From: Rickettsia sp.
GTDB taxonomy: Bacteria; Pseudomonadota; Alphaproteobacteria; Rickettsiales; UBA1997
Assembly: GCA_038131245.1 (NCBI GenBank)
Contig: JAYPPA010000009.1
Location: forward strand, 6,215-70,214
Length of the DNA: 64,000 nucleotides
Direction: 5' to 3'
A program made the position numbers and the translations under genes. Shown here piece by piece: positions 1 to 64,000 of this stretch. The notes beneath the pieces are model-generated. The model did not search any database, was not told the DNA's origin, and worked only from the letters and a program-made list of their open reading frames with translations. Position 1 is the stretch's first letter. Each line of letters begins with the position of its first letter.

Positions 1-7300: not shown

Positions 7301-9317
7301 TTATTAATGCTGAGCAAATTTTCAGGATAATGACCGTAAATTCTGTTGAATTTTTGTCGATTTTAGCATTTTTTAAAGCCTTAATCATCAAATCTTGTAG
7401 TAAAAACCCAATTTTAGATTGATGCGAAAAAGAATTGAGAATCTTAGTAATCAAAGGAAATACTAAATGGCCATTTGACTTTGGCAAGGCGGCGCTTGGC
7501 GCTAATTCAATAAGTCTTAAAAATGAGCGATGAATAACATTTATCAAACCAGAAATATCTTGCTGGTTTGGCAAGAGAATCTGGCGTGTGAATCTTGACA
7601 AGCAATTAGTGTAGGAAATGAAAAAATCCTCCTCATTAGCGAATTTTTCTTGGTCAAAATCAATATCTCTTGAATTTACAATGCAGTGCGTAATAAACCC
7701 GAGCGACTCTTGGACATGGTGATGGTATATCTGCTCATCCTTTTCGTGGTCAGAATCAAGAAAATTTGGATGACGCGAAAAAAGCTTAATCACAAAAGAA
7801 AAAGCGTAAGGATTTGGCTCTAAGTGGCCATAAATTATTTGTGGTAAAAAATGTGATCGATTCTCGATTGTTAATTTTGTAACATGATAATTTAAAGAAG
7901 GAACATTGGCGGCTATTTTTGCTAAAAAGTTAATATCAAAAGGATTAGAATCAGATGTTAAAATACAAGAATTTATATGCTCAATTATTGATTTTTTGGT
8001 TATTCTATGGTCAAGACTAACCTTATTTAACAGGTCCCAATTGCCCTTTAAGGCTGAAGAAAATGAAGTAAATATCAAAATTTCCTTCAGATCATATTCT
8101 AGATTTTTGGCAAATTCCAAAATTTGATCTGAATTTTTAGCAATATCAAAAATGCCACTTGGAAGCTTTTGATAAATTTGAATCAAGCCACTATTATTTG
8201 CAAGGGCAAAGGATTTTTTGCAAGAATCAGTATTTTTTGGCGATATTAATCGCAATTTATTTCCTAAAACTTCCGCTTGAGTGGCTTTTTGATAAGAATC
8301 ATCAGTCAAAAGCTGATAAATAGACTCTAAATCAACTTCATTTTCGATAATTTTACAATCAGACTTGGAAAGATTGTGCGGCTCTATAACAGTCAAAGAC
8401 TCTTTATCCGGCTCGTAAGTTACAACCTTTCCTGATTCATCGATATAAAAACCATTGGCTATTTTACAAAGTTTTGTGCTTAAAATTAAGTGTTTGAGGT
8501 CCGAATTTAAGTAAATTTCCTTCAAAACTTTATTAAATAACGCGCCGGAATTTTCTTTTGCTTCGTAAAAGTTGCGATCATGAGATCTAGAAAAAATTGC
8601 AAAATCCCCGTCTTTTGACCTAGCCACTCTAACGATTTTTTCTCGCTCTTTACTTGAAGAGCCTTTGATCGAGACTTGAAAAAATAAGTCTTTATGCGGA
8701 TCATCTTTGGAAGATTCTTTTTTTAATATTAAGTTTTGATAATTGTTTTTAGCTGCTAAATTAGATAAAATTGAAAACAGCACAAAAGCTTCGGAATTGG
8801 GCTTTGGCGACTTTTCTTGCGCAATTATTTGATTAACTTTTTGATGAATTTCTTCATCAGTTAATTTAGCCTTAGCCTCTTCTTCAAAATCATTTTCGAT
8901 GTCAATTTGCGAAAAATAAAAGTCATTTGATTTTTCAAAAATAGTCTTCTTGGGTTTTTCAGGCAATATTGGGCAGGTTAGAGAGTGCCCGTGGTGAAAT
9001 ATACTACTCATTTTTGATGAGTTGTTGGAGCTTAACCTTATTTCCTGTTCGATTCTAATTTCATTTTCAATTCCGTCTAAATTTTGGATGTAGCTAGTAA
9101 TTTTTGAAATAGTTTCATCATTTTTTTCTGGATTGCGATTGGATTTTGCGTAATTATCAAATTCTTTTAAAATTTCCAGGAAAGCATTTTGACTTGATGT
9201 TAATCTTTCTTGATGAAAAATCTGTTCGTTAACTTCTTTTGTAGAGTCGAAGAAGCTGCGGTATCCGGCGATCTTTGACTCTATATCGGCAATGTTTAAT
9301 GACGAATTTTTTGACAC
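4338..9317 (-). CDS. Giant hypothetical protein (1659 aa) with no recognisable catalytic motif; candidate effector
   Basis: Uninterrupted 4980-nt ORF in the track. No signal peptide or TM segment seen. Lys/Asn/Ser-rich with host-like AT-rich codon usage. Basic C-terminal tail: KKQPSSKPRAKNIQKNKQQPSY. Confidence 0.85.
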   Translation of the reverse strand: MSKNSSLNIADIESKIAGYRSFFDSTKEVNEQIFHQERLTSSQNAFLEILKEFDNYAKSNRNPEKNDETISKITSYIQNLDGIENEIRIEQEIRLSSNNSSKMSSIFHHGHSLTCPILPEKPKKTIFEKSNDFYFSQIDIENDFEEEAKAKLTDEEIHQKVNQIIAQEKSPKPNSEAFVLFSILSNLAAKNNYQNLILKKESSKDDPHKDLFFQVSIKGSSSKEREKIVRVARSKDGDFAIFSRSHDRNFYEAKENSGALFNKVLKEIYLNSDLKHLILSTKLCKIANGFYIDESGKVVTYEPDKESLTVIEPHNLSKSDCKIIENEVDLESIYQLLTDDSYQKATQAEVLGNKLRLISPKNTDSCKKSFALANNSGLIQIYQKLPSGIFDIAKNSDQILEFAKNLEYDLKEILIFTSFSSALKGNWDLLNKVSLDHRITKKSIIEHINSCILTSDSNPFDINFLAKIAANVPSLNYHVTKLTIENRSHFLPQIIYGHLEPNPYAFSFVIKLFSRHPNFLDSDHEKDEQIYHHHVQESLGFITHCIVNSRDIDFDQEKFANEEDFFISYTNCLSRFTRQILLPNQQDISGLINVIHRSFLRLIELAPSAALPKSNGHLVFPLITKILNSFSHQSKIGFLLQDLMIKALKNAKIDKNSTEFTVIILKICSALIKQGDFSQESIVAFKQLIEACKHNENLVNLVEISLSQLFCATDNEKERVAAFQNFSIQERLSALSVLDFHSNSLDHHPDLSASKALSVSPTYLEHSEFSSFLRSTRRELNLLSVDLSSPNKNQKIAKLIRTLENKYQHSKVDLVTFAQTFFDYENFITKTIITNQDGKVLYRIGDSIYDFVAMPIRYFFAQEPAMLEFLLSEIEILNVAAQDHGLNLNSLDDVSILNRLKPRIKSAIKKIVNHIHQNNPNHPYLTFLKGFNQSSEDEMLSCAETFLEDNHPNQFILKSSEKTLTVKLAPDFVTYQSNYQIEILKLESAPSNPLATLQVSGSISVNYVNNSKITNNSYIHSLKNRNLDIKISDSIRKFIALNASAQQFDDIFYDIVTDPIIANGLNSLCVDEKSRYHKISVSSHEEQFYIPRNSAGGFVFTVNHSNDRLIKSIILHEALYQYDVIQKSYYQISPFLTPANFKELAIRLDHLSKLCRSINVSTRPLRDAFCELRNTKFGKKSQIEEVRSAKQYNFKFRSIGKLESGKKLYLDENGRLLVNTSLSSLKLTPICHPQPHMIEKLPIEEVSPDFDLTFMAQHFDHQKKPFHRFCSTFKVKVRTIGTYQDVKNNIITIYQDSQGRRFKSIKKSSKIQEILDLDLEIQSQKLQKILDSFTQRAAIHEIFDPKKPQELIKNSNEVTIGKIQHLKTSKDKDPIEIRQITAKSCVKSPQKSFHIDRFAAIYTKTKQGRIQKSDLSNLEPDLRKIIFHCLDLSFDNIRLKKIYQLLEKNNSHDKKTVNLKPFNASKAHIFVKNGIKYALFKEDKSEDHHLMCLDYEKGVKKSKTGIIYDPDSIKLITSNLERKALFDDINPGVYLIYGEKHLHIKQEEYFNLTIKSFNISNFKKTTSQDQTIAIDSKLRILYKNPGEKDYNIATYSQSKKLIPYFYQCATESLIKLEDWKTHYINLMSKKQPSSKPRAKNIQKNKQQPSYITVEQLHQQ

Positions 9318-9460
9318 TAAATATTAATCAAATTTAAAAGTTACACTACTTTAGATGATAGAATATTAAGTAAAAATTAGACAATGAATTAGCACAAAAA
9401 GTTAGGTTGGTGTTGCGAAATGTTGCAGTAAATTTTTTAGAATTTTTGATTTTTTATTTA

Positions 9461-9516
9461 AGATTTTTGAAATTTTTTCTTGCAAATTTGAATTTGACAT
9501 CGTATGCTATAATTGG
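9461..9516 (+). promoter_or_regulatory. Promoter-like block, copy A (TTGACA-like boxes plus extended -10 TGcTATAAT at 9505-9513) with no ORF downstream
   Basis: agatttttgaaattttttcttgcaaatttgaatttgacatcgtatgctataatt is near-identical to 50792-50848. It points toward the 3' end of thiC. Confidence 0.4.
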
Positions 9517-9630
9517 GTTAATTTATACTTTTTTTATATTAAAAGATAATTTCGCTTCGCGATATTTCTTTTAGTTTAGGGTTGTGTTTTCTCTCATGGC
9601 AAAGCCATGAACCAAAAACTAGTTAGGGTT

Positions 9631-9673
9631 TTTCTGGATTGCCGTGTCGCCTGCGGCTCCTAGAAATGACGAG
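9631..9673. repeat. Short dispersed repeat, copy 1 (tttctggattg...gtcgcct...aatgacgag)
   Basis: Shares the blocks tttctggattg / gtcgcct / aatgacgag, in the same order and orientation, with 11598-11641. Confidence 0.6.
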
Positions 9674-9676
9674 TAA

Positions 9677-11545
<1,869 letters not shown>

Positions 11546-11597
11546 TTAACATAAATATTAGAAATAGTCAAGGAAATTGGTTGGTTTTATCTTTATG

Positions 11598-11641
11598 TTT
11601 CTGGATTGTGGGCGTCGCCTAAATTTCAACACAATGACGAG
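11598..11641. repeat. Short dispersed repeat, copy 2
   Basis: tttctggattgtgggcgtcgcctaaatttcaacacaatgacgag; the end blocks are identical to copy 1 at 9631-9673. Confidence 0.6.
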
Positions 11642-11705
11642 GTGTTGCTTTTTTACTCCAGCTATGGTAAAATAAGGGGATTGGTAACTTTAATTTACAT
11701 TTAAA

Positions 11706-12191
11706 ATGGCGAAAATTGATAAAAAAAATAAAGCTGGGATGATTCCATGGATTTTTGTGGCGTTTTTTGCGACTTTTATTGCTGTGGATATTGTGTTTTT
11801 TAGTTTGGCGAGCAAGACTTCGCGTGGGGTTGTGACTAAAGATTCATATCAAAAAGGTAAGGATTATAACGAGGTTTTGCAAAAAGTTAAGGAGCAAAAA
11901 AGCCTTGGGTGGAAGTTTGAATCGAGGTTAAAACAGGGGAAAAGTGGGGTGGCTTTTTTGAAAGTTTGTTTGCTTGATGATAAGGGGGGAAAAATTTCAG
12001 ATGCGAAATTGCTGGTGAAATTAAGGCGCCCGGTTCAGGCTGGTGATGATTTTTCGCAGAATCTGACTGAGGAAAAAGGCTGTTACTTTGGGAAAATATT
12101 TTTTGCAAAAAAGGGTCAGTGGGACTTTGAATTTGTGGCTATGAGAGGTGAAAATGTTTTTCAGTCGGTTAAACGTTACGTGATTAGGTAA
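11706..12191 (+). CDS. fixH: FixH/CcoH-family cbb3 oxidase assembly protein
   Basis: 161 aa with an N-terminal TM (IPWIFVAFFATFIAVDIVFF). Sits directly upstream of, and overlaps (TAATG), the FixI ATPase gene. Confidence 0.7.
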   Translation: MAKIDKKNKAGMIPWIFVAFFATFIAVDIVFFSLASKTSRGVVTKDSYQKGKDYNEVLQKVKEQKSLGWKFESRLKQGKSGVAFLKVCLLDDKGGKISDAKLLVKLRRPVQAGDDFSQNLTEEKGCYFGKIFFAKKGQWDFEFVAMRGENVFQSVKRYVIR

Positions 12192-14566
12192 TGGCGAAAA
12201 TTTCTTGTGTACATTGTGGGGAGGAAGTTTCTGGGGCTCAAATTGTGGCTGAGCGGTTTTGCTGTGCGGGTTGCAAGGGGGCGTTTGCGCTGGTTAACGA
12301 TCTTGGGCTTTCGAGCTATTACGAGGCGCGAATTAACGACGAGAAAATTCGCAAATTAAAGCCCGAAGAGCCTCATGAAATGGATTTGGCGAGTTTTTTG
12401 ACTCGTGGCAAGGATGGTGATTTTGAGTTATTGTTGGCGATTGATGGGCTGCACTGCGCGGCCTGTGTGTGGCTTATCGAGAATATTTTGCGCAAGGAAT
12501 CGGGGGTAAAATTGGCGCGGGTGAATCTGGCGAAGAGGTATTTGCGGCTAAAATGGGTAGGCGATGAAGATCGGGGACTTGAGCTGGTGAGACTTATTGA
12601 AAAGGTCGGATATCGACTCTATCCTTTTGATGAAGAGGTTTTGGCGCAAGAAGAAGAGGAATATTCAAGTGAATTGGTTCGTAAATTGGCTGTTGCGGGT
12701 TTTGGCGCTGGCAATATTATGCTATTTTCGATTGCGCTTTGGCTTTATGATGCCGGTGAAATGGGTCGGCAAATGCGTAATGCGGTGAATTTTACGATGG
12801 CTGGGATTGCCTTACCCTGCACTATTTATGCTTCTTCGGTTTTTTTTAGGTCAGCATTTCAGGCGCTAAAATTTAAGCGAATGAACATGGATGTGACGAT
12901 CTCAACAGCGATTTTACTGACTTTATCAGTTGGTTTTTACCAGATTTTCGATGATGCGAACCATGTTTATTTTGATTCGGCGTTGATGCTGTGTTTTTTT
13001 CTGCTGATTGGGCGCTATTTTGATTTTAAGGCGCGCAGGAAGGCGTTTAATGTTAGTCGGGAATTTTCTTTGCTGAGCGCGAATTTTGCGCGAGTTGTTG
13101 ATGAGGATGGAGGAGTGCGGATTGTGGCTGCGAAAAATATTAAGGAGGGGATGGTGCTGCTTGTGCAAGCCGGTGAGAAGGTGGCTGCGGATGGCGTGGT
13201 GATCGAAGGCGAGTCTGAGCTTAATAATGCGGTGATTACTGGTGAGTCTAGGTCGGTTTTGGTTAAAAAAGGCGCGAAGGTTTTCGCTTCGGCGATTAAT
13301 GAGGGGAATTCTCTGAAGATAAAGGTGACCAATATTCAACAGGAAAGTTTGTTGAAACAGATCCAGGACATTGTGGAGGAAGGTGAAAATTGCAAAGGTC
13401 GGTTTGTGAGACTTGCTGATCGCTTGGCCGGATATTACACGCCGGTGGTACATTTGGTGGCGCTTGCGACTTTTTGTGGCTGGTATTTTTTAGGAGGGCT
13501 TATTGGTCAAGATGCGCTTTTAAATGCGATTGCGGTTTTGGTGATTACCTGTCCGTGCGCTTTGGCTTTGGCGGTGCCAATTGCGCAATCGCTGACTATT
13601 TCTAGTGCGCTTAAAAATGGGATTATAATTAAATCAGGAGAAGCTTTGGAAAAAATAGCTAAAGTTAAGGTTTTTGCTTTTGATAAAACGGGAACTTTGA
13701 CATATGGTAGACCAAAATTGGTTGGTTTTAAAGGATTAAATCGCAAACTTAATGAAAATGAGCGAAAAAAATATTTGCAAATTGCAAGTAATTTGGCGAA
13801 AAATAGCTCTCATCCATTTGCAAAAGCGATTTATGAGGCTTGTAATGATGGCGGCGATAGCGCTTTACTTTTAGCAACAGAAAAAAAGGGTTTTGGTGTT
13901 GCTGGTGAATTTGAAGGCAAAGCAGCAAAGCTTGGCAAGAGAGATTTTGTCGATGGTTTTGCTGAAGAATTTTTAAATGAAATTGATGGGAACTTTTCGG
14001 CCAGTTTTTTATCATTTAAAGGCGATGTGGTGGCTTTTTATTTTGAAGATGAGCTAAAACAAGATGCTGCAAAGTTTTTAGGAAAACTTGATGCTAAAAA
14101 AGTTTTGCTTTCAGGAGATGATGAAAGCGTGGTTTTAAAAGTCGCCAAGAGTCTTGGCTTTGAGCAGTTTTTTGCTGAAAAAAATCCACTTGAAAAGGTT
14201 GAAATTTTGAAGGATTTAAGGCAAAAAAATGGGTCAGTGGCTTTTGTAGGAGATGGGATTAATGATGCTGGAGTTATGGCTTTGGCGGATGTTTCAATTT
14301 CGTTTTCTAAAGCATCTGGTTTGGCGCAAAATGTGGCTGATGTGATTATTGCTCGAGAGGATTTGATGCCGATTTTGGATTTTATAAATTTAGCTAGCAG
14401 GTCTAGGAAAATTATTAAGCAGAATTTGCTTTTTTGCTTAATATATAATTTTTTGGCAATGCCTTTTGCGGTATTGGGAATGGTTAATCCGATGGTGGCT
14501 GCGCTAGCAATGTCAAGCTCTTCGCTAATTGTTGTTTTAAATTCCCTAAGGGTGGTAAAAAAATAA
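12191..14566 (+). CDS. fixI: Copper-translocating P1B-type ATPase FixI/CcoI
   Basis: 791 aa. Motifs: CPC (ITCPCALALAVP), DKTGTLT and GDGINDA, plus N-terminal Cys pairs. Confidence 0.9.
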   Translation: MAKISCVHCGEEVSGAQIVAERFCCAGCKGAFALVNDLGLSSYYEARINDEKIRKLKPEEPHEMDLASFLTRGKDGDFELLLAIDGLHCAACVWLIENILRKESGVKLARVNLAKRYLRLKWVGDEDRGLELVRLIEKVGYRLYPFDEEVLAQEEEEYSSELVRKLAVAGFGAGNIMLFSIALWLYDAGEMGRQMRNAVNFTMAGIALPCTIYASSVFFRSAFQALKFKRMNMDVTISTAILLTLSVGFYQIFDDANHVYFDSALMLCFFLLIGRYFDFKARRKAFNVSREFSLLSANFARVVDEDGGVRIVAAKNIKEGMVLLVQAGEKVAADGVVIEGESELNNAVITGESRSVLVKKGAKVFASAINEGNSLKIKVTNIQQESLLKQIQDIVEEGENCKGRFVRLADRLAGYYTPVVHLVALATFCGWYFLGGLIGQDALLNAIAVLVITCPCALALAVPIAQSLTISSALKNGIIIKSGEALEKIAKVKVFAFDKTGTLTYGRPKLVGFKGLNRKLNENERKKYLQIASNLAKNSSHPFAKAIYEACNDGGDSALLLATEKKGFGVAGEFEGKAAKLGKRDFVDGFAEEFLNEIDGNFSASFLSFKGDVVAFYFEDELKQDAAKFLGKLDAKKVLLSGDDESVVLKVAKSLGFEQFFAEKNPLEKVEILKDLRQKNGSVAFVGDGINDAGVMALADVSISFSKASGLAQNVADVIIAREDLMPILDFINLASRSRKIIKQNLLFCLIYNFLAMPFAVLGMVNPMVAALAMSSSSLIVVLNSLRVVKK

Positions 14567-14577
14567 TTTTTTGGTAC

Positions 14578-14606
14578 TTGACTGATAAGTTTTTTTGATG
14601 TATTAT
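14578..14606 (+). promoter_or_regulatory. Sigma70-like promoter upstream of ccoS
   Basis: TTGACT, then a 17-nt spacer, then TATTAT. Confidence 0.4.
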
Positions 14607-14648
14607 TATTTTAAATATTGGATTTAATTTTGAATAGGTTTTGGTGTC

Positions 14649-14789
14649 ATGGATATACTGATTTACCTCATCCCAATTACGGTTTTTATTTCTCTGATAG
14701 GTCTTGTGGCTTTTATCTGGAGCTTAAAAAGCAAGCAATATGATGATCTGGAAGGTTCTGCGAGTAGGATTTTACACGATGATGATTAA
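14649..14789 (+). CDS. ccoS: cbb3 oxidase maturation protein CcoS/FixS (46 aa; below the track's length cut-off)
   Basis: My translation: MDILIYLIPITVFISLIGLVAFIWSLKSKQYDDLEGSASRILHDDD. This matches the CcoS pattern (single TM, then QYDDLxG...IL.DDD) and sits after fixI. Confidence 0.85.
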   Translation: MDILIYLIPITVFISLIGLVAFIWSLKSKQYDDLEGSASRILHDDD

Positions 14790-15147
14790 AAGCTGCGCTG
14801 TATTTTTAACCTTGTAATTGGCTCTTAGAAAAAATCCTTTTTTTATAAGTAAAAGTGTCGTGTATTTTTTGCAAACACTAAAATTTTATTATTTTTTTTA
14901 GAAGTGTAGCGTTTTTTTGATGCAGTATTTTTCTGACTTTGGTTAGTGTCAAGAAAATTATTTGCAAAAAGTTAAAATAAATTACTTTACTAAAGAGAAG
15001 AAAAATGGCAGAATTTAGATGTTAATAAATTATTTATTTTTTATAAATTAAAAAAGTTAATAGATTAGTTTTTAATGAGAATTAAGAGGCTCTATTAAAA
15101 AATTAAAGATAAAATTAGTTGTTAATAAAAAATAAAAAGTAATTATT

Positions 15148-15214
15148 TAGTAGTAATGCCAATTGCACGGTTTTAGTAGTAATGCCGATTGTGCGGCGGC
15201 AATAATAGTAGTAA
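15148..15214. repeat. Tandem repeat with 26-nt period, about 2.4 copies (tagtagtaatgccRattgYRcgg)
   Basis: 15148-15170 is tagtagtaatgccaattgcacgg. 15174-15196 is tagtagtaatgccgattgtgcgg. A partial tagtagtaa sits at 15206-15214. Confidence 0.8.
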
Positions 15215-15225
15215 AATTAAATTGT

Positions 15226-15654
15226 ATGATAGATATAAAAGAAATTGATTCTAGTGATGCTTATGAGGCTTTAAAAAATAATGATTCGGTTTTAGTTGAT
15301 GTTAGAACTGATGCGGAGCATATATTTGTTGGACAAGTAGATTTAAGCAAAATTTCTGGTAAGGTGATCTTATTGCCGTGGAAAACTTTTCCAGCTATGG
15401 CAATTAATCCTAGATTTCAAATTACCCTAGAAAAAGAATTAAATGGACTTGCAACTGGTGACATAAGAGACTTAAAATTAATTTTTATGTGCAGAAGCGG
15501 AGCTAGATCCTTAGAGGCAGCAATGTACTGTACACAGCTTGGTTTTAAAAATTGTTATAACTTGATATCTGGATTCGAAGGAAGATCTAACGACAAAGGT
15601 CATAGATCGACTATTGATGGATGGAAAGCGGAAAACCTACCATGGAAACAGTAA
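15226..15654 (+). CDS. Rhodanese-domain sulfurtransferase
   Basis: Active-site loop CRSGARS. The track ORF starts at 15163 (TTG) inside the tandem repeat. I prefer the ATG at 15226 (MIDIKEIDS...). Confidence 0.75.
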   Translation: MIDIKEIDSSDAYEALKNNDSVLVDVRTDAEHIFVGQVDLSKISGKVILLPWKTFPAMAINPRFQITLEKELNGLATGDIRDLKLIFMCRSGARSLEAAMYCTQLGFKNCYNLISGFEGRSNDKGHRSTIDGWKAENLPWKQ

Positions 15655-15667
15655 AAAGTAAAAAGTA

Positions 15668-17140
15668 ATGAAACAGACTAAGGAAATTTTAGAAAATATT
15701 GAAGGTAAAGACTTGATGCGAAACAGTGAAGAAGCAATGGGTCTCAAGGCGGAAATAAAAGAAAGTTTCTTGAATCAAAAAGCGGTTTTACTTAGCACTA
15801 TCAAAGCTGATTTTGACGAAGATATATTTAGTAAATGGATTGAGCCTTTGGAAATTACCGATATTAGTAAAAGTGAGGTGACATTTTTGGCTCCATCAAA
15901 GTTTGTTAGAGATTGGGCGCTGCGTGAATTTGTTGAAGGAGCAAAAGCTGAGAATAATCTTTTAAAATCTGCAAAGAAATTTAACCCGGCGATTAAAAAA
16001 GTTAACATTATCAGTAAAATTGACTCTGATAGTCCAAAAGTTGGGATCGCCAAGACCGAAAGTAAATTAGTTAACCTTTCCAAACATGATAATGTCTTTT
16101 CGTTTGGAACTGAACTTAATCAAAAATACAATTTTGAGAATTTTGTTAGTGCAAAATATAACAGATTTGCCTTAAAAATGGCGAAAATTGCCGCTGGGGT
16201 TGATAACAATCAGCTAGAATTGTTTGATGAAGCAATTCCATTATTTATTCATGGAAGTGTCGGGATGGGGAAAACGCATTTAGCTCAAGCCATTGCCTGG
16301 CACATCAAAAGCGCCGATAAAAGCAAAAAGGTGGTGTATCTTTCTGCTGAAAAATTCATGTTTCACTTTGTAAAATCCGTTAGAAGTAACGACATGATGA
16401 ACTTTAAGGAGCAGTTTCGCTCGGTTGATGTGTTAATTATTGATGATGTACAGTTTATTGCCGGTAAAAAAAGCACGCAAGAAGAATTTATGCATAGCTT
16501 TAATCATTTGGTGGAAAATAATAAGCAAGTGATTTTAGTGTGCGATCGCAGCCCTTCTGACCTTGAGTCTATCGATGAAAAACTCAAGTCAAGAATTTCG
16601 GGTGGAATGATTATTAACTTTAAAAAGCCAGACTTTAACGACCGATTCGATCTTTTAAAGGAAAAGGCGAAGATGATGAATCTTGAGATTAAAAATGAGA
16701 TGTTGGAGCTTATGGCTAGCAAATTAAAGCTATCGATTCGCGATTTGGATGGCGCAATTAGAAAAATTGCCGCTAATTCTATCTTGGAGGAAGAGCAAAT
16801 CTCCAGAGAAATGATTGATAATATCTTAGCTGAGTACAATAATTCTTGTGACGGCAATATTTCAATTAAGTTAATCAAGAAGGTTATTTGTACATATTTT
16901 AATATGAAACCTATCTTGCTTTCACAGGCAAATCGCAGCAAGGATGTTGCAAAAGCTAGGCAAATTGCGATGTATTTCTCAAAAACCTTGACTTCACTTA
17001 GTTTGCCAAAAATCGGCAAGGAATTTAATAAAAACCATGCAACTGTGATTTATGCGGTGAAGTCCATTGAAAAAGAAATGGAAAAAGATGCTAGCTTTTC
17101 TAACTTGATTGAAAAATTAAGGCTTCAGATTAGTCAGTAG
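15668..17140 (+). CDS. dnaA: Chromosomal replication initiator DnaA
   Basis: 490 aa. Walker A GSVGMGKTHL, IIDDVQF, and a C-terminal DNA-binding helix (NHATVIYAVKSIE). Confidence 0.95.
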   Translation: MKQTKEILENIEGKDLMRNSEEAMGLKAEIKESFLNQKAVLLSTIKADFDEDIFSKWIEPLEITDISKSEVTFLAPSKFVRDWALREFVEGAKAENNLLKSAKKFNPAIKKVNIISKIDSDSPKVGIAKTESKLVNLSKHDNVFSFGTELNQKYNFENFVSAKYNRFALKMAKIAAGVDNNQLELFDEAIPLFIHGSVGMGKTHLAQAIAWHIKSADKSKKVVYLSAEKFMFHFVKSVRSNDMMNFKEQFRSVDVLIIDDVQFIAGKKSTQEEFMHSFNHLVENNKQVILVCDRSPSDLESIDEKLKSRISGGMIINFKKPDFNDRFDLLKEKAKMMNLEIKNEMLELMASKLKLSIRDLDGAIRKIAANSILEEEQISREMIDNILAEYNNSCDGNISIKLIKKVICTYFNMKPILLSQANRSKDVAKARQIAMYFSKTLTSLSLPKIGKEFNKNHATVIYAVKSIEKEMEKDASFSNLIEKLRLQISQ

Positions 17141-17156
17141 AGATGTTTTAAAGCAC

Positions 17157-17882
17157 CTACCCTTCGATTAGATTTAGAAACTTATCTTCAAAACTCTTAC
17201 CTTGGTATTTTTTGATAAAGTCCTTTACCTCTCCAGAATATCTGATTTTCGTATCGTGCAAAATAGCAACATGGCTGCATATTTCTTCAATATCAGAAAG
17301 AATATGTGAGGTAAAAAAGATGGTTTTATTGCTGTTTTTACAAAATCCAACCATTAGATCTTTTAGATTTTTCCTGGCCTTTGGATCTAGACCACTCATT
17401 GGCTCATCAAAAATTATTAAATCTGAGTCGGAAAGAAAAGCACTAATTAACCCAAGCTTTTGAATCATACCTTTAGAGTATGTGGTAACTTTTTCGTGCA
17501 AAATAATCTCCTTTAAGTCAAGTTCTTTGCACAGGTCTTTAAGCTTTTTTAGGTTGATTTTAGAGCCATGAAGATTGCAATTGAATTTCAAGAACTCAAT
17601 TCCCTTAAGGTCAGCCGAAGGTTGAAACTTTTCAGGAAGATAAAAAAGGTTTAAGCGAGAATCTGGATCAGATGAATCTTTACCAAAGACACAGACCTTT
17701 CCAGAGTCAAAGCTACTCAAATCAAGCAATGACTTAATAAGACTGGTCTTACCTTGGCCGTTAAGCCCAATAAGAGAAAAGATTTGACCAGTTTTAATAT
17801 CCAAATTTATGTTATCAATGACTAACTTTTCATGATAAGACTTTTTGAGTCCCGTTATCTTTACGACATGATCGCTAGTCAT
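17157..17882 (-). CDS. ABC transporter ATP-binding protein (no adjacent permease)
   Basis: Walker A GLNGQGKTS, signature-like YSKGMIQKL, Walker B LIIFDEP. Confidence 0.8.
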   Translation of the reverse strand: MTSDHVVKITGLKKSYHEKLVIDNINLDIKTGQIFSLIGLNGQGKTSLIKSLLDLSSFDSGKVCVFGKDSSDPDSRLNLFYLPEKFQPSADLKGIEFLKFNCNLHGSKINLKKLKDLCKELDLKEIILHEKVTTYSKGMIQKLGLISAFLSDSDLIIFDEPMSGLDPKARKNLKDLMVGFCKNSNKTIFFTSHILSDIEEICSHVAILHDTKIRYSGEVKDFIKKYQGKSFEDKFLNLIEG

Positions 17883-17909
17883 TAATTACAATTTAAATTG
17901 TCAATATGA

Positions 17910-18149
17910 CTAAACGTTTTCTGAGATGTATTTAACAGCAGTACCTACTGTAGTGATTTTCTCAGCAGCATCATCAGGGATTTCTACACCGAACTCCTCT
18001 TCAAATGCCATAACAAGTTCAACTTGATCAAGGCTGTCTGCACCAAGATCGTCAATGAAACCAGCGGTTTCAGTAACTTTTGATTCTTCAACTCCAAGGT
18101 GATTGATAATAATCTTTTTCACTCTTTCAAAAATATCATTATTAGTCAT
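17910..18149 (-). CDS. acpP: Acyl carrier protein
   Basis: 79 aa with the phosphopantetheine site [12 protein letters not shown]. Confidence 0.95.
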
Positions 18150-18281
18150 AAAAACAAATATTTATTAATATTACAATAGATCAACGATCTATCTAAACAA
18201 GCTTTTAAAAGCTTTATATGTTATATATTATCCTATAAAATTTTAAAATCAAATAGAAAATGAGATTATAACATATTTAAT

Positions 18282-19208
18282 TTAAAAAGGCAAGATCGCC
18301 ATTATTTTATTATTGGAATTATTTTCGCTTCCAAAAAATGGTAAAGACCCCGAAAGTCTTTTAAATAGTGCGTCTTGTGGCTTTTCTAGGTCAACTTTTT
18401 TGACCTTAAGATCGCTTATATTTATTTTATATTTTTTATTAAGATGGACAATTGCTGAATTTTTATTGCCAATTTCATCAACTAAACCGATTTTTAAAGC
18501 TTGTCTGCCAGTAAAAACTCTTCCATCAAAGGCTATTGAATGATTGGAATCCTTTAATCTTTCGCCTCTTTCTTTTTTGACAAGGTCGAAGAAGAAATTC
18601 GCGCTATCTTTAATTGATGATTGAATGACTCTGTCGACAATTTCATTAGGTCTTTCAAACGGTGACGGGGTGGCTTTAAGCGGGGCTGATTTATAGGTTT
18701 TAAAATTAACACCAATTTTTTTTGCTAAGTCAACCATTTCTGCAGACTGCATTAAAACACCGATTGAACCAGTTAAAGTACCGTTATGAGCAATGATGTG
18801 ATCCGATGCAATAGCCACCATATATCCCCCAGAAGCAGCAACCGAATTCATTACAGCCACTATTGGTTTGCTTTTGGCGATATCTTTTAATTCACCATAA
18901 AGAATTTCACTGCCAACGATTGAGCCTCCAGGGCTGTTGATGTTGATTATTAGGGCTTTTACTGAAGAGTCTTCTTTGATTTTTTTTAGGATTTTACTGC
19001 GATATTCATTTTCAAAGATAGCTCCTTCGATTTCGATTTCAGCAATGTAAGAACCGGTCTCAATGCTTGGTGAAATTGACTCTTCAAAGAATGTTCGAAA
19101 AAGTAATATAACTATTATTGCAATTAACAAGATGGAAATATTCTTCCATTTGTAAACTTTGTCTTTTAAATGCGATAGAATTGCAAGATTATTTGATAAG
19201 TCAGACAT
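18282..19208 (-). CDS. sppA: Signal peptide peptidase SppA (36K type)
   Basis: N-terminal TM, then NSPGGS and AASGGYM motifs. Confidence 0.85.
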   Translation of the reverse strand: MSDLSNNLAILSHLKDKVYKWKNISILLIAIIVILLFRTFFEESISPSIETGSYIAEIEIEGAIFENEYRSKILKKIKEDSSVKALIININSPGGSIVGSEILYGELKDIAKSKPIVAVMNSVAASGGYMVAIASDHIIAHNGTLTGSIGVLMQSAEMVDLAKKIGVNFKTYKSAPLKATPSPFERPNEIVDRVIQSSIKDSANFFFDLVKKERGERLKDSNHSIAFDGRVFTGRQALKIGLVDEIGNKNSAIVHLNKKYKINISDLKVKKVDLEKPQDALFKRLSGSLPFFGSENNSNNKIMAILPF

Positions 19209-19326
19209 GCTAGCTATAGTTTATTGGTTATTATAAACTAATTATTGCATGTTTTTTGGTAAAAGTAAAGGGGAAATTAACCCTCACCTAATCACGAACT
19301 GTGTCGGTGGCTAGGTGAAGGTTTGG

Positions 19327-19346
19327 AAGGGGTTTTGAAGCCCCTT
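19327..19346 (-). terminator. Hairpin just downstream of the rpsA stop (AAGGGG-N8-CCCCTT); no clear U-tract
   Basis: aaggggttttgaagcccctt lies 9 nt from the stop. A second imperfect hairpin follows at 19281-19320. Confidence 0.35.
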
Positions 19347-19354
19347 AAATAAGA

Positions 19355-21121
19355 TTACTTACTTTCTTTTTCTTCTTTTTTCTCAGATTCTTTAGCGGCT
19401 TTACCTACTTGTTTAAGAAGATCGCCAGCCACATCACCGATAGTCTGTCCAGTTTGAGTATCAGAATAGATGTGAGCTTCTTTTTGCTCAGCTTCTAGTT
19501 CTTTTACTGAAAGAAGAATTTTTCCGCTAATCTTATTGAAAAGAGTAACTTTAGCTTCAATAATGTCGCCAACAGAATATTTATCAGTTCTTTGCTCAGC
19601 TTTAGATGAAGACAGATCAAGCCTTTTAATAACAGCTTTCAAGCCAAGATCAAGTTCAACTTCTATGAAGTCTTTTTTGACATTAACAACAGAACAAGAG
19701 ACAACTTGGTCAACGTCAAGTCTATCAAATTCTTTTTGGAAGTCTTTATTATCAAGCTGTCTTAGGCCAAGAGAAATTCTTTCTTTCTCGTGATTTGAAC
19801 CAAGAACCATGGCTTTGATTTTATCATCCTTTTTGAAGCTTTTCACGACTTCTTCTGGGTTGCCTTCTTCGGTAACGTCTGACATGTGAACAAGTCCGTC
19901 AACTCCGCTGTCAAAGCCGATAAATAGACCAAATTCAGTGTAATTTCTAACAACACCTTCGACGATATCACCAACTTTGTGGCTTTCAGAGAAGATCTGC
20001 CAAGGGTTTTTCTCACATTGCTTAATGCCAAGAGAAATTCTGTGGTTTTGTGGATTGATATCCAAGACCATAACTTCTACTTCTTGACCTTGAGCTAAGA
20101 ATTTGTTTGGTAAAGAGTTGTTTTTAAGCCAGCTCATTTCAGAAACATGGACAAGTCCTTCAATTCCTTTTTCGATTTCGATAAAGGCACCATAGTTAGT
20201 AAGGTTAGTTACTTGACCTTTAACAGTACTGCCGATTGGGTATTTTTCAGAAATAGATTCCCAAGGGTTTTTCTGTAATTGTTTCATGCCAAGTGATACA
20301 CGCTTAGTTTTTTCATCATATTTAATGACTTGAACGGTAACTTCTTGACCGATTTTAAGCACTTCTGATGGGTGACGAACACGGCACCAAGAGATATCGG
20401 TTAAGTGTAGTAGGCCGTCGAAACTTCCAAAGTCGATAAATGCACCGTAATCAGTGATATTTTTTACAACACCGTCTAGAGTGTCTCCAACTTGGATTTT
20501 AGCTAATACTTTATCTTTTTCAGCATTTCTTTGGATTTCTAGGATAGCTCTTCTAGATACAACGATATTACCTCTAATGTCGTCGATTTTAAGAACTTGA
20601 AGTTTTTCAACTTTATTAATCAAGAATTCATCATCAGTTATCAACATTGTGTCGACTTGACTTCTTGGTAAGAAACAGATAATTCCTTGATAATCAACAG
20701 CGTAACCACCTTTAACGCGACCAATAATTTCAGCCTCGATGTCGATTTTTTCTTCCATGCAAGTTCTTAGGTAATTCCAATTATTAAGCCTTCTAGCGTT
20801 TTCGCGGCTAATAATTAGGTCGCCTCTTCTATCTTCAAGGCGAAGCAAGAAGACGTCAACTACATCACCTACTTTTATGTCAGGGTCTCTTCTAAATTCG
20901 TTTGAGTCAATAAAACCAATTGATTTTGCACCAATGTCAACGGAAACTGAACGATCGTCAATTCCAACGATCACACCTTTTACAACATTTCCTTCTTTAA
21001 ATTTTTGACCTAGATTTTCAAATTCATCAAGTAAACTTGTGAAATCTTCTTGAGCGAAGATTGATTCTTGTTCAGCAATTTCTTTTACTAGTAATTCTTG
21101 TTTTTTTTCTTGTGCAGACAT
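19355..21121 (-). CDS. rpsA: 30S ribosomal protein S1
   Basis: 588 aa with six S1-domain repeats (recurring GxVxxItdfGaFvdl-type motifs). Confidence 0.95.
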   Translation of the reverse strand: MSAQEKKQELLVKEIAEQESIFAQEDFTSLLDEFENLGQKFKEGNVVKGVIVGIDDRSVSVDIGAKSIGFIDSNEFRRDPDIKVGDVVDVFLLRLEDRRGDLIISRENARRLNNWNYLRTCMEEKIDIEAEIIGRVKGGYAVDYQGIICFLPRSQVDTMLITDDEFLINKVEKLQVLKIDDIRGNIVVSRRAILEIQRNAEKDKVLAKIQVGDTLDGVVKNITDYGAFIDFGSFDGLLHLTDISWCRVRHPSEVLKIGQEVTVQVIKYDEKTKRVSLGMKQLQKNPWESISEKYPIGSTVKGQVTNLTNYGAFIEIEKGIEGLVHVSEMSWLKNNSLPNKFLAQGQEVEVMVLDINPQNHRISLGIKQCEKNPWQIFSESHKVGDIVEGVVRNYTEFGLFIGFDSGVDGLVHMSDVTEEGNPEEVVKSFKKDDKIKAMVLGSNHEKERISLGLRQLDNKDFQKEFDRLDVDQVVSCSVVNVKKDFIEVELDLGLKAVIKRLDLSSSKAEQRTDKYSVGDIIEAKVTLFNKISGKILLSVKELEAEQKEAHIYSDTQTGQTIGDVAGDLLKQVGKAAKESEKKEEKESK

Positions 21122-21288
21122 GTTTATCCTTCATTGACGAGGTCTAGTAACTCATCGGTTAATTTATATTTCACCTAAACTAGAAAAGGTGTTTTTATAG
21201 CTTGAAATAATATTATAGGGGATTTTATTTAAAATGTCAAGTAATTTTGAAAGTTTTTGGATTTTTTATTGAAATATTGAATATAAGC

Positions 21289-21303
21289 TGTTATAATATA
21301 ACA
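21289..21303. promoter_or_regulatory. Zur box (perfect 7-1-7 palindrome TGTTATAATATAACA) upstream of zur
   Basis: Matches the core of the proteobacterial Zur operator (aATGTTATAwTATAACATt). It lies 23 nt upstream of the zur ATG. The extended 19-mer is identical (reverse complement) to 24591-24609. Confidence 0.7.
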
Positions 21304-21325
21304 TTATAATTAATGTTGGCCAAAA

Positions 21326-21799
21326 ATGACGAAAAATTGCTCAGATCACGATAAATGCATAGAGGAAGCTCTTAATCAGGCTGATTTACTGTGTCTGGAG
21401 AATAATTTGCGCTTTACCTCCTTAAGGAAAAGGGTTTTTGAGATAATCTCTCAGAACCACAGTCCGATTAAGGCTTATGACATATTGAGTGACTTGCAAA
21501 AAGAGGACTCTTCAGCAAAACCGTCAACGGTCTATCGAACCTTAGATTTCCTACTGGAAAGCGGCTTAATTCACAAATTGCACAGCTCGAATAGTTATGC
21601 AGCCTGTAGCCACCCTGCTAAAAAACATGCTCAATGCTATTTTTTGATCTGCAATAAGTGTAATAATATCCAGGAATGCTGTAATAGCGGTGTTATTACT
21701 AAGGAGATTCACAATATTGCTGACAAAAATAGCTTTAAACCAAGTAATATTTCGATTGAGATTGATGGGGTTTGTGGCAAATGTGAAGCTTCTACTTAA
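21326..21799 (+). CDS. zur: Fur-family zinc uptake regulator (Zur)
   Basis: 157 aa. Winged-helix N-domain, a Cys/His-rich C-domain (CSHP...H..C, CNKC, CGKC), and its own Zur box upstream. Confidence 0.75.
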   Translation: MTKNCSDHDKCIEEALNQADLLCLENNLRFTSLRKRVFEIISQNHSPIKAYDILSDLQKEDSSAKPSTVYRTLDFLLESGLIHKLHSSNSYAACSHPAKKHAQCYFLICNKCNNIQECCNSGVITKEIHNIADKNSFKPSNISIEIDGVCGKCEAST

Positions 21800-22400
21800 T
21801 TACAAAACTAATTGGAATTATGATTCTATAAAGTTGGTGGTCATTAATCTCGTCTTTTGAGGCTTTTTTCATGTCGAATTTCCATTTTTTCAGGGTTTTA
21901 AGGGCTGAATTATCCAAAATAGAGTAGCCACTTGAGCTGTGAAGCTCGACATCGACAACATTTCCTTTTGAATCAGATATTGCGCAAACTTCTACTATTC
22001 CTTGGTAATTCCTTAATTTTGCCATTCTTGGATATGACGGAGTAGGATTTTGTTTTGAACCAATCTTGTAAATTTCTTTGCTATATGAAAGGTCGTTAAT
22101 TACTTGTTTTTTGGATGACTCTTTGTCTTTTTCATCTTCATTTTTAGTGTTATTTGAATTATCCGAAGAAGATTTAAGCGTGGGTATTTCATGTTTTTCA
22201 TCTTTTTTATGATCATGCGAGATTTTCTTTTTACTAGCATAGAGCCCTGAAATGTCTGGAGAAGAAACGATGCTGACGCTAATATTTACCTCTTGCTTAA
22301 CCGGCCTTGCAAGACTAAAGACAATGATTAGCGCCAAGATTAGGTGAAAAATCAGAGAAAGAACTAGCGGTGAATTGTACTTTTCTATTTTTTTTAACAT
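21792..22400 (-). CDS. tonB: Energy transducer TonB
   Basis: N-terminal TM anchor, charged spacer, and C-terminal TonB domain (YPRMAKLRNYQGIVEV...LKKWKF). Confidence 0.85.
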   Translation of the reverse strand: MLKKIEKYNSPLVLSLIFHLILALIIVFSLARPVKQEVNISVSIVSSPDISGLYASKKKISHDHKKDEKHEIPTLKSSSDNSNNTKNEDEKDKESSKKQVINDLSYSKEIYKIGSKQNPTPSYPRMAKLRNYQGIVEVCAISDSKGNVVDVELHSSSGYSILDNSALKTLKKWKFDMKKASKDEINDHQLYRIIIPISFVIK

Positions 22401-22422
22401 TGACTATTAAATATTAAATGAT

Positions 22423-22552
22423 ATTTTAAATAGTCATATTTTGAAGGATTTGTAGGCATTGAATATTTCTGGAATTTTAGTGTAGGTAAATCTACATGAA
22501 TTTCAGAAATATTGAATAACGCCAAAATCACCAAAATATGACTATTTAAAAT
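22423..22552. repeat. Long imperfect palindrome of about 130 bp (perfect 20-bp outer arms, nested inner arms)
   Basis: attttaaatagtcatatttt (22423-22442) pairs with aaaatatgactatttaaaat (22533-22552). Inner arms are attgaatatttctggaatt / aatttcagaaatattgaat, and the centre is tgtag-N6-ctaca. Confidence 0.8.
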
Positions 22553-24555
22553 GCGGTTCTTAAGCCAACCATAAACGATCTACCCATAAGTGGAGCCTGA
22601 TCCTTGATGAATGAGGTGTGATTTCGAGCCTCTTCGTTAAGAAGGTTGGTGGCTTTTACATATAGTAGTGAACTAGTTGGGCCAAAGTTTACTTCATAAT
22701 CCGCGCCAAGGTCTAGCATCCAAAATCCGTCAGTAGGACGCTCGTTTGCAGGAGTGTGTTTTTGCGAGAAGGTGTAGTCTGCGTCCAGCCTGAGGCTTAT
22801 TTTGCTATATTCGTAAATTGCACTGCCGCCTATTCTGGCTGGGGAAATGCGTGGTAAAGGTTCGCCGGTATTGCGATTTCTGGCTTCAACATAGTCACCC
22901 CTGGCTTCAAGATTTACTTTATGAGCGCCACTTTGGTAAGCGTCGAATAATGCTTTGACTTCTGCGCCGAAGAATTTTGCTGGCAAGTTCACATAGTTGT
23001 AAATTGGATTACCAGAATCAACATCGTTACTTCCTGATGCGGCTAAAGTTATAAAATCCTGGAAATTATTGTAGAAGAAGTTAACTTCGCCGGTGGCTGA
23101 GCCTTGTTCTTTACGAAATGAGAGGTCGACTCCGGTGGATTTTTGTACATTTATGTTTTTATTTCCAACTTCGAAAGTGCTGGTGGCGACATGGTTACCA
23201 TTGGCGTAAAGCTCTTGGGCATTTGGTGCGCGCTGTGTGTATGAAGTTGAAAGTGCTGCTGAATATTTTTCTGTTGGCTTGTAAACAAAGCCGATAGAGC
23301 CACTTGCGGTTGTGTCTTTTCGTGAATCAGCCACTCCAAAAGCAGTGCTTGACTCTTTGTCAATTTCTTGCATGTCGGCTCTTGCGCCAAGTTCTAAAGT
23401 GGTTGATCTGGTGACGGGGGCTTCTTCAAGAATAAAAACTGAATTGTTTCTAGTAGTGGTTGTTGGCAAGAAAGCCTCGTCACCAAGGGCCGAAAAGTCA
23501 CTTTTAGATGACTGAAGGCCAATGGCTCCTTCAAAGTCGCCGATTTTTTCATGAACGACTTCTATGCGACCGTCATAGCCATCATTTTTGAAAACGGTGC
23601 CGACTGTGCTTCCTTCGAACTCGGTGTGTTTATACTCGGAAATTCCTGCTTTGAATTTTACTTCTTTAATGGCGTTAATTGGCTTTTTATAAAGTCCAGC
23701 AAAATCGTACCGCGTTTGATCCATGTCAATAGTCACATTCGGCTCAGACACACTGCCATAGGCGTTTTCAAATCTGGTGATGGAGGCTCCGAAATAACCT
23801 TTATCATTGTCAAAGAATCTTGAAAGGCCGAAAGTTCCACCATTACTGTTGGTTTGACTATTTTTTAATTCGTTACGATCTTCTGTAGCAGCAGGAGATT
23901 CTCCGCGAAGCCTTTCAGATCTTGCAAAGCCAGGAATGTCAATGTCATCAGTGATGCGCTTAAAGCCATTAACATGCCAAGCGTAATTTTCGACTCCGCC
24001 TTCAAGCAAAATTGAACCGGAGCGCTCTTTATTGGCAGTATTATAGCGCACATCCGAAACACCAGTAACTGTTTCGTCGATTGGCTGGCTTGGGATGCGG
24101 TTATCGATGATGTTCACTACGCCGCCAACTGCTCTTGAGCCGTAAAGTAGAGCGGCTGGGCCTCGAACAACTTCAATTCTTTCAATGGTTAGTGGGTCAA
24201 TTGCAACATTATGATCAACGCTTACAGCCGAAGCATCGATATTACCCACGCCATTTTGTAAAACCATGATCTGATCTCCTTCTAGGCCGCGAATTACTGG
24301 GCGACTTGCGCCTGGGCCGAAGTAAGTTGAGCGAATTCCTGGTTCTTTAGACAGAGTCTCGCCTATTGTTGGTTGCGATTTACGCACTAGATCATCTCCG
24401 GCGAGCATGGTTACTGGCCTAGAAATTTCATTTGACGAGCGACCAAGTGGGTTAGCAGTGACCACAATTGAATCTAATTTTTTGGTATTATTAGCAAATG
24501 CGGTTGATGAAAATAATATTAATGAAATGATAATGGCAGTTTTAAAGCTCTTCAT
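22546..24555 (-). CDS. TonB-dependent outer-membrane receptor (candidate ZnuD-like zinc receptor)
   Basis: 669 aa. Signal peptide, TonB box DSIVVTA, plug plus barrel, and a terminal ...GLRTAF. A Zur box sits upstream. Confidence 0.9.
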   Translation of the reverse strand: MKSFKTAIIISLILFSSTAFANNTKKLDSIVVTANPLGRSSNEISRPVTMLAGDDLVRKSQPTIGETLSKEPGIRSTYFGPGASRPVIRGLEGDQIMVLQNGVGNIDASAVSVDHNVAIDPLTIERIEVVRGPAALLYGSRAVGGVVNIIDNRIPSQPIDETVTGVSDVRYNTANKERSGSILLEGGVENYAWHVNGFKRITDDIDIPGFARSERLRGESPAATEDRNELKNSQTNSNGGTFGLSRFFDNDKGYFGASITRFENAYGSVSEPNVTIDMDQTRYDFAGLYKKPINAIKEVKFKAGISEYKHTEFEGSTVGTVFKNDGYDGRIEVVHEKIGDFEGAIGLQSSKSDFSALGDEAFLPTTTTRNNSVFILEEAPVTRSTTLELGARADMQEIDKESSTAFGVADSRKDTTASGSIGFVYKPTEKYSAALSTSYTQRAPNAQELYANGNHVATSTFEVGNKNINVQKSTGVDLSFRKEQGSATGEVNFFYNNFQDFITLAASGSNDVDSGNPIYNYVNLPAKFFGAEVKALFDAYQSGAHKVNLEARGDYVEARNRNTGEPLPRISPARIGGSAIYEYSKISLRLDADYTFSQKHTPANERPTDGFWMLDLGADYEVNFGPTSSLLYVKATNLLNEEARNHTSFIKDQAPLMGRSFMVGLRTAF

Positions 24556-24592
24556 TTTTTAATTTATTTAATGTTTAATAAAAATTCCATAA

Positions 24593-24607
24593 TGTTATAT
24601 TATAACA
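24593..24607. promoter_or_regulatory. Zur box (TGTTATATTATAACA) upstream of the TonB-dependent receptor
   Basis: Perfect 7-1-7 palindrome 38 nt upstream of the receptor ATG; same sequence as 21289-21303. Confidence 0.7.
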
Positions 24608-24641
24608 TAACATTTTAAATGTCAAGCATATTTTTTAAATA

Positions 24642-24666
24642 ATACTTGACTTTTTAAGTTGGTTAT
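24642..24666 (+). promoter_or_regulatory. IscR type-1 binding site overlapping the iscR -35
   Basis: ATACTTGACTTTTTAAGTTGGTTAT matches 21 of 25 positions of the consensus ATASYYGACTRWWWYAGTCRRSTAT (hand count). Confidence 0.55.
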
Positions 24667-24674
24667 TATATAAT
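24646..24674 (+). promoter_or_regulatory. Sigma70 promoter of the isc operon
   Basis: TTGACT, then a 17-nt spacer, then TATAAT, 38 nt upstream of iscR. Confidence 0.6.
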
Positions 24675-24711
24675 TAAATATATAGATGTTGATAAAAAAG
24701 GTAAAAATTTT

Positions 24712-25152
24712 ATGATTTTAACAACAAAAGGAAGATATGCGGTTACCGCAGTAATAGATTTGTACGAAATATTAGAGTCTGATGCTGCGCCAAAGGCAGT
24801 TAGACTTGAGTCGATCGCTAAGAGACAAGGTATTTCCTTGGCTTATTTAGAGCAAATCTTCTCAAATTTGAAGAAATATGATATAGTTGACTCTAAAAAA
24901 GGCCCTGGTGGGGGTTATTTCTTAAAAAAAGAACCAGAAAACATCATGGTTAGCGATATAATTGCTGCGACTGGGGAAAATATCAAAATGACCTCATGTT
25001 CAATTGGGTCTGAGGCTGGGTGTGGATCTAAGGCTGCTGAACCTGGTTCAAAATGTAAAACTCATAGACTTTGGAAGGGATTAGAGAATAATATTAATAA
25101 ATATTTAGGGTCGATTTCGATTTTAGATATACACAACAATGATTACGCCTAA
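24712..25152 (+). CDS. iscR: Rrf2-family Fe-S cluster regulator IscR
   Basis: 146 aa. Rrf2 helix-turn-helix, three cluster-ligand Cys (CSIGSEAGCGSKAAEPGSKC), and first position in the isc operon. Confidence 0.9.
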   Translation: MILTTKGRYAVTAVIDLYEILESDAAPKAVRLESIAKRQGISLAYLEQIFSNLKKYDIVDSKKGPGGGYFLKKEPENIMVSDIIAATGENIKMTSCSIGSEAGCGSKAAEPGSKCKTHRLWKGLENNINKYLGSISILDIHNNDYA

Positions 25153-25155
25153 AAT

Positions 25156-26268
25156 ATGGTAAATGTAATTAATTTTGATAACAATGCGACAACTAAGCTT
25201 TGTAAAGAGGCTTTGAAATACATGTTGGAGGTCTATGAGTATAGCTACAACCCTTCTGCTTCGCATTCTTTGGGGCGTGAGGCTGCGATGATTGTTGAGA
25301 ATGCTCGCTTGAATGCATCTGAGGCTTTGAACGGGGCTAATTATGATGTTTTTTTTACCGGTGGCGGGACTGAGGCGAATAATATGGCGCTTTTTGGTGA
25401 TGATTATGAGGAGATTTTATTTACCAAATTTGAGCATAGCTCGATTTATAATACTCGTCCGAAGGGTGCTAGGATTACTGAAATTGGGGTTTGTGAGGAT
25501 GGTGTAATTGATATTGAGGAGTTAAAGCGCAAGATTGAGGACCTTAAGGGTAAGAATTTTTTGGTTTCGGTGATGTATGCCAACAGCGAAACTGGGGTTA
25601 TTCAGCCTTTAAAGGAGATTGCGCAGCTTGTTCATCAAAAAGGTGGACTTGTACACTCTGATTTGGTGCAGGCTTGCGGTAAAATTGAGGTTGATTTAGA
25701 GGATTTAAATGTTGATTTTGCCTCTGTTTCTTCGCATAAAATCAATGGTCCACAGGGCGTTGGGGCTTTATTTGTGAGGCGCGGACTTGATATTAAGCCG
25801 ATTATTTTTGGCGGTGGACAAGAAAGAGGCAAAAGGAGTGGAAGCTTGAATGTGGCTGGGGTTGCTGGTTTTGGGTTTTGCATGACAAAATTGCCTGAAA
25901 AGCTGAAAAAACTGGAAAAAGTGGCTAAAATAAGGGATTTTATTGAAGATGAGGTGAAAAAAATGGCTGGAGGTAATGTGAGGATTTTTGGCGAAAATGC
26001 CAATCGGACGAAAAATACGAGCTTTTTTGCTTTAAAAGGTGCAGATAGTCAAACGCAAATGATTCATTTTGATTTGAATGGAATTGCGGTGAGTGGTGGC
26101 TCGGCCTGCTCTTCTGGCTCAACTAAACCTTCAAGAGTTATTGAAGCGATGGGGGTTGACAAAGAATTTACAAGCGCAATTAGAGTGAGTTTATGCGCGG
26201 AAAATACGATGGAAGAAGCGAAGAAATTTTTGGAAGTTTTAAGGAATTATTATAATAAAATTAAATAA
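25156..26268 (+). CDS. NifS-like cysteine desulfurase (class V aminotransferase)
   Basis: 370 aa. PLP lysine in [10 protein letters not shown] and catalytic Cys in SGGSACSSG. Confidence 0.85.
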
Positions 26269-26270
26269 CA

Positions 26271-27479
26271 ATGAAATTACCGATTTATTTAGATTACCAG
26301 TCAACAACACCGATCGATCCAAGAGTTGTGAAGAAAATTACCGATGTCATGACAAATGATTTTGGAAATCCACATTCTAGGTCGCATGAATATGGCTGGA
26401 AAGCGGAAGAAATCGTGGAAATTGCGCGTGGCCATGTGGCTGATTTGATTGGGGCGAATAAAAAAGAGGTGTTTTTTACTTCTGGGGCGACTGAGTCGAA
26501 TAATGCGGCGATTAAAGGTGTGGCGCGTTTTTATAAAGATAAAAAGAATCACATAGTGACACTTGCAACTGAACATAAATGCGTGATAAATTCAGCTCGA
26601 GATTTAGAACAGGAAGGTTTTGAGGTGACTTTTTTACCGGTGCAGAAAAATGGGCTTGTTGATCTTGAGTTGCTTGAAAAGACTATTACCGACAAAACAG
26701 CGATTGTGTCAATTATGGCGGTAAATAATGAGATTGGCGTGATTCAGCCGCTTAAGGAAATTGGGGCGCTATGTCGCAAGAAAGGTGCGTTTTTTCATAC
26801 TGATGCGGCTCAGGCGTTTGGGAAAATTGAGCTTGATGTTAATGAGATGAATATTGATTTAATGAGTATTTCTGGACATAAAATTTATGGACCAAAGGGA
26901 ATTGGAGCGCTTTTTGTTCGCAGAAAACCAAGAGTTCGCTTGAAGCCGATTATTTCTGGTGGTGGCCAGGAAAGAGGGATTCGTTCTGGGACTTTGCCGA
27001 CTTCTTTGGTGGCTGGGCTTGGTGAGGCTGCGCGGCTGGCGAAGCTTGAGATGAAGGAAAATTATGAGCACATAAAGAAGCTTAGCGATAAGTTTTATGA
27101 TGCGATAATGGAAATTCCGAAGATTTATTTGAATGGCGACCGTGAAGCGCGGTTTCCTGGTAATTTGAATTTGAGTTTTGCTGGAATTGAGGGTGAATCG
27201 ATGATTATGGCGATTAAGGATTTGGCGGTTTCTAGTGGGTCTGCTTGTACTTCGGCGAGCTTGGAGCCATCATATGTGCTACATGCGCTTGGTCTTGATG
27301 ATGATTTGGCGCATACTTCGATTCGCTTTGGAATTGGGAAATTTACGACTGAAGAAGAGATTGATTTTGCAATAAAGGTTGTGAAGTCAAAGGTTCAGAA
27401 GCTTCGCGATCTTTCGCCTTTATGGGAAATGATTGAGGAAGGAATTGATATTAATTCAATTCAATGGAAATCACATTAA
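26271..27479 (+). CDS. iscS: Cysteine desulfurase IscS
   Basis: 402 aa. Motifs [18 protein letters not shown] and [17 protein letters not shown]. Confidence 0.95.
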
Positions 27480-27510
27480 TTTAAATTTATTTTAACTTAA
27501 ATAAAAAACT

Positions 27511-27891
27511 ATGGCATATTCAAAAAAATTATTAGAACATTACGAAAATCCAAAAAATGTTGGATCTTTTGGTAAAGAAGAATCTGGTGTTGGGACTGGT
27601 TTGGTTGGGGCTCCGGCTTGTGGGGATGTGATGAAATTGCAAATAAAAGTCGAGGACGGCGTTATTAAAGATGCTAAATTCAAGACTTTTGGTTGTGGTT
27701 CGGCGATTGCTTCTAGTTCGCTTGCTACTGAATGGATTAAAGGGCAAAATATTGATGAGGCTGAAAAAATTACGAATAAAGAGATTAGTCAGGAGCTTTC
27801 TTTGCCGCCGGTAAAAATTCACTGTTCGGTTTTGGCTGAAGAAGCTATTAAAGCGGCGATCGAGGACTATAGAAAAAATAATGCTAATTAA
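27511..27891 (+). CDS. iscU: Fe-S cluster scaffold IscU
   Basis: Motifs GAPACGDVMKL, FGCGSAIASSS and IHCSVLAE. Confidence 0.95.
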   Translation: MAYSKKLLEHYENPKNVGSFGKEESGVGTGLVGAPACGDVMKLQIKVEDGVIKDAKFKTFGCGSAIASSSLATEWIKGQNIDEAEKITNKEISQELSLPPVKIHCSVLAEEAIKAAIEDYRKNNAN

Positions 27892-37448: not shown

Positions 37449-37535
37449 GTAGTTTGATTTATAAATTGCCAATTGATGAGGTCTCGTATGGGTGATACTT
37501 GGACGAATCAATTGGTGATTTAGGGATCAAACTAC
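37449..37535. repeat. Nested inverted repeat (long hairpin) between purQ and trpC
   Basis: Outer arms are gtagtttgat (37449-37458) and atcaaactac (37526-37535). Inner arms are ccaattgat (37469-37477) and atcaattgg (37507-37515). Confidence 0.75.
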
Positions 37536-37546
37536 GATGCCTAAAT

Positions 37547-38227
37547 TTAAAAAAATAGGCCTTTGAACATGGCTACCCCATCCGTCGAGCCGGTTTGTCG
37601 ATCAACAGCCCTTTCTGGGTGAGGCATCATACCAAGAACATTACCGTTTTCATTACAAATCCCAGCTATGTTAAGCTGTGAACCGTTGGGGTTACTATCA
37701 TCAGTAACATTGCCGTTTTTATCAGCATAGCGAAAAACTATATTGCCACCATCTTCAAGTGACTTTAAAGTCTCAGGATCGGCAAAGTAATTACCATCGG
37801 CGTGAGCTATTGGAATGCGCACAACCTGACCTAGTTTATAGTCTTTGGTAAAGCTATTTTGGTTATTTTCAACTCGAAGATGGACGTCGCGGCAAATAAA
37901 TTTCATATCGCGATTGCGCATTAAAGCACCTGGTAAAAGACCAATCTCGGTTAGAATCTGAAAACCATTACAAATTCCAAGCACCCTTGTTCCACGACCC
38001 GCAAGCCTTTTTACTTCACTCATCACTGGAGATATTTTGGCCATTGCGCCACATCTCAAGTAATCGCCATAGGAAAAACCGCCTGGCAAAATAATCAAAT
38101 CATACCCATTATCGAGCTTAGACTCTTTGTGCCAGATGTTATCAACCTTACTGGTATATTTTTCCAAAGTTGTAATCGCATCACGATCACAGTTGGAAGC
38201 TGGGAATGTAATTACTGCTACCTTCAC
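37547..38227 (-). CDS. purQ: Phosphoribosylformylglycinamidine synthase, glutaminase subunit PurQ
   Basis: GATase1 motifs ILPGGFSYGDYLR, GICNGFQIL and HPER. Confidence 0.9.
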   Translation of the reverse strand: MKVAVITFPASNCDRDAITTLEKYTSKVDNIWHKESKLDNGYDLIILPGGFSYGDYLRCGAMAKISPVMSEVKRLAGRGTRVLGICNGFQILTEIGLLPGALMRNRDMKFICRDVHLRVENNQNSFTKDYKLGQVVRIPIAHADGNYFADPETLKSLEDGGNIVFRYADKNGNVTDDSNPNGSQLNIAGICNENGNVLGMMPHPERAVDRQTGSTDGVAMFKGLFF

Positions 38228-38297
38228 CTTTTTAATTATTTATTAATATTTATAACAATATTATAGCAGATATTATTTAAAATAGCAAGAAAATGCC

Positions 38298-39140
38298 TTA
38301 ATATTGTAAAATGGTCAAATAATCAATATTATTTATATTTTCGGCAAGCTTGACAAATACTCTGTCTAGCTCGACTTTTGTTACTACGCCGGCCAATATT
38401 CCTGGCGGAATTTGGTCGCCATCACTTGAGGTAAATACAAGCTCACCTTGAGTAATTCCATGATTTTTTGACAAATATCTTATTTCCATCTCACTTGAAT
38501 TATAGCCAGTCAGTATTCCTCTAGCACGAGAATCAGCAGAAACGACAGGAATTCTGGACTTTGCATCAGTTAAAAGCATAACCCTGGACTTTCCGGCAAA
38601 TGTTTGTACAACCCTTCCAACAACACTTTTTTTGTAAACGACGATTGATCCAGTTTTAATCGAAGCATCATCGGGATGCTTAACTGTGAAGTTGTGATTA
38701 AATAAGCCATAGGATCTGCCAACAATTTGCACAGTCATATAGTTGGTACTTTTTGGAACTACGAATTTTAGAATTTCCTTTAACTCTTTATTCTCATTTT
38801 TAATATAGATTGTGTTAACTAGTATTTTTCTTAACTCTTGATTTTCTTTTCTTAAAGTGACATTTTGTTTTTTTGCATCAACTAACTCTTGAAAATCAAG
38901 AATTAAAGTATATACGGTTTTAAAAGGATAGCTAAAAATGTTGACGATTGGGGTGGAGGCGCTAAAAATGGCGCTTGAAATATATCTAGTAACAATGTGA
39001 TCAGATCTTGACATGGAAATGAAAATAAGGCACAAAAAAACCAGAAAATATAGCTCTATTTTATTAAGGAAATTAATAAAATGACTAGCGATATTATATT
39101 TATTGAACCTTGCCTGTTCTGGTCTGAGATATTGCTTCAT
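38298..39140 (-). CDS. mreC: Rod shape-determining protein MreC
   Basis: Lies downstream of mreB. N-terminal TM, coiled coil (LRKENQELRK) and a beta-rich C-domain. Confidence 0.8.
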   Translation of the reverse strand: MKQYLRPEQARFNKYNIASHFINFLNKIELYFLVFLCLIFISMSRSDHIVTRYISSAIFSASTPIVNIFSYPFKTVYTLILDFQELVDAKKQNVTLRKENQELRKILVNTIYIKNENKELKEILKFVVPKSTNYMTVQIVGRSYGLFNHNFTVKHPDDASIKTGSIVVYKKSVVGRVVQTFAGKSRVMLLTDAKSRIPVVSADSRARGILTGYNSSEMEIRYLSKNHGITQGELVFTSSDGDQIPPGILAGVVTKVELDRVFVKLAENINNIDYLTILQY

Positions 39141-39165
39141 TTAACAAAAGTCTTGAAGATTTGCA

Positions 39166-40206
<1,041 letters not shown>

Positions 40207-40382
40207 TTATTTTTGTTATTTTTTACGACATACTACTATTAAACAACAAGTAAAATTAAAAATCCATTAAAATTTTGAGAAATATTTTTTTGTTTTCAAC
40301 AGGTGTTTTTTTACCCCTAGGTGATGTCGAGTTTTATCTTGCAATCAAGCTGCGAAATGAGGGTTGTAGATTTTATGATCTC

Positions 40383-41891
40383 TTAACCGATCAACTTCTC
40401 CAAGCTGTTAAGGTAAGCAATTGCCGAGGCCTCAAGTACATCAGTACTAGAACCAGAGGCGCTGTAGATTTTTCCGTCTTTTTTTAAGCGCACATTTGCA
40501 GTAGCCTGAGCATCTGTTCCAGAAGTGACTGCATTAACTTGATATAATTCAAGAGTTGCTTCGTGCGGAATTAAATTTTTAATTGCACCAAAAATCGCAT
40601 CAACTGGACCAAATTTCGAAGAAAACTCACATTCTTTGATTTTTTTATCGATTTTTATGGCAATTTTGACTTTAGCTTGATCTTTTTTGCCGCAATCAAC
40701 ATGCAAATCGGTTAATTCAATTTTAGAATTAGCGTGCGTGATCGAATCATCAACCAAAGAAATAATGTCTTCATCTAAAATTTCCTTTTGCTTATCAGCC
40801 AACTCCTTGAATTTAGAGAAAGCTTCACCGAATTTTTCTTCACTTAAATCATAGCCAATCTGACTCAAACGGTCTTTAAAAGCCGCCCTACCCGACAATT
40901 TACCCAAAGTAAGAGAAGTTTTTTCTAAACCGATAGATTCCGGAGTCATGATTTCATAGGTCTGGCGATTTTTTAACATGCCATCTTGGTGAATTCCGCT
41001 TTCATGAGCAAAGGCGTTGGCACCAACAATAGCCTTGTTATACTGTACCGCAAAACCAGTAATATTTGAAACTAATTTCGAGGCACGCATAATCATTTTG
41101 GTGTCGATATTGGTCTCAAAATTGTAAAAATCACTACGAGTTTTTATGGCCATGACGATTTCTTCTAATGCAGCATTACCGGCTCTTTCGCCAATTCCGT
41201 TAATTGTGCATTCAATTTGCCTAGCCCCAGCAGCAACCCCAGCCAAGGAATTAGCCACAGCCAAGCCTAAATCATTATGACAATGGGTTGAAATTATGGC
41301 TTTATCGATGTTGGCAACATTGTCTTTTATAGCCTTGATTAAGTCGTAAAATTCATTCGGAGTCGAATAGCCAACAGTGTCAGGAATATTAACCGTAGTC
41401 GCACCAGCCTTAATTGCGACTTCAATTGCTTTGAACAAAAAATCACGATTCGAGCGCGTGGCGTCTTCTGGGGACCAATCAACTTCATCAACATAGCTTT
41501 TAGCCAAAGAAACGCTGTCGGTGATAGCCTCTAAAACTTGCGCTTCATCCATCTTCAACTTATATTGCATGTGAATTGGACTTGTAGCAATAAATGTATG
41601 AATACATGGACGAGCAGCGTCACGCACAGCCTGCGCGGTTCGCTCTATGTCGCTTTTTTTGGCGCGAGCAAGGCCACAAACGGTAGAATTTTTTACAACT
41701 TTAGCAATTTCGTTCACAGCCTTAAAGTCACCATTAGAAGCAGCAGGAAAGCCAGCTTCAATCACATCAACACCCATTTTTTCTAGAGTTTTGGCAATAA
41801 GTATCTTTTCTTCTAAGTTCATCGCAGCACCAGGGGCTTGCTCTCCGTCTCTTAATGTTGTATCAAAAATTTTAATTTTCTCTCTAGTCAT
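40383..41891 (-). CDS. leuA: 2-isopropylmalate synthase (LeuA/CimA family)
   Basis: Motifs DTTLRDGEQ and HCHNDLGLAVAN, plus a C-terminal LeuA regulatory domain. The track start (TTG, 41915) is replaced by the ATG at 41891 (MTREKIKIFDTT). Confidence 0.9.
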   Translation of the reverse strand: MTREKIKIFDTTLRDGEQAPGAAMNLEEKILIAKTLEKMGVDVIEAGFPAASNGDFKAVNEIAKVVKNSTVCGLARAKKSDIERTAQAVRDAARPCIHTFIATSPIHMQYKLKMDEAQVLEAITDSVSLAKSYVDEVDWSPEDATRSNRDFLFKAIEVAIKAGATTVNIPDTVGYSTPNEFYDLIKAIKDNVANIDKAIISTHCHNDLGLAVANSLAGVAAGARQIECTINGIGERAGNAALEEIVMAIKTRSDFYNFETNIDTKMIMRASKLVSNITGFAVQYNKAIVGANAFAHESGIHQDGMLKNRQTYEIMTPESIGLEKTSLTLGKLSGRAAFKDRLSQIGYDLSEEKFGEAFSKFKELADKQKEILDEDIISLVDDSITHANSKIELTDLHVDCGKKDQAKVKIAIKIDKKIKECEFSSKFGPVDAIFGAIKNLIPHEATLELYQVNAVTSGTDAQATANVRLKKDGKIYSASGSSTDVLEASAIAYLNSLEKLIG

Positions 41892-42053
41892 TTTTATTTT
41901 TTTAAATAAGCTCAATCATCAGCATACTATTGCAAAGTTTTGCTATTTTATCGAGCTTTTATTTTTGACCTTATCAAATTATAATGTCATACAATTAATC
42001 TTATAATTTTATAAAAAAAATAAGTAAAAAATGCATACAATATTCCATTATAT

Positions 42054-42062
42054 ATTATAGCA
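42054..42062 (-). promoter_or_regulatory. Extended -10 (TGcTATAAT) upstream of leuA
   Basis: The minus strand reads atatGCTATAATatat about 165 nt upstream of the leuA ATG. Confidence 0.35.
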
Positions 42063-42146
42063 TATTTCAAAATATTTTGCAAGAAAAAATTGCTTTTTGG
42101 TGAATAAATAATAGAATTAAGTTTATTAGTAAAAAAATCTTAAAAA

Positions 42147-43094
42147 ATGATCAAAAAATTGAAAAAAGGAGATCTAATAGATATAGTGTCCCCAGCCTCT
42201 CCAGTGACTTTTGAGGAATTGGCGAGAATTCAAGAATATTTGGCTGAAAAAGGCTTTAGATCGCGCTGTTTTTTGGCTGAGCAGATTGCAGTAGAAAAAG
42301 AAGCGGCAAATAAGTTCCCAGCAAGTAGTGGTAAAACGCGCTTTGACCAGCTAAAAATGGCGATTGAGGCGAGTGATTCTAGCGCGATTTGGTGCAGCTG
42401 TGGTGGCTATGGCAGTGCGGATTTGCTGGAATTTTTTGATAAAAACCAAAAAATAGAACAAACTAAGCAATTTATCGGATTTAGCGATATTACTGCACTG
42501 GCGACATTTTTTAGGCAGAACTTCGGGTGGGAGACGATTTACGGACCGATGCTTCGGCAATTAAGCCAAGGAAAGCTGCAAAAACATAGTGAAGATGCGG
42601 TTTTTGAGCTTATTTTGGCCGAAAATGATAGAAAAATGCTAGATTTTTGGCAAAAACTTGAAATTTCACATATTTTGGGTGAAAAAGAGGTTTCTGGTGA
42701 GCTGGTTGGTGGATGTGTTAGTGTTTTGGCGCATGATTTGGCAACTCAAAATCAGGTAAATTGGGACGGAAAAATTCTGCTTTTAGAAGATATTGAAGAA
42801 AAAGGCGAGAAATTGGACCGAGTTTTTACGCAGTTTTTGACTATTATGGCCGAATCTAGAGCTTTTCCTAAAGCGATTTTACTGGGTAATTTTTATCAAT
42901 TTATTGAAGATGAAAATTTGATTAAAAATATCAATATTGCGATTGATAAATTTATTAGAAATATTGAGGAAAAAGGCCTTAATATTGCGGTATTTATTGA
43001 AAATAATGGCTTTTTAGGGCATAGCAGCGGGATTTTGCCGGTTATTTTGGGTCGAGAAATTGAGATTGGAAATAAATATTTCTTGCAAAAATAA
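42147..43094 (+). CDS. LD-carboxypeptidase (peptidase S66, LdcA/MccF-like)
   Basis: Nucleophile motif IGFSDITAL. Candidate Glu/His triad partners at LLLEDIEE and GFLGHSSG. Confidence 0.75.
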   Translation: MIKKLKKGDLIDIVSPASPVTFEELARIQEYLAEKGFRSRCFLAEQIAVEKEAANKFPASSGKTRFDQLKMAIEASDSSAIWCSCGGYGSADLLEFFDKNQKIEQTKQFIGFSDITALATFFRQNFGWETIYGPMLRQLSQGKLQKHSEDAVFELILAENDRKMLDFWQKLEISHILGEKEVSGELVGGCVSVLAHDLATQNQVNWDGKILLLEDIEEKGEKLDRVFTQFLTIMAESRAFPKAILLGNFYQFIEDENLIKNINIAIDKFIRNIEEKGLNIAVFIENNGFLGHSSGILPVILGREIEIGNKYFLQK

Positions 43095-43146
43095 TGTGTT
43101 TATGTTAAAATTTGTATTATATTTTATGATGTAATTATTTGCAAAT

Positions 43147-44364
43147 ATGACGAAACAATATCAGGTAGAATCAGTTGAGGAGAATTGCGAAAATCCTGAA
43201 AGTAAAAGGATGACGATTAACTTTGGGCCACAGCATCCGGCTGCCCATGGGGTTTTGAGACTTGTCTTGGAGATGGATGGTGAGATTGTGACTAAGGCGG
43301 ATCCACATATTGGGCTGCTTCATCGTGGGACTGAGAAACTTATCGAGTATAAAACCTATTTACAGGCGGTGCCTTATTTTGACAGGCTTGACTATGTATC
43401 ACCGATGTGCCAAGAGCATGCTTTTGCTCTTTGCGTGGAAAAGCTTTTAGGCTGCAAGATTCCTGAGCGAGCTAGCTATATTCGCGTGTTATTTTCGGAA
43501 ATTACCCGGATTTTGAATCATATTATGGCGATTACGACCCAGGCTTTGGACGTTGGGGCTATGACTCCTTTGCTGTGGATGTTTGAAGAAAGGGAAAAAA
43601 TGATGGGTTTTTACGAAAAAGTCAGTGGTTCGCGGATGCACGCCGCTTATATCAGGCCTGGAGGGGTTAGTCAAGACTTGCCAGATGGTCTTTTGGAGGA
43701 AATTTCTGAGTTTGCTGAAAAATTTCCGGGCTTCTTAAAAGATATGGAGAATCTATTGAGTGAAAATCGGATTTTCAAACAAAGAATGTGTGAAATTGGC
43801 GTTGTGACTAAGGAAGAGGCTCTTGATTGGGGTTTTACTGGACCAATGCTTCGCGGTTCTGGGGTTGCTTGGGATTTAAGAAAATCGCAGCCTTACGAGG
43901 TTTATGATAGAATGGATTTTGATATTCCAATCGGGAAAAATGGTGACTCTTATGATCGTTACTTAATTAGGGTTCAAGAAATGTACGAATCAATCAAAAT
44001 AATCAAACAATGTATCGAGCAAATACCTGAAGGGCCGGTGTTTACTGATGACGGGAAGATTGCTCCACCTTCTAGGTATGATTTGAAAGGGTCGATGGAG
44101 GCGGTAATTCACCATTTCAAGCTTTATACCGAAGGTTATCATGTGCCAAAAGGTGAGGCTTATGGGTGCGTTGAGGCTCCGAAGGGGGAATTTGGCGTTT
44201 ATTTAATTTCTGAAGGGGCGAATAAACCGCATAGATGCAGGATTAGAGCACCTGGATTTGCGCATCTTCAGGCTCTTGAATTTATGGCTAAAGGACATAT
44301 GCTCGCAGATGTGGTGACAGTAATATCTACGCAAGATATTGTATTTGGTGATGTTGATAGGTGA
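43147..44364 (+). CDS. nuoD: NADH-quinone oxidoreductase subunit D
   Basis: 405 aa. [13 protein letters not shown] and a C-terminal ...[13 protein letters not shown]. Confidence 0.95.
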
Positions 44365-44461
44365 TTTTGTCAATTTAACGAACCTGAGAGGCTTGGATGG
44401 TCCTGGTTTGCTGAAGCTTATTTAAACAAGATATTAATCTTTAATTATTCAAAATAAAGAG

Positions 44462-46117
44462 ATGAGCAGGAAAGGTGAAAGAGGAAGGCATCATAAAAAT
44501 AGGTTACTTGGTGGGTTGGATATGCTGGACAGAAGCAGCGATTCATCTTCTGAATCAGAAGGGGAATTTACGCCTGGAACTAACTCATCGACTTCACCTA
44601 CTGTTATAACAAATATTAGTACCGTAAGTCCTACGACTTCGGCTGGTTCTAGCTCTCCATTTTCAACAAGCCCTTATATTAGTCCAGCCACTACTCGCCC
44701 TGGAAGTGCAAGCGGCGTTAGAACAAGTACTTCATTTCTTGCAACGACGACGACTGATAGTAGGTCTGCTATGGTTGCCAATGAAAGCCTGGGACCGCAC
44801 ATCAGAGAGATTGCTGTATTGGCAAAAGCAGGGCGAGATTCAATAACTTGTGCGCGACTCAACGAGATAATGGTTCAGGTTGGGACTGAAAAATTTGGCT
44901 TTCAAAATGATTATGACCACCCAAATACTTTATATATTCTTCATAAGGATGAAGGTGGGGCTGGGGTTAAGGGAATACAAACTGCAAATAGAATAGCTTA
45001 TTGCCATGGGGCTGAGATTGTTGTAAAAATTATAGATGGACAAATTTGCGTAACAAATCACGCTATATCTGGCAAAAATCTTACCACATATGTTGCTAGC
45101 AGACCGGTGAATGATGAGTCGCTACGCGAGGTGGCTGAAAAAGTTATAGAATTATCCTTGAAACCAAGGGGTCCTGAAGAAGAACCTAGACTGAAAAATG
45201 CCAACCCTGGCGGAATCTCAGACCTAACGCTTCCTTCGGAAGTTGAAAATTCTTTAGAGGAAAATTCTGAAACTAGAGAGGTTCGGGTGGATTGTTTTAG
45301 AGAAAGTGGATTTGATCTTAAGGGTAAAGTTAAAAAGTTTATTTTAGGTGGCGCTGGCCCTGCTGCTAGTGCTGCTTTTTTTATGAGCACTGTTAGGAAA
45401 GCGGAGAAAGATGGGGCTCTTGATGATTTTTTTATTGCACATCTTAGTCTTACTAACTGTCCAGGGAAATATCCATATCTTAGCGGCAAGGGGCCGTCTT
45501 TCTTAAAGTTTTACACAGAGGAAGTGTATTTTTTTACAGATCTTCTTGGCGTGGAAAAAGTTGTTACTCCATGCAATACAAATCATATTTTGATGAGAGA
45601 GGATCTAGTGAATGGCGGTCCTGGCTGGGCGGCTGATCATATGGATAAGATTGTGGATTACCGAGATGCTTTGGTAAGTGAATTAAAAGAAAGAGGGGTT
45701 AAAAAGGTTCTTTTACTTGGAACTGAGGCGACTACGACTACTCATAAATTGTATCACGAGGTATTAAAAAAGGCTGGGATAGAGATTGTGACGGCAAATG
45801 AGGATGGACAAAAGCTAGTAACTGAGGCTATTTATGATGTTAAAGCAGGAAGAATGAAAAAGGCTCAGGGGCTAATAGAAGGGGTTGTTAAAAAATATGG
45901 TAGAGATGTGACGGTGGTGCTTGCTTGCACTGAGCTACCTTTGCCTTTTGAAGAAAAGCAAATTATTGACAATGGTTGGGTTTGTGTTTCTGATGCGGCC
46001 GTAAAATTTATGAGCAAAATAAGTCTGCACAAAAAAGACCCAGACTCAAAAATTCAACCATCAGAGGCAAGTACACTATCCTCGCCCTCTGAAAAAGTAA
46101 CAGCTGTAGGTTTATGA
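44462..46117 (+). CDS. Fusion protein: basic/Ser-Thr-Pro-rich N-region, uncharacterised module, and C-terminal Asp/Glu racemase domain
   Basis: Racemase motifs are ILGGAGPAASAAFF, TPCNTNH (Cys codon 45572-45574), LLGTEATTTTHKLY and VLACTELPLPF (Cys codon 45926-45928). The N-region is SSDSSSESEGEFTPGTNSSTSPTVITNISTVSPTTSAGSSSPFSTSPYISPATT. Confidence 0.8.
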   Translation: MSRKGERGRHHKNRLLGGLDMLDRSSDSSSESEGEFTPGTNSSTSPTVITNISTVSPTTSAGSSSPFSTSPYISPATTRPGSASGVRTSTSFLATTTTDSRSAMVANESLGPHIREIAVLAKAGRDSITCARLNEIMVQVGTEKFGFQNDYDHPNTLYILHKDEGGAGVKGIQTANRIAYCHGAEIVVKIIDGQICVTNHAISGKNLTTYVASRPVNDESLREVAEKVIELSLKPRGPEEEPRLKNANPGGISDLTLPSEVENSLEENSETREVRVDCFRESGFDLKGKVKKFILGGAGPAASAAFFMSTVRKAEKDGALDDFFIAHLSLTNCPGKYPYLSGKGPSFLKFYTEEVYFFTDLLGVEKVVTPCNTNHILMREDLVNGGPGWAADHMDKIVDYRDALVSELKERGVKKVLLLGTEATTTTHKLYHEVLKKAGIEIVTANEDGQKLVTEAIYDVKAGRMKKAQGLIEGVVKKYGRDVTVVLACTELPLPFEEKQIIDNGWVCVSDAAVKFMSKISLHKKDPDSKIQPSEASTLSSPSEKVTAVGL

Positions 46118-47967
46118 AATTTATAAGAAAAAAGAAAGACAAAAAGAAGGAAGAGATTTCAAGCGCCATTGCTAGAAAGTTTCTTATGTTTTATCAGCTA
46201 CTAATCTGCGCCTTAATTATTGCTGGCGTCATGTTTTCTTCAATTGCTATTGTTAATAAAAATGACGAAGTTGAAAAAATGATGATAAGTCACTCTAAGA
46301 TATTGAAAAATATCATGAAGAATGAGATAAATCAAATAGAATATCAGCTTAATTATGCTTCTTCTAAAATATCATTAATTAGTAACAACTATAGTAAAAT
46401 CGACCAGCTTTTATCTTCTCTATCTTCAACTGCTAATACCAACATTTCTTTGTCGTGGAATTCTTATTCATGGATAAATAAGGATGACAAAATTGCTATT
46501 GATGGAAAATTGGGAATTTTAAAAAATAAACCCGATGTATCTAGAAGAGATTATCTTAGGTTTACAAAATTTAAACAAACTGGGGCGGTTCTTGGATCTC
46601 CTATTTATGGAGCCATCTCAAGAAGATATATAATTCCGGTGGCGATTGGAACTTTTCGTGGTGAATCTCAATATCTAGGAACATTGGTTTTTGGACTGGA
46701 TGTTGATAAAATTAAAGAGAAAATGAACTCGGAAATCAACGATAAGAAAGTGAGTTTCTTGATATTTAAAGAAGGTAGCTTGTTATTTTACTCTGGAGAT
46801 ATTACAGAATCTGTAATTAGTCATATAGAAGATAAGGCAAAAATTTTATCTTTAGAAGAGGGTGATTTAGAGACAAAACTTACAAATCAGGGGTTGTTTT
46901 TTGGAGATGGCTATATTTCCGTTTTTAAAAAAGATGATAATTTTCCTATCGAAGTTGCAGTCATCTATGATAGTAAGCACTATTCAGAGCAAATTACTAA
47001 TCTGATAATTGAAAAGATGTTAATAGTGTTGCTTTTAGCGATATTGTTTTTTATATTATTTAAAATTCTTTATTTAAGGATAATTAAGCCCGTATCCCAT
47101 CTTTCACAGTTTGCTAAACAAATATCAAGAAAAGATTTTAATACCAACATACAAAAACCTCTGAATAAAGAGCTGAACGAAATTTATGATTCGCTTAACC
47201 TAATTAGTCAGTCATTTTCCAAAGAAGAGTCAATGAAAAAGCAGCTAATTGATATCAATAAAAAGCTTGCGGCGGAAAATGCATCGAAAAATGAATTTTT
47301 CCAGGCTATTTGTCACGACATTAGAAGTCCGATCTTCTCAATATCAAATGATGTAAAAACACTTGGGGAATTGACAAAAAATAAAGAAGTTCAAACAATA
47401 ATAAGCAATTTCAACGAAAATGTTACGGATATGCTACAACTTACAGAGGATCTGCTTGATATTTCTCGCACCTCAAGTGGATCGATAAATGTTGACAAAA
47501 AATCAAAGACTGAAGTAGTTGAGGTAATAAATCGATCAATAAAGATCTGCTCAAGCTTTGCAAAAAAACGAGGCGTGACAATTAAAAATGCAACTGATAA
47601 AGAAATTAATAAGATAAAGCTAGACTCAAAGAGGCTTAGGCAAATTCTAGTAAATATTTTGACAAAATTGACTGTTACAAGTAAAAAAGAAAGTGCAATA
47701 AAAATCAGCGTTGAGGAATTTTCTAGCGAAAACCAAGATAAATTACGAATCTACATAAGAAGCAGCTCTGATCACTTGGCTTTAGATAAGGAAACTGACG
47801 AATATAAAGAAAATATGAAGAAATTTGGTATGCTTGGAAGTGATGTCAACGATTTAAACGCTGGACTTAAACATACCAAGGACTTGATTGGCCTAATGGG
47901 CGGAACTTTTGAAATGGAAATCAAAAAGAAAGAGTCTTGTCTAATTAAAATTACCTTTAATTACTAA
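46114..47967 (+). CDS. Membrane sensor histidine kinase with a Cache-like periplasmic domain and a degenerate ATPase domain
   Basis: Two TM segments flank a Cache-like region (SRRDYLRF...GSPIYGAISRRYIIPVAIG). The H-box is FFQAICHDIRSPI (His codon 47314-47316). N/G1/G2 boxes are poorly conserved. The ATGA start overlaps the upstream stop. Confidence 0.75.
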   Translation: MKFIRKKKDKKKEEISSAIARKFLMFYQLLICALIIAGVMFSSIAIVNKNDEVEKMMISHSKILKNIMKNEINQIEYQLNYASSKISLISNNYSKIDQLLSSLSSTANTNISLSWNSYSWINKDDKIAIDGKLGILKNKPDVSRRDYLRFTKFKQTGAVLGSPIYGAISRRYIIPVAIGTFRGESQYLGTLVFGLDVDKIKEKMNSEINDKKVSFLIFKEGSLLFYSGDITESVISHIEDKAKILSLEEGDLETKLTNQGLFFGDGYISVFKKDDNFPIEVAVIYDSKHYSEQITNLIIEKMLIVLLLAILFFILFKILYLRIIKPVSHLSQFAKQISRKDFNTNIQKPLNKELNEIYDSLNLISQSFSKEESMKKQLIDINKKLAAENASKNEFFQAICHDIRSPIFSISNDVKTLGELTKNKEVQTIISNFNENVTDMLQLTEDLLDISRTSSGSINVDKKSKTEVVEVINRSIKICSSFAKKRGVTIKNATDKEINKIKLDSKRLRQILVNILTKLTVTSKKESAIKISVEEFSSENQDKLRIYIRSSSDHLALDKETDEYKENMKKFGMLGSDVNDLNAGLKHTKDLIGLMGGTFEMEIKKKESCLIKITFNY

Positions 47968-48073
47968 TCTTGCATATTTTCATTGATTTTATAGTCTAGA
48001 TAGGCTATAATATAATTGGAAAAAGTCTATATGAGTAGCTATTTGACTTTTAGAAGCGCAAAAAAGCATTAAT

Positions 48074-49099
48074 ATGAAACAAAACGAGTTAAACCCAAAT
48101 GTTATTCAGGATCTGGCTGAAGAATTGACTGAAAACTCTATACGCCCTACCCTAATCAAGGATTTCCTTGGTCAAGAAAAGCTCAAAAGCAACTTGTTGG
48201 TTTTCATTGAATCAGCAAAAAAAAGGAATGACACTCTTGATCATGCAATATTTTACGGACCACCGGGACTTGGCAAAACAACTTTGGCGCAAATAATTTC
48301 TAATGAAATGGGCTTTGGATTTAAATCAACTTCTGGCCCAGTAATCACAAAAGCTGGCGATTTAGCGGCAATTTTAACGAATTTACAAGAAGGAGATGTG
48401 CTATTTATTGACGAAATACATCGTTTAAATAAGAATATCGAAGAGGTTTTGTACTCAGCAATGGAGGATTATAAGCTGGATATTTTAATTGGCGAAGGGG
48501 TCTCTGCGCGTGCAATTAAGATTGATTTACCAAAATTCACTTTGGTTGGGGCTACGACTAGAATTGGCCTGATCGCAAATCCCTTGCGCGATCGCTTTGG
48601 GATTTTGATGAGAATCGAATTTTACAACGAAAAAGAGTTGGCGCAAATCATACTTAGGGACGCTAAAATACTAAATATTCAAATCGAAGATGATGGTGCA
48701 TTTGAAATCGCCAAAAGATCCCGTGGCACACCAAGAATAGCAATCAGACTACTTCGAAGAGTAAGGGACTTTGCATTAAATGATGGCAAAGAAATAATCA
48801 CCAAAAAAGCTGCAAATAGTTCGCTTAGCAAGCTGGAAATCGACCAGATCGGCTTAGATTCTAGTGATTTACGCTATTTGCGCTTTATTGCAACCAATTA
48901 CAGCGGCGGCCCTGTTGGAATTGACACAATCGCATCAGCAATTAGCGAAGAAAGAGACACTGTTGAGGATGCGATCGAACCTTACTTGATACAGCAAGGC
49001 TTTATTGAAAAAACCCCAAGAGGCAGAATGCTCACTAAATCAGCCTTTAAACATCTTGGCCTAGATGCAATAGCAGAAGGGGCAAATGACAATGAATAA
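48074..49099 (+). CDS. ruvB: Holliday junction helicase RuvB
   Basis: Motifs [17 protein letters not shown] and RGTPRIA. Confidence 0.95.
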
Positions 49100-49143
49100 A
49101 CCCAATTTACCTTTAAAAGGTAATTAGGAATTGAAAATTGATT

Positions 49144-50367
49144 ATGAAAAAAATCTTAGTTATTATCACAGGAAGTATTGCCGCTTATAAATCACTGGAT
49201 TTGGTGCGCGATTTGCAAAAGAAATCTTACCAAGTTAAGGTGGTTTTGACAAAATCAGCACAAGAATTCGTAACAAAATTACTGGTAAATTCCTTGGTTG
49301 GCAAGGAAAATGTGTATACCGAGCTTTTTGACGAGTCTGACACGATGACACATATTAGCTTATCTCGAGAGGCAGATCTCGTGGTGGTTGCTCCTGCCAC
49401 TGCGAATTTTATTGCAAAAATGGCCAATGGTTACTGTGACGATTTGGCTTCGACCGTAATTAGCGCTTGCAATAAAAATGTACTAGTCGCCCCAGCAATG
49501 AACGAGAAGATGTGGAAAAATGCTGCAAATGTTGAAAATGTGACCAAACTTAGGAAATCTGACAAATTCTTGATCGTGAATCCAGCTGATGGAGTTTTGG
49601 CTTGCGGTGAAGAAGGGGTCGGAAAAATGGAAGATATCGCCATAATTGCCCAGGAAATTGAAGATTATTTCGCAAAATCTATTTGCCTAGCTGGAAAAAC
49701 CATCATATTGACAGGAGGAGGCACCAGAGAGGCAATTGACAGTGTTCGCTATATCTCGAACAGTTCAAGTGGAAAACAAGCCGTAGAGATCGCTAAAAGC
49801 CTAAAAAAGGCTGGAGGCGATGTTAGATTTGTTGCTGCAAATATTGCGATTGAGACAGGTTTAGATGAAAAAAATGTTTACAGGGTCTCTTGCGCAGACG
49901 AAATGCTTGCTAAAGTCAATGATTTACTGACTGAATTTAGCAGCAAACTACAAGATGTGGTATTTGTTTCTTGTGCGGCTGTGGCTGATTATAGGGTGAA
50001 GGAAGTTTCCGACATAAAGCTTAAAAAAGAGAAAAATGACGAGCTAGACCTAAAATTGGTCAAAAATGTCGATATTTTAAGTACAGTTGCTCATTTAGAA
50101 AAAAGGCCGGGAATTGTTATTGGCTTTGCTGCTGAGGATGGAGAGGCTTTGATTGAAAATGCCAAGTCAAAGCTTAGCAAAAAAAATTGCGACTTAATTG
50201 TGGCTAATGATATCAAGGGTGGAGAAATTTTCGGCAGCGATCAATCTGACGCCTATTTTGTGACTAAGGATGGCGCTTTAAATCTTGGAAGGCTTAATAA
50301 AAAAGAGGTAGCAGAAAAGCTAGTCGCGCAAATTAAACACATCTACCAAAGTAAGTACGCGGAGTAA
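49144..50367 (+). CDS. coaBC: Bifunctional phosphopantothenoylcysteine decarboxylase/synthetase CoaBC
   Basis: N-terminal flavoprotein domain (ITGSIAAYKS, PAMN) plus a CoaB domain. The track TTG at 49138 is replaced by the ATG at 49144. Confidence 0.9.
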   Translation: MKKILVIITGSIAAYKSLDLVRDLQKKSYQVKVVLTKSAQEFVTKLLVNSLVGKENVYTELFDESDTMTHISLSREADLVVVAPATANFIAKMANGYCDDLASTVISACNKNVLVAPAMNEKMWKNAANVENVTKLRKSDKFLIVNPADGVLACGEEGVGKMEDIAIIAQEIEDYFAKSICLAGKTIILTGGGTREAIDSVRYISNSSSGKQAVEIAKSLKKAGGDVRFVAANIAIETGLDEKNVYRVSCADEMLAKVNDLLTEFSSKLQDVVFVSCAAVADYRVKEVSDIKLKKEKNDELDLKLVKNVDILSTVAHLEKRPGIVIGFAAEDGEALIENAKSKLSKKNCDLIVANDIKGGEIFGSDQSDAYFVTKDGALNLGRLNKKEVAEKLVAQIKHIYQSKYAE

Positions 50368-50716
50368 CCGGCTTGGCATTATAATTTTGCTCAATCAAAT
50401 TAGCAAAGGTAACATCATAAATCCTTTCTTGCTTTGAAGTAATCACGTAGTTTGGATAGCTATAATCATCAAGACACATTTTGTTACTGAGCAAAAGTTT
50501 GTTCAAAAGATTCACCTCTTCTTCATTCATCAACATATGTTTTTCGTCCATTCTGGCCGATTCGGTTTTTTTCACAAACTCACCTTCCACCTTAAAAAGA
50601 AAAGTATGGTTACTTGAAGAGCCAGAATTATATTTCTTAACCTTGCCATACTGCATAATATTACCAGCACAAGAGCTAAGCATAATTAAAGTGAGTAAAT
50701 AAGGTAAAACTTTCAT
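50333..50716 (-). CDS. Small lipoprotein, function unknown
   Basis: Signal peptide with lipobox (MKVLPYLLTLIMLSSC). Confidence 0.6.
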   Translation of the reverse strand: MKVLPYLLTLIMLSSCAGNIMQYGKVKKYNSGSSSNHTFLFKVEGEFVKKTESARMDEKHMLMNEEEVNLLNKLLLSNKMCLDDYSYPNYVITSKQERIYDVTFANLIEQNYNAKPVTPRTYFGRCV

Positions 50717-50791
50717 CGATTAGATCAACTAATAAATATTAACTAATAACAATATTAAGCGATACAAAAATAAATGTCAACGGGGTTTTAA

Positions 50792-50848
50792 AGAATTTTT
50801 GAAAAAAATGTTGACAAATTTGGACTTGACATGATATGCTATAATTAG
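50792..50848 (+). promoter_or_regulatory. Promoter-like block, copy B (two TTGACA boxes plus extended -10 TGcTATAAT at 50837-50845) with no ORF downstream
   Basis: agaatttttgaaaaaaatgttgacaaatttggacttgacatgatatgctataatt is a near-duplicate of 9461-9516. It points toward the 3' end of rplS. Confidence 0.4.
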
Positions 50849-51019
50849 AGGTTGGTGAATTGCCAAATAGTATCTAGTACTAATTTTATAATATAAAACA
50901 CCCCATTAAGAAAATAAAGAGATAAAAAATGGAGGCTTAAAGTAAGTGAAAAAACCTACAATACACACCTCCAGAATTAAGTAAGTATCTTTAAGACCAA
51001 ATTTTAAAGGCCTTAAATA

Positions 51020-51493
51020 CTACTCTTGATCAGAAGATTGTTTTTCAGCTTTTGCTGTTGCTTTTTTAGGGGTCACAGGTTTTTCTTCAGCTTTATCAGA
51101 AGAGTTATCTTGAGCAAAATCAAGTCTTTCCTTGATTCTAGAAGCTTTACCAGTAAGTTCCCTTAAATAGTAAAGTTTTGCTCTTCTAACAACACCTTTT
51201 TTCATAACTTCAATAGAAGAAACTAATGGAGAATGAGCAACAAATTTTCTTTCAACGCCAATACCAGAGCTGATTTTACGAACAGTAAAAGTCGCATTAT
51301 AGTTGTCGTCAGATTTAGTTTTAGCTATCACAACACCTTGAAAAGCCTGTAATCTAGTGGTTGCACCTTCGGTAATTTTGTATTTTACACTAACGGTATC
51401 GCCTACTTTGAATTTCGGAAAAGCCTCCTTTCTAGCCTCTACCGACTTTTTAGCTTGAGTATTTTCAAAATCTTGTATAATTTGCTTTTTCAT
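51020..51493 (-). CDS. rplS: 50S ribosomal protein L19 (with a charged C-terminal tail)
   Basis: Motifs [15 protein letters not shown]...[11 protein letters not shown] and FTVRKIS.GIGVER. Confidence 0.9.
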
Positions 51494-51518
51494 AATTTAA
51501 TGAATTAATTCTTTTTAG

Positions 51519-51929
51519 TTATTTTTTAGCTGCAGCTTTTGCTGGCTTTTCTTCGGCTACTTCTTCTTCGGCTTTTCTATCAACTAATTCCATGATAGCC
51601 ATGTCAGCCTTGTCCCCAGTTCTGAATCCACACTTTAGGATTCTGATATAACCGCCATTTCTACTTTCAATTCTAGGAGCAACGTCCTTGAAAAGCTTAT
51701 TAACGATTGACTCACTGCCAAGAATTGAGATTGCCCTTCTTCTGTTTGACAAATTGTCTTTTTTAGACAAAGTAAGAAGCTTTTCGATGAAAGGCTTTAC
51801 TTCTTTTGCCTTAGGCAATGTTGTTTTGATGAATTCATGCTCAACAAAAGCAATGGCAAGATTTCTTATCAAAGCCTTTCTATGTGCAGAATTTCTGCCT
51901 AATTTTCTACCTTTAATTCTATGTAACAT
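51519..51929 (-). CDS. rplQ: 50S ribosomal protein L17
   Basis: Begins MLHRIKGRKLGRNSAHRKALIRNLA; follows rpoA. Confidence 0.95.
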   Translation of the reverse strand: MLHRIKGRKLGRNSAHRKALIRNLAIAFVEHEFIKTTLPKAKEVKPFIEKLLTLSKKDNLSNRRRAISILGSESIVNKLFKDVAPRIESRNGGYIRILKCGFRTGDKADMAIMELVDRKAEEEVAEEKPAKAAAKK

Positions 51930-51961
51930 AACAAATAATTATTTATTTAATCCTATTTTGA

Positions 51962-52990
51962 CTATACTAGCTCTTTATTTTTAAGCTTCAAAAGGTCATC
52001 TAGGTTGCTAGGTGGCCAGTCTGGTAATTTCATACCAAAATTTAAGCCCATATTTTTTAGATTATCCTTAAGTTCATTCAAAGATTTTCTACCAAAATTA
52101 GCTGTTTTTAGCATATCTGATTCACTTTTAGTAACCAAATCACCAACATAGATGATATCTTCGTTTTTAAGGCAGTTATAAGATCTAACTGACAATTCAA
52201 GCTCATCAATTGTTTTAAGTAGATTCTTGTTGAATCTTGGCTCGTCTCCTTGCTCAGACTGAACTGGAGCATCAATTTTAGCAACATCAAAGTTGATAAA
52301 CACTTCCAATTGGTCTTGAAGAATTTTCGCAGCAACACCAAGAGCATCACGAGGAGTGATTGAACCATTAGTTTCAATATCCAAAACTAGCTTGTCATAA
52401 TCAGTAATTTGACCAACCCTTGAATTTTCTACTTTGTAAGCAACATTTTGAACCGGAGAGAATAAAGCGTCGATTGCAATAATTCCAACTTGGTCATTAT
52501 TTTTGTTTTGATCAGCACTTACATATCCTTTGCCAGACTCAACATTAAGCTGGATATCAATTTTACCACCTTGAGCAAGGGTGCAAATCAATAAGTCTTT
52601 GTTAGCAATTTCAACGCCAGCTGGAAGTTGAATTGAACCAGCATATACTGGACCTTCTTTATCAGATGAAAGTTTCAAAGTGCAAGAATCAGCAGTACTT
52701 TTAGTGATTGCTAAAGACTTGATATTCATGATGATATCAATAACATCTTCTTTTACTCCATCAATTGCACCAAATTCATGAAGTGCATTTTCAATTTTAA
52801 TTGAAGTAACTGCAAATCCAGTCAGTGAAGAAAGAAGGACTCTTCTAAGAGCGTTTCCTAGGGTGTTACCAAAACCTCTTTCAAAAGATTCCATAACGAA
52901 GGTAGATTTTCTAATATCGTCGTCACCTTCTTTGGTAACTATAGATGTTGGTTTTGTTAAGTTGTGCCAATTCTCTTTTAAAACTGTCAT
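51962..52990 (-). CDS. rpoA: DNA-directed RNA polymerase subunit alpha
   Basis: 342 aa. N-terminal domain plus C-terminal domain (ELSVRSYNCLKNEDIIYVGDLV). Confidence 0.95.
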   Translation of the reverse strand: MTVLKENWHNLTKPTSIVTKEGDDDIRKSTFVMESFERGFGNTLGNALRRVLLSSLTGFAVTSIKIENALHEFGAIDGVKEDVIDIIMNIKSLAITKSTADSCTLKLSSDKEGPVYAGSIQLPAGVEIANKDLLICTLAQGGKIDIQLNVESGKGYVSADQNKNNDQVGIIAIDALFSPVQNVAYKVENSRVGQITDYDKLVLDIETNGSITPRDALGVAAKILQDQLEVFINFDVAKIDAPVQSEQGDEPRFNKNLLKTIDELELSVRSYNCLKNEDIIYVGDLVTKSESDMLKTANFGRKSLNELKDNLKNMGLNFGMKLPDWPPSNLDDLLKLKNKELV

Positions 52991-53079
52991 ATTTTTTACT
53001 TTTAATTAAGTATTAAAACTGAAAAATTATTATTACTCCAAAATGCCTTCAGCTTTAGCATTTAGGATAAAAATCCAAA

Positions 53080-53475
53080 TTAAACTCTTCTTCTTTTAGC
53101 GGGTCTACATCCGTTATGAGGATGATAAGTTTTATCTGTAATAAGAGTAGCACCAAGTCCAGCAGCCTGAATAGCTCTAAGAGCTGATTCTCTACCTACT
53201 CCTGGTCCGGTTACTTCGATGCTAACGGTATTGAGTCCGTATAGCTTCATAGCTGTTTCTACTGCATCTTGTGTAGCAACTTGGGCTGCGTATGGAGTTG
53301 CTTTTCTAGAGCCTTTAAAGCCGTGCTTTCCAGCTGAAGACCAAGAAAGAACATTGCCTTGAAGATCTGCAACGGTAATTATAGTGTTGTTAAAACTAGC
53401 GTGAATATGCACAACGCCGGTTGTAACATTTTTCTTCTTTTTACTTCCTGTTTTTTTACTACTGTATTTAGCCAT
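53080..53475 (-). CDS. rpsK: 30S ribosomal protein S11
   Basis: Motifs [27 protein letters not shown] and ...HNGCRP.KRRRV. Confidence 0.95.
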
Positions 53476-53486
53476 ATTATTTTTTA

Positions 53487-53867
53487 TTATTTAGTTGCTT
53501 TTTTCTTACCTGCAATAGCAACGCCTCTTCCTTTTCTAGTTCTGGCGTTGGTACTAGTTCTTTGACCCCTAACTGGAAGCTTTTTGACGTGCCTGATACC
53601 TCTGTAACAGCCAATATCAATTAGCCTTTTTACATCAGATGCAGTTTTTCTTCTCAAATCACCTTCCAATACTGGATACTCTTCTTCCAGTAAGGATCTA
53701 ACTTTTGCAAGAACATCTTCAGAGATGTCTTGAGTTCTTTTTTTAAGGTCGATTTTTAATTTCGCACATATTTTTTCAGCTCTAGTTTGACCTATTCCAT
53801 AGATATAGGTAAGAGCAATGACAAATCTTTTATTCTTTGGTATGTTTACACCCGCAATTCTAGCCAC
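53487..53867 (-). CDS. rpsM: 30S ribosomal protein S13
   Basis: Begins [14 protein letters not shown]...; also [17 protein letters not shown]. Confidence 0.95.
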
Positions 53868-53880
53868 TTTTGGTTATATT

Positions 53881-54537
53881 TTAGTTATTATTATTCACTT
53901 TATCTATCAATTTTTGTAGAATCAAGGAGCTATATTCTACAGCATTGAAAGAAAAAATCAAGTCTTTTTTTTCATAAAACTCAATTAATTTTGAAGTTTG
54001 CTCGTGATACACCTTGAGCCTACTTCTAATGGTCTCTTCGTTATCGTCTTTTCTTTGCGAAAACTCAGTTGAACCACAATTATCACAAATTCCTTCTTTT
54101 TTAGTCTTTTTAAAGAATTTATTGTAAATTTCTTGACATTTTTGGCAAAAAAACCTGCCAGAAATCCTTTTTACAACCTCTTCATCATCAATTTCGAAGT
54201 TAAAAACGATGTCAATTTTTTTACCTATTTCCTTTAAAGCAACTTCCAATTCCTGCGCTTGAGAGCTATTTCTTGGAAAACCATCCAAAATAAAACCAGA
54301 ATCGCAGTCTTTTTGACTAATTCTATTTTTTACAATCCCTAAAACTACCTCATCTGGTACTAAATCACCAGAATCCATATATTTCTTAGCCTCTAAGCCT
54401 ATTTTAGAGCCCTCAGACACTTCTTTTCTTAAAGCATCACCAGTTGATAAAACTGGGATATTAAACTCTTTAGAGAGCTTAGAACCCTGAGTTCCTTTTC
54501 CTGAGCCTGGTGGGCCTAATAAAATTATATTCCTCAT
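53881..54537 (-). CDS. adk: Adenylate kinase (zinc-lid type)
   Basis: P-loop GPPGSGKGT. Lid Cys pairs are CQKC...CDNC. Confidence 0.95.
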   Translation of the reverse strand: MRNIILLGPPGSGKGTQGSKLSKEFNIPVLSTGDALRKEVSEGSKIGLEAKKYMDSGDLVPDEVVLGIVKNRISQKDCDSGFILDGFPRNSSQAQELEVALKEIGKKIDIVFNFEIDDEEVVKRISGRFFCQKCQEIYNKFFKKTKKEGICDNCGSTEFSQRKDDNEETIRSRLKVYHEQTSKLIEFYEKKDLIFSFNAVEYSSLILQKLIDKVNNNN

Positions 54538-54538
54538 A

Positions 54539-54748
54539 GTGAACTACTTAATTCCTGTTTTTTTAGCTAACTTTTTAATTAAATTATTACTATAATTTAA
54601 TTAAAGCGAAGCCGTCGTCAGATCAATTCCTGCGTGTGCTCAAGTACCTTCGTACGATCCGCTACTCGGACTTGATCTTCCTAGAATTTAACTAAAAATC
54701 CTGGGAATTAAGATAAGTCCACTGTGAACTACTTAATTCCTGTTTTTT
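54539..54748. repeat. 25-nt perfect direct repeat (54539-54563 and 54724-54748) flanking a GC-richer insert of about 160 nt in the secY-adk spacer
   Basis: gtgaactacttaattcctgtttttt occurs twice, 185 nt apart. Copy 1 is the adk ribosome-binding region. The insert contains aagcgaagccgtcgtcagatcaattcctgcgtgtgctcaagtaccttcgtacgatccgctactcggacttgatcttcc. Confidence 0.8.
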
Positions 54749-54813
54749 AACTAATTTCGTAAATATATACTATTATAACAAATAAATATTAAAAAATCCA
54801 GTAAAAATTGCAC

Positions 54814-56094
54814 TTAACCTCTAATTTTTACTCTTCTTTTACGCGGTTTGTTATTATATTTCGATGATAAAATGTGCGATTGGATCTGATTTATGAGATC
54901 CATGACAACATTTACCATAATTAATATCCCTGTTCCACCAATAGTTAAAGGAAGCGAATATTGAGTAACTAGTACTTCTGGTAGAATGCAGATAATAACT
55001 AGATATATAGCTCCCAAAAGGGTTAATCTTGAGACAATTTTATTTAAATAAAGAGCGGTATTTTCACCTGGTCTTATACCTAAAATGAAGCAGTTGCTTT
55101 TTTTGAGATTTTCCGACACATCTTTACTGTTAAAAACAATAGTTGAGTAGAAAAAAGTGAAAAATACAATCAAAGCAGCAAAAATGACTAAATACAGGAA
55201 TCCACCCCTTGAAAGTGCCGATGTTATAAGGCTATCAGATGATCCGGTCATTTGTATGAATGCCGATGGGAACATGATAACGGAGCTTGCAAAAATTGGT
55301 GGAATAACCCCTGAAGCATTGATTTTAAGCGGCAAGAACGACGAATCTTGCATTCCAGACGACTTCATCATTGCGGCGTTGGAATATTGAATCTTGATTT
55401 TCTTGTAAGTTTTTTCAACGAAACAAATAAACATGAAAAAAGCCGCAAGTCCAACAAAAAAGATAATAACAGCTAAGGCTGAATAAACTCCAGTTCTTGA
55501 TAAATCGAACATTTGTGCAAATGTTGATGGTAGCGATGAAACTATACCTACAAAAATGATCAAAGAAATTCCGTTACCAATCCCAGAAGCAGTGATTTTC
55601 TCACCAAACCACATTAGCATCACAGTTCCGCCAACTAGACTTATACATGTAGTATATAGAAAAATATCAGATTCAGAGATGAAAATATTATCTTGAGCGT
55701 TGCTTAAGGCATAATAAACCCCGATTGACTGAAAAATAGCCAAAAATATGGTTAGATATCGAGTATATTGATTGATTTTTGCGCGTCCATACTGACCTTC
55801 TTTTTTTAACTCTGCCAAGCCGCTATACATCGAAGTTAGAAGTTGCATGATAATTGAAGCAGTAATGTATGGCATGATGTTAAGGGCGAAGATACTCATT
55901 CTTTCAACTGCGCCACCAGAAAACAGATTGATCATGTTAAACATATCAGCCTTGCCGCTTTCAAATAGGGCCTTTAAAACTGACACATCAATACCTGGAA
56001 TTGGAACAAAGGTTCCAAAACGGTATATAAGAAGTATCAGCAAAGTATATAGAATCTTGTTTTTTAGATCTGAATTACTTGATTGTTGAGACAC
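54814..56094 (-). CDS. secY: Preprotein translocase subunit SecY
   Basis: 426 aa, polytopic, in the conserved position after rplO. Confidence 0.95.
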   Translation of the reverse strand: MSQQSSNSDLKNKILYTLLILLIYRFGTFVPIPGIDVSVLKALFESGKADMFNMINLFSGGAVERMSIFALNIMPYITASIIMQLLTSMYSGLAELKKEGQYGRAKINQYTRYLTIFLAIFQSIGVYYALSNAQDNIFISESDIFLYTTCISLVGGTVMLMWFGEKITASGIGNGISLIIFVGIVSSLPSTFAQMFDLSRTGVYSALAVIIFFVGLAAFFMFICFVEKTYKKIKIQYSNAAMMKSSGMQDSSFLPLKINASGVIPPIFASSVIMFPSAFIQMTGSSDSLITSALSRGGFLYLVIFAALIVFFTFFYSTIVFNSKDVSENLKKSNCFILGIRPGENTALYLNKIVSRLTLLGAIYLVIICILPEVLVTQYSLPLTIGGTGILIMVNVVMDLINQIQSHILSSKYNNKPRKRRVKIRG

Positions 56095-56164
56095 TTTATA
56101 AAAATAATTTTAAAGTTTTAGAAAACTAACCAAAGTCATTTTCAACACACAATTGTCTCTTCTC

Positions 56165-56602
56165 TTAAGCGAAATCTTTAGCTTTGGCAGAATATTTATC
56201 AACTATGATTTTAACTTTCGGAAGATCAATTTTTTTGCCAGTCATAATTAGCTTGGTTTGGATTTTTTCATTTTTAATCAAACCAACTTCTTTAAGAACC
56301 TTTTTATCAATATCTTTTTTAGCATCAATCTTTTTAGAGTCAATCAAGGCTACGATATCTTTAATATTAACCGCAACAGTTTCTTTTGCTGTGACATTAT
56401 TAAAGCCTTTTTTAGGAAGTCTCATATAGATTGGAGTCTGACCACCTTCAAAACCTTTCACAGAATGATGTCCAGTTCTGGCTTTTTGTCCTTTAACACC
56501 TCTTCCGGCAGTTTTTCCTTTACCAGAACCAATACCGCGACCAACTCTTTTTCTACCTTGAGTTTTGATTTTCGGCAATGTATTTAATATATTCTCAGTC
56601 AT
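56165..56602 (-). CDS. rplO: 50S ribosomal protein L15
   Basis: Contains [24 protein letters not shown]. Confidence 0.95.
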
Positions 56603-56613
56603 AATATTTTTAT

Positions 56614-56814
56614 TTATGCTAGTTTAACTTCAACGATATGAGATACTTTGATAATCATACCCCTAATGCTTTCGTCACACACAAGCTCTTTAGATGAGCC
56701 AATTCTGCGCAGTCCAAGACCCACTAAACAGCCAAGCTGCCTTTTAGTAAGCTTGCAAGCGCTTCTTTTTTGAGTAACGATAACTTTTTTATTTAAAAAA
56801 TCTTCTAATGCCAT
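56614..56814 (-). CDS. rpmD: 50S ribosomal protein L30
   Basis: 66 aa. Contains VTQKRS....K.Q...L.GLGLRRIG; lies between rpsE and rplO. Confidence 0.85.
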
Positions 56815-56823
56815 AACTAATTA

Positions 56824-57432
56824 TTAATTATTTTCGTTTTTAGAGTCTTTTTTAGAACCTTTCGATCCTTCTTTTGACTCTTCTTTTGAAGTTTTTACAA
56901 TCCCTAATGCGCTATTTCTTTTTTGAACGATCTCAGAAATTTCTTTTGATCTTTTTTCAGCAACGCTTTTTGGTGATGCTAATTTTGCAATCGCATCAAA
57001 AGTTGCTCCAACCATGTTATATGGATTTGAAGTTCCAACTGATTTTGCTACGATATCATTAATACCAGCACATTCAAAAATTGCACGCATAGGACCACCA
57101 GCAATCACACCAGTACCTGGAGGGGCAGTTCTAAGGTAAACTTTTGCTGAACAGAAATAACCAGCAACATCATGGTGAATAGTGCGACCTTCTTTTAAGG
57201 ACATTTTAACCATTTTTTTCTTTGCAGCTTCAAATGCTTTGTTTTTTGCATCAGTAACTTCGACTGCGTTTCCTTTTGCATAGCCAACTTTACCGTTTTT
57301 GTCTCCAACGATTACCAAAGCAGAAAACGATAAATTTTTACCACCTTTAACGGTTTTCGATACTTTATTTACCGAAATGAGTCTTTCGACTAAATCACCT
57401 GCGCTGTTATTTTTAGCTTGTTGCTTTGACAT
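56824..57432 (-). CDS. rpsE: 30S ribosomal protein S5
   Basis: Motifs VNKVSKTVKGGKNLSFSALVIVGD and GTGVIAGGPMRAI. Confidence 0.95.
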   Translation of the reverse strand: MSKQQAKNNSAGDLVERLISVNKVSKTVKGGKNLSFSALVIVGDKNGKVGYAKGNAVEVTDAKNKAFEAAKKKMVKMSLKEGRTIHHDVAGYFCSAKVYLRTAPPGTGVIAGGPMRAIFECAGINDIVAKSVGTSNPYNMVGATFDAIAKLASPKSVAEKRSKEISEIVQKRNSALGIVKTSKEESKEGSKGSKKDSKNENN

Positions 57433-57456
57433 TATAATTAAAGTATATTTTGTTAA

Positions 57457-57801
57457 TTAAAATTCTAATCCACTTTCACGGCAAGCTTCAGCCATAGCTT
57501 TAACTCTACCATTATAGTTGTAAACTCCTTTTTCGAAAACTACTTTAGTAATTTTCTTTTCTTTGCATAATTTTGCGAATTCTTGACCGACTTTTTTAGC
57601 CTTTTCAATTCCGCTCAATTTTTCATCACCCTTAAGATTTAATGTTGAAAAAGATGTTACAACATTTCCACTTAGGTCAAGTAGCTGAGCATGAAAATTC
57701 TTGTTTGACCTTGCCACAACGATTTTATGTCTTTTGCTCTTGTTGTTTTTGTCAATTTTAGAGCGAACTCTTAATTTTCTTCTTTCGTAGTTATTTAACA
57801 T
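57457..57801 (-). CDS. rplR: 50S ribosomal protein L18
   Basis: Conserved position; ...YNGRVKAMAEACRESGLEF. Confidence 0.9.
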   Translation of the reverse strand: MLNNYERRKLRVRSKIDKNNKSKRHKIVVARSNKNFHAQLLDLSGNVVTSFSTLNLKGDEKLSGIEKAKKVGQEFAKLCKEKKITKVVFEKGVYNYNGRVKAMAEACRESGLEF

Positions 57802-57809
57802 ATCAAAAA

Positions 57810-58346
57810 TTATTTTTTCTTACCTTCTTTACGAAGAATAACTTGCCCTTGCTTCTTAACACCTTTACCTTTATATGGTTCAGGTTTTCTAAAAGCAATA
57901 ATTTCAGCAGCAATTTGTCCAACCTGAACTTTATCAGAACCAGAAATTTTGATTAAATTAGGTTTTTCAAATACAGCTTTAATGCTCTTAGGAATTACGT
58001 ATACAATCTCATGGCTATATCCTAAATCAAGTATTAGAAGATCGTTTTGCACAGAGGCTTTGTAACCAACACCATTGATCTCAAGAACAGTCTCAAAATC
58101 CTTAACCATACCGCTTACGATATTGTTAATGTTACTTCTGTTCATACCAACAAACATTGAAACTTTTGGAATTTTTTTGTCAATAGCGCTAAGCTTCAAC
58201 TCTTTTTCCTCAAGAACAGCTTGAACGCCGTCACTAAGTTTGTATTCATTTTTTATTTTACCGTTATCAAAGCTAACAATATTGCCACTAATTGTGACCT
58301 TAATGTTGTCTGGTATTGTAACTGGCAATTTTCCTACTCTAGACAT
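57810..58346 (-). CDS. rplF: 50S ribosomal protein L6
   Basis: Begins MSRVGKLPVTIP; C-terminus contains ...PEPYKGKGV. Confidence 0.95.
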   Translation of the reverse strand: MSRVGKLPVTIPDNIKVTISGNIVSFDNGKIKNEYKLSDGVQAVLEEKELKLSAIDKKIPKVSMFVGMNRSNINNIVSGMVKDFETVLEINGVGYKASVQNDLLILDLGYSHEIVYVIPKSIKAVFEKPNLIKISGSDKVQVGQIAAEIIAFRKPEPYKGKGVKKQGQVILRKEGKKK

Positions 58347-58358
58347 TTTTCTTATTAA

Positions 58359-64000: not shown

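Follow-up and report, generated by a model that had tools for sequence, protein, structure and literature searches.

A predicted aspartate racemase-like protein with an additional half-domain, conserved in a pair with a sensor (pseudo)kinase

Solved aspartate racemases include PhAspR of Pyrococcus horikoshii (1JFL, 2DX7), a putative AspR of Salmonella (3S7Z, 3S81, 5EVC) and the Picrophilus torridus protein (5B19). They are stand-alone, PLP-independent proteins of ~230 aa with a two-subdomain α/β fold, two catalytic cysteines in CNTxH and CTE motifs, and a lysine in a VKAG motif. Specificity and directionality vary widely among members of the racemase family (PMC12838360). The superfamily and fold are common to E. 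coli YgeA/EcL-DER (5ELL, 5HRA), RacX, McyF (5WXX) and the cysteate racemase CuyB (NF052483), with the first cysteine missing in EcL-DER and RacX, while the glutamate racemase MurI belongs to the same superfamily and has the same two-cysteine mechanism. To our knowledge, cofactor-independent racemases have not been described as linked to a two-component sensor. A protein with a different enzyme fold, SpmX of Caulobacter, carries a disordered linker besides its lysozyme-like domain, is membrane-anchored and controls the histidine kinase DivJ.

ORF X (hereafter X) is a real ORF of 551 aa in the ORF listing of the window, i.e., the whole 64,000-nucleotide stretch of DNA that was analysed (Table 1). 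Unlike the short stand-alone enzymes, X comprises 1.5 racemase domains, a helical linker and disordered ends; the order of a disordered head, an extra module and a complete two-cysteine racemase domain agrees with the earlier note on this DNA. The AF2 model of the full protein reaches a pLDDT of 77 and a pTM of 0.76. Judged by sequence, X represents an uncharacterised multi-domain racemase subfamily whose pairing with a sensor (pseudo)kinase is conserved. The family was defined as ~55 full-length clusters at 50% identity, and conservation was computed over 55 sequences, which share a mean column identity of 17%. Its conserved core starts near residue 110 of X, and X lacks a C-terminal domain of ~100 aa that 24 of 55 relatives possess. 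Ser-rich, acidic or basic disordered extensions recur in the family, with N-terminal ones of at least 50 aa in ~14 and C-terminal ones of at least 60 aa in ~34 of the 55 members.

Table 1. Features of X and its surroundings (window positions; residue numbers refer to X)
Feature	Position	Strand	Description or basis
LD-carboxypeptidase (LdcA)	42147-43094	+	Conserved upstream neighbour; context only, functional link not shown
NuoD	43147-44364	+	Conserved upstream neighbour; context only, functional link not shown
ORF X	44462..46117	+	Degenerate racemase half-domain and complete racemase domain, joined by a linker and flanked by a disordered head and a short Ser-rich tail
Predicted N-terminal disordered region, residues 1-110	44462..44791	+	pLDDT 32-50
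Ser/Thr/Pro tract, residues 24-103	44531-44770	+	Composition
Polymorphic segment at the head/N-module junction	44698..44865	+	Two haplotypes, separated by 18 substitutions plus a 3-nt deletion (44744)
N-module, residues 117-235	44810..45166	+	Degenerate copy, aspartate racemase N-terminal subdomain; hhalign, PDB profile search
DxxHP motif (NDYDHPNT) kept in the N-module	44906-44929	+	Catalytic Cys absent
Linker, residues 236-289	45167..45328	+	Short disordered stretch (245-255), then a long helix (258-281) in the AF2 model
Complete Asp-racemase-type domain, residues 290-525	45329..46036	+	Profile matches, conserved motifs, predicted fold
GGAGPAAS motif	45347-45370	+	Racemase domain
NCPGK motif	45455-45469	+	Racemase domain; Lys336 in place of the canonical Arg
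TPC371NTNH motif, residues 369-375	45566-45586	+	First catalytic Cys motif
LLGTEATT motif	45713-45736	+	Racemase domain
DVK461AG motif	45836-45850	+	Racemase domain
LAC489TELP motif, residues 487-493	45920-45940	+	Second catalytic Cys motif
Short Ser-rich C-terminal tail, residues 526-551	46037..46114	+	Model, composition
Sensor "histidine kinase", 617 aa	46114..47967	+	TM, periplasmic dCache_1, TM, HisKA
Loci with a kinase orthologue directly downstream of X			L001/L002, L004, L005, L007, L090, L091, L092, L093, L094

The earlier proposal of an Asp/Glu racemase domain with both catalytic cysteines (each encoded by TGC) was borne out by the two cysteine motifs and by profile searches. PF01177 matches residues 402-497 with 42.3 bits (E 9.7e-11; gathering score 31) and also matches 52 of 55 relatives, while the amino acid racemase model TIGR00035 gives X 72.5 bits, under its cut-off of 93.1. 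When the family profile was compared with the PDB, aspartate racemases were the closest relatives (P. horikoshii 1JFL, E 2.8e-34), whereas glutamate racemases reached only 2e-6 or weaker. X alone as query retrieved 3S7Z (E 1.7e-13) and 1JFL (E 1.8e-12), with both cysteine motifs aligned, so that C371 and C489 correspond to Cys82 and Cys194 of 1JFL. In the AF2 model, the domain has a pLDDT of mostly 88-98 and is predicted to form two α/β subdomains, and a Foldseek search returned target-normalised TM scores of 0.79-0.83 against 3S81, 5EVC and 1JFL. Matches to YgeA/EcL-DER, RacX, McyF and CuyB are weaker (TM 0.63-0.76; 70.7 bits for CuyB against a cut-off of 190); all of these proteins lack the extra half-domain and the kinase partner of X, and EcL-DER and RacX differ from X, which has both cysteines. 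MurI is much more distant (TM 0.50-0.60), and X is not its orthologue. By these sequence comparisons, the racemase domain is a member of the aspartate-racemase clade within the Asp/Glu/hydantoin racemase superfamily.

C371, N372, H375, K461, C489 and T490 are invariant in the 55 family members. Other motifs depart from those of the solved aspartate racemases. The canonical GGMGPxAT loop reads GGAGPAAS in X (GGAGPxAS as a general form), and the arginine of the IPDR motif, which corresponds to R49 and is invariant in 40 canonical sequences, is replaced by Lys336, which is nearly invariant in the X family. Because of this replacement, the substrate of X may be other than Asp or Glu. The DQEH motif of aspartate racemases is gone from the active domain of X as well, while it is retained in the half-domain.

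This half-domain, the N-module, had been described as novel and as shared with a giant protein encoded in the same window. Neither description held. An hhalign comparison of the N-module family alignment with canonical racemases gave a probability of 96.7% (E 4.5e-10; columns 8-100 against 3-105), identifying the module as an aspartate-racemase N-terminal half that has degenerated, and its profile retrieved 2DX7 (E 1.7e-4) and 1JFL (E 5.2e-4) at residues 3-114 in an hmmsearch of the PDB. The probability against the racemase domain of the X family itself was 68%. D150 of the N-module is invariant across the 55 sequences, and the model is mostly confident in this region (pLDDT 76-97). In isolation, the N-module recovered no racemase by Foldseek, with weak matches to an aaRS anticodon-binding fold (TM <0.4) and a reactivase fold. 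As for the giant protein, the best match of X among the six-frame ORFs of the window by tblastn and blastp had an E of 2.1, over residues 1-201 including the low-complexity tract. With an HMM built from the N-modules of the 55 family members, X was the sole match in the window, and the giant ORFs at 3..4181 (-) and 4338..9317 (-) were missing even at E <= 10. Protein P0078 (4429 aa), in which profile positions 50-129 match 11 times, was considered as a possible link and rejected, as it reads as eukaryotic-looking vWA-like repeats with a spurious α/β-fold match.

The head begins with the basic sequence MSRKGERGRHHKNR and continues into the Ser/Thr/Pro tract of ~80 aa that had been pointed out before; its 80 residues contain 24 S, 17 T and 7 P (60% S/T/P), the top density among the long ORFs of the window (38 of 60). 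TRF found no tandem repeat over 44462-46113, so that the tract is biased in composition rather than repetitive and the label mucin-like does not apply. A secreted or surface-tethered location, also suggested earlier, is unsupported: Kyte-Doolittle hydropathy and inspection of X revealed no signal peptide, TM helix or lipobox, and residues 1-110 contain no Cys, hence no lipobox, and no Tat motif. The best 19-residue hydropathy window (KD 1.41) falls on the racemase domain's GGAGP strand, compared with values of at most 0.48 in the first 40 residues. From its sequence, X is probably cytoplasmic.

A second haplotype of the polymorphic segment is present in three samples (X1-X3) at ~35-41% of depth. 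It changes Met104 to Thr, and its 3-nt deletion preserves the frame. The variable patch covers residues 110-118; 3' of the patch, four of four changes are synonymous, and no further variant is listed for positions 44866-50400 of the same strain contig. Diversification of the patch by a DGR-type mechanism was rejected, since the substitutions are mostly transitions, affect all four bases and are not adenine-specific. The head is missing in many orthologues (e.g., P0002) and evolves quickly, as far as the sequences indicate.

The kinase gene starts within the stop codon of X, with a 4-nt overlap (ATGA) that is also seen in the gene coordinates of L004, L090 and L093, and a kinase lies directly 3' of X in 10 of 11 distinct loci having downstream sequence. 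The pairing spans several contexts, the upstream gene being NuoD, an integrase, one of 619 aa or an oppositely oriented BacA. HisKA is detected in the window kinase (E 2.8e-9) and the H-box His is kept in the sequence CHDIRSP, while no HATPase_c match was found in this protein with Pfam. The second N-box Asn and the G1 (DxGxG) and G2 (GxGLG) boxes are lost from the kinases of the window, L090, L091 and L093, for which reason the window kinase is probably a pseudokinase. The N, G1 and G2 boxes are intact in the kinases of L001, L004, L005, L092 and L094. In the clade of the window kinase, two relatives have additionally lost the phospho-acceptor His. The clades of X and of the kinase correspond: kinases lacking N, G1 and G2 accompany X proteins that have an N-terminal head and an HPNT sequence, and intact kinases accompany "classic" X proteins. 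The best NCBIfam matches of the intact-clade kinases include PdhS and DivJ-type cell-cycle kinases, far under the cut-offs.

The partner kinase's dCache_1 domain scores 30.9 in Pfam, under the cut-off of 45. Amino-acid sensors of the dCache_1AA type carry an AA_motif consisting of Y121, R126, W128, Y144 and D173 (PMC8915833). In an alignment of six kinases over this region, the equivalents of the motif's carboxylate-binding Arg and amine-binding Asp are kept in all six; Y121 is absent, W128 is replaced by Tyr and the Y144 position varies, so that the defining motif is incomplete in the partner kinases.

The order LeuA-LdcA-NuoD-X-kinase-RuvB-CoaBC recurs on related metagenomic contigs, with identical gene order around X in L004, L090, L091 and L093. 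MreB/MreC near X and the LD-carboxypeptidase two genes upstream are found in all syntenic loci. Across the genomes sharing this fixed position in a housekeeping block, NuoD is 86-91% identical; X shares 27-37% identity with its orthologues, against 80-91% for NuoD and RuvB. Such divergence is unusual in a housekeeping enzyme. The accessory context assumed in the earlier note is replaced by core genes in conserved synteny. The accompanying remark that X is GC-richer than its neighbours stands with respect to the window (41.4% against a mean of 37.2%), but not for the adjoining NuoD (42.9%), nor at third codon positions, where the GC3 of 29.7% lies at or below that of the neighbours (29-39%). 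As GC3 is not elevated, the raised GC of X is attributable to its amino-acid composition. Horizontal acquisition was rejected on GC3 and conserved synteny, and on the sequence data X is a core gene inherited vertically within an uncultured lineage that has low GC and is host-associated (ankyrin-rich). An alphaproteobacterial affiliation of the lineage is probable; the gene order secY-adk-rpsM-rpsK-rpoA-rplQ is taken here as its mark. An Rfam scan of the window found no rRNA, tRNA or other RNA family. The genome also contains three ankyrin-repeat genes in tandem and two orphan ORFs of giant size, and ankyrin genes adjoin the X-kinase pair in one relative.

Whether the fusion was already widespread and annotated had been raised in the earlier note as a possible objection. 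It is widespread, with ~55 clusters, but the fusion and the extra module go unmentioned in the annotations seen. Coverage by Pfam is limited to the racemase part, leaving out the half-domain and the C-terminal domain, and the only source names are the JGI names "aspartate racemase" and "aspartate/glutamate racemase" of two relatives. Among the matches listed in two scans of GTDB representative genomes, there were ordinary racemases aligning from residue 256 onward and no member of the X family. Literature searches yielded no description of this fusion, nor of a racemase-kinase operon.

These observations are best explained, with a rough probability of 0.55, by X being a cytoplasmic two-thiol racemase with an extra half-domain that forms a co-transcribed or otherwise coupled functional pair with a membrane-bound dCache sensor kinase. 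X would be a PLP-independent amino-acid racemase of the aspartate-racemase clade, in which Cys371 and Cys489 would serve as the acid/base pair, as suggested by their conservation, the predicted fold and the established two-base mechanism of the family. The degenerate half-domain and the intact domain may pack as an intramolecular pseudo-dimer, because the intact enzyme domain has lost the DQxHP-type motif that the half-domain keeps. X and the kinase are probably co-transcribed and translationally coupled, and may also be physically coupled. X would make or interconvert an acidic D/L-amino acid, putatively Asp- or Glu-like, and be tied via the (pseudo)kinase to envelope sensing, while the role of the disordered head would be to regulate or tether, and not that of an export or mucin domain. 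As a tentative extension of this reading, X and the dCache protein could constitute a previously undescribed two-gene signalling module, in which X is the cytoplasmic catalytic or ligand-converting partner, the chirality of an Asp/Glu-like amino acid connects envelope sensing with metabolism as signal or output, and the head tunes the interaction. The contigs on which the X-kinase module has so far been seen belong to an ankyrin-rich lineage that is uncultured and probably intracellular.

X might instead act as a ligand-sensing pseudo-enzyme or scaffold, whose racemase fold binds an amino acid, or merely scaffolds, to control or localise the (pseudo)kinase, with turnover being irrelevant. The strict adjacency with overlapping frames, the matching clades, the degenerate half-domain and disordered regions, which are typical of regulatory proteins, and the resemblance of intact-clade kinases to PdhS/DivJ-type cell-cycle kinases, even far under cut-offs, would all fit such a role. 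The SpmX-DivJ pair provides an analogy of logic only: in both cases, with a probable alphaproteobacterium as the bearer of X, a sensor or cell-cycle-type kinase is tied genetically to a protein that has an enzyme fold and a disordered region, but X has a racemase instead of a lysozyme-like fold, no TM segment and intact catalytic residues. A scaffold devoid of chemistry nevertheless appears unlikely, because the catalytic constellation of both cysteines, CNTxH, CTE and K461 is invariant in 55 of 55 sequences despite the low overall identity, which argues for retained chemistry. Equating X with plain peptidoglycan housekeeping, in which it supplies D-Glu or D-Asp in place of MurI and the kinase adjacency is an operon accident, would agree with the apparent catalytic competence of the racemase domain, as judged from sequence and model, and with the nearby MreB/MreC and the LD-carboxypeptidase, an enzyme of peptidoglycan recycling. 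This is quite improbable, as the kinase pairing survives in three rearranged contexts that lack LdcA and NuoD, and the half-domain, the disordered regions, the C-terminal domain of some relatives and the very fast divergence would be left unexplained.

Fast divergence relative to the neighbours would fit a translocated effector, exported non-classically by a T4SS or T1SS into a eukaryotic host, with a head modified by host kinases or glycosyltransferases and an enzyme that produces D-amino acids or attaches to a target in the host. The Ser-rich, acidic or basic extensions as a family trait, a coexisting haplotype whose hypervariability coincides exactly with the end of the head, and the ankyrin-repeat genes and giant orphan ORFs typical of intracellular bacteria point in the same direction, as do the ankyrin genes beside the pair in one relative. 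This role is improbable for X, which lacks a Sec/Tat signal, TM helix and lipobox, has no adjacent secretion-system gene, overlaps and pairs with the gene of a bacterial inner-membrane sensor kinase, and keeps its fixed place in a housekeeping block across genomes with appreciably diverged NuoD, while many orthologues do without the head. The head itself might be an annotation artefact, i.e., an untranslated leader preceding a true start at Met104, which would fit the start of the family core near residue 110. An AG-rich stretch abuts the ATG at 44462, and Met21 and Met104, too, are preceded by AGG- or GG-rich stretches; the frame, however, is open from just past the NuoD stop codon, and the ORFs of L091, L090 and L093 likewise begin 20-50 nt after NuoD and encode heads of 56-88 aa with similar composition. 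Since the coexisting haplotype keeps the frame and replaces Met104 by Thr, the head is probably translated, and a start at Met104, a very improbable reading, was rejected.

The picture of a secreted, mucin-like factory of D-amino acids on an accessory island is removed as unsupported. If the racemase-kinase reading is true, X would stand for an unannotated subfamily of Asp/Glu racemases with 1.5 racemase domains, comprising at least ~55 clusters at 50% identity, in which conserved motifs are split between a dead and a live racemase copy. The clade in which kinases have lost their ATP-binding boxes, and in two cases also the His, would offer a natural series from kinase to pseudokinase. Since the pair occupies a core locus in host-associated bacteria of poor experimental tractability, it may bear on envelope sensing or remodelling in these organisms.

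The 551-aa protein X combines an N-terminal module (residues 117-235) with a racemase domain (residues 290-525), in which the motifs TPCNTNH (residues 369-375) and LACTELP (residues 487-493) contain the two cysteines, Cys371 and Cys489, that had been read from the sequence earlier. PF01177 matches X with 42.3 bits (gathering score 31), and the amino acid racemase model TIGR00035 aligns with residues 294-515 at a score of 72.5, below its cut-off of 93.1. Among PDB sequences, X alone retrieves a putative aspartate racemase from Salmonella (3S7Z, 1.7e-13) and the aspartate racemase of Pyrococcus horikoshii (1JFL, 1.8e-12). The profile built from 55 relatives, full-length family members at the 50%-identity cluster level, finds 1JFL at 2.8e-34 and glutamate racemases at 2e-6 or weaker. 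The AlphaFold2 model made from the 55-sequence alignment (mean pLDDT 77, pTM 0.76; mostly 88-98 for residues 290-525) is matched by Foldseek to the aspartate racemases 3S81, 5EVC and 1JFL with target-normalised TM scores of 0.79-0.83. C371, N372, H375, K461, C489 and T490 are invariant in all 55 sequences, at a mean column identity of just 17%. The family differs from canonical racemases in having GGAGPxAS instead of GGMGPxAT, and X carries Lys336 in place of the invariant Arg of the IPDR motif. Substrate range and direction vary greatly among members of the racemase family (PMC12838360), and "Asp/Glu" is therefore a family label and not a substrate assignment.

A word-indexed search yielded eight relatives of X, and searching 1.84 billion representatives exhaustively with a profile yielded about 55 full-length ones (76 matches below 1e-30). 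These share with X the arrangement of an N-module followed by a racemase domain, of which Pfam detects the racemase part alone. The best PDB matches of the N-module profile are the aspartate racemases 2DX7 (1.7e-4) and 1JFL (5.2e-4), over residues 3-114. In a profile-profile comparison with 40 ordinary aspartate racemases, N-module columns 8-100 align with racemase columns 3-105 (probability 96.7%, E 4.5e-10), with the first strand, the first helix, the DQxH motif and the "G(A/C)D-I" strand in register. From this alignment and the lack of a cysteine at the position of the enzyme's PCNTAH motif, the N-module is a degenerate second copy of an aspartate racemase's N-terminal subdomain. A Foldseek search with the module alone returned no racemases, so the evidence for this ancestry comes from sequence profiles. 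The DQxH-type motif, nearly invariant in canonical racemases, is retained, with an invariant D150, in the dead half-domain but is missing from the live racemase domain of X. We infer that the half-domain packs onto the enzyme domain as a pseudo-subunit.

The N-module had been thought to recur in a giant protein of the window; however, the best tblastn/blastp alignment has an E value of 2.1 and covers residues 1-201 including the low-complexity tract, and an HMM made from the N-modules of the 55 relatives matches X alone among the six-frame ORFs of the window. The two giant ORFs are adjacent and have no Pfam match; the one at the window edge has 45.6% GC overall and 28.9% at third codon positions.

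The basic start and the Ser/Thr/Pro-rich tract described in the earlier note are both present. The tract (residues 24-103) consists of 60% S/T/P (24 S, 17 T, 7 P), a density exceeding that of all other long ORFs in the window, and contains no tandem repeats; no Cys was read in residues 1-110. Residues 10-110 and 537-551 have pLDDT values below 50. The reading frame is open from just past the NuoD stop codon, and the closest orthologues likewise begin 20-50 nt past NuoD, with heads of 56-88 aa and similar composition. In three estuary metagenome samples, a second haplotype at about 35-41% of depth carries 18 substitutions and a 3-nt deletion that preserves the frame, all in a 168-nt stretch where the head ends; Met104 is changed to Thr, and the four changes in residues 110-118 are all synonymous. 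The open frame, the orthologous starts and heads, and the frame-preserving haplotype with Met104Thr indicate that the disordered head is probably translated. A mis-called start was rejected. The same strain contig has no further listed variant in the next 5.5 kb. Disordered Ser-rich extensions are characteristic of the family and lie more often at the C-terminus than at the N-terminus; in 24 of the 55 members they lead into a C-terminal domain of about 100 aa. This domain has no Pfam entry, is absent from X and is not encoded elsewhere in the window. Its pattern, ...YRI...DR...Y-SFH-P....I..W...N.I, follows a Ser-rich acidic linker (P0007, P0008, P0011, P0013, P0018 and others).

Directly 3' of X lies the gene for a membrane-bound sensor kinase whose periplasmic domain is of the dCache_1 type, an arrangement found in 10 of 11 distinct loci with downstream sequence (the window, L001/L002, L004, L005, L007 and L090-L094). 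The pair is kept despite varied upstream genes, namely NuoD, a 619-aa gene, an integrase or BacA on the opposite strand. The stop codon of X and the start codon of the kinase overlap as ATGA in the window, and gene coordinates give the same 4-nt overlap in L004, L090 and L093; no response regulator adjoins the pair. Two kinase groups match two X groups. The H, N, G1 and G2 boxes are all present in kinases whose partner is a "classic" X protein, and the kinases of L001, L004, L005, L092 and L094 are intact. In the window, L090, L091 and L093, the second N-box Asn, G1 and G2 of HATPase_c are lost, and the phospho-acceptor His is replaced by Gln in L091 and by Arg in L093. The X proteins of this group have the N-terminal head and an HPNT motif in common. 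Judged by these residues, this looks like a kinase-to-pseudokinase transition in parallel with a change in X. Of the amino-acid-binding motif, the kinase dCache domain retains residues at the Arg and Asp positions and lacks Y121 and W128.

Positions of X, its partner kinase and other features in the window and related metagenomic loci
Feature	Sequence	Position	Strand	Length
X	window	44462-46117	+	551 aa
S/T/P tract of X	window	44531-44770	+	
Second-haplotype patch	window	44698-44865		168 nt
Kinase, box-depleted	window	46114-47967	+	617 aa
Kinase, box-depleted	L090	11389-13224		
Kinase, box-depleted	L091	5397-7253		
Kinase, box-depleted	L093	4861-6663		
Extra protein between kinase and RuvB	L090	13228-14175		~315 aa
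Extra protein between kinase and RuvB	L091	7259-8206		~315 aa
Extra protein between kinase and RuvB	L093	6664-7614		~315 aa
Extra protein between kinase and RuvB	L094	4714-5658		~315 aa
Giant ORF	window	3-4181	-	at least 1393 aa
Giant ORF	window	4338-9317	-	1659 aa
DnaA	window	15668-17140		
Ankyrin-repeat protein	window	30976-32631	+	551 aa
Ankyrin-repeat protein	window	32803-34041	+	412 aa
Ankyrin-repeat protein	window	34185-35204	+	339 aa
P0009 (X relative)	L006	3459-4805		

The window is core chromosome and not the accessory context proposed earlier. It encodes FixH, a P-type ATPase, DnaA, ribosomal protein S1, Fur, TonB, a TonB-dependent receptor, two class-V aminotransferases (IscS/NifS type), an Hsp70-family (HscA-like) chaperone, three ankyrin-repeat proteins, Der, TrpC, a PurQ-like amidotransferase, MreC and MreB, and further LeuA, LdcA, NuoD, X, the kinase, RuvB and CoaBC, followed by L19, RpoA, Adk, SecY and ribosomal protein genes. 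The block from LeuA (minus strand) via LdcA, NuoD, X, kinase, RuvB and CoaBC to the ribosomal genes is found again in L004 and L090, and in L091 and L093 to their upstream extent, with an extra 315-aa gene before RuvB in some of these four. Two of the four extra proteins tabulated show weak or faint dCache_1 matches; the window has no such gene in its 106-nt gap (47968-48073). Compared with their counterparts in L091, L090 and L004, the window proteins are 86-91% identical for NuoD, 80-82% for RuvB and 77-84% for LeuA (L090 and L004 only), but 30-60% for the kinase and 27-37% for X. Synteny and this low identity show X to be a vertically inherited core gene that is evolving very fast. The earlier note saw X as GC-richer than its neighbours. 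Its GC content is slightly above the window mean (41.4% versus 37.2%) but below that of the adjacent NuoD (42.9%), and the excess is gone at third codon positions (29.7% versus 29-39% in neighbours), so its source is amino-acid composition rather than foreign DNA.

The sequence comes from an estuary metagenome. The secY-adk-rpsM-rpsK-rpoA-rplQ order is typical of Alphaproteobacteria; adding the ankyrin genes and the giant orphan ORFs, we infer a host-associated alphaproteobacterium. The three ankyrin-repeat proteins, encoded consecutively, suggest such a lifestyle; in L092, too, the X-kinase pair is flanked by ankyrin genes. GC skew follows the coding strand of the gene blocks with no single origin-type switch, despite the presence of DnaA, and no RNA family, not even a tRNA, was detected in the 64 kb by Rfam at gathering thresholds. 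The relative P0009 groups with P0006, P0010 and P0016, which lack extensions and have an internal acidic insertion. Its gene has 55-58% GC between flanks of 33-43% GC with long ORF-free stretches and low-complexity translations, and no kinase follows it. Because this context looks eukaryotic, P0009 may represent a transfer between symbiont and host.

The best-supported reading is that X is a cytoplasmic racemase that would use two thiols, with the half-domain pairing with the enzyme domain to give a pseudo-dimer, a disordered head that may be regulatory, and a joint function with the Cache sensor (pseudo)kinase. The analysis itself shows which domains X has, which residues are conserved, the predicted fold, the synteny and the pairing with the kinase gene; catalysis, substrate, physical coupling and the role of the head belong to the proposed reading. 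The secreted or surface-tethered enzyme envisaged in the earlier note is unsupported, as neither a signal peptide nor a TM segment, lipobox or Tat motif was found in X, whose most hydrophobic window falls within the racemase domain. The fast evolution, the ankyrin-rich genome and the Ser-rich disordered regions would fit translocation as an effector by a non-classical route, but coupling to the kinase and the fixed core position speak against it. The invariant catalytic residues make it less likely that X is a pseudo-enzyme that binds a ligand or serves the kinase as a scaffold, and a plain supplier of D-amino acid for peptidoglycan would leave the architecture and the kinase pairing unexplained.

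The racemase fold of X is already known. New are the architecture of 1.5 racemase domains, the C-terminal domain specific to the family and the strict sensor-kinase linkage; none was found in Pfam, NCBIfam or the literature searched. Though less striking than a secreted D-amino-acid enzyme, the module of X and its kinase is real, conserved and open to testing, and it occurs in bacteria about which little is known.
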